The position numbers and the translations under genes were made by a program. DNA of 63,901 nt, filler included, from Perkinsus chesapeaki ATCC PRA-425 (taxonomy: Eukaryota > Protista > Perkinsozoa): assembly GCA_013115145.1 (NCBI GenBank). It is 7 parts of 7 records of this genome, joined end to end, with 100 filler letters (N's around TTAATTAATTAA, not from the genome) between each part and the next. Parts side by side here need not be neighbours in the genome. Positions count along the whole stretch, not along the records: positions 1 to 28,213 come from JAAPAO010000480.1; 6 more parts are not named here. One strand, 5' to 3'. Below the pieces are notes generated by a model that made no database searches, was not told where the DNA came from, and saw only the letters and a program-made list of their open reading frames with translations. Positions 1-63,901 of this stretch are shown piece by piece; position 1 is the first letter of the stretch; every line of letters begins with the position of its first letter.

Positions 1-237
1 ATGATTTTGACCGGCCAATCCTTGATCACCCGGATCACACGTGCCCCGAGTACTCTCCGATTGACCTCGCATTTTGGACAGTTCATGCACGATTTTCTCT
101 GAATTTGAGCGACGAAAGGTAAGAGGACGGCTCAGCCGGAACAAGAGTTCCAATCTTGCAGCTGCCTCCTGCGCCGTGCTGAAATTCTAAAATTCTCGGC
201 TCAGCCCTTGAGACAGGAGGATTTGAGCGCTGGTTGA
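1..237 (+). CDS. 3' end of a spliced hypothetical gene (partial)
   Basis: Open frame from nt 3 (DFDRPILDHPDHTCPEYSPIDLAFW...), GTAAG donor at 119, TTGCAG acceptor at 161, in-frame continuation to TGA at 235-237. No recognisable domain. Confidence 0.3.
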
Positions 238-937
238 AGGTGGGACTCTCAAGGTACTCCGATGGGTGAAGCCGATAGCTTCTTAGTTGACAGCGAAATA
301 GCATCTCACGAGTTGTGAGTCACTACCGGACCAAGCCCACAGCAAGATGATTGCAGCATACTTATTCTGAAATCGTCAGATGTCAATGGCTTAACTGTTT
401 ATGACTCAACTGCTGCAGAGTATCTGCGATATACAACGCATCATCCCTAGGCTTTTCCCATCATCGTGCTCTCGTTCAGGTTATTTTTTCACGTCTTGTG
501 CCGAAAAACGCCCCAAAAAAGCAAACACAACCGATTACGAAGACCCGATCTGTTTATAGTTCTTGAATGATAGCGGAAACATGTCGTGTAGTTTTACCCC
601 CTTCGATTCTTCATCATTTACGCGAGCACATCGCCACTACACCTCTCATTGACATGACATCTTGGTCGTTAATAGGGCTTGAAATACATGATAAGTATGC
701 ATGATACGAACAGTGTTATGTTATCGACTCGCGGTGCGAAATTTGCACCTCCTCCCCTTTATCTCGTCCTTCTCTTCTGTTCCCTTTTTCTCTTCTCCAT
801 ATTTTTCAGTTCTTTCTCTCTCTCTTTACCCTTTTTTCTTTTCCCCGAAGTAAGAAGTACTTCTCAACTCAACTAGAAAACATACTCTGCTCAACAACTA
901 GTCATACGAATTCCGTATTGCGTATCAGGACGATGAA

Positions 938-1019
938 CGACACCTGAGGGATTCGAACCCTCGCGGGCAGAGCCCAACGGCTTAGCAGGCCGCCGCCTTA
1001 ACCACTCGGCCAAAGTGTC
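938..1019 (-). tRNA. tRNA-Ser (anticodon GCT)
   Basis: Reverse complement folds as a cloverleaf: acceptor GACACTT/AGGTGTC, D-arm GCC-GAGTGGTTAA-GGC, anticodon arm GCGGC-CTGCTAA-GCCGT, long variable arm, T-arm GAGGG-TTCGAAT-CCCTC. Confidence 0.96.
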
Positions 1020-1274
1020 CCGTAATTTGCTCTCTTCCTATCGGACCACTCCCCTTCAAGAAAGAACTACAAAGCATTCGAGAGACAGCCGGCCAATGAA
1101 CGTGATTTCGGTGGAAACTTGTACCGGAATTATCAATGGATGTATGTGTGCTACGGAATTATTCGATGCTCTTAATTATCAACGAAGCCGAAGGGTATTC
1201 AGTCTGAATATCCCTTTAGCTTCGTTGATCCCTAGTAGGGATTCCAGTAGAGATTCACTACTGGAATCTGAGAG

Positions 1275-3647
1275 TTATACCAGATCCTGAGCAACCCACC
1301 TTGCAGACATATAATCACCCACAGAAATCTCAGATACGCCCTCTCCTATGAATAACAGTAGTAATGCAACACAACACGTATTTTTCCAAATAGGTATTGT
1401 GGAAATCTGTTGCCTCCATGCCGGCGTGGATGTTAATTTCGTGTGTAAGACACTTCCTCCGAAAGAGTTCGCTGTTTGCTTCTGTGTGAGCTTGCCGGGA
1501 ATTTTGGAGCCTAAGAACGGATCCAGAGATAATCGAAGCGCTCGCGGAGCTCGCTTCACCGCTTTTCTCTCGTTCTCTTTCCAACAGTTCCTCCTGTTCT
1601 TTTTCTTCAACCTCCCTAGCCTTAACTCGGCCTTTCTGTGATGCCGTCGTTTCATACAGCCGCGATACAACACTATCGTACGGCGCGCTCAGCTGCGCAG
1701 CTATCTAATGAGACACGGCGTGCTGCACATCGATTTTGCGGTAAAACCACCCAGGCCACCTTGCGCTCCTTCCGCTCAGTTTTGATCTCCATGACCTCTC
1801 GTTGACTTCTTACCCTAGTCATCCTTCTGATAACCTCAGCGTTCCTCTGCTCGAACTTCGTCCGCTCCATCGATCTACACCTCCGTGCTACAGCTTCCTA
1901 GTAACAACGACTATCCCAAGGCCGCTGGAGGGAGTCATGCACACTCACGCGCTGCCGGTTCAGTTTGCGGTCCTCCTCCTCTCTCCTAAGCTTCTCTTCC
2001 CGATATGCCACGATTCGCTAAACAGTAAATGTCTCATGTTGGATGTAGAAACCCCCCCACAGTTCACACCTGTCTATTACGTCTCCGCCGCTCTATCTCA
2101 GCCTGAGTGACGTCGGCCGTTGTGGGCCGATCAGCCGCTGCCGCCTGTTCGCGCTGGCCAAATACTTTACTGCGGCTACAGCTCGGAATGGCTCCTACGA
2201 CTTGCGCTTCCTCCTTCTCTTTCTTCCATTGCTCAATAAGCCTCTTTCTGTCAAGTCGCGCTGCTTCCTCTGCGGCTTTCCGTTTATCAGCTGCCCGCCT
2301 CTCAGCTTGGAAATCAGCCTGATACCGTGGAACCTCTCATACAACAGCCAACCAGCTATAACACCTCCTCCGCAGCACCGCGCTTCTTCTGCCAAACGTC
2401 CTTCCTCTCCTTGTACTGCTCCATTAGAGCTCTCTTGTCAGCTTCCAGCTCGTTATGTCGGTACCACCTGCCCCGTGCTACCATCTCCAGGCAAGCAACA
2501 ACGCCCACCAGCGGATGTGCTCCTCCACTTCCTCCCTTCCAAGCTGACTAGGCAACTTCCATACGATACGATCAATAATCTCATTATCCCTCAGTAGCTC
2601 AGTACCACTCCACTGATGCTGTCTGCCATTCACAACCTGACGACTACACGTCGTATGGCTCGCATAGTCAGCAGCAGTTACTTTCAGAAAAGCATCGTGA
2701 TCCGCCACGCTCCAGCCTCCCGTCCTCCCTCCCTCACGCCTGCCTACCACTCCGTAACGATGCCAGCAATCCACATCAAATCCCTACGCAACTTGATCAG
2801 CTATCTTCATAATAGCTCGACGTATCTCCTCCAGTCTAGGATCTTCACTCTTGGACTGATAAGCTGCAGGATCGTACTTCTTCGGGCTTCCAGCTAGGAA
2901 AACGCTCTAAAGCTTAACAATGCTACTGTATCTCAGATGGGCCGGGCCCATAGGGCCCCGATCAACTTCACACTCGGTCTCATTTTATCTAGAGCGCCAA
3001 TATTACTTGCTGCCACTTCGAGAACCGTTTCGTTGCGTTTTCCAACAGCCCCCCTAATCGCTCCTCTTCAGCGGTTATTGAGTCGAAATCGACCTTCTGT
3101 TGAGATTTGTATCTGCCCTGCCCAATCTCTCATTTCAGCAACGCACTCCTCTTCACCTTGTTATCCGGTGCTCTAGCTCCAACGCATTTTTCCTCAGCGT
3201 CTCTCCCGAAAGGTTCGGAGCGTCGACTGTAAAATTGCGAACCTTGTAGAGCAAATGCCACTCCTCAACCTTCCCCTCCGAGCCCACCTTCGAACGAATG
3301 GTCGTGACCGCATGATATAGGTCATCCTCCCACTTGTCGTAGGCCAATTCTAGGCACTTATTCTCATCCCTTAGATCCGTCACTTCAGCATTGGTGAGGC
3401 CATACTGACCAACTGCTACACTTCAATTCCCCCTCGGAGGTCACCTTCTTCGGATTCGACGAACGACCCGAACCGATGAGGTCATCGCACTCACGCTGCT
3501 GTTGCTTCAGTTGAGTCTGAATTGCTTCCGTTTGCTTCCACTATACGGCATGCTTGCCTGTATCGAAGACCACTTCTGTGTCCACGTGTACACATTCTCA
3601 TCGCCAGCTATCTCATCGCTAGAAGCCACGCTACTTTCTCGGGACAT
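1275..3647 (-). CDS. Multi-exon coiled-coil protein, CCDC112-like
   Basis: Exon fragments EGGRTGGWSVADHDAFLKV, KLPSQLGREEVEEHIRWW, ELEADKRALMEQYKERK and GGSVLHTKLTSTPAWRQQIS match recalled CCDC112 motifs (GG..GgWddyDHqnFvKV; LP....EV..H..W; PtWRQgI). Likely ATG at 3647 (MSRESSVASS). Boundaries approximate. Confidence 0.72.
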
Positions 3648-3831
3648 TTCAATATAACTTAACCCACACCATAGATTGACAACAACTCCACTCAAACACA
3701 GTTACTTCAAAATCGCCCTCATACACTTTCAATGGAACGCTGATGAAGCTATCCCTCTTTCCAACGACGTTTACACTTCCACGACCAAGACTTGATAGTA
3801 ATTATACCGACGATAACAAGATAATAAAAAA

Positions 3832-4581
3832 TTATAGTTCCCCACGAGCAAGCTGCTTAGCAACAGCGAGACCAACAGTAAACATAAGCTCCTTGCCCTT
3901 CTTGCACGCATCACCATGTGGATCGTAATCACCTTCATCCCATCTCAATGGCGATCCGTCAACAGTTCCAATAGCAGCAGCACGGATAGATCTCACAGAA
4001 GCGACAGCGAAAAGAGGCGCGTTCTCCATCTCTATGGACAGCGCTCCAGCGGTAGCGTTCTTAAGCATAGTGCTATCCTCACATGGCCCGGGGTAGAAGA
4101 GGGCAGAGCTCAGCGATATGCCCAGATGACAATTGTCGATACCCAAGGACTTGGCTGTGTTGTAGAGGGCGAGAGCAATATTAATATCAGCGACAGCGGG
4201 GAAGCCACTTGGGACCAAATACTGCGTCACCCCATCTTCCCGTGCAGCACCGGTGCTGACAACCAAGTCTCCGGTCTTAATAGTGTCAGGCTTCAGAGAA
4301 CCGCAAGTTCCAAGCCTTATAATGACTTTAGCACCACACTTGATGAGCTCTTCGAAGCATAACATGGCACCAGGTCCCCCGATTCCGTGGGAACAGATGC
4401 TCAGTTTGGTGCCCTCGAACTCAACGTTATAAGAGCGGTACTCACGATTGAACGAGAGCTCCTTGAAATTGTCACAGAACTTCGTAGCCACAATCTCGGC
4501 ACGAAAGGGATCTCCAACGACAAGAACTACGGGGTTGATGTCACCTTCGAAGATCTTAAGATGTGGAGCCTCGTACGGCAT
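3832..4581 (-). CDS. PNP: Purine nucleoside phosphorylase (NP-I/hexameric family, Plasmodium PNP-like), intronless
   Basis: Motifs HLKI, VVLVVGDP.R, NREY.S, SHGIG, FEEL...GAKVIIR.GTCGSL, A.REDG, EMEN and VDG.P..WDEGDYD are collinear with the recalled PfPNP sequence. Start at ATG 4581 (MPYEAPH). Confidence 0.95.
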   Translation of the reverse strand: MPYEAPHLKIFEGDINPVVLVVGDPFRAEIVATKFCDNFKELSFNREYRSYNVEFEGTKLSICSHGIGGPGAMLCFEELIKCGAKVIIRLGTCGSLKPDTIKTGDLVVSTGAAREDGVTQYLVPSGFPAVADINIALALYNTAKSLGIDNCHLGISLSSALFYPGPCEDSTMLKNATAGALSIEMENAPLFAVASVRSIRAAAIGTVDGSPLRWDEGDYDPHGDACKKGKELMFTVGLAVAKQLARGEL

Positions 4582-4830
4582 ATAAGGATAAGAGTAGTGC
4601 AAGAAATATATACCTGTTAAAGAAGCCGCCGGAGCACGCACCGGACTAAATCCAAGGTGACGACGGAGTAAATCGAACCAGTGAATTACCCATTATTGAG
4701 AACATAGTGACAACGCAACAGTTTCATCGGGAATGAAGAACTTGAAACGAGGAACTTGAACCCGTGGATGAGCGTTTCAAGATTCGCATACAAAAGCGCG
4801 CGCCCCTCCGTATGGACAGTGTGATGATGC

Positions 4831-5382
4831 CTACTGGGCGAAGGCCTGAGACCCGGCGATAATCGAGAGCACCGAGGACACTAAGAGATAGCTTACATAG
4901 TAGGCGGCAACAGCTATAAGGGCAGCAATAAGAAGGGGAAGTACACCTACGCCAGCTACGGTGCTTGAAGCTTGAACCTCGGCCAGGCTAGGGATGTCGT
5001 TGGCCTAGAGAGTGACAATGGAAATGAGGGAAGGAGAGGAGGAACTTACTCTCTCACATCCCTTGAGAATGCCGATTTTGTGCTCGGCTGCGATATGCCT
5101 AGCTGCGTCAGAGTGACCGATTCCTTCATAGTCTTCGGTCACATCTTCCCCGGCAACTGCCAGAATAACCTAGCAACAACCTTGTCTGTATCATGCACGC
5201 TTCGAGCAAAGATTCCTCACATCGGGACCGCCTGGATGCTCATTAAGAAACTTGGACACATCATAGACGCCACCGTGAATAACAACCCAGCAGTCGCCCT
5301 TCTTGTTGTGCTTCGCAACTTCCTCCGGATCTATGACGGGGAGCTTCTTAGTTGACGAGGTTTCCTCGGATGGCTGGGACAT
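4831..5382 (-). CDS. Tail-anchored cytochrome b5 (4 exons)
   Basis: Spliced reading: [35 protein letters not shown]|[34 protein letters not shown]|..[17 protein letters not shown]|AFAQ*. Both haem ligands (HPGG, GHS) and a C-terminal TM segment are present; all three introns are GT-AG. Confidence 0.93.
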
Positions 5383-5792
5383 TTTTGAATGCAATGGAAT
5401 TACTAGTAACCTACCAGATCATTGAGGGACATCGGATATTCACAGAGGAGTTGCCGCCGATCACTTTCATTGACTAGGCTTGTTTGTCTAAACTAGTGTT
5501 TGACTAAACACTACTGGGATCACGTTCCCAAAGAGCCTAGGGGAATAGTATTTCACAAAGGCCGCCCTGCCACCAATTCGCCAAACTCAGGAACGTATCT
5601 CTATCACAGCAAATGCGAACATAATAGTCTCATGGCAATGCAACACACCATCATAGCTGTTCACCGTGGTGAAGGCCGTGAGCTCGAAGATCTCGATCGT
5701 TGAGATCCTGATGGTGATCTTGGCGGTAGGGGAGGCGGCGGGGGAACTGCTCTGTCAGACTCTGAAAAAACGACGAGGTCATTGACTTGCGA

Positions 5793-8700
5793 TCATGGAA
5801 TCTGTTTACCCATTCGTATCCTATCCGAGAGATTAGGCGTCGGGACTCTGCTGCCACTCAACGCTGATCGAGCTGACATAGGTGGGGTCGGAGGCCGGCT
5901 TCGAGGGGAGTTGGCGCGAGAGGATCGAGCCGATGCCGGCTGCCCGGGCAGGGGCGGGGGAGCCACAAATGAGCCCCGAGGAATCCCTTGACGCACTCCG
6001 TGAGCCGACCCAATGACCGAGGGCGGTGTCCTCGATCCTGTCGGTGATACTGACCGGGGGAGCCCTCTAGCGGACCCGACCATTGAGGAGCTGCGCGACA
6101 GAGGAGGGGTTGTTATAGGAGGTAAGGGAGGCACGCCGCGACCAGTCGACGCCCGAGAGGTCGGGGAAGAGCCACCCCACGATGGAGTCCCGTCCTTGAT
6201 CACCGGTGGCAGTGGGCCAACTGGTAACTGGGCACCATCTTCCACTCGCATGCCACTGGGTCGTCGGCGATCTAGGGATGGTGGGAACGGGGAAGTCTTC
6301 GGCTGAGACCTCTTGGGTTTCGTGCGCAAGAATGCTGGGAGATGCTCCTCCTCATCCCGGCCCATCGGTCGGACCTTTCGTTGGTTGAAATCGCCCTTCT
6401 TATTTCGGCGACGGATCTCGAATTTGCGGACTTCAACAATCATATTCACAAGAGAGCGTACCACGTCCAACACGAACACAGAAGCCGCCATCGCCACCAT
6501 CACGGCCTTGTACCACAGAGACTCAGTGTCCGCATTGAACTTAAGAGAGTACGTCAAAACCAGGAAGAAGCTGGCCATGCACCAAGCTATGCAGGCTAAA
6601 TATGGCAGGGCCAACACTGCTGTGAAGACCCACTCGGGTATAGGCTTAAAAAGATCTTGTTGCTCCCTCATCAGCTGCTTCTGGTGCTCCTGCTGTACTC
6701 TGTCCAAGTACACCAGTTTAACTCGGCGAATGAAAGAACTGGCGTCCTCCGTTGGTGGAGCGGGTGGCGCTGGAGGGGCAGCCATTGCGGAACGAATGGG
6801 TGGCGGTGGAGGCCCGAACCCAATGCCAGGAGGGTATCCAACCGGCACCATCGCGAGCGGGCCGACCGGCATGACTGGTGGTAGTGGCGGAGTGGGTGGC
6901 CTAGGGATCGCTAATGCCAAATCATCCATACTCCGTGGTGGTGGAGGAGGAGGCGGTGGTGGTGCCATGCCGTGCTTGGCCTCGGGTTCCAGCACAGGAG
7001 GCGTGCTGCTTCCTGACCGGGGCTGCGGCGGCGGTGGCGGCGTAACCGCTTTCCCTTGCTTGGGCGGTGGCAGCGGTGGGGTAGCCCCGTCCCTCCGCGG
7101 CGGTGGAGGAGGAGGTGGTGGAGTTCTACCACCACTAGTGGGAACACCAAAACTCATAGCTCCCTCCGACTTGGGCGTGCTAGGGGATGGCCCAGCAGCC
7201 GGGGGTGTGGCAGCTTGCTGTGGCGGCCGCATCGGTGGCGGCGGTGGTGGGGGCGTCATCGCTCTTGGTGTTGATGCTCCACTAGTAATCCCACCAGGCA
7301 ACGCAGGAGGGGGCACAGGATTTACCCCAGAGACAGCGGGAGACACAGGCCTCTTGGGCGGCGTCATCATCGGCGGGGGAGGCGCCGGGACACTGCGCGC
7401 AGAGCCCGAATCACTATCAGACGCGGGAGCATCCCGAGTCCACCTCGGTGGTGGGGCTGGTGGTGGCAGCGCCTTGCTGATATTAGGCGGCAATGCCGGA
7501 GCCTTAGCCCCTCCTCCTCCAGTGCCACCAAAATAAATGGGAGGTAACAGAGCCTGTGGTGGTGGTTTTGGAGCCTCAGCCATCCTCGGTGGTGGCACCG
7601 CTCTCTGCTCATCCTCGATTGCAAGACCGGCTACTGGCAGACCCTGTGGTGCATGACTCGGTATCGGTGGGAGCGCCGGCAGCCCGCCGACCAACGGCTT
7701 ATAGGGGGACGTTATGGAGCCTAGCGCGGGCAGACCACCTTGGATAACCGACTTGGGTATCTTAGACGAAGAGGCCTCCTGCATTCTCATTGCATCGCGA
7801 ATCCTATCCCGCTCATCGTTCGGGGCCTTCCTCTTGATAATGCGCCGACTATACGGCGTTGGTCGCATAGAGAACATGAGATAGACCACACAGTAGGCAG
7901 GGTACACGACAAGCGCCGATAGAATGCCGGTTGCCACAAACTGACTCGAAGACGCAAATGTATTTGGGGTGCCGTAGATCAGCGCCGACACACCCATAAT
8001 GCCAGCCATCATAGTGAGGGCACACAGTAACCTCTGAGGGCGAGTGAAGCTCTCGGAGTAGTACAATGGTGCCAGTACCACACTTTCGTGGCGAAGAACG
8101 TTCCAAAAAGTGAACAGAAGGAACTTCTCCCGCATGCCTTTCTGACTGGATATATATTGGTAGGCTATGGGGTCGACTATGGTCAATGGGGAAGTGATGC
8201 CATCACCGTCCAAATGGTACGGTGACAGGGCAGCCCTCCCGCGCCTTTGGTCATCACGCATACTTTCGTCAAATTTATATCCCCAGAATGACAGAACGAT
8301 AATCAACACCGACGTGAAGCCAAGCACACTGAGCACGAAGAATCTATTCGCTGGCGGCGCTCTCAGCAGGAAAGGAAGGTCTGCCGCGACTGCCATAGTG
8401 GCGAACTCCGGTATCTTGCCGTCGATGAAAAGACCGATGTCACCGGCCCTCGTCACCAGGCATCCCTGGGCATCATTCAAGTTGCCTTGCTCAGTCCAAG
8501 CCCCACCAGCTGTGCCCGGTGCGAACCTATCCCAGTACATACAGAGAGCGTTCGAATAAAGATCTCTGTCGGCGAAGACTCGAATAGGTTCGTCATCGAC
8601 GCTAGTCGTAAGAGTCAGGTCCGGATTGGCCTTCATCACCAACAAGGTGACCATTGCCTGCTCACTGCTCACTGGTCCGCTGATGGACCAGCTACGTGGA

Positions 8701-11700
8701 TCCATCTTGTACTCTACATACTCGAAGGAGAACCCGGTGATAGGATTGTCAGGGGTGGGGTTATCCGGTGAATTAGACGGGACAACGTACTTGCTTGGCA
8801 TAGAGAATGACGGGTGCACCGCGGAGAGGTCCGTGCTCTTACCGATATAAATGACAAAGGAAGCGACATCATACACTTTGGGGTCTTCATTCGCAACCAG
8901 CTGATTAACCAATCGCTTTACGATAGCATCTCTGATGACTTCAACTCTAGTAAGAACTTGACTGGTATTCCTTCTCTCCTGGAAGGCCGTCTTCTCCACG
9001 ATCTCGGCCTGTTCTTGCTTCTTCTGTCGCATTGTGGTCTGTAGCTGCGGACTCAATGTGCTGACGTACATCTCCCATTCAATGTCCTCCGCGCGCTTTA
9101 TCTGTTCAACCCTCTGGGCCTCCAAATAAAGTGCTCTGGTCGCCTCAAACGCGGCAGACTCTCCCTCGGCAACAGAGAGCAATCCTTGCTGGTATGTCTG
9201 GGACAGGTTCTGCTGCAGCGAGACCTTAATCTCGATCAGCTGCCTTCTCCGCACCTCACCGCTGCCGTACCCATCAGTCAGACGTCTGTGCTCCCGATCA
9301 GATTGGCTCTCCCTAAAAGCACTCTGTCTCCCGTCAGAGTTCTGCCATTCCTGTCTAGCATCGAACTCGGTCAAATTGGTATCTTCGATGATTGTGTCGT
9401 CATCTGTCTCCCGTACAAAGCGCTCCACCCAATCGCCCCACCATCGACCCCGCCGGGACGATATCCTCCTGCGAGTGCCCCCTGGGACCTTCATAGCAGT
9501 TTTGGCCTCATCTGCCATTGCGGAGTGTACCACATACGTGGCGACGCTGCATTTGCGTCCATAGAACCAGCACGGTGGTTGGAAACAACCCGTGGTGGGA
9601 TTATACTCCTGGCAGCAGACCAAGGCATGGTGACGATCCCCCCAATCTCCGAACCCTTTCATGCACTTGACCCCCACCTTATCACAAAAGGGCTCTGGAC
9701 ACTCCGTCACAACACTCTGACCAAATTCAATCTCCTCATGATGGGCCCCGCTGAGCCGTCTGACTGTGCCGTGCTCATAGCCAATGGGATCTACGACGTG
9801 CTTCAAGGGAAGACCTTGCTCGTAGGAGCCTTCGGGATATATCGCCCGAATAACTGGCTTCAGTGCTACAGTGTCGTGGGGCGTCAGCATCAACCGACGG
9901 CGACCACCGCTATTGGCGCCACCACGACGCATGAAGCGCGGCCCAGCAAGAATGGCGCTGATCGCCTGGAAGAGAGTGTACGTCTGCTGGTCCGTGATCA
10001 ATGCCGACGACTCCTCGATCCTCTGTATGTTGTCTTCCATAGTCGATAGCGTCACATCCTGCATTTTATCGTTCATAGACACACCCGATGCGGCCATGCT
10101 GTTGAGGAACACCAACTGTCGCTCGCCGCACTCGGGCGAGATGCACTTCGTCCCTGATACGGAGTCAAGTATCTTGTCCGTAACAGCGTTCTTCTCCTCT
10201 TCGCTCGCCTTAGACAGGATACCCAGCGCCGCCATGTACAAGGTGATCGTATTCTCGGGGTTGGAGGCGGCCTGCCCACTGGCTTCCTCCAAGATGGCAG
10301 CTGCAGCCTTAACCGGGTCCTCCGGTGGGGTAGCAACAATCTCCTGAAATTTGTATACGTATTCTCCAGCCGAGTTCTCAATGTACACAAACACTATTCG
10401 CCGATAATCGTATTCCTCCCGGCCGCACTGCACCAGACCCGTCTGTGTCCGAACCGGTTGCGGCGCATCAGTCAACCAGTACTTTACCGCGTCTTGCACC
10501 AAGAAGTCGTCGCTCACTGTGTCTAACGTGTGGCTGTCATCCACTATATAACCAAACCTGAACTTCAGTGGTGTGTCTTCAGATATCCACTCCTCGGCCG
10601 TGAAAACCCTGTCGAGCTCACAACCAGTCTCGGTAGTGTCACCGCCATCTTCACCCCGCACCTTCACAATGAACTTGCCCTTTGTCGGTGGTCCACTTGC
10701 AGTGGCAATTCTGATATCCGAAAAAGATTCTAAATTCATTTGTGTGCCCTCTACCACCGCCGACCACATAACGGTCAATCTCAACGTGTACTGTGTCTTC
10801 AGCTTCAGGCAATCCGGACCAACTGTAATCGTCGGACTTGTCGATGTCCACCGCGCAGTGCCGTCATTCGTACAAAGTGCGAGTAGGTCAACCTTGACAT
10901 AGGTGAACTCCGGTACCGGGTAAGTGAGACCCTGCTCCTTGTACTGCTCCGCTTGGTCAGGATCATAATCCAGATTCCTCTGCCGCTCCAACAGTGACCA
11001 CGAATATGTCACATCTGGGTACTTCTCCGCATTCAGATTGTGCGTTCCCTGCACCTTCAACGCCTTGCCTATCGGGAACTTTTCATAATACGGGCTTACG
11101 AGCTCCAAATTGATCTTGGGCAGCTCATAGTTCGTCAGCTCTATGTCGATTTCCTTTGCTGTAGACCTCTTATTGTCGAAATGTGTCACTTCCATCCCAA
11201 AGGTGTAGTTCCCAACATCCATCAGCGCCGTGTTAATCGCTACCGTTCCCCGCCCTACTCTGCAAAACATCTGCCGGTCATCAAACGCAATCTGCGGATA
11301 GAGCACACCGCCATCACCAACAAACCTGTCCACCGTATAGTCCTGTACACAAGTCTTAATGCCACCACTGAACTCAGGTGTCTCCCCGAAGCACGGCAAC
11401 AACGTCGCGCCGCTGCGGCACTTCCATTTGAAATTTCCCTTGAACACTCCAGAATGTATGTCGTCCGGGTCCTCAGTACTGCCACAATTGATGTAAAGAG
11501 TCTTGCCCTTTTGGACTTTACTAAAGTCAGGGTTGTAACATTTCGGCACCAGCTCGGACTTGAGCAAATAGACGCTCATGGACTGATGGGACTTCTTGCT
11601 GGGGCTGTCGACTAGGAACACCTCCACGGTAACGCTACAGACCTCGCACGCCGCAGCGTTGAAGTCATTTTCAAACCAAACAATGTCGCCCGGACACTGA

Positions 11701-14700
11701 TGGGTGCCCGCGGGAACCCTTAGACGATTCTGATTCTGGATGGTGTCGACGTTGGCAAGATTCACCGAGCAGTTCGCAAAGGACCATTTGTAGCCCAACA
11801 CGTTCTCCGCCGACACGCACTGTGATGCCTTCCCCACGGCATTCAAGAAGTACTCCTTGTTGCGGTACACACCAATCTGATAGAAAAACCGTAAAAACTG
11901 ACGACACCAGATATGGCGGATACCTTTAGCTCGCCGACAATAGTAACAGTCGGCGCCGAATCTGCCAACTTCTGAACAGTAAACTGTTCTGTCGTAGTCA
12001 ATGCCCACGCACTTGTAACTTCAATTTCGAATATGTGATACGATGCCTGACAAAAAGTCATGTTAGTAGTGTTCCATGTTGGTCTACAGCCCACACAAGG
12101 CTTCTTCCGACCATGAAATTACAAAGGGACAGGAAGCTTGTTGCTAGTAGCAACAACACCTCGAAAGATTTCCCACTACAGTTTTGAGGTTGCCTTGTAG
12201 GCCTCCTTTTAGCAAGTAAAAATATAGCCAATCAAGCTTCCTGAAACGTCTCCATATCACATTTCCTGAGGAAATTCCTTTACATTTTCCTTTTTTCCGA
12301 ACGTCAAAGGGAAAAAATTGATCGTCCGATAAACACAAAAGTGTACAGATTTGCAGACTGTACAAGAATACGTCGCCTTTTGAGATTCTTCCACAAAATT
12401 TCCCGTCGTAAACCCATACCGCTCCCGCCTCACAACTCCCCAAAGCCCACCTTAGCCAACATGTCCGCATACAGCGTGACGGAGAATGCATTATTAAGGT
12501 TAGCTTCTGCAAGGACTTCATTGATCAGTTCTACCTTATCAGCATGGGAGGAGTTGCCACCGACTAAAGTGAGACATAACGCATCGCCCCGCTTCTTTAC
12601 GTACCTCCACCGTCGTTCGCTCCCCCAGTAGCCACCGATGAAAGCGCTGTCACGGATTCTAGCTTCCACACGTAAGTGCACTTCCGCCTAAAACCGCGCG
12701 CCACAAAATCAAACAGAGCTCCTCAGCCTAGGTACTTACCCGCAAAACTGCGTGTCACCGAAATCTAAAGTGACATCGGCACAGACGTCCACAACTAGTG
12801 AAGGATCAGCCCGTAGGTTCGGCTTTGGAGGCACCAGATCCGACGGCACTTGCACCTTGACAAGAACGTAAATATTAGGGCGGCTAACCTCCCACTGAAA
12901 GACTCTCAGGTATTAGTGTCGCCCGTTATGGGCAGAAGACTTGTGAGAAATACAACAATTCTGCACTTTATCTATACATACTCATGGCACTTCCACCTTG
13001 GCGAGTGTGGGAAAGTTAAAGTCAAGCACGGTCAGCCCATTCAGGGTAAGCGAGAGCTTTGGAAATTAAATGGAGCAGCCCACTAATTAGAGCAATCAAA
13101 AATCGCTTCGCTCCGCCCTACCTTGCAGCATCCAGTGCTATAAGCACTCCATTGATCATTCTGTGTTCGACATACAAAGTTGGGGCGAATACAAAGAGTA
13201 TGTCCAAAAGTAAGAGTGCTACTTTTATCCAGAATAATCTAAACACAACGATAGTCATACCGATTCCTCCGCTATCCCCTCACCTCGATCTGATCCTTCT
13301 GTATAAAGGCACATGTAGCTCCCTCCAAATACTGGAAGGAGGCATCAGCAAAGCACGTCTTAGCCGATACATGGGAAGTCACCTAAACGGTTTATGAAGG
13401 CATAAACAGTATGGCAATGCAAGACGATCCCGGAATATCTAAGGGAATATCCAAGGGAATTCCACCGCCCGACTTCTCTATCTTGAAGGCTGTACCTTCT
13501 ACGGCGAATCGGCCAAGTAATTTTCGGGCGCAGTCGAGAAAGGCTAGACATCACTTTGACCCAGGGTCTATTAGAATCGTCCAAAGTGATCTTCTACCCC
13601 TCAGAGACCTCACCTCGTAACTGTAGTCGATGGTGTCCGGTATGCCATCGTAATCTATATCCTTGCATTTGCCCCCCATCAAAGTAACACTATCAAACTG
13701 TATGACAGCCGACAGACCCGTCATGGACATCTCGCAATTAGACATCTCAGCTCGAGGTAAAGTCATAGGGAAGCCTGGATCCGGCTGGTATCTATGCGCA
13801 CTCGCAAGATTTTTCGCTTCCCACAACCCCTCCTACAGTTCCATAGTAACCGCCTTCGACTCAATTCCGTCCTCCGTTGACCGTGCCGTACCCTTCGCTC
13901 CTCCCCACAGTGACAGCGCCTAACCCCCGTATAATAATTAATGTTTCGACCACTCCCTATTACCTCGGTTCTGATGTCGAAACACAAGACCGATGGTATG
14001 GCATTTAGCTTGGCCTCTGATCCAGTAGGCTGATTTTGGAGCACCTACGAGAGAGAGGAACCATTACAGAATTCCTGCCGCACCCCCGCTTCCGAACAAC
14101 TCATTTTGCCCAAGTAATTCCAGAAACTTAATTGCCCAGTCGATTACACAAGTCCACAAAAGACACAAAACCAAAAGACATATTAATCGCCAGAATGCCA
14201 GGACATATTGCCGCCTAAACCGCCACGCACATTTGTCACTCAACGGTAACCCTCAAGGATCAGCTACCACTCAAAAGGCAAAATCGATCATTCGACTCAC
14301 AAACATCACCCGCCCCGATATTATCGATCTCGCATATCAGGTATCCGCAAGTCGGCCCCTTCTACTACCTTTCTATCATCCGTATAAGTTGCCCCGCCCA
14401 CGGTATCATACAACATAATACCATGGCATGATCTGTTGTACATATGGTTACTAGCTGACACTCCCGCCAGTAGATTCAAATTAGCTGTCTCGGACACTGG
14501 TATCATATACTGCACATTTGACCCTAACAACAACAGCACCCGTGCAAGCACACAAAAACTGTCCCGCTCCACCTGAGCTAGTCCAGAAGGGCTCCGCAAT
14601 AAGTGCTTGAGTCTGTGATTGCCTATAGACCCTTGCCAAGGACAGGAACTCTATGTTGCCGTTTCTATTAACCATAGCTCCAACGTCTCCATAATACCTT

Positions 14701-17200
14701 CAAACCAACAACTCTACTAGCAACCCCTCCACCAGCACCACATCTCCCTTACTCATTCACCGCCAATTGCACCACAACACAGTCCAGTGCAGCAGTATGA
14801 TAGACATGGCCCAAAGTCGCCGTGCCCGATGTCGAGGTTGATATATCAACAAACATAACCTTTCCGAAGAACTCCACAAGAAGCAGAGGCAGCAGCCCAC
14901 CATTACCTTAGACTTCACCGTATTAGCTATACCACCCTCTATACCGTATGACACACTGAATATATAAGTATCAAGCCCGTTCTTCGATATTATGCCGGCA
15001 TTATCGCTCGCTTGAAAGTACCTATACCGCTCCTTCCCCAAATCCCAGCCACTATAACCCACTCAGCTGCTGTAGCCTCACTGGCTCCATCGGCAAAGAT
15101 ATCAGTTTTGGTAGCAACATCGGTGTACATAGGAGAGAAGACCTTCGTGAGCTGTGGTAAGGTAGGGTCCATAGTATCAACCTTTATCACCAATACCTAC
15201 ACCCCATCATAAACCAGCACTACACTGGATACAAAGGTCCTTAAAACACATACCCCGCAACACTATGGTTATTCGCAAATTGCGGAGCATTTAACAATTT
15301 TTCAACTAGAAATTCCAGCTGAGATTCCAGAAGACGCAACGATACTGCTAATAAGATAGGACTAATTAAGACAGAATGTCTACAACCGAATGTCTTCCCC
15401 GAGAGCAATCAGCAGTTCCGCGTGTGCTAGACGAATGAGTATGTAAAAGCATCGATACAAAAATAAATCCACCGATAGCGCCGAAATCATCGGCCAGCGC
15501 AGCTGACCCTGGAGTCTTTATCTTCGGTCGAATGAGTCCCTTCAGACTGAAGCCGCTCCTCATCCCACCGAGTTGAGTAACACGGCCGCCTTTACGAGAT
15601 CCAAGCTAGGCAAGTGAGCTTGCGATGGTAATACAGCTAACGTGATGACCTTTGCTGCCCTATGACCTTATAATTAAACGAAGTAGTTGTCTGTATCCTA
15701 GCTGTCCTAGCCGGCATCATTAAACACACTATTCGACTGCTATCCACATCAAAGGTCAAACCTATAAGAATAGCAGCACTCAAGAAGGCTAAGTATAACC
15801 TGCTACCACATACCAGTATAAATCATAAGCTCCGTCTCTGTGCTCTGAGTCTCCTTCATATGATATTCAAGCTTGGCGTCACCGGTTGATATATCAGCAA
15901 CGAAAAGGAAGTAAGTCTCAGGCATTTCCGCGTCGTCATAAGCCTACACAAGCGGCATTCTAGCCCAACCGTAGCGCGGCCATTTATATATCAATAAACC
16001 GCGAGTTCGATCCCTGGCTACAGCTTATTACCCTCTCATTAACTATACCATCTTCATTAACAGCTGGCGTTTCTGGTCTTGCTCGATACCTATGATCACC
16101 ACAATAGACTATCCAACCCATCAGGCGTACAAAGCTAACACCTTGAATCTGCCAGAGACCCCCTATACAGGGCGATTTGAAAAGGTGCCCACAACGCAGG
16201 TGTCATTCTAAGTCAGAGTGCTTTCGCTGCAGCAGAGACAAACAGATAGCTCACTGAAGCTGAGTTTCTAGCTCCTAGGTTTTATATAATAACTAGCAAC
16301 TTCTATAAGTTGGAGAGATTGGACTAGTAGTTGGAAAAATGAAATGTATAATATTGCTGTACACACGTATACGACAGACTAGACAACGACATAATAATAA
16401 TACCAGTAAGACACTCTAGGACATCAGTAACACAATAACAAATTAGCCAATAATACCAGTTGATAGATGCCGTCCGGAATACAAGATTCCTCCAAGGGTC
16501 GACTGCCAACGAGCCAACCTGATAAAAACACACACTCCTTCCATAACACCGACAACCGCTACTACCTGAATATGCGTATAGCACATAAACAGGTTCCAAT
16601 GGTCGTCCTCTCCACCACAAATGGGAGTCTTAAACTCAGTAGTGCACTCGATCTGAACAACACAACAACCTATATTATCCAAACCCACATGCCCACTTCA
16701 CCTGGCACTGCTCCTCGCTAGCAGCCTTCTGCCATTGTGATTCAATACTCGCCGCGCAGCTACAAAAAGAGCCAGATACGCCTGCTACAACCATACCCGG
16801 CATAGAGCCTGAAAACGTTCTATGCGACTAGATGGAGAATCTTCTAGTACTGCATAACAGCCAGCAGTCCCTTGGCGTATAAGCCTGGCCTTCTTCAGGC
16901 GCTACATCATACAGTCTCGGACTGGGGCTAGATAATGCCTTATAGCATCCAATAGACACAACGCAGTCCTATTGGTGGAATGACAGGCTGAGCAAGACTG
17001 CAATGCTACTACCAATTGATTCTCCCTGCTGAATGCAGCTGCAGTGCCCTCCTGGTTAACATCCACCATCCGAGTCTGGTCAATCTCGGATTTGGTAATG
17101 ACCCCTGTTTCTGGGTCTACTACGTCTTCAAACACCACCTACCACACGACAGATTCCAAATACCTTAACACTCATTGCAGAGTTGATAACGTCTGGTTGT
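5793..17200 (-). CDS. Giant polycystin-1/REJ-like membrane protein (REJ-type ectodomain, degenerate GPS, about 7 TM, polyproline loop)
   Basis: Terminal exon 5793-11876 (2028 codons) joins in phase 0 through a 47-nt GT-AG intron (11877-11923) to upstream exons (..TVTIVGELK|IGVYRNK..). It has a GPS-like CMYW..W..G..C motif (~8425-8546) and the PKD1-family TM signature H..VLAP.Y.S.SFTRPQRLLC...M.G.M.VSALIYG. Short minus-strand ORFs from 12.1 to 17.1 kb are presumed 5' exons; the 5' end is not located and these exons could belong to a second gene. Confidence 0.75.
15952..16025 (+). pseudogene. Degenerate tRNA-like sequence (A-box, TTTATAT loop, B-box) in an intron
   Basis: TAGCCCAACCGTAGCGCG..TTTATAT..GCGAGTTCGATCC. 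Box spacing is tRNA-like but the stems do not pair. Confidence 0.3.
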
Positions 17201-18424
17201 AAACTATAATAGAAGACTATAGGAACTGAGAATGTAGTTAGCAGGATTGCCGTTATTACACTGGTTGCCAACTATATGTATATTTAATAAACATATTATT
17301 TATAAATAATAATATAACAGTTTCATACCGTTAATCTCTCTAGCGAGTACGTATCAAGTATCAGCAAGTATTATAACTATTTAACAATGGCTAACAGAGC
17401 GGTAAATTATTAGATAGAAAGGCCACTTAGTGATATCATCCAGTTATCACAGTTATATAATAATATATAAAGTACTATCTCTTCAATGACGACCTCTTTA
17501 CTACCTGTAATGCTCCCATCTCTTTAAATGACCCCACAATCCGGAACAGCGTTATATATAATAGACTTGATACTGCTGCAGTGTATATCATTTAATTAGC
17601 ATTATAAATGACCCTCGCCAACTAACGATCACCACCACGTTCTGCTATGTGATTCTGCGGAAATGGTACAGTAAAAATATATGAAGTCGTCAATGTTAGA
17701 CTAGAAAAGAAAGCGCATTTCAAACGTCGCTCGCCACGAAATTCCATCGGGGGCATTATACGCACATGGAAAATCCCACATGTAGTGACAAAGCTTAAAA
17801 AGGGAAGAAGTTAAAAGTCCTCTCTAGATTCAATAATTGAATTATGATACGGTTCAATACTGACAATCGATTTTGAGTTTAGTCGAGCAGCAGCGAAGGC
17901 AGTCGAAGGGATGATGGACCTTCGAGAAGACCGTTATTCGGATCCGATGGTCGAGCACATTATTCAAGTCGCAAAACTCCCCCGAGTAATGATTCACACA
18001 TTAACCGTTTTTTCGGATCCGAGACACACTTCATCTTCTAGATTTGAATTGTTTATCATTTCTGTTACGTGGCATCAATCGTAACATAGCGAAACAGCAA
18101 TGATCCGCCTAAATTTCTGCGATTCATGATAACATCAAAATTCTGAATCATAGCCTGAAGCAAGCATGATACACGGAAGGCCGTCACGCTCGTTATCCTT
18201 TGCTCGCAATGATGAATTATGCTGCTAATTCGCAGCGAATTCATATATTTGACAAGACTTTAACTCGACACTATACCCGTAGAGCCTGTGGTATAGAAAG
18301 TATTAACACAAGTAAAAACGCGGGTAAAGCGGAACCAAAGGCACAATGGTCCTTAGACGTGACCTGCTCTTGGTGTGATATTATGAAACTATATTAATAT
18401 GAAGAGAGAAGGACCCTACAATAA

Positions 18425-20077
18425 TTACTGGGTTCCAAAGTATCTAAAACATCATACCGTATTCCCCAGTCAACAACAATTGTTGTGTTACCTGTCCCCA
18501 AAATCACCAAGTCCTGGGAGGATATAGGCATGCTCATTAAGACAACGATCAAGACACCCACTAACAATGCGAACCTGTTCAAGACCGTTCCGATTCCTAT
18601 AAGTTGTTTCGATGCATTTACCTTAGGATAAGCTTCACTGAGATGCTTGATCCCTTCCGGGCATGATATTAGATTTAGGAACACTATATCTTCCTGCTTT
18701 ATATCATAATCTTCAGCGGCTAATAGGGACTTGATAGCCTAACAGGACACTAGTGACACAAAACTGTAATAATCGTCCGTACCATCATACAGCTGCCTCC
18801 TGTGGCTAGCATAGGGTCCATTAGCAGCACTTGTGGCGTTGATCTGCGGTTAAACATCAACATGCAATATTTTGCCGATCTACTAGCATTTAATCGAGCA
18901 GTATTTTCTAATTTGTTTTGGTGAATAGCTAGTTCAAACTGCATGCTCATAGATACCGTATAGACGGATACGGCGATAGCTGGAAGGTTTGCAGCTTACT
19001 AAGGTTTAGTAATAACTAAACCGTATCACAATGTACGTGATGTACGCTAAAAAACAGGTGTAATACCAATCACTACACACTAAGAAACTCTGACGGCGAA
19101 CTATCCCTACCGAACCGTATTACAAATAAATAAAACAACATAGAACCACTATACCTCACTGACTTACTTGAACGTCGGCAACTTAATATAATACAAGTGT
19201 GGCAGGGCGGTCTCCTCATCTCTTTGTATAAGAATCTTCCCTATTTTAGCTTCCGGGAAGATCTCATGAACCGGCCTCTCCATACTCTCACCAGCTCTCA
19301 CACTAAACAAAGAGCAACCATTATTAGCATTATTGGTTCGTCTCAAATAGACACTTGACAGCCGAGCGGTACGTTGTGAATTTTCCTCAAATTTTTACGC
19401 TCCCTGTCAGATAACGGCGGCTGCATGCTTATAAAGCCCTTCCAAATAATATACAAAGATTTCCCGAATTTGGCATCGTTCTCATCAATCGACTAGACAA
19501 CACTAGGCCCTAAAACGGTATAACACAGTATCTAATCACGTCACAAATATGCGTATCTAAATCGATTAACCGTTTCATGTGCAAAGTATGCCAACTCTCT
19601 CATCCCTTACATGCTAACTGCCATTATATCATCTTCTGGTAGAGTAACACCTTCTACAGTTTCCTGTGTTGGTGTAACAATATCATACTTTTTATCACAC
19701 CTACATAATAAAAGCTCAACTTCGGGCCACGAAGTGCCTAGGAGCTAATAATGTAGAATTCCATATAAGGTTTTCCAAAGAGTATGAAACTCAATTCTGA
19801 ACCAACAGTGTTCCGAAGGTTACCTGATCCATCCCAGGTTAACTGCTTCTTGAATGAGAAGTCTCGTGATGTGATCGGCAGCCCGACGAAACTCCGCGGA
19901 CTTAACCGTCTTACAGTCTCGTAAAATCGTCATTTGCGATTTCAAGAAAAGAGTTGGTTGGAGTATGTGGACAGTCTCCGGGAACCTGCTAGAGTGTCGG
20001 AAAAGTGGAACACTCCCGTCCATCTTACTCTCGAGCGACATCAGCAATCCGTTGCTTTTCGGCATCGTCGCTAGCAT
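18425..20077 (-). CDS. UPRT: Uracil phosphoribosyltransferase (multi-exon)
   Basis: Exons give MTILRD....[25 protein letters not shown]...[35 protein letters not shown] (PRPP loop), [10 protein letters not shown] and [13 protein letters not shown]|YFGTQ*. Confidence 0.95.
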
Positions 20078-20676
20078 CGATAATTGAGGAATTCATATTA
20101 TACAACAGTATTGGAAATCAAGTATAAATCTTACAGACAAGTTAAAATGGACGAATATTGTCCCTCCCTATAGAAAATAAGACGGGGGCTTTCGAATGGA
20201 ATCAATTCGACTCGGCCACAACTCGTTCACAAGGGAAAGCAACCACAGTGGATTCTTTATAAACGCACATACTGTGCCCTTGAACCAGGAAGGATCATGC
20301 CACGTTTGTGGCGAGCAAAGCTCCTCGAAGACCCGGGTGCTGATTCGTGATCAACAAGACAATATACGACAATTTGACCGAGATTCCGCATGAGATTCGT
20401 CATTGTTGGTACTATCACCCAGCACTGCCAAGAAATAGCAACATTTTATGGGCTCAGATAACAGCCAGATATGCGCTCAGAGCCCCCAATTGGCAGTACA
20501 CTGTTACACCGAACATTAGCCGATTGAAATAATAAGACAACTGTGCTGTTAACGTCCAAGATACTTCGCATCAAGCTTTTTTGTTTTCCGAGGCGATCGA
20601 AGCGACTATCGACCAAAATTATTGCTGCTATGGGACAAATCTTGACTGTTAAACCATGAAAATGATCACATATCGC

Positions 20677-22496
20677 TCACGCTACTAGCAAAGTGCAAAC
20701 CGACGCTTCTGCTATGTTTCCTGCGAGGGCGGACGTTATCCTGCGCCTGAATATACTACTCATCCCAAACCACAACACTCGTTGCTTGATTATTACCCTG
20801 CCGGCCTCCATGGCATCGTCGCCTTCTGCAGTTGGTTGCGGCGATCTGTCGGGGACTCGCTCAGTCTCGCGGGCTCGAGCTTGCTCAGCTTCTCGTTCCT
20901 TCTTGAGGGCCGCAAGGTATTGACCGTAAACGAATCTACAACACGAACTGTTTTCGATACCGCTGATGATGCCTTCAGTACATGCCAAGGCCAATGCAGA
21001 CTAGGATACCACCGAGCACTTGGTGGGGGAAAATAGGCTCACCAAGAAGGAAGTAGGCAAAAATGAAGCAGAAGACCGGCTGAGTAACCTGGCAACGGAA
21101 ATGCCATGGGCGAGTAGAGGAAAATACTACCTGATAGAGCCCTACAGCGATCGGACCAAGTTGCTTCACGGCTGCTAATTGGATTCTCCAAGATATAAGA
21201 ATAATGAAGAAGACGGAATACAGTACAGCACCCCAACCGTGCACTCCCAACACCGAAATAAGGTGCCTGACAGACAAACAGGTTAAGCTGCTACACCGCC
21301 ATTCAAGCGACCCAAGTTCGAACCGCTCACCATGCTCTCGGCATATCCCATCCCAGAATACTCAATGTAAAGGGTGTTGTAAATGCACAAAGGCAAATAA
21401 TCTGGTAGAATTGAACCTGATGGCATCGTACTACTTCATAGGTCTCCCCAGCCCCCCCCCGATTACAGCCATGGGCCTCATAGTACTCAAGGCGACCTTC
21501 TGCCCCGTCACTTGAATAGCCTTAGTAACAGGAACCTGAAATAAGTATCGACATAGTCAAAAGCTGCCAAACTGGATGTTGGAAATTTGGTAAGGTGGGT
21601 GCTCGAGAGAATGTGGAAGATGTTTTAGAATATAAAGTCGGAAGGAAGCTTACACCAAGAAGGATGAGGAAACCCAAATCCACTCCGGCAAAGTCGTAGC
21701 CCTTAGCAGCGATGAAGACTCCCACACAACCAATAAGCATAGAGAGATACCTGAAGGAGGTGAATAAGATGACCCATTACGTATCTTGCACGCTCAAGCT
21801 GAAGATTCGTTGTACTTTATCTTATTGCCTTTTTCCAAACCGAATGCCACTGCGAGCATGCAGGTGCACACCGGCACGAAAGGCTGTACAACACCCGCCG
21901 ATGCAGCCCCTGTAAACATTAGCCCATAAGGCACTATATTCTGTCGAGCAGCTCTGAGGACACAAAAGATACGAAATGAGGTCTCTTTTGGACCTACCCG
22001 GCAAGGCCCTGAATTAATACTGGCTTCACATTTGTCTTTTTTAACCGCAACACTCCTTCGTAATGACGATCGGGACTGATCAAAGAATACAACTGCTTCG
22101 ACATTCAACCGCCACTCAAAGAGATCCCTTAATAGCACAGAATATCCCACATAAAGTGTGTAGTAAGGAGGCCCTGAGGTCTTCATCCTGTCCCTAGTAC
22201 CTTGTATAGAATATAATGGGTAGCAAAACTAAGCTGACGATACCTCTCATCATGGAAAATATAGTGGCGGATGTCTTACCAAAAACCTGCATAAAAAGAG
22301 CAAGTCGATTCCAAGATTGAACGTTTCCTTTCCCCTTTGTTATTACATCCTCAGATGCTTTGCTGAAAGATTTGAAACAAACATAATTTCCAGCGAACAG
22401 CGCCTGTGACAGAAGCATCATCATATGGGCTCGGAACAGCTCCCCCGAGCTAGGACCAATCACAATAGGCTGGTGCTCTGAATACCAGCAATTCAT
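20677..22496 (-). CDS. EamA/DMT-family (MtN21/WAT1-like) membrane transporter, multi-exon
   Basis: Hydrophobic exons with two DMT repeats: SQALFAGNYV, QPFVPVCTCMLAVAFGLEK, W.AVLYSVFF...SWRIQLAAVKQLGP..VGLYQ and QPVFCFIFAYFLLGEPIF..QVLGGILVCIGL. Both ends approximate. Confidence 0.85.
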
Positions 22497-22911
22497 ACCA
22501 CATTTCCGCTATATCTTAGGTACCATAGAACGTAGGGCTTTTGGGCTTCTGATCCTCAACGATTGGAGTGAGGAGTCGGACACGTGGACCGTCTCCTGGT
22601 AGCGCCAAACCGCCGCTGGCTCCTGCTGCTGTTGTGGAGCTCATTCGTTTTGGGAAAGCTATACGTTGGAATTAGCCTTGACGAAAATTGAGCGATGCCC
22701 CCTAATAGGAATTTCATTAGGCTGGCGATAACAACTAAGAGTGGTCCCCGACCACTAGTGTTGTTTCCAAAGAGACTGCGCATGGAGAGGTGTTGAGATT
22801 TGTGGCGCGCGCACTTTTCAGCACACAACTAAGGGACAGAGCTAGGCTAGCGGATCCATCCCAGGCAGGTTCCCAAGACGCCTGCTTGACGCCAGTTTTA
22901 GCAACTTCACA

Positions 22912-24003
22912 ATGGCAGAAAACCAACAACAACAGCAGCAGCAACAACAACAACAACAACAGCAAGAGGAACTACCGGTCGAGGTTCACTTCGAGGCGGC
23001 AGTCTTGTCCATATTTGTAACGTTGGACACTCCTAACTCAGTCAAGAAAGTTTTTAAGGACAACGGCCTCACCACTGTCTCACTGCTGTCTGCTGCTCCC
23101 ATTGCGGATATTACTCAGTTGTTTCAGGCTAAGTCTATACTCGAGAGATCTGCTGGATTTGCTGTAAAGGCCCGGGCTACCACAATCCTCCCCCAAGTTC
23201 AGGCTAATGTGGAAGCTGATAACGTAGACCCCCAACATATCGCTTTGGTCGAGAAGGTTACTGCAAAGTACAAGCTTGTCAACAAGATTGCTCCTTCCCC
23301 GGACCTTTTGCCTTCAACGAGATTGCTCCGAAGACTATATGAATCACCACTTTCGATGATTGATCTGGCGGACTGCGTGGACGAGTACGGAAGCAACATG
23401 GCGGCCTCGATCAAGTACGAGGTTTCTATGAGAGGGGAGCTCGTGGCCGTCCAAGGCAGCCCACCAAAGTCTCGTAAGATCGAAAACGTAGCACAGTGGG
23501 TCAAAGCTTTTGGCATATACATGGTAGGACTTCTTTTAGTTTCAGCAGATGATACGAGAAGAGACAAGTTCTGGATTGACGCCTCATCCTTGATGTCCTA
23601 TATGACGAGGACAGTCGGAAGAATGGCGGTCGATTTTGAGAGAGGTTGTGTGGCTGATAAAACTTATCGATCTCGTTTGCTAGCCTGGCGCCTTGAACGT
23701 CAATTGGATCCCTGTGAGCTCTTCAGACGTGACCAAGATCCTTCAATTCGGATTATGATCCCACCATCAACTCCTCCTATGGTGACGACCTTCCCTTCAA
23801 AACCTGCTGGTGTGTCTCCTAATCGATCTAAGAAGCGAAAGGTTTGCTTTGCCTATCGTAACTCCGGAACGTGCAAGTTTGGTAGCACGTGTCGCTTTGC
23901 ACATGTTGAAGGGACATCAGCGGCAGGGCTATCTGGTGAAGATCAGTCGAAGAATAGCGGGCAAGTGGGGCAGTCATCTACCAAGATCAACAAGAAGAGC
24001 TGA
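22912..24003 (+). CDS. Gag-like ORF1 of YR element 1 (polyQ, SAM-like domain, C-terminal CCCH finger)
   Basis: CFAYRNSGTCKFGSTCRFAH is a C-x8-C-x5-C-x3-H finger; 14 Gln codons at 22924-22965; lies directly upstream of RT. Confidence 0.85.
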   Translation: MAENQQQQQQQQQQQQQQEELPVEVHFEAAVLSIFVTLDTPNSVKKVFKDNGLTTVSLLSAAPIADITQLFQAKSILERSAGFAVKARATTILPQVQANVEADNVDPQHIALVEKVTAKYKLVNKIAPSPDLLPSTRLLRRLYESPLSMIDLADCVDEYGSNMAASIKYEVSMRGELVAVQGSPPKSRKIENVAQWVKAFGIYMVGLLLVSADDTRRDKFWIDASSLMSYMTRTVGRMAVDFERGCVADKTYRSRLLAWRLERQLDPCELFRRDQDPSIRIMIPPSTPPMVTTFPSKPAGVSPNRSKKRKVCFAYRNSGTCKFGSTCRFAHVEGTSAAGLSGEDQSKNSGQVGQSSTKINKKS

Positions 24004-24286
24004 ATCTTCAACTATAAGCAGCGAAGTCGCATTGTGTCACTCAATTTTATATCCATCTTGTTTGCTCTAAGCTGTTACTTGTGTTTTCGGACAGGCCACA
24101 TTCCTTGAGACCTTGAGAAGTACACACTATGTACTACATAGTAAAGGGCTTCTGGGAGGTGGAATAGCCTGAGGTGGGAATCATGGTGATTTCCTGTGAG
24201 CCAATTCGTAAGCTTGATTTGGCCTGGGTAGTAAGTATTATGCCAGTAATATTTTTGCTGTTGCAGTTGATTCCTGTGTTTTCAAA

Positions 24287-26476
24287 ATGTTTCCTACTCT
24301 AAGTTCGGATTTTTATGCTACGCATGTTGCCAAAGTAATGCACATGTCACAGCATATGTTCGATTCCGAACGGATTAAGGCAAATGAGGCGTTCCAGGAT
24401 GGTTCAGCATTTGGTTCAGTTCTTCCTACTTGGGATGAACCAGCTCCGCTGATGTTTGGAGAAAATTTCCCCCTTTTGGACTCTGTGGTGCAATACACTA
24501 TCAGTCAAAACTTACCGGCTCTATTTGCCGAAGTTGATGGGGTACCTTCTCCAAGTCTCCAACAACAGTTACATTCTGCGACGTTGGAAACTGTGAAGTT
24601 GATTCTTCGAGACTGGGAAGAGTCTTATAAGGTTGACACTTCAACATCTACGTGTGGTGGTTCTCTACGCCCGGGTGTTCTCCTTAGATTGTTGACCGAA
24701 ATCGGGGATCCAGACTCTCTCGAGTTATCCCAAATAATTCAGCACGGGGTCAATATTGGTCTTCACTCTAGCGTGAGGGATACTGGTCTATTCCCAAGGC
24801 TGAAAAAGGATGATAGACGAGATGCTATGTATCCTAAACTATTATGGTCTGACAATAACTATAAGTCTGCAGATGACCCACTCCTGGAACCCTTTATTAA
24901 TTCTACATTGGTCAAGGAATGTGAGGCGGGGTTTATTCGTGAAGTCCGGCAGTCCGATTTACAACATTGCTGTAAATTGGGTGCCATTGGTAAATATTCC
25001 GATGGTGTATTGAATGGAGTTAGACTGATCGAGGATCACCGCAGAAGCGGTCTTAATTCTCGCCTACAATCGGTCGAGTCCTGTGCTCTACCGAAGGGTG
25101 CAGATTTGATTACTTTATTGAAGGCAATAGAGTTGGCTGGGGGCCCTCTATCAATCTGCCAGCTAGATGTGGCCCATGCATTCAGGCATATCCGTTTACA
25201 ACCGAGTGATTGCCCATGGGTGGGATTTTCATATCACCACCGCTTCTTTATGAATATGGTACTCCCGTTTGGCCTATTAACAAGTCCGTTTTATTGGGCA
25301 AGATTTGCTTCTTCAGTGCATCGTCTAGCCATACGGTTGATTGCACGGTCTAAAAATTCCTATCCGGTTCCTACAACTAATGTCCTGGGAGGTGGTCTCC
25401 TGTATGTGGATGATCACACTTTTATATCTTCTTGCCCGCGGAGAATGCCACTAATAACAAGTCTACTTTGTGTGTTGTGGTCTCTACTGGGCTGTGATCT
25501 ATCATGGCCAAAACTTAGTATAATATCTACTCCTGGTTACGGTACGGTAAATGAGACACGTATTCTTGGTTATGGCATACGATTGATGAACTCGCCGGAT
25601 AACAAGTTTTCAGTATTTATACCAAAATTGAAGCTAGACTTGATCCAGTCTCAGCTGAATACGGTCCTCAACGACACCAGAATTAGTGCTAAGGATTTGC
25701 AGAGTCTACTTGGCAGATTACAGTGGGTGGGGGAAATGTTCATTTTCCTTAAGCCTCACCTTCGAAGCTTCTGTGCTAGCGCTGCTATAGTGCAGCGAAA
25801 AGGTTAACGCTATTTACCTATCGGCAAGAAGGCCCAAATCCGAAACGATGCGGCGAAACTCCTCTCCCTTGTTACTGAGAGATCGCCAGAAATATCGTTA
25901 TGTACTAGATTAGCTTGGTGCAGGCCAGAGGTAGAACCTGTCACCGTTGTGTCTGATGCTAGTACAGTTGCCTTAGGAGGTTATGTGGTCTTGTCTATTA
26001 GCTCTCCAACAATCTTTTATTTTCGGTATAACATTGCTAATATTCCGCCATTAGTAGCCAGTACGATTCTGCAGGCCAATCCTGTTGTTTCGTCGAAGGA
26101 TATCATAGCGTTGGAATGTTTGGCAGCAGCTCTGGCATTGCTGATTGCCAAAGAGAAATGCTTATGTTATGCTGCATGTACGCGAGCGTGGAGGCCTCTA
26201 ATCCTACATTCTGATAATAGCGGTGTCGTTGGTATGTTCAAGAAGTCTTATGCTCGTAAATCAACCTGTAGTCCAATCCTTCAACTGGTATCTAAAGAAG
26301 TGTGGCAGCTGTCTATACCTACGGGTTTCTACCACATTCAAGGCGTTGACAATACCTTAGCGGATTGGTTAAGTCGGTCAGCAGAAGGAGATGTGCTGTT
26401 AACGGAAAGGTTTGAACGAGTTTCTGTCGAGCATTGGTTACAAGAACTATCGATGGTATGTGAGCAGACTCGGTAG
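24287..26476 (+). CDS. RT-RNase H (pol) of YR element 1, interrupted by one in-frame TAA at 25805-25807
   Basis: RT motifs LDVAHAFRHI, VLPFGLLTSP, YVDD, ILG. The same frame continues past the TAA into RNase H: SDAS, IIALECLAA, HSDN, HIQGVDNTLADWLSR. Confidence 0.93.
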
Positions 26477-26581
26477 ACCTTGCATACCACAAATTTATTC
26501 TGTACAGAGTCTTACTTTTATGCTTGTAGTGTTGTGTTTGAGTTCAACCATAATTTATCTGCAGTTGATTGCCTGCAATTG

Positions 26582-27965
26582 ATGCTTCCTTCGATCGAGA
26601 GGTTATGTAAAAGTTTAGCTTTAAGTATACCAGATACGGTTGGTACGATATTAGATCAGGAAGGACTCCTTACCGTCTCTCTCTTGGCCTCGGTTCGCGA
26701 GAATGATGTGAATTACTTGGCGCAAAAAGTTCCAATAGTAGACCGTACTTTCTTAGTCTCAATTTTCGTCAAAGCGAGAACTTTAGCACAACTGGAGTGC
26801 GCTCAACCATCGAGTGTCTTACCAGAAACACTGCCGAGTGCTGATTGTCCGTCCACTCATCGAAGGTCTGGTGGTTCTAATATATCTGACAGATCTGGTG
26901 AGGCTCTCCAGCGTCGTATTGCCGATATATCAACAGCCCTCGTACCAACAGCATCTATCATGAAGTGTGCGGTGGATGAATTTATCCTGGAAGGATTAGA
27001 ATGGTCAACTAGAAGGCAATATGGTAGAGTGGAAACTATGTACCTGCAGATGGTCTTACCTGGCGAATGCGGTTTTCCATTACAACCTGATTTGTTAGCT
27101 CGTTTTGTGTATGTTCTGAGCAAGTGTGGCTATGCTCCTTCGACTATGGAAAGCTATACCAGATCACTGCGAGCAGTTAATTCTCGGCGCGGGCATGTTT
27201 TGTCGCAATCGGGAGTCTTTCTTGCAAATGCTGCGCTCCGTGCGGCGAAAAAGATGTATAAAGGCCCTTCGGGACGCAAAGCTCCTGCATTCACATCTGC
27301 TCAATTACATTCCCTGGCCGAGTATTCTGGCTCGCTACAACATGTGAAAGCGGCGGCATTGGTCGCTATCTTTGGCTTGCTGAGATCTGAAGAGATTCTT
27401 GGCTTATCCTTGGACGATATCGCCTTTTTCAATCTTGTTGGGCCATCAGCTGTGCCCCGTGTTACGGTGACATTGAAGCGGAGCAAGACGGATGGTGGTG
27501 GTAGCTCTAATTCGTGTACGGTTGGCAAGGGAACCGTCCTGACGATTGCTTGTGTTGAGAACAGCCAGTATTGCCAGCACAAACTATGTCCTGTCCACTC
27601 ACTCCTGTGGTACGTGTCATCTTTCAGGCCAAATAACGCTGTTGATGAGACCCTAGCTTCAGTAATACTGAAGTACTGAATCAGTATCGGCGTTCGTTGA
27701 CGTTACCGGCGCGCCGCTAAATTATTCATGTTTCCTTGAGGGGTTACGCTATATCGTTCGGTCGTCTGAGGTGTCTACCCATTCGTGCCGACGTACCGGA
27801 ACGCAACTACTATTCCGAGCAGGGTACTCTGTATTACATCTATGTCAGTATGGTCGCTGGCGGTCGGGGCCAAGTGGTGCGGTGTTGAACTATTTGGATG
27901 ATGTTACTCTGTGCGAGGTTGGTAATTATGCCGGGAGGATGATGGCGGTGGTAGATGCGGAGTAA
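26582..27965 (+). CDS. Tyrosine recombinase of YR element 1, frameshifted at ~27670-27680
   Basis: GLLRSEE (R), KRSKTD (K) and CPV in the first frame. The +1 frame is open from 27672: PLNYSCF..THSCRRTG (HxxR), GRW and NYL (catalytic Y). First ATG at 26582. Confidence 0.92.
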
Positions 27966-28213
27966 GCGACGGGCTAATGTCCTAGGCTCTGTGACAGAGC
28001 CTTTTGCAGTTCACCCTTGATTTGTGAGGAGTAACGTGGCCCAAGCTAGTCGAAAGAGTTTTTCAGACGGGTGATGTGTTGAGTTGAACAAAAAAGGAAA
28101 GGCAGCGTGCTCCTTGGTGAGCGAGGTGGAGCGTAGAACGGGAGGAGGCCTGCGGCACGTTCAGCCGTGCGATCGGACCCTGTTGTTCACAGGTCAGTCT
28201 CTTCGCACTGCAT

Positions 28214-28313
28214 NNNNNNNNNNNNNNNNNNNNNNNNNNNNNNNNNNNNNNNNNNNNTTAATTAATTAANNNNNNNNNNNNNNNNNNNNNNNNNNNNNNN
28301 NNNNNNNNNNNNN
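28214..28313. other. Artificial contig linker (N-TTAATTAATTAA-N); also at 48367-48466, 54445-54544, 57889-57988, 60615-60714 and 61747-61846; plain N gap at 59291-59387
   Basis: The same 100-nt spacer recurs, with a palindromic core that reads as stop codons in all six frames. Confidence 0.98.
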
Positions 28314-28416
28314 TGTACAGTAATAATGTTATATTAATAATGTACAGTAATAATGTTATATTAATAATGTACAGTAATAATGTTATATTCATAACGTACA
28401 GTAATAATGTTATATT
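28314..28416. repeat. 27-nt AT-rich minisatellite, about 4 copies (TGTACAGTAATAATGTTATATTAATAA)
   Basis: Direct tandem copies visible at the contig end. Confidence 0.9.
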
Positions 28417-28429
28417 GTTATTGCGGGTG

Positions 28430-29652
28430 TCGATTTTCGAGCAGTCAACTAAGCCTAAACAGCAATGACAATACCCAATGAAATAACTGGCTGGCTTTAC
28501 GCCAATAGCGTATCTTTGCTGTTTATTGATTACCAGGTTCAAGCTTCCGGCACTACCGCAGTAGTCTTCATGCGGAATCATTTGAAGGACCCGGAGGTCT
28601 TCTGGAGTGCTCACTGTGGTGACTCTCGCTTGGTAAGGCGATGCGTTTGATGTCCATTAACATTTCAACCCAACTAGGTTGTTGGCACTGAGGCTAAGAG
28701 AGCAGTCGAATTCGTTACTGCCGATCACAAGCCCGATACTCCTGCTGAGAGGGAACGTATTGAAGCTTCTGGAGGAGAGGTTAGGTCCTTTACCTATGAT
28801 GATGATTGGACAGTGTAAGAGAGAGAGCAGCAGCAGCAGCTTTCATGGTGTATTGGTCAAGGCCCCTACGAGCTCTTAGTCGGTATGGTTTTGCCAGTCC
28901 CACAGTACCCCTGTGATGAACGCACGTCCGTAACCGGATCCCTGTCCCACAGGTTGATGAAATGCGTCGAGGTTCTGCTATATAATATTATACGTTATTT
29001 ATTACGTTATTAAGTATGTTATAGATGGTATCGTATACATGACCTCATCCATCGTTTGCGGTTTTGTATTTCTCTCCTTACCATCCAATATTCTCACGCG
29101 CCGAACAATTAGTATCTCGCGTCCCATCGAGACTGTTGGGCCCTTGGAACCTCGCTGTTGTTTTAGGCATAGAATTTTCGTTAAAGACGCCGACTACCCT
29201 GGTCTATGTATGGCACGGTCTCTAGGTGATCACTGTGTTAAAACTCACGGTGTCACTTGTGAACCAGAAGTGCATAGGCATACATTGCCGGACAGGAAAA
29301 GCAAGCCCCTTATTGTAACCTACATAGTGCAAGAGACCATTCCAGTAACTATGGCTTGTAGATAATGGCGTCTGATGGAGTGTGGGAGTTCCTGGCCTCG
29401 GATTGGGTGATGAAGGCCATCGCTCGCAAGGTCCCTGTTGATGGTGCCTCCAGATGTATACAAAAGTTGGCTAAGGAAGCTCGGAAGAGGTAGGCCTTCA
29501 CCGGGAAAATGCAGTTGTGCATATTTCTCGATGCACAAAGTTGCTTATTCGTGCACTCTGCCATTATTGTGTAATATTTGTTCTTCAGGTGGAAAGAGGA
29601 GGAAGGGGATTACTGCGATGACATAACCACCATCATGATGCGTTTTAAATGA
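28430..29652 (+). CDS. PP2C/PPM protein phosphatase, 5'-truncated, multi-exon
   Basis: SGTTAVV, AHCGDSRLV, TADHKPD...ERERIEASGG, GLCMARSLGD, EPEV, MASDGVWEFL and DDITTI; stop at 29650-29652. Confidence 0.93.
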
Positions 29653-29867
29653 CTCCGGTTCTGTTGTTGCTGCAGCTGCTGCGCTCACCGTTGTTACTGT
29701 TCTCCTCCTCATCCTTTTCCAAGTCGGCCTCCTCCTCCTCATCCTTTTCCAAGGTGGCCTATTTGCATTCACCTAACCCAATTGATGATGCCTGCTGTTG
29801 TTCGTACCATTCTTGTCGCGTTCACCAGGGAGGGAGTGGGCAAGCGTATCGAGTAGTTGGAGGGGAA

Positions 29868-32800
29868 ATGGTGCTTTGTTGCGGTGGGAAGAAATCTGTC
29901 GAAACTGTCACTGAGACGTTCGAAGACAATCCCTTGGAAGCACACGAGAAAAAGGCAGGTAAGGAACCGAGAGAGCCAAACATCGTGAGACGCCATCTGA
30001 TTTAAGCTAATGCGACCGCGAAACGAGGAGCGGACAGAGCGAGCCATGGCATGCTTCACAGAGTGAGCATAGAGAATGAACCCTGTCGATTGGGTCAATC
30101 AAATACACTTGGTGAAGGGACTGAAATACTGTAATACATGAGATAATACAGTCGAAACACAGAGAGCAAGCAAGCGTGAGACCAGCGTTACATCAGGCGA
30201 ACGTCTGTGCCGTGGAAAGAGGGCGATGCCGAGCTCGAATGGTTATTGGGAGCGATCAGGCAGTTACCTCCACCAGTCTGGGACGCAGAGCTCGCGGCGT
30301 AGTCCTTGCTGATTGCTTCCTCCACGACCTCACAACGCCCGCTTAGGCACGGACCGAACAAAATAGTGGTTGAAGAAATCATGAAAAAAATTCGTGAAGA
30401 GGCGATCCGACTGTACAAGCGAGCCATTGAGGAGAAGAGCTTCCAGTGGGTTCATGTGAAGAGCATTAACAGTGCTGCGATGCACGACATAGGTCTGTCG
30501 TGAACGAACTCGAGGGCTACAAGGCGGCGAAGCGTGGGGAGAATAAGGGTGACGAGGCCAGATCAAATCTGATGGATCCGCTTTTCGCATCAGATGAGGT
30601 CCCTAGCACTAACTTGCCGAATGAGGCAATTTCTGGGGTCCTCGAGGGGTACAAGATGGAGAGCCTCTCAAATCTCGTCGGTAAGAGCCGTACGGGCTCA
30701 AGATCTGGGGGGGTTGGGTGAACCTCGGCTGCGAGATTTATTTCCTATTCAGATATGATGAAGCTACGTAAACCGCATTTTGGATTCGCGAAGCTTGAAG
30801 GCGATCTAACGCGTAAGCGATCTCGTCGCCATTTCGTTACACGTTTTTTACCTTTCGTTATCATTCAGATGTAGATGATAGATGCCAGACCGATGAACCA
30901 GCGAGGATTGCGGAGTGTGGTGCTCCGACACTCGAGCATCATACTGCTGCTATCCGAATCCAGGTGAGTATAAGGACGAGATAGACGGGTGACAGCTGTG
31001 GGGTTCGAACCCACGCCCTTTCGGAATGGCGCCTAAAGCCACCGCCTTGGACCACTCGGCCAAACTGTCGATACAAGAGTTGAGAAGAAGGCTTATATGT
31101 TATTTCTGTTCCTTCACTCAGAGCCATATTAGAGGCTTCCTGCAACGGCGCATGCTCCTAACTATGAAGTCGCCAGCCTCTGAGCTTAGTGTGGATGCCA
31201 ATGATGGCTTTTTGGTCGACCTTGGAACCTGTGCTGCCTCCGATAGAGCAAATGTCGGAGGATGCCCCTCTTCCTATCCAGACAATGTCATGGGTGTAGT
31301 GGAGGAACCTCAAGCGAGCAGTACAAGCCAGAACGTAGAAGACTCAGGAGTGGGAGTTGTGGAACCTGAGGGCATGATTACTGAAAGCCATCGGAAAGCT
31401 ATCGATAACAGTCTGGGTGATTGCTTGCATCACGAGAAAAATGGTAGGGCCCGGGAGTGCGACGGTCATTGGCGGTCCGGCGATGGCGCAGCCGAATTTG
31501 TGAATGAAATCCTCCGAGCATCGGTCGACGCAGCTATCAGAGATGATGAAAGCTGCGAAGATATCCTGTCTGGTCGTGGCCCATCGAATACATCTCACAA
31601 CGTAGAAAGGCCCACCGGTCACGGCTCGTCCGGTGACTTCATAACTGCACGCGTCAACGTAGGATCCGAGTATACAAGCGGAAATGAGCCAGTGGGACCA
31701 TGTGATGCCGATGCTGAAACCCTGAGAAGCAGCATGAGTCTGACTGCACCTCACCAAGTTGAAGAACAGTACGAAGATACTATCGGTGTCACGGAAGACG
31801 CTGAATATGATGACGAGGAGCTTTGTGAAGACCATATTCCTACCGAAGGCTCTGTTGGTAGAGTCTCGTCCGCCGAGACGGCGGTAAGGAAGCCTGGGCC
31901 GATCTTCGAATGTAGCTCGAATATTGATAGTGCTGCTGGTTGCCGTGGAGAAAGCACACCCATGGAAGACTCCCAGTGTCCCCTTGACCATGGAACGGAT
32001 GCTCTTGGCCAGGTCCTTAGCAGCGAACGGTTTCCTCACGACCCTGTCGATACAGGGGAGAAGTTGCCTACCCACAGCACGGCTTCGTTGGGTCTCGAAA
32101 CAGACGAACTCTCAGTCAGAGCGGGGAACAGAAGCAACGCGAAACCTCGCTTACCGGCTGATGCGGCAAGCTGCTTAGAAGACCGCCAGCAGAATGGCAG
32201 CGCTCCTCCGATTGCCGCATTCGACAAAAGTGGTGTTTGCAGGGCGCCTCATATAGATGAGGTTGACTCTGATGATAGCGCGATACGTAGCAAGCTTAGT
32301 GGCCTACAAGAGCACCCAGAGGGAACAGCTACTTTGGAGGACACACACACCATTGCCGAACCTGCCTCGGTGCAGGCCATTGGAGATGAATTCACTCACC
32401 AACACTTTATGGAATGCGAAGGCCACAAAGCCAACTTGGGAGCGAGCCAGGAGAACTGTGGACCGGACGCACACTGGGAGGCAAATGAGGAACCTCAGCT
32501 CAAACGCCGCAGTGTAAATAGTAGCTCCTCAGCGCCACCCATCAGTGACTTACGTTCGAATCATGCCGTGCCCAGTGCATCACTAGATGACACTGGACAA
32601 ATACTTGATGAGTTGCTGGAGGCTATGCCAGAAAATGCCATTGCGTTTCACGAGAACGCCCTGGAGACAGTCGACTCCCCCGACGATGGCCTCAGGCAGG
32701 AGCGAGATGAGCCCTTGAACGTTGGTTTGGTGTCTGTAGCGTATGAATGCAAAAGCCGAGCTTGTAACAATGAGTCTCCTTGTGGCAATGGTCAGTATGC

Positions 32801-34292
32801 TATAGTCGATACACGGTCTGTAAGTATACCCCAAGAAAGCGCTATGGTTCATAAGGCGTCGGTATCTGGGAGGCCCCATAGTTCGGGTTCACCTGTAGGG
32901 TTCGCGACAGGTGAGACTGAAAGCCAGGACCAATTTGTCGACGGCTTGGAGGTACGTGAGCTAGGCAGTGACTGCTTCGAAGGGCTAGTTCGTACCGATC
33001 CTGGTGGTCCCAATGACAATGAGTCAAAGGCGCGGGGTGAATTGTCTTATAACAAAGGTCTCGGAGAGATTGTGCCAGGAAATGGACTAATTCACGCACT
33101 TTCACAGGAGACTATGCATGGAGAGGAGCCGCCAGAGACACAACCTGCCGTGGAAAGCAACAGCGCTAAAGCAGCCGACGGAGAGGAATACGCCATTGGA
33201 GAAAATATGCCGAACGAAGACCACGCATGCCTCTTGGAAGCTGCTGCCAGCAAGGGGGTTGTCGAAGGGGGTGAGAGCAATTCGCGTCGGTCCGAAGTAC
33301 AGATCGATAGTCTTCCAATGCCACTACCTAGCGGACCTCATACGTGTTTGTCTGAACAAGCGATGCGGTCTATAAGTGGAAACGGCGACCAGCTCGTGGA
33401 AGGGCCGGACGAGGTCCGCGAGCATGTGGATGGCGCTCTATTTGATGTCAAAGGAAATTCTGAGCGCGGAGCAAAGTGCGACCTAGAGTTCGCAATGGTT
33501 CAGAGAGGCTTGGAGGGAGCGGGCCTCGGTGAAGCAGCTGTGACTGAAGCCTCTCGTGGAGCTCGCGTTAGCGAATGCCCTGGGGTGCTTGATAGCATTG
33601 AGCTCGATCGGGAAGAGCTTTTACATCTGCCTGATAAAAGCAGTGGAATGCAGTATGGCGGTTATAGGGCGACGGATGATGAGTCGAAAGGTAGATTAGC
33701 TGATAGCAGACCTGTCGTAGAGAACATAGTGCACGAGAGGCTTGCCTATAACCCACATGCAGCAGAAGTACATCCTGTATACACAGATAAGGATGGAACC
33801 ATTGACGAGGACGAGAACTTGGCTCTATTGGGGCAAGCACGATGCAGCGGCTATGTGTCTTTGAAGAGAACGGGCGACCTGCCAATGGGTTCGCTAGCCG
33901 TTCTTATGCCTCGTCCTTCTGAGAAGGGCCGATTGGGCGCCGCCCAGATGACAGGAGATACTCTATCCCCGACGAGACCATGCACCCAAGCAGAGCACGT
34001 GCCTGGCTCCGAGGATGGGCAAGGTAAAACGGCCGACGTTAGACGCTGATGAGCGTACCAGCTCAGCGCGACGAGCCGAGTCCCCAGATATTGCAGGGAG
34101 CCCTGTCCTGATCGAGCAAGATGGCAAACAACGGCTGAGGCCGAGAGCAGCAGTGAGAGCCTAGTCCTTGGACTGTTGCTCCGCCACCAGCAACGACTCA
34201 CTCGGTTACAGATACCGAGCCGTACGCAAGGTTGTGAATTAACGGTTGAGGAAGAGGAGGAGGTCCGCGGCGGCCGAGTGAGCCTCGCATAA
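29868..34292 (+). CDS. Large acidic, low-complexity IQ-motif protein (multi-exon; N-terminal MVLCCGG)
   Basis: Splicing out 30964-31121 rebuilds AAIRIQ|SHIRGFLQRR, an IQxxxRGxxxR motif. This is followed by a ~2.9-kb D/E/S-rich exon. The listed ORF start at 31026 lies inside the antisense tRNA and is spurious. Ends approximate. Confidence 0.65.
30990..31069 (-). tRNA. tRNA-Leu (anticodon TAG)
   Basis: Cloverleaf: acceptor GACAGTT/AGCTGTC, anticodon arm GTGGC-TTTAGGC-GCCAT, variable arm TCCGAAAGGGC, T-arm GTGGG-TTCGAAC-CCCAC. Confidence 0.96.
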
Positions 34293-34489
34293 AATAGCAA
34301 TACTTTTATGTGTTTGCGTCGAAATTACTAGGCTAAGTCTAGAATTCAGAGGCTGCACTAGGAACAGCATATTGTGAATTATGCTACGTAGTTTAGAGCA
34401 TTTGCTCGATGGAAAAATCTCGTCATTCTGCTATCTCGAGCGCCGTGACAACTGAATTAGTGACAAAATCTATTGCAGTGTCATTATGT

Positions 34490-35360
34490 GTTTACATTCT
34501 CTCAAGTCACCTAAGCTATGGGCAAAGCTAGTCGCCACCGAGGGGACCGGCCTCGACGAGGCGGAGCAGAAACAGATCTTACATGAGCTCGACATGGAAC
34601 GGGCCTGCAGGCTGAAACTGAAGCAGGAAAAGCAGAAGAGACGTGATGAAGTACTTCTTGCGGAGAGACACTGCTGACTGCTGCTAATTCGCTTTTTGTT
34701 GGCAGGTTAATAAAGAAAGGGAGCGGGAAAGGAAACGACTGCAGGAAGAGAAGGAAAACCAGCTCATAGCAGAACAGGAACAGCGCCGTCAGCGACGGGT
34801 GGAGGTAAGTCAAAAGTAAACGTTACAGTTTTCCAGGTGAACTTGACCTTACCTCAAGCTCTTGCTCGCAGGAGCTCAAGTTGTGGCTGGAGACGAAGGA
34901 AGCCGAGAATCGAGAACGGCGTGCACGAGAGCGCGCCCAAATACAGTAGGATGTGAGCCTCGATCGGTCCATAACGAGTGAACCAGGGCTTTGAAAGACG
35001 CCAAGCGAGCAAAGGAGGAAAGAGAACTGCAGCGTCAAGAAATTTTCAATAAAGAACGCGAAGCCCGATTGCGTCGTGCAGCTCGGCGGCTGGAGAAGCA
35101 GCGGATAAGGCTAGAGCGAGCTCAGCAAGACGGGAGCACAGGTAACAGGATCTTGTCTTCGAAGAAAGTAGGACGGCGTAGGTCATGGCTCGCCCTTGAC
35201 TATGTTAACTTCGAGTGCGCCAGTCCTTCCTGAAGCTGATGGGCTCCTGTTGCCCGACTTGGAGATTCGACAAGTGCATCATCACGTACATTATCATCAT
35301 GGACTCGATTTAGAAAACTCTATTCTGTCGGACGATGAGAAGACACGAATTGAGTAGGCT
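34490..35360 (+). CDS. Coiled-coil exons (E/R/K/Q-rich); separate gene or 3' part of the IQ gene
   Basis: EAEQKQILHELDMERACRLKLKQEKQKR, LKLWLETKEAENRERRARERA and KEERELQRQEIFNKEREARLRR, separated by intron-sized gaps. Confidence 0.5.
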
Positions 35361-36995
35361 TACATAAGGGATTGGTAAACCGATGACGAGATCTCAGGAA
35401 GCAGTCTGAAGCGTCCGTCATTCGTGCCCAAGATCGGAGCAGGCCACGATCACCGAAAACGCCGGATTACTTAGTCCCTCTCCCACGACCACATTCCGTA
35501 GCGCCTCACGCCTGAGGTTCCGCGGCCGTTTTTTACGCGAACTTGCCTCAGGCTCGTGCGGCAAAGTTGAGAAACTTCATCAAGAGCACGCAGGATGCGT
35601 TCGAAACGTGAGCTCTGATTCAGCGTGTCCCGGAAGCAGCATGGCGGTCATACTCGTTGATACAGGTATTCGTATGGTGCTCGGTCGCACCGTCATAAGC
35701 CCTCCTGCTGATAGTGTGACTTGTTTAACACTGGCATGCACCCTTTAGTATGCTGAATGTATGTTGTGTTTACTTGAGTCAGCATCAGAATCGAACCTGG
35801 GCCTACCACGATGGGGGTCCGAATAACATAGATACGCATTACAGCGCAGTTCACCCAGAAACGGGATTCCCAGGACCTCCGCGCAGAAATAATTTCTTGT
35901 GTGGTGCGTTGTGCACTATTTATATTCTCGACAGACACTAGTAGTACAGTACTACAAGTACTAAACTGACTTGACTCCATAGTTTCAGGATAACTTGCGT
36001 GAGGCGAACGCCGCGAGCCTCCGGTCGTCAACACTGACAGTGTCAGCAGTGTTGCACCGTACCGGATAGTTTCAAGCGTTTATGTACATACCGGGAACGA
36101 TTCGCGCACAGAATCCCACGGTTGCTGCAGTAGAAAAGGCAGTACATTACAAGGCAGGTCCGTTGTTCGATATCATGCCTTGCGCGGAAAGTGATTTCCG
36201 TATGATGTTTAGGCCGGCAAATGCAACTACTGTGTCATTGACAGTCTAGTTTAACGAACACCGTTGTTGCGCGTGCGTCTTAGCTCTGGCGCAAGATAAT
36301 GGACCGGTAACGCTTGGGGCATGAGGCACTGGACTCGTCGCAGAGTGCCATTGAGCTGATGGAACAGAGACTTAGGCAATACAGAAGGATCTCTAAGGGA
36401 GGCTGGCCAGTGTGACCTGACCGACTGAACGTCGAGCGTTTCCTTCCAACAAAACTCGGCGCCCTTGCGCGGAGTCCGTGAGGATCATCCGCTGGGAGCG
36501 ATTGCGCTGCGGACGTTTTCACATGCGTAAAATCGTCCTTAAGAACGAAACGCCGTTTCTCACGTCAAATTGTTCTGTGCAAATTGTTCGTCAATGTGTT
36601 CTAGTTGCAGTGCCTTGCTGATAGAATCTGCGAAGGCCTGTGCGGACAGAAACATTTCTGTTTACGCTCGAGCTGCAGTGCCACGCAGACTGGATCTGTG
36701 AAGTCCTTTGCGGACAGTTGCAGTTCAACTTACGGTCACAAGATCGAAGCGATTATGTCACGTCTCCCGTCTTTCAGAGATTTCTCTTGTGTGCCCTATT
36801 TGAGCCGTCCTTCTGGTGTTTTGTCGGTTTCGGGTGTATTTTGTACGTATAATCATCTTCGTATCTTTCACCGTTGATTTGGTTCCACCAATACTGTCAA
36901 ACCTGTCGGCTCTGACACGGCGCATTATAGCCCTGTGAGAGCTTTATTGTCAAGTCGTCTTTTCAGCCCCTGTGTTTTCTTTTGACTATCTAAAC

Positions 36996-38363
36996 ATGGG
37001 CTGCTCCACGAGTCGTAATGGGACCGTCTTAGATCCAACTTCGAGGTTGGCACCAACTGTTACGCCTAAGTTTGCCGAACAGTGTGGTTCACCAAATGAG
37101 ATAAGTTCCGCATCTACAGGTAACCGACCTCCTTCTCAACCTTTCACTCATGGGTTTCATCAGGCTTGAGCTGCGGATCGCCTTTGAAGGGTTCCATCTC
37201 TAACAGAACGACGGTTTGGAGGTAGGACATTTATGAGCGGAGCGTTGACGTATCATGCGTTGTTCTTTTTCTTCATTCGAAGGTCTCCCGTCGAGCCCTA
37301 TTCCTCTCAAAGGAGGCGTCGTAATGAGATGCTGATGCAAATACGGCAAGGAAGTCGTCATAGTCATCATCACCGTAGCTCACATTTACCAAAGCCTCCG
37401 CAAGAAAGTGATTTAATTAATTACCTAGCGTGCTGCAGTCCTGCTTGCACTTAGTTTCTGGTACTGTCAAAGTTCACAGTTCGAACTCTGAGTACGATCG
37501 ATCGGAATACGGGTATTTGGATAATCGTGGCGAAACGTGAGTCTTGTTATTCGGCAGCTAATGTATGTTCTATTCAGGGCACGTAGTCTCTGTAAGCAGG
37601 CATGTCATCAATCAGAGTCGACCAGTCGACCTCAGACCTTCCGTCGGGGAAGCAGGCGACCCTCCACTCGGCATTGAAGTCATTCTAATCTTTTTTTCCA
37701 TGACGATATGTTGTAGAACACCCCTGTTGCTTTCTGAGGATCTTCCCTATGTTCAGAGTGTGACTTCTCAGCGCTGTGAAGCTGATAGTAATATTACACT
37801 ATAAAGCCTGCTTTAGACCCCCGTGTTAATGATACTATTGTCTGCCACGTTCGCACTGATGTTTAAATCTGATATCTTATTGACGTCTTAGGTTGTTTCA
37901 TCCATGTACGATAAGTTATTGTCTTCCGTACAGCGACGTAGAACTAACTTTTCTTTCGTAGTGCGATGAAGAGCTAACTTTGTCTAGCACTTTATCGCCA
38001 CAAGGCTTGGAGCTTCAGGGACATAACGCCACTCCGATGTCGCTGGAAAACAAGTACAAAAAAACGAGCGTTCAATGCTCTGGTTTCCCTTTCACGTCTG
38101 TTGAGTTAGTTCAAACGAAGTACATTCTAAATCACAACCCTTGCAACCGTCTCTGCCGAGAGGTTACCCGCCACCTCTTCCGTTTGATGGAAAAGCACTT
38201 GACGGACGCCACATCGTGCCCTAAATATGAGAAGGAGAACCCGTCAGTGATCGCGGCTTTGCTCGCTCGAGTTAGCTTATTAGAGAAGCAAATTGCTGCA
38301 GTGGGGCGTGAGGATGCCGGTGGATTAGCGGGCGCCGAATTGCGAAGTTTCAGAAGGTTCTGA
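36996..38363 (+). CDS. Hypothetical spliced protein with an MGCxxS dual-acylation N-terminus
   Basis: ATG GGC TGC TCC ACG AGT (MGCSTS) followed by short exons; the 3' extent is uncertain. Confidence 0.4.
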
Positions 38364-38475
38364 TCGAACCATCAGTGTGGGGTCCACAAGTCACTTGTCG
38401 AGTATCTACCATAATACCGTAACATGGACGATCAGCAGCTTCAGGCAGGCATTGTAAGCTGGGATTGAAGTGCCA

Positions 38476-39258
38476 TCATTCTGGATAAAAAGGACAGCTA
38501 AAACTTGATTGCAGGATACTATCAGACAAGGACACCATCCAGAGCGGTCCGTTTACCCTGCTGGGGTTCTCATTCGGTGGGATAGGACTGAGGCCATCGG
38601 CTATGCCAAAGGGAAGATGCTTAGACGATTCAAAGGTTCTACCTTCGCTGTCTACCTTCTTCTCTATTGAGATTTCTGCGTCCCAGGGTGGTGCGCTGTC
38701 GGCGTGCTTGGCACCTTTACCTGGAACATGCAACATTCTCCTGTTCGGCCCGACTGACCTGAAATTATCCAGAGTCAAAGTCTCTATCGGTTCGACAGTA
38801 GCCATTGGGATCTGCTATGCGGCGGCGTTGTAATGGTAGACGTAGGTGCGTAAGGACTTCAAAGACCTCTCCTTCTCCTCTGGGATATCCACGACCGACG
38901 GGATGGGAGAAGTATTGCTACCGTCCATTTGTCGCCTTGACGAAGGCTGGGAGCGTAACACAGATGTAAGGTGCGGCGGTGAGGTGGATTGACAAGGTTC
39001 GCCAACAGACTTGCACCATCCGCATTTGTATCGAAGAGATCGCCCACACACTGTCATACGGTAAAGCCGGTGGCCATGAACGCCAGCATTCCGGTCCCCA
39101 GGACCGGGAGTCGCAACCTCAGCGTGCCTCAACAAGCAAAGAGACAATGATGGGACGATTCCTCGGACTGTCGAGTGGCATATCGAACAGGCTGACAAGG
39201 TCCTTAGTGGTACCTCACGAATCATAAACTCGCCAGAGTTTTCACTACCTGGCGCCAA
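38476..39258 (-). CDS. Hypothetical protein (two overlapping ORF segments)
   Basis: 147-aa and 109-aa minus-strand ORFs with protein-like composition; no family recognised. Confidence 0.3.
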
Positions 39259-40299
39259 AGGTAAGTTTGACTGTCATTTTATACAGCCGCTCGAGTCAGG
39301 CGACACATTCTGCTTACGTCTTGTATTGCCGGAAGCTGACCGCAGTGAACAACAGGCAACGTGTGGCCTATACCTTGTGAACTAATAGCCGCATCCGAAC
39401 GCAATTGGAAGGATTTCAGGCTCGCTGTCATTCGCCTAATCTAACGAGACAACATGAGCTCCAAATATGTGCGGATTTATCCTTATCAGCCACCAGGCCA
39501 TCACAGGAAGTCTTTCGCAACCACCTTCCACGAAACTGTTGAGCTTGCTTGGTTAGATACGAAAGGAGCTCAAGGGAGAGCTCACACACTCCTTGGGGTT
39601 CGACCAGTTCTGCTCAGTATCGTCTGCCTTCGCACGCCTGTCTAGTCAAAGAGAGCTCGTAAGTGTCATAGTTCAACATCATCACCTTGATCGCTATTCA
39701 GGCGTTCTTGCTTGCATTGAAGCATGTTTCAGTGGTCACGACACACGGCAGTTTCTTCGGCAGAGAGGAGACTGAAGGTCGTCTCTACCTGAACTCCTGC
39801 GGTTTGTCGGTAAGTGTGGTGTCGTTTTGGATCCAATGACGTTCAACAAACCAGGCGTGTATAGAACAGCGAACGCGGCTCACAACAGCACCCCGTTTTG
39901 CGCCTAAATAGCTCCGAGATGCAACGGCTCATGTTAAACTAGCTCCGTGACTGTCTTGCATTGTTGCGTTCGTTAGTAAGTGGGCAGTGTCCTTAGGAAA
40001 GAGTGTTTGAAGGCTTCAGGAGTATGTTCGCTTGTCTCTACATTAGCGGTCTGTCCAAACTGACTGTAACACAACACACGGGCACTGAGAATAACTACGG
40101 AGACTAGACGGCTCAACATTCAGTTTGTCGACGTCGAAACAATTCGACCGAAAAAGGCTAACTAGAAGGCTACATGAAAGACTACCAATTACTACATTAC
40201 AATGAGTCATCATGTCAAACCTGCACTGGTGCAATATTGGCCTAGTAACATAGGAGTGTTACAGGTGATCGTGATTGGGTGGATGCTTGCAACAAAAGT

Positions 40300-40845
40300 T
40301 CAGGCTGCTATCACTTCTACAGGCTCAAGGTCATGACATCTTCCTTCAGCACTGCAGAAAGTTCTGACGACACCGCAACCGGAGAGCTCCCACAGCCCAT
40401 CACAGCATCCTAATCCACCAGCAACGCGAATTGGACGTCTCTCCGCCCCTCCGTTGGGAGCACAGTACAGCTCGCCATTAACGGTGCCCATAAAGAGACT
40501 ATCAGATGCCGAATGTAGAACAGAGCTCACAACAGCAACACTGTACTCCTTCTCGACCTGCTGGACCATCGAACGATGTAGAGGATGAAGGCTGCGGCGT
40601 CTCAAGTATTTCCGTGGCTCTTTCAGAATGTCCGTCATGAATTTCCAAACCGGACTAGCAATGAAGCTAAGAATGCCGTATTGCTGGACGCTATCATCAG
40701 TACGAGCCTGGGTCATAGACCTCACTCGCGTAGGGCCAAGATATGCCCATACCTCCACGGTCATACTCATATCGCCGACCCCACAGTTGGAAAGGCGAGA
40801 AGACAAAATCGCCAACTTCAGCGGCAGCGAAGACCGAGAAGGCGA
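40300..40845 (-). CDS. Unknown protein, tandem paralogue A
   Basis: Collinear with paralogue B from RSSLPLKLAIL to GRCHDLEPV. There is no ATG at the position equivalent to B's start. Confidence 0.65.
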   Translation of the reverse strand, partial: SPSRSSLPLKLAILSSRLSNCGVGDMSMTVEVWAYLGPTRVRSMTQARTDDSVQQYGILSFIASPVWKFMTDILKEPRKYLRRRSLHPLHRSMVQQVEKEYSVAVVSSVLHSASDSLFMGTVNGELYCAPNGGAERRPIRVAGGLGCCDGLWELSGCGVVRTFCSAEGRCHDLEPVEVIAA

Positions 40846-41008
40846 CAGTGTTAAGAAGAAGTGCCTACTAAATAACTAAGCAGCAGAAATCAACAGTAAT
40901 ACCGCGAAGCAACTCAACAAGGACCAGGTGGAGGTCAGACAAACGTTGTATTATGCTGCTAATGAAGCATTCAGAGGTAGGATGATAATAATTATAATTA
41001 TTCGCTGC

Positions 41009-41566
41009 TTAGTGCGCCACCACCGGCGTGAGGTCATGGCACCTTCCCTTAGCTTGACTAAAGGTTCTGATGGTGCCATCATTCGAAACATCAAAGATGC
41101 CGTCACAGCAGCCCAGGCCCTTCGCAAGGAGAAAAACAGCTGGTGGGGAACACGTCCCAGATAGAGGAGGAGGATGAGGAGCAGGAGCACAAAATAGTTC
41201 GCCAGTTACAGTTCCCATGATAAGGGACTCTGATTCGAAATGGACCAGGGTGCTCACAACGAACACTCGATGGGCTTCCTCAACGCGTCGAACTACTTCC
41301 CGATGCCAAGATGAGGAGCTCTTGCGCCGTAGTCGGCCGCTCCTCATCACCCGAAGCATGAACTCGAAATGCTTGCTCTCCACTATGCTTGAACGATGCA
41401 GGTTTCTTTCACTGGCGTCGCCGATCCGCACCGCGTCGAATGACGTCCGAGCAAGGAACTCCCACACAACTGAGCGCAGGGCGGCGTCACCAGTATCATA
41501 GCGACTTATGCGGGCGTGAAGAAGGGCCAGCTTCTGCGGCAAAGACGATCGTTGGCTGGATGACAT
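41009..41566 (-). CDS. Unknown protein, tandem paralogue B (185 aa, intronless)
   Basis: Shares RSSLP.KLA.L, VW.[YF]L, S.SL.MGTV.GEL[YF]CAP, GLGCCDG and RTF..A.GRCHDL.PV with A. Confidence 0.75.
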   Translation of the reverse strand: MSSSQRSSLPQKLALLHARISRYDTGDAALRSVVWEFLARTSFDAVRIGDASERNLHRSSIVESKHFEFMLRVMRSGRLRRKSSSSWHREVVRRVEEAHRVFVVSTLVHFESESLIMGTVTGELFCAPAPHPPPLSGTCSPPAVFLLAKGLGCCDGIFDVSNDGTIRTFSQAKGRCHDLTPVVAH

Positions 41567-41849
41567 AAAGTGAAGTAAAAAAGAAATTTACTGAACAAGA
41601 AGAGCATTCGGAAAAACAAACGACAATCGGGCATCCCCGAGAATATTGAAAAGTTGAACGTCACGTGAAGACTTTAAGTCGCTCCTTGATATGGTCCCTG
41701 CAGAGCGGGCACTCCGACCCCAGGCGTTCGCTACATCCGGTGCAAACACACATATGACGGCATGGCATCAGAACCACCGTACCTACGAACATGGTGAGAT
41801 AGGATACTGACACACCACTAGAGCAGATTACGAAGCTCAGATTGGCACA

Positions 41850-43990
41850 CTACACATAGGGACTCGTCAGTGAGGCTTCGGCAGGTATCGGATGTGCCTG
41901 GGAAGATAAGTCATATCCGGCTGGGGACGCCGCCCCCGCCGCCGCCGCTGGGTCGAGCCTACCTTGTTGCTTACTACGTTGCTCTCTCTCGCGTCTACGA
42001 GCCTCCGCCTCTGCCTCGATGGCTCGACCTTTTAAACGACGAACTTTACCCATTAGGAATTCCATACGTTCCTCTAGGGCGTGCCACTCTGCGGAAGTTG
42101 TCATGAATTCTGAATACAATAATGGCCATCAAACTAGACGGTGTCGGCGGTGGTGGCTCACCTTCGACTTCTGAATTGTATGACAGCAGGGCATCATCGA
42201 GCTGCTCGACCTTGGTCCTGATATCCTGGAACGTCTGAGATACCCCTAACTCAAAAGTTAAATATCTTTCAAGCGCGAAGGAGCGACTTACGGTAACTAG
42301 ATGGATGTTGGTTGACCTCCGGAGACCTGCCGAGCACCTCCTCTGCTTTCGGTCGGAGGGGAGGGGTCTCGTCATGACACTCTGGCGGGTTCGCTGATGA
42401 TGATGAAGAAGAGGAGCCCTCTGGCGCCGCCTTCTTAGGATCGCACACTGGCGAGGCCGGACTTTCGCCGGCAGAGGCAGGCTCCTGTCGTGAAGCGCTC
42501 GACTCTGCCTTAACCGCGAAGGATTTTTGAGCCCTCAATCTCGCAGCACGACTGAAGGAATTGATAAATAACAATACCGACCACCAGCTTACGATGATGC
42601 TCCCATTGCCAGAGGGGTGATGCCATCATATGCCTGTTTGTGCGGATCTGCCTTGTACTCCAGCAGAACTCTAGCCACAGAGCGAAGCTCTCCTTCCACT
42701 GCCAAGTGAAGTGGGGTGTACCTACACAACAGAGGAACAGTGGACCAGCCACAGCAGCTTTAGGTGCTCTACAGACCTACCCGAATGCATCCTGTACGTT
42801 TGGATCGGCTCCAGCATGGAGGAGGGCTCGGGCAGCATCGGCAGATTTGGCAGAGAACAACAGCGAACTAGGCCTGATGGCGATAACATACCCCAGCTGT
42901 GACGTAGCGCTGATGTGCGTCACGTCTCTGCCTACACCTTGGCCCCTGCCCGAATGAGCTCTTCACACATCTCCACATGGTCTGCTCTAACTTGAGCTGC
43001 TAACGGTGTTACTCTATGACGGTTGAGGCCTTCCAGATCGATACCTGACATGGAAGGGTGTGCTGGAATAGAACTGACAGCGAAGGTTAGACCAACTCAC
43101 CAGGATACTCAAGCAGCATTGGTAATACATACGCATTGTTGCAAACATGAAGGACCTGAACGATTGACAGCGGCGCTGCGAGGCAAAACGGCAAAGTGAA
43201 ATGGTACGCTATTGCGAAGTTGGCATTTAGCCCCGAGCAGTAGCCTCACTATCGTAGCTGCCACCTTACCGCTCTCAGAGTTCATCGCCTAAGAAAATAA
43301 TCGACACAACAGCAGCAGCAGCACTGTTATCTTACCGCGTAGTGAAGGGCATTGAAGCCTGTCGAGGGGTCACAGTATTTGACTGCAGCTGGACTGGCCT
43401 CTATGATAGCCTTAACCACACCAGAGTGGCCCTTCCTGAACCACCACCATCCCGAATGTCTAGCAGCCCCTCTGACTTACAGAGCACCTTCACAGAGGGC
43501 TAAACCGAGATCAGTTACAGTGTATCGGCAGGTCGACGAGAGAAGGAATGGATTCGACGGTAATGACTCCGAGGATGCCGCGCTTGTCGTATCGGTCTCC
43601 GACTGCAATAACAATCGCACAACCTGATAGAGTGCTTCAACACACCACGGAATACTTCCACACATCTGTCCTTCCACTTCCAGCAGCACTCAACAGAGCG
43701 TCGCCGCCGGAGCTCGACGTCGTCGGCTTCGATGATGATGAGGATGAGCTAGACTGTTGTTGTTGAGATGGCTGAGGTTGCCCCTTCTTGTCTGGGTTTT
43801 TAACGTCTCTTTCGAGAGATTGCTGCCGCATGTTGAAGGTATCTTTTCGTTAAGGCCAAATTGAGTGTTATGAAAACGCAATGCAGATCGAGTTTGAGAT
43901 GATTTCACGCATACGAGTAACCAATAGAAGTAGTTCAGCAGTGATATAACGGGAAACGAAAGGAAACAACAACAACAACAACAACCGCAT
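41850..43990 (-). CDS. Hypothetical multi-exon protein(s), S/P-rich with a C-terminal coiled coil
   Basis: Several minus-strand ORF pieces (e.g. EFLMGKVRRLKGRAIEAEAEARRRERE, QTFQDIRTKVEQLDDALL). Gene number and 5' end are uncertain. Confidence 0.35.
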
Positions 43991-44045
43991 AAGAGATTCG
44001 AGAGATCAATGTTCGCAGACAATCATACAGCCAACGGCGACATTC

Positions 44046-46349
44046 TCAGAAGTGGAACCCTCCCGCTGGTTGCTGATCGACACCGAACGAGGAGCTGCCC
44101 GCTGGCGGTGCTGCCGAACCTGACGCGAAATAGCAGATAACTTGTAGCCGTGATGACAGGGAATGCTCCCCACCTGCAGTGGCGAATCCAGAGTGATTGC
44201 TGTCCATGTCGCCTAAACCTTCATCATCATCCTCCTCAACAGGGAAGTAGCTCTCAAGTATGTGCACAGCCTATCCAACGAGTTATACCAATCGAAGATG
44301 CCAATCATGGATCATCATCACCTTCTCGTATATAGCATCATTTCTATCACCTTGTAGGTCCTCTATCTTAGTCATACCATCCGCTTCTTCTATCAAATGA
44401 AGGTATCTAACAACGATCATCACATAAGCTCTACCAACCAACTACGTCCTTACGGATTCTCAGTCAGGTCCGGATTCCTCTCTTGAGCCAGGACGCCAAC
44501 CTGACACCAACCATTCTCCGAATCCGCTGCCCCCACCTCTGCAGCAGACTCACCCCAAGTATGTTGTCAATTGCCTCCAAGCAGCAGCCTACTATCTTGG
44601 AGTCCGTAACATCCAGGAGATCACACAGTGGCTTAACACAGCCGTTCTGGACGAGGTAGTCCACCTGCTCCGGGGACCCTCCTGCAGTGGCGTTGGAGAC
44701 CGCCCAGGCAGCCTCCTTCTTGACATCGAATTCTGCATTGGCCAGCAACTCTATCAGTTTTCCGAACAGCTAAGGGGACATTTTGCGTCGATGAATGATA
44801 ATATCGAAGAGCTAGCTACCCCCTTATTAATGCACTCCTGAATTTGTTCCCTGTTACCAGCGGTGATGTTCGATATCGACCAGCAGGCCTCCTTACGAAG
44901 ATTCTGAAGAGATAGGGATAGCAGCTGGCTGGGCCAAAAGCAGCGGTATTGCCTTCTTAGGACTGTACAATAGACCATGTAATGCCTCCACGCCACCGCA
45001 GTTGACAACCTGCTGAGTTTGGTTGTCATCACCAGTCACTATATTGCCGACCGCTCCTAAGAGAGGATGATGTCCACGGTAAACGTCAGTACATTTGTAC
45101 GTAGGGCAGGAGTCTGGACAAGTGTGCTGCTGTGTTTAAGTAGCTCCACCAGCCTAGGGCATGCTCCCGTATCGAGCACCGCTTGAATGCGATCACTCGG
45201 GCCATCAGTAACATACGATAAAGCCCAACATGCATCCGTTGTCACTTCCACCTGCCGATAAATTTCCTAATACGAGTGTAAGCAGGATTCTACGTCATTG
45301 CTGTTGATGAGCTGCGCCAAGAGTGGTAGGGCCGGTGCGATGGCCAGGATGGGAGGCTGGGGCTTCCCACGGCAAAGATTGGAGAGAGCCCAAGTAGCAT
45401 TTCGGAACAGAGAGACTTGCTCGGTGTCCTTAAACAGGTTTAGAATCCCTGGCAAGACGTTGGCCTCAAGCACCTGTAGAATAACAACGTTAGGTCGGTG
45501 TCTACGGACTGCGAAGAAGCTTCCGATGGCCCTTTAGTACCATATCCCTCAGACGTGGAGAATCACCAGCGATGTTGCCCAGAGCCCAAACAGCTTGCTC
45601 GCGGACCTCGCCGTCGGGGGACGCCAACAGGGCGACAAAGAGCGGAATGGTGCCTTACAGGAAAGCCTCAATGGTAGCCGGATTGACAGTAACCTACCCG
45701 CTGCTACAACCGCCTCGGTTTGAGCACGTGTCCCACTGGCAATGTTAGTGAGAACCTACAGGGATACACAGTAGCAGACGAAGATGATAGAGCTTACCCA
45801 GGCAGCCTCAAACTGAAGCTTAGGACGTTGAGTGTCTTGAAGGAAGACTACCATACGGGGAATGAGCCCAGCATCTATAACCTGCAATTGACCGAATGCC
45901 TTAATGATATTAGGTATTTTTGTTACATATTGTATTGGTGGATTCTTCGCTATTGACAACAGCCTTCTAACATACTGTGTAGCTCTGAACTGTGTATCAG
46001 AATCCGTCGAATTGCACCCTACAACCGCCTCTTGTAGCTCTGCCAGGTTAGGTGCGCTCGTCGTTGACTGCGTTGTTGTTGTTGCTAAGATGATCCCCAG
46101 TCCTCCAATCCCACCAATCCCCATTAGCACTACCAGCGTCATCAGATGACCCAACATCCATCCTTCTCCTATGGGCCAACTGCTTCTCTTTCTCAGCCTT
46201 TCGGATCTGTACAGCTTCATCCTCTCTACGACGTCTCGAATCTTCAAAGTCGCCGGTCTGGCATAATCCTTGTCCAGTATCCATCAGGCCAACATTACCT
46301 TTTTATAGTTCTTCCGTCGAGCTGCAATCCGATCTTCAATATTAGACAT
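44046..46349 (-). CDS. Importin alpha (karyopherin alpha), multi-exon
   Basis: IBB domain [17 protein letters not shown]|[23 protein letters not shown] repeats [62 protein letters not shown] and [16 protein letters not shown]-terminus IYEK|AVHILESYF...GGFHF*. Confidence 0.97.
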
Positions 46350-46703
46350 GATTCGTTACGACTAGTGCCGTCAGCAACTTCAAGATAAAAGGGCTCGAAC
46401 ACCTTGGCGTGCGCGATATGTAAATCTTACACTCTTGCATTTCCTCAACGCTGTCGATCGCGCGTCCGTCCCTCGGCCCACTTTGCAAACACGTCTTTTG
46501 ATCGTGTCTTCGTCCCGTTGGTACATCCACTGTTATCCACGGGCATCATCTTATGACTCTATCTCATTCTGCTATCCTGTCCTATGCTATGGACAATAAC
46601 CAAGTAAGCTTCTTCATCACCCTTGCATTACCGGCATTGGTCGCGCCTCTGCTGGTTCACCAATGATACTTCGGGATGGCTGATATCTCACTGTTCTGCT
46701 CAG

Positions 46704-47642
46704 ATGCTTCCTCCTCCTCCACCCCCGCCTCCTGGTCCCCCTCCTGATGTTGCTGCTGCCCCTGTAACTTCCCTCACTCGTCCTCTCCCTTCTGTTGAAA
46801 GCGGAGGATGGAAGTGCGGCAGGTGTGGTAACGTCAATTACTCCCATAAGTTATTCTGCAACATGAGGAAGTGCAACGCGCCGAAGCCTCTGGGCAGCTG
46901 GACCTGCCATAGCTGTGGTAGGTTGAATGAAGCTCGGCGGCCCGGGAGCTGTTGTTTAGGTTCCGGAAGCGAAAAGCCGTTGGCTCGTGATTGCAGCAAG
47001 TGCTTGACAACCCGCAACACAACGAAAGAAGAGGATATTCTGATAGAAGCCCATCGCACTGGCGCCTTACCATCGTATGCGACGCGGAAGAATTCTTTCC
47101 CACAGGAGTTCCTCGCGGCTCCTTTCGGCTCGTGGATATGCGTAAAATGCAATAATGTCAACTGGCCGGCTAGAACTACTTGTAACGGACGTCACTGTCA
47201 GAAGAGCAGAGACGTAGCTGACATAGAATATACAAGGAACTTCAGGTTGGACCTGGAGAAACGTGGGTTTGCTGTCGACTTAATTAATACGACCACAACT
47301 GCTACGGTGCCGTCCTGCTCCCCGTTGCCGGGTTCAACCGTAGCTAGCGGGAGCGCAACCCCCACAGGTGTCAGCCGTGGTGTTCTTCGTGATGCTCCTC
47401 AAATGCCAGCCCCACGCTTGGAATCTGGTAGAGAAGGATATCAGGTGGAAGTTGTTGACATGGTGAATGCGATTCTTACCGGAGAACCTCCTCGCTCTAG
47501 TGCGGGTCATGCTCTAAGAACCGATCCACCGGGAAGTTGGATCTGCCCTACCTGTGGTAATGTGAACTGGCCAAAAAGGACACATTGCAATAAGCATGGG
47601 TGTGGAGTAGAAAAACCGGCCCAAGCGGTTGTGAGATCTTAG
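46704..47642 (+). CDS. RanBP2-type (WxCx2Cx3N) zinc-finger protein, four fingers
   Basis: WKCGRCGNVN, WTCHSCGRLN, WICVKCNNVNWPAR and WICPTCGNVNWPKR. An upstream exon is possible (acceptor-like CTCAG just before the ATG). Confidence 0.88.
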   Translation: MLPPPPPPPPGPPPDVAAAPVTSLTRPLPSVESGGWKCGRCGNVNYSHKLFCNMRKCNAPKPLGSWTCHSCGRLNEARRPGSCCLGSGSEKPLARDCSKCLTTRNTTKEEDILIEAHRTGALPSYATRKNSFPQEFLAAPFGSWICVKCNNVNWPARTTCNGRHCQKSRDVADIEYTRNFRLDLEKRGFAVDLINTTTTATVPSCSPLPGSTVASGSATPTGVSRGVLRDAPQMPAPRLESGREGYQVEVVDMVNAILTGEPPRSSAGHALRTDPPGSWICPTCGNVNWPKRTHCNKHGCGVEKPAQAVVRS

Positions 47643-48466
47643 GTTGCTATTAACGTGCTACATTAGTATGCTCTGAAGCATATCTAAGCGACCACTTCTG
47701 TGGTCTATTAAAAATATGTTGTTGTATAGAAGTGCCTTGATGCCTGGATCACATGTCTCATGGTGCGAATAAGTAAACAGTTGTTAAATGCCATGACGGG
47801 ACTATCCCAGTGGTAGACTATAATAAAATAATACTTGCTTTGAGTTGCTAGTGATAATATGGATACGAAGAACATGGGAACGCAACGTCTACCGGGCTAT
47901 TCAAATACGATCATGGTCACAGTAAGCGACAATGTATTACTATGTGATCACTGAGGACAACCATAGTCATAATCACGCAGTTCAATCGCGCTGACTGACA
48001 AACTTCTAAACTGGCACCGGTAGCTATGAAAGGAAATAACATCACTCAAGACATGGCCCTTCAATTCTCTACGAGGAAGCCAGCACCAAACACCCTAATT
48101 TCTATTAGCGCGGATGGCGATCTTTGTCCTGAATTTATATAGGAAGTATGTTTCGTCAACATGATAGACTATCAGTTGCTGTACTACTTGCGATTGGGTG
48201 CTCCACCAACGGTGTTTGCTCAGTGTTCCGGAACAGTGCAAGAACTCGGGATATGAAAAGACCTGTGGGTCTGGTGTCTCGATTACACCGGTGTTCTGAT
48301 CTCTCAGCCGTTATCCAACCTCACCGGTTCCACCGCGCGGTATTGCCTGCTCTGTTTCCAGCCTTANNNNNNNNNNNNNNNNNNNNNNNNNNNNNNNNNN
48401 NNNNNNNNNNTTAATTAATTAANNNNNNNNNNNNNNNNNNNNNNNNNNNNNNNNNNNNNNNNNNNN

Positions 48467-63901: not shown

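What the first reader, a model, noticed from the sequence alone, without database searches (positions are those of the whole stretch)
23023..26779. The same SAM-like domain heads both Gag and the tyrosine recombinase of one retroelement
Seen: Gag aa38-88 (23023-23175; LDTPNSVKKVFKDNGLTTVSLLSAAPIADITQLFQAKSILERSAGFAVKAR) aligns with the YR N-terminus (26621-26779; LSIPDTVGTILDQEGLLTVSLLASVRENDVNYLAQKVPIVDRTFLVSIFVKAR) at roughly one-third identity by hand, including GLxTVSLL, D, L.Q, I..R and VKAR. Known: the pattern G[LI]..V.LL......D[LI]..L......R resembles sterile-alpha-motif helices, which polymerise head to tail, and DIRS-order recombinases normally begin with a DNA core-binding domain. 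Inference: the separately translated YR could co-assemble with Gag through homotypic SAM contacts and so be loaded into the particle. I know of no description of such a mechanism.
Basis: partly seen in the sequence, partly recalled or inferred. Interest (0 to 1): 0.85.

Follow-up and report, generated by a model that had tools for sequence, protein, structure and literature searches.

The report
Gag domain copied onto retroelement recombinase
In one lineage of tyrosine-recombinase retrotransposons of the clam parasite Perkinsus chesapeaki, the recombinase carries an old, still well-formed copy of the small five-helix domain that heads the element's own Gag protein, which suggests (but does not show) a way to bring a separately made enzyme to the Gag complex.

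Summary
Window 22912-28213 is a decayed Ngaro-like retroelement (Gag, RT/RNase H, tyrosine recombinase YR) of Perkinsus chesapeaki. Gag aa 36-92 and YR aa 46-102 align at 19/53 identities. The local score is 71, against 35 +/- 5 for shuffles. A profile of the two YR copies matches Gag N-domains of other families (hhalign P 7e-6). Searched over the whole 41.7 Mb genome, its best foreign hit is the element's own Gag (E 0.016).

AlphaFold models made from separate alignments give the same five helices (pLDDT 93.6 and 82.5) and hit the same solved structures: NusA acidic repeats, SAM domains, Rad51 N-domain (Z 6-7.7). The fold class is therefore SAM-like/(HhH)2. A true polymerising SAM is not shown, and no Pfam SAM or HhH model matches.

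The domain heads Gag in many Perkinsus families. It sits on the YR only in this lineage (window and contig C182), ahead of a 60-70 residue linker; 19 other YRs start at the core-binding domain. Third codon positions are randomised, so the duplication is old and kept at protein level.

Co-assembly with Gag is plausible but untested. I rate this a new variant of a known kind, of moderate interest.

The parts
22717..22913 (+). 5' split direct repeat A1 (untranslated leader, ends at the Gag ATG)
   Evidence: 95-98% identical copies on contigs C3115, C3381, C2838, C3379 and C3177. In the first three the copy is followed after about 18 nt by the sequence of window 28141-28213, giving joined A-B units of about 420 bp.
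22912..24003 (+). Gag-like ORF (363 aa): poly-Q, N-domain, middle region, CCCH zinc finger
   Evidence: ORF list. 38% identical to the Gag of sister element C182. Weaker matches to Gags of other Perkinsus YR-element families.
22996..23220 (+). Gag-N domain: five-helix SAM-like/(HhH)2-like bundle (Gag aa 29-103)
   Evidence: AlphaFold2 model m664e6aafaf86, pLDDT 93.6, helices 5-13, 18-26, 32-37, 40-46 and 52-79 of window:22984-23223. Structural matches.
23830..23910 (+). CCCH zinc finger of Gag (aa 307-333)
   Evidence: Pfam PF00642, E 2.4e-6, above the gathering score.
24287..25807 (+). Reverse transcriptase part of the RT/RNase H gene, ending in an in-frame premature stop at 25805-25807
   Evidence: Pfam RVT_1, E 9e-7. 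The sister element has one uninterrupted 729-aa RT/RH ORF across this point.
25808..26476 (+). RNase H part of the RT/RH gene (same frame, after the premature stop)
   Evidence: Aligns with the C-terminal third of the sister RT/RH ORF at 37% identity.
26582..27679 (+). Tyrosine recombinase ORF from its first ATG (stop-to-stop frame opens at 26477), truncated by a frame break near 27679
   Evidence: ORF list. 35% identical to the intact 442/448-aa YR of C182, which matches Pfam Phage_integrase at E 1.2e-7.
26591..26803 (+). YR-N domain: copy of the Gag-N five-helix domain
   Evidence: AlphaFold2 model m28f640a04252, built from the two YR sequences only: pLDDT 82.5, helices 5-13, 19-27, 33-37, 41-48 and 53-75 of window:26579-26818. 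Same PDB match set as Gag-N. hhalign and genome-wide profile hits.
26786..26974 (+). Linker between YR-N and the core-binding domain, rich in Ser, Pro and Thr (about 63 aa)
   Evidence: Composition, and only 11% identity to the sister's linker, against 26% in the N domain and 44% in the core.
26975..27676 (+). YR core-binding domain and first part of the catalytic domain
   Evidence: Aligns with 20 other YR ORFs of the genome.
27771..27965 (+). C-terminal catalytic motifs of the YR (HxxR, GRW, Tyr region) in a different frame
   Evidence: Translation. Aligns with the C-termini of the C182 and C219 YRs.
28141..28213 (+). Start of split direct repeat B1, cut by the contig end
   Evidence: 99-100% identical to the sequence that follows A in the joined A-B units of C2838, C3381 and C3115.

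Best explanation
Shown: window 22717-28213 is a decayed copy of a Ngaro-like tyrosine-recombinase retrotransposon of Perkinsus chesapeaki. Its Gag begins with a five-helix domain of about 75 residues, of the SAM-like/(HhH)2 fold class, which also heads the Gags of many Perkinsus YR-element families. In one lineage (this element and the element on contig C182) an old duplication placed a copy of that domain at the very N-terminus of the separately encoded recombinase. It sits ahead of a poorly conserved 60-70 residue linker and the normal core-binding and catalytic domains. Both copies have stayed foldable although synonymous sites are saturated. Inferred: the copy works as an 'address tag', a protein-protein module that takes the recombinase wherever Gag-N goes. 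That could be direct contact with Gag-N in Gag assemblies, or binding of the same partner that Gag-N binds. Either way, an enzyme not made as a Gag fusion would end up with the Gag/RNA/cDNA complex. The duplication and the fold class are well supported (about 0.9). The address-tag role is a hypothesis (about 0.5), and direct Gag-YR contact is its narrower version (about 0.3).
For: Similarity beyond chance at pairwise, profile and genome-wide level. Independent AlphaFold2 models with the same five-helix layout and largely the same structural neighbours. The domain is present in both proteins of a sister element only 35-38% identical, whose three ORFs are all open. Distance from the first Met to the core-binding domain is conserved at 125 against 123 residues. 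Orthologous conservation is N domain 26%, linker 11%, core 44%; between the two paralogous copies no DNA similarity remains and third codon positions are 10/44 identical. So the likeness is kept at protein level. Nineteen other YR ORFs of the genome have only 19-80 residues before the core-binding domain, and none matches the Gag-N profile. The Gag-RT-RH-YR gene model P0004 of another family carries the domain only in its Gag part. Gag-N is found in P. chesapeaki, P. olseni and P. marinus Gags. In this genome the combined profile's 15 hits (E <= 0.01) lie mostly on contigs already seen to carry Gag or YR homologues; I did not inspect the weakest ones individually. Most Gag-N copies are acidic (pI 4.1-5.4 in 7 of 9) and lack the Gly-x-Gly hairpins of DNA-binding HhH motifs, which favours a protein-binding role, as in NusA acidic repeats or SAM domains (reading of A3).
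Against: Only two elements carry the YR copy, and the window copy is dead (premature stop in RT/RH, frame break in YR). C219 is nearer to the window by YR identity (49-56%) but decayed; it shows no recognisable YR-N and has a shorter spacer. Pairwise Gag/YR similarity inside C182 is not significant on its own. Structural Z values (6-7.7) are in the range the tool calls common for small helical domains, and the best Foldseek E is 0.36. No expression data could be found. All other YR-element families manage without the tag. There is no evidence of binding of any kind.
Confidence: 0.5

Rival explanations
1. The domain is a nucleic-acid-binding (HhH)2-type module. Gag uses it, with its CCCH finger, to hold the element's RNA or cDNA. 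The recombinase acquired it as an extra DNA-binding arm, comparable in logic to the arm-binding N-domain of lambda integrase, without any Gag-YR contact.
For: The best structural neighbours include (HhH)2 modules of NusA, Rad51, Pol theta, Pol iota and MutY. Atlas neighbours carry HHH_5 or DUF4332. The profile weakly hits an HHH_5 repeat protein (E 8.7e-4, summed over repeats). The window Gag-N and the C182 YR-N are basic (pI 9.4 and 8.9).
Against: No Pfam HhH model matches, even at E 10. The hairpins lack the Gly-hydrophobic-Gly signature (alignment A3). Most Gag-N copies are acidic. The HHH_5 hit rests on adding up weak repeat scores; the best single stretch is 12 bits. A long flexible linker suits a recruitment module better than a recombinase arm, though lambda integrase also has a linker.
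Confidence: 0.2
2. The YR copy is a functionless relic of a template switch or recombination that duplicated the 5' end of gag in front of the YR gene. It is carried along because it does no harm.
For: Only one lineage has it. The closer but decayed relative C219 shows none. Other families do without it. The C182 pair is barely recognisable pairwise.
Against: It has survived divergence of the two elements to 35-38% protein identity while the adjoining linker fell to 11% identity. Synonymous sites between the paralogues are randomised, yet the protein still folds with confidence from two sequences. The start codon and the spacing to the core domain are conserved.
Confidence: 0.15
3. The likeness is chance or convergence between two unrelated small helical segments.
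For: The segments are short and identity is about one third at best. One of 3000 shuffles reached the pairwise score. Small helical bundles often give middling structural scores (notes).
Against: Profile-profile P is 7e-6 against families that exclude both elements' own Gags, with shuffled controls far below. The best genome-wide foreign hit of the YR-only profile is precisely the Gag-N of the same element. Helix boundaries in the two independently built models are nearly identical.
Confidence: 0.05

Closest known systems
Ngaro-type tyrosine-recombinase retrotransposons (DIRS order)
   Same: ORF order Gag, RT/RNase H, YR. No methyltransferase domain was detected. Split direct repeats of the A1-[ORFs]-B1A2B2 kind as described in PMC8547959: A1 lies upstream of gag, B1 downstream of YR, and joined A-B units occur elsewhere in the genome.
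   Different: The YR carries an extra N-terminal domain copied from Gag. Gag has a CCCH rather than a CCHC finger. The A2B2 end is not visible because the contig stops.
Gag-Pol fusion (frameshift or readthrough) of retroviruses and LTR retrotransposons
   Same: It addresses the same problem: getting the enzymes into the Gag assembly. Functionally, a Gag-derived domain fused to an enzyme would be a minimal version of a Gag-Pol fusion (established knowledge of retroviral assembly; inference for this element).
   Different: Here only about 75 residues of Gag are present. They are encoded a second time in the genome rather than produced by translational recoding, and they sit on the recombinase alone. 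No assembly role has been shown.
SAM (sterile alpha motif) domains, e.g. tankyrase, EphA2, LEAFY N-domain
   Same: Five-helix bundle of similar size. VIA-align Z 5-6.2 over 62-71 residues for both models.
   Different: No sequence match to any Pfam SAM family. They do not rank above (HhH)2 modules. Polymer interfaces are not identifiable.
NusA C-terminal acidic repeats AR1/AR2 ((HhH)2 modules used for protein binding)
   Same: Among the top structural matches for both models (1u9l_B Z 6.4 and 7.2; 2jzb_B Z 6.2 and 5.8). Acidic character in most Gag-N copies. Degenerate hairpins.
   Different: No detectable sequence relationship, and an entirely different biological context.
Lambda-integrase-type core-binding domain (Phage_int_SAM)
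   Same: It is also classed as a SAM-like helical domain at the N-terminal side of tyrosine recombinases (from my knowledge of SCOP and Pfam naming).
   Different: The element's YR already has its own core-binding domain further down the protein. YR-N shows no similarity to it (hhalign score 7.6, background level).

Membership tests
Ngaro-like YR retrotransposon (DIRS order) | Encodes a tyrosine recombinase instead of a DDE integrase | tested here: met
   The sister YR matches Pfam PF00589 at E 1.2e-7. The window YR is 35% identical to it and has the HxxR / GRW / Tyr region in a shifted frame. There are 52 YR matches in the genome.
Ngaro-like YR retrotransposon (DIRS order) | Reverse transcriptase and RNase H | tested here: met
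   RVT_1 at E 9e-7, 29.2 bits against a cutoff of 29.6, so just under Pfam's gathering score. The RNase H part is assigned by alignment to the sister RT/RH ORF, not by a Pfam hit.
Ngaro-like YR retrotransposon (DIRS order) | ORF order Gag - RT/RH - YR, without a methyltransferase domain | tested here: met
   ORF maps of the window and of C182. Pfam gives no methyltransferase.
Ngaro-like YR retrotransposon (DIRS order) | Split direct repeats A1-[ORFs]-B1A2B2 | tested here: inconclusive
   A1 (22717-22913) and the start of B1 (28141-28213) are present, and joined A-B units of about 420 bp occur on three other contigs. A2B2 of this copy lies beyond the contig end.
SAM domain (Pfam SAM_1/SAM_2, SCOP a.60.1) | Compact five-helix bundle of about 65-70 residues | tested here: met
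   Predicted models of both copies. SAM domains are matched at Z 5-6.2.
SAM domain (Pfam SAM_1/SAM_2, SCOP a.60.1) | Sequence match to a SAM family profile | tested here: not met
   No SAM family found at E up to 10 for any of the four domain copies. Language-model neighbours that are SAM score only 0.77-0.82, below the tool's lead threshold.
SAM domain (Pfam SAM_1/SAM_2, SCOP a.60.1) | Head-to-tail polymer or defined SAM-SAM interface | not testable with these tools
   The single complex prediction gave no verdict. No interface can be read from the sequence.
(HhH)2 domain (Pfam HHH_5 and relatives) | Two helix-hairpin-helix motifs with Gly-hydrophobic-Gly hairpins; profile match | tested here: not met
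   The topology is compatible. However, no Pfam HhH hit was found. The first hairpin has a single Gly and the second has none (alignment A3). The only sequence link is a summed-repeat hit to P0024.
Lambda-integrase-type core-binding domain | Homology to the core-binding domain of the same recombinases | tested here: not met
   hhalign of YR-N against the core-binding alignment of 21 YRs gives score 7.6, P 0.71.

The most novel reading that the evidence does not exclude
The YR N-domain is a Gag mimic. It docks into Gag-N/Gag-N contacts of the assembling particle, so that a recombinase translated from its own ORF is packaged without any Gag-Pol fusion. This would be a genomically encoded 'mini Gag fusion', a packaging route not described for any retroelement.
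Probability: 0.3. Interest if true: 0.75.

Novelty: new variant of a known kind. Interest (0 to 1): 0.55.

Why it matters
The Gag-like ORFs of tyrosine-recombinase retroelements are defined almost only by position and have no known domains (PMC6681497, PMC8547959). How their separately encoded recombinase meets the cDNA and Gag is unknown.

This work defines a foldable, genus-wide Gag N-terminal domain. It also shows that one lineage has grafted a copy of it onto the recombinase. That gives a concrete, cheap test: do two 75-residue domains bind each other, or a common partner?

If they bind each other, it would reveal an alternative to Gag-Pol fusion for loading an enzyme into a retroelement particle. 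If they bind a common host or nucleic-acid partner, it would point to a shared targeting step.

It also corrects an annotation. The deposited gene model KAF4658769.1 is a spliced-around, broken RT-RH-YR of this transposon, not a host gene.

Tried and rejected
1. Complex prediction of Gag-N with YR-N. The score was 0.26 against a mark of 0.34 and the controls were not run. There is no verdict; this is not evidence either way.

2. Word-indexed protein searches with the YR-N region and with the whole Gag found nothing.

3. A metagenome scan with the YR alignment found no relative.

4. A profile search of PDB sequences found nothing meaningful.

5. Foldseek against viral structures gave no significant match and no retroviral matrix-like hit.

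6. The language-model atlas gave only sub-threshold leads.

8. I looked for a remnant of YR-N in the decayed relative C219 by tblastn, three profiles and a DNA alignment. Nothing rose above background. A resemblance seen by eye in one frame is not supported statistically, and I do not claim it.

9. The idea that YR-N duplicates the recombinase's own core-binding domain was rejected.

10. Recent gene conversion or an assembly artefact as the source of the likeness was rejected: there is no DNA similarity and third codon positions are random.

11. The profile hits to the repeat proteins P0017, P0020 and P0024 come from summing weak repeat scores.

Full report
**What is at the locus**

The window is contig C2927 of a 41.7 Mb, 3544-contig assembly. 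The organism is Perkinsus chesapeaki. The recombinase of a sister element is 100% identical to the NCBI protein FOL47_000804 of that species, and the window's own gene model is KAF4658769.1.

From 22912 to the contig end lies a retroelement with these parts:
- A Gag-like ORF (22912-24003, 363 aa) with a CCCH zinc finger (Pfam PF00642, E 2.4e-6).
- A reverse transcriptase (24287-25807; RVT_1 E 9e-7, just under the gathering score).
- An RNase H part (25808-26476).
- A tyrosine recombinase, YR (frame open from 26477, first ATG at 26582, to 27679).

The copy is decayed:
- An in-frame stop at 25805-25807 interrupts what is one 729-aa RT/RH ORF in the sister element.
- The YR frame breaks near 27679, so the C-terminal catalytic motifs lie in another frame at 27771-27965.
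- The deposited gene model (P0008, 931 aa) splices around these lesions.

**Classification**

The ORF order is Gag, RT/RH, YR, and no methyltransferase was detected. Window 22717-22913, ending at the Gag ATG, recurs at 87-98% identity on five other contigs. On three of them it is followed after about 18 nt by the sequence of window 28141-28213, forming joined units of about 420 bp.

That is what the split direct repeats of Ngaro elements (A1-[ORFs]-B1A2B2, as described in PMC8547959) would leave behind. The A2B2 end of this copy lies beyond the contig end, so this feature is only partly seen. No second full-length copy of this element is in the assembly.

**Is the similarity real?**

The evidence, from weakest to strongest:
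- Full-length Gag against YR gives a local score of 71 at this place. Shuffles give 35 +/- 5; 0 of 1000 single shuffles and 1 of 3000 double shuffles reached it. Gumbel P is about 6e-5, and BLASTP E is 0.016.
- A sister element on contig C182 is 35-38% identical in protein and all three of its ORFs are open. It has the domain at the head of both Gag and YR.
- A profile of the two YR copies matches a profile of Gag N-domains from seven other families, with both elements' own Gags left out. The hhalign score is 33.4 (P 7e-6); 200 column-shuffled controls gave 8.9 +/- 1.8, maximum 15.9.
- An HMM built only from distant Gag N-domains picks out the window YR (E 2e-4) and the C182 YR (E 1.7e-3) at the right residues. 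It picks none of about 20 other YR ORFs.
- Over the whole genome in six frames, the YR-only profile finds its two members and then the window's own Gag-N (E 0.016).

The weak point is that the Gag/YR pair within C182 is not significant by pairwise alignment alone.

**Fold**

Gag-N, modelled with an 11-row alignment, gives pLDDT 93.6 and helices at 5-13, 18-26, 32-37, 40-46 and 52-79. YR-N, modelled with only the two YR sequences and no Gag rows, gives pLDDT 82.5 and helices at 5-13, 19-27, 33-37, 41-48 and 53-75.

The two models find largely the same solved chains: NusA acidic repeats AR1/AR2, a trypanosome mitoribosomal protein, SAM domains (tankyrase, Sans, LEAFY N-domain, CNK/HYP), Pol theta, and the Rad51 N-domain. 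Z values are 6-7.7 for Gag-N and 5-7.2 for YR-N over 60-73 residues. Foldseek lists EphB2 SAM and NusA first, but at E 0.36 or worse. Atlas neighbours carry HHH_5, DUF4332 or NusA domains.

By the tool's own note these scores are middling. What carries weight is that nearly every match belongs to one fold class, the SAM-like fold of SCOP (a.60), which contains both SAM domains and (HhH)2 modules.

I cannot decide between those two:
- No Pfam SAM or HhH model matches any of the four copies, even at E 10.
- The hairpins lack the Gly-x-Gly signature.
- The only sequence link to HhH proteins comes from adding up weak repeat scores.
- YR-N is not a copy of the recombinase's own core-binding domain.

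**Distribution and history**

A profile search of 1.84 billion representative proteins returns 23 hits. Apart from three repeat-protein artefacts, those whose source I looked up are from P. chesapeaki, P. olseni or P. marinus, and the others read as Gag-like sequences. The domain lies at the head of a Gag or of a Gag-RT gene model in each. The only YR contexts are the window and C182.

In the genome itself the combined profile finds 15 sites at E <= 0.01, most of them on contigs that also gave Gag or YR hits; I did not examine the weakest sites one by one. Nineteen other YR ORFs have only 19-80 residues before the core-binding domain. The window and C182 have 125 and 123 residues from the first Met. 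So Gag-N is ancestral in Gag, and the YR copy is a gain of one lineage.

The YR profile is nearest to the Gag-N of its own lineage: score 34 against 10-20 for single other families. This fits a duplication within the element.

The duplication is old. The two coding segments share no DNA similarity and only 10 of 44 third codon positions. Between the window and C182 YRs, the N domain keeps 26% identity, the linker 11% and the core 44%. Retention of a confidently foldable domain next to a freely drifting linker argues for constraint.

Against this stands C219. It is a decayed element closer to the window (49-56% in the YR). It has a shorter spacer and no recognisable domain.

**How it may work**

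The following is shown:
- The YR has a Gag-derived, independently folding N-terminal module on a flexible tether.
- In C182 the YR ORF lies in a different frame from RT/RH and begins with an ATG at the start of the domain.

The following is inferred. The module gives the recombinase the same address as Gag-N. Most Gag-N copies are acidic (pI 4.1-5.4 in 7 of 9). Together with the degenerate hairpins, this favours a protein-binding role over nucleic-acid binding. The window Gag-N and the C182 YR-N are basic, however, so the DNA/RNA-binding rival stays open.

The complex prediction gave no verdict, and no RNA data were found. PMC8547959 raises the possibility that Ngaro Gag influences integration-site choice. 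A shared targeting partner would fit that as well as co-assembly would.

**Novelty**

The element is a member of a known kind. The Gag-N domain has no Pfam family, and the literature held here describes YR-element Gags as lacking recognisable domains (PMC6681497). Four literature searches found no report of a domain shared between the Gag and the recombinase of a YR element.

I rate it a new variant of a known kind. The sample is small: two elements in one species, one of them dead.

Noticed in passing
L065 (C3115:37723-38004), L066 (C3381:23566-23837), L067 (C2838:83015-83285): Joined A-B repeat units of about 420 bp, 87-100% identical to the two ends of the window element. They look like solo remnants left by recombination between split direct repeats, and imply that this family was active recently although only one long copy is assembled.
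   Followed up: partly
window 24287-27965: The deposited gene model KAF4658769.1 (P0008, 931 aa, 'hypothetical protein, partial') is the RT-RH-YR of this transposon. Its predicted introns skip the premature stop and the frame break, so it is an annotation artefact rather than a host gene.
   Followed up: partly
window 5793-12008 (-) and 3832-4641 (-): Host-like genes upstream of the element: a 2071-aa ORF with a REJ domain (E 8.5e-22) and a purine/uridine phosphorylase-family ORF (PNP_UDP_1, E 2.7e-31).
   Followed up: no
whole genome G000: At least 52 YR matches and 15 Gag-N sites in many mutually distant families (24-38% identity). P. chesapeaki thus holds a large and diverse population of YR retroelements, many with open frames.
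   Followed up: partly
L063 (C219) 4608-4982 (+): A fragment of an unrelated reverse transcriptase (RVT_1, E 2.3e-5) sits where the Gag of the decayed C219 element would be expected, suggesting a nested insertion.
   Followed up: no
window 22919-22972: The Gag starts with a run of about 18 glutamines encoded by CAA/CAG repeats. The same simple repeat matches dozens of places in the genome. The sister Gag has no such run.
   Followed up: no
L076 (C1165:16365-16481): The YR-N profile gives a weak match (E 0.065) in a 56-aa open frame on another contig. This may be chance or a fragment of a further copy.
   Followed up: no
window 26474-26479: In the window, RT, RNase H and YR all lie in the same reading frame, and RNase H and YR are separated by a single stop codon. 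In C182 the YR is in a different frame, 95 nt downstream of the RT/RH stop. How the YR is translated is therefore unclear and may differ between the two elements.
   Followed up: no
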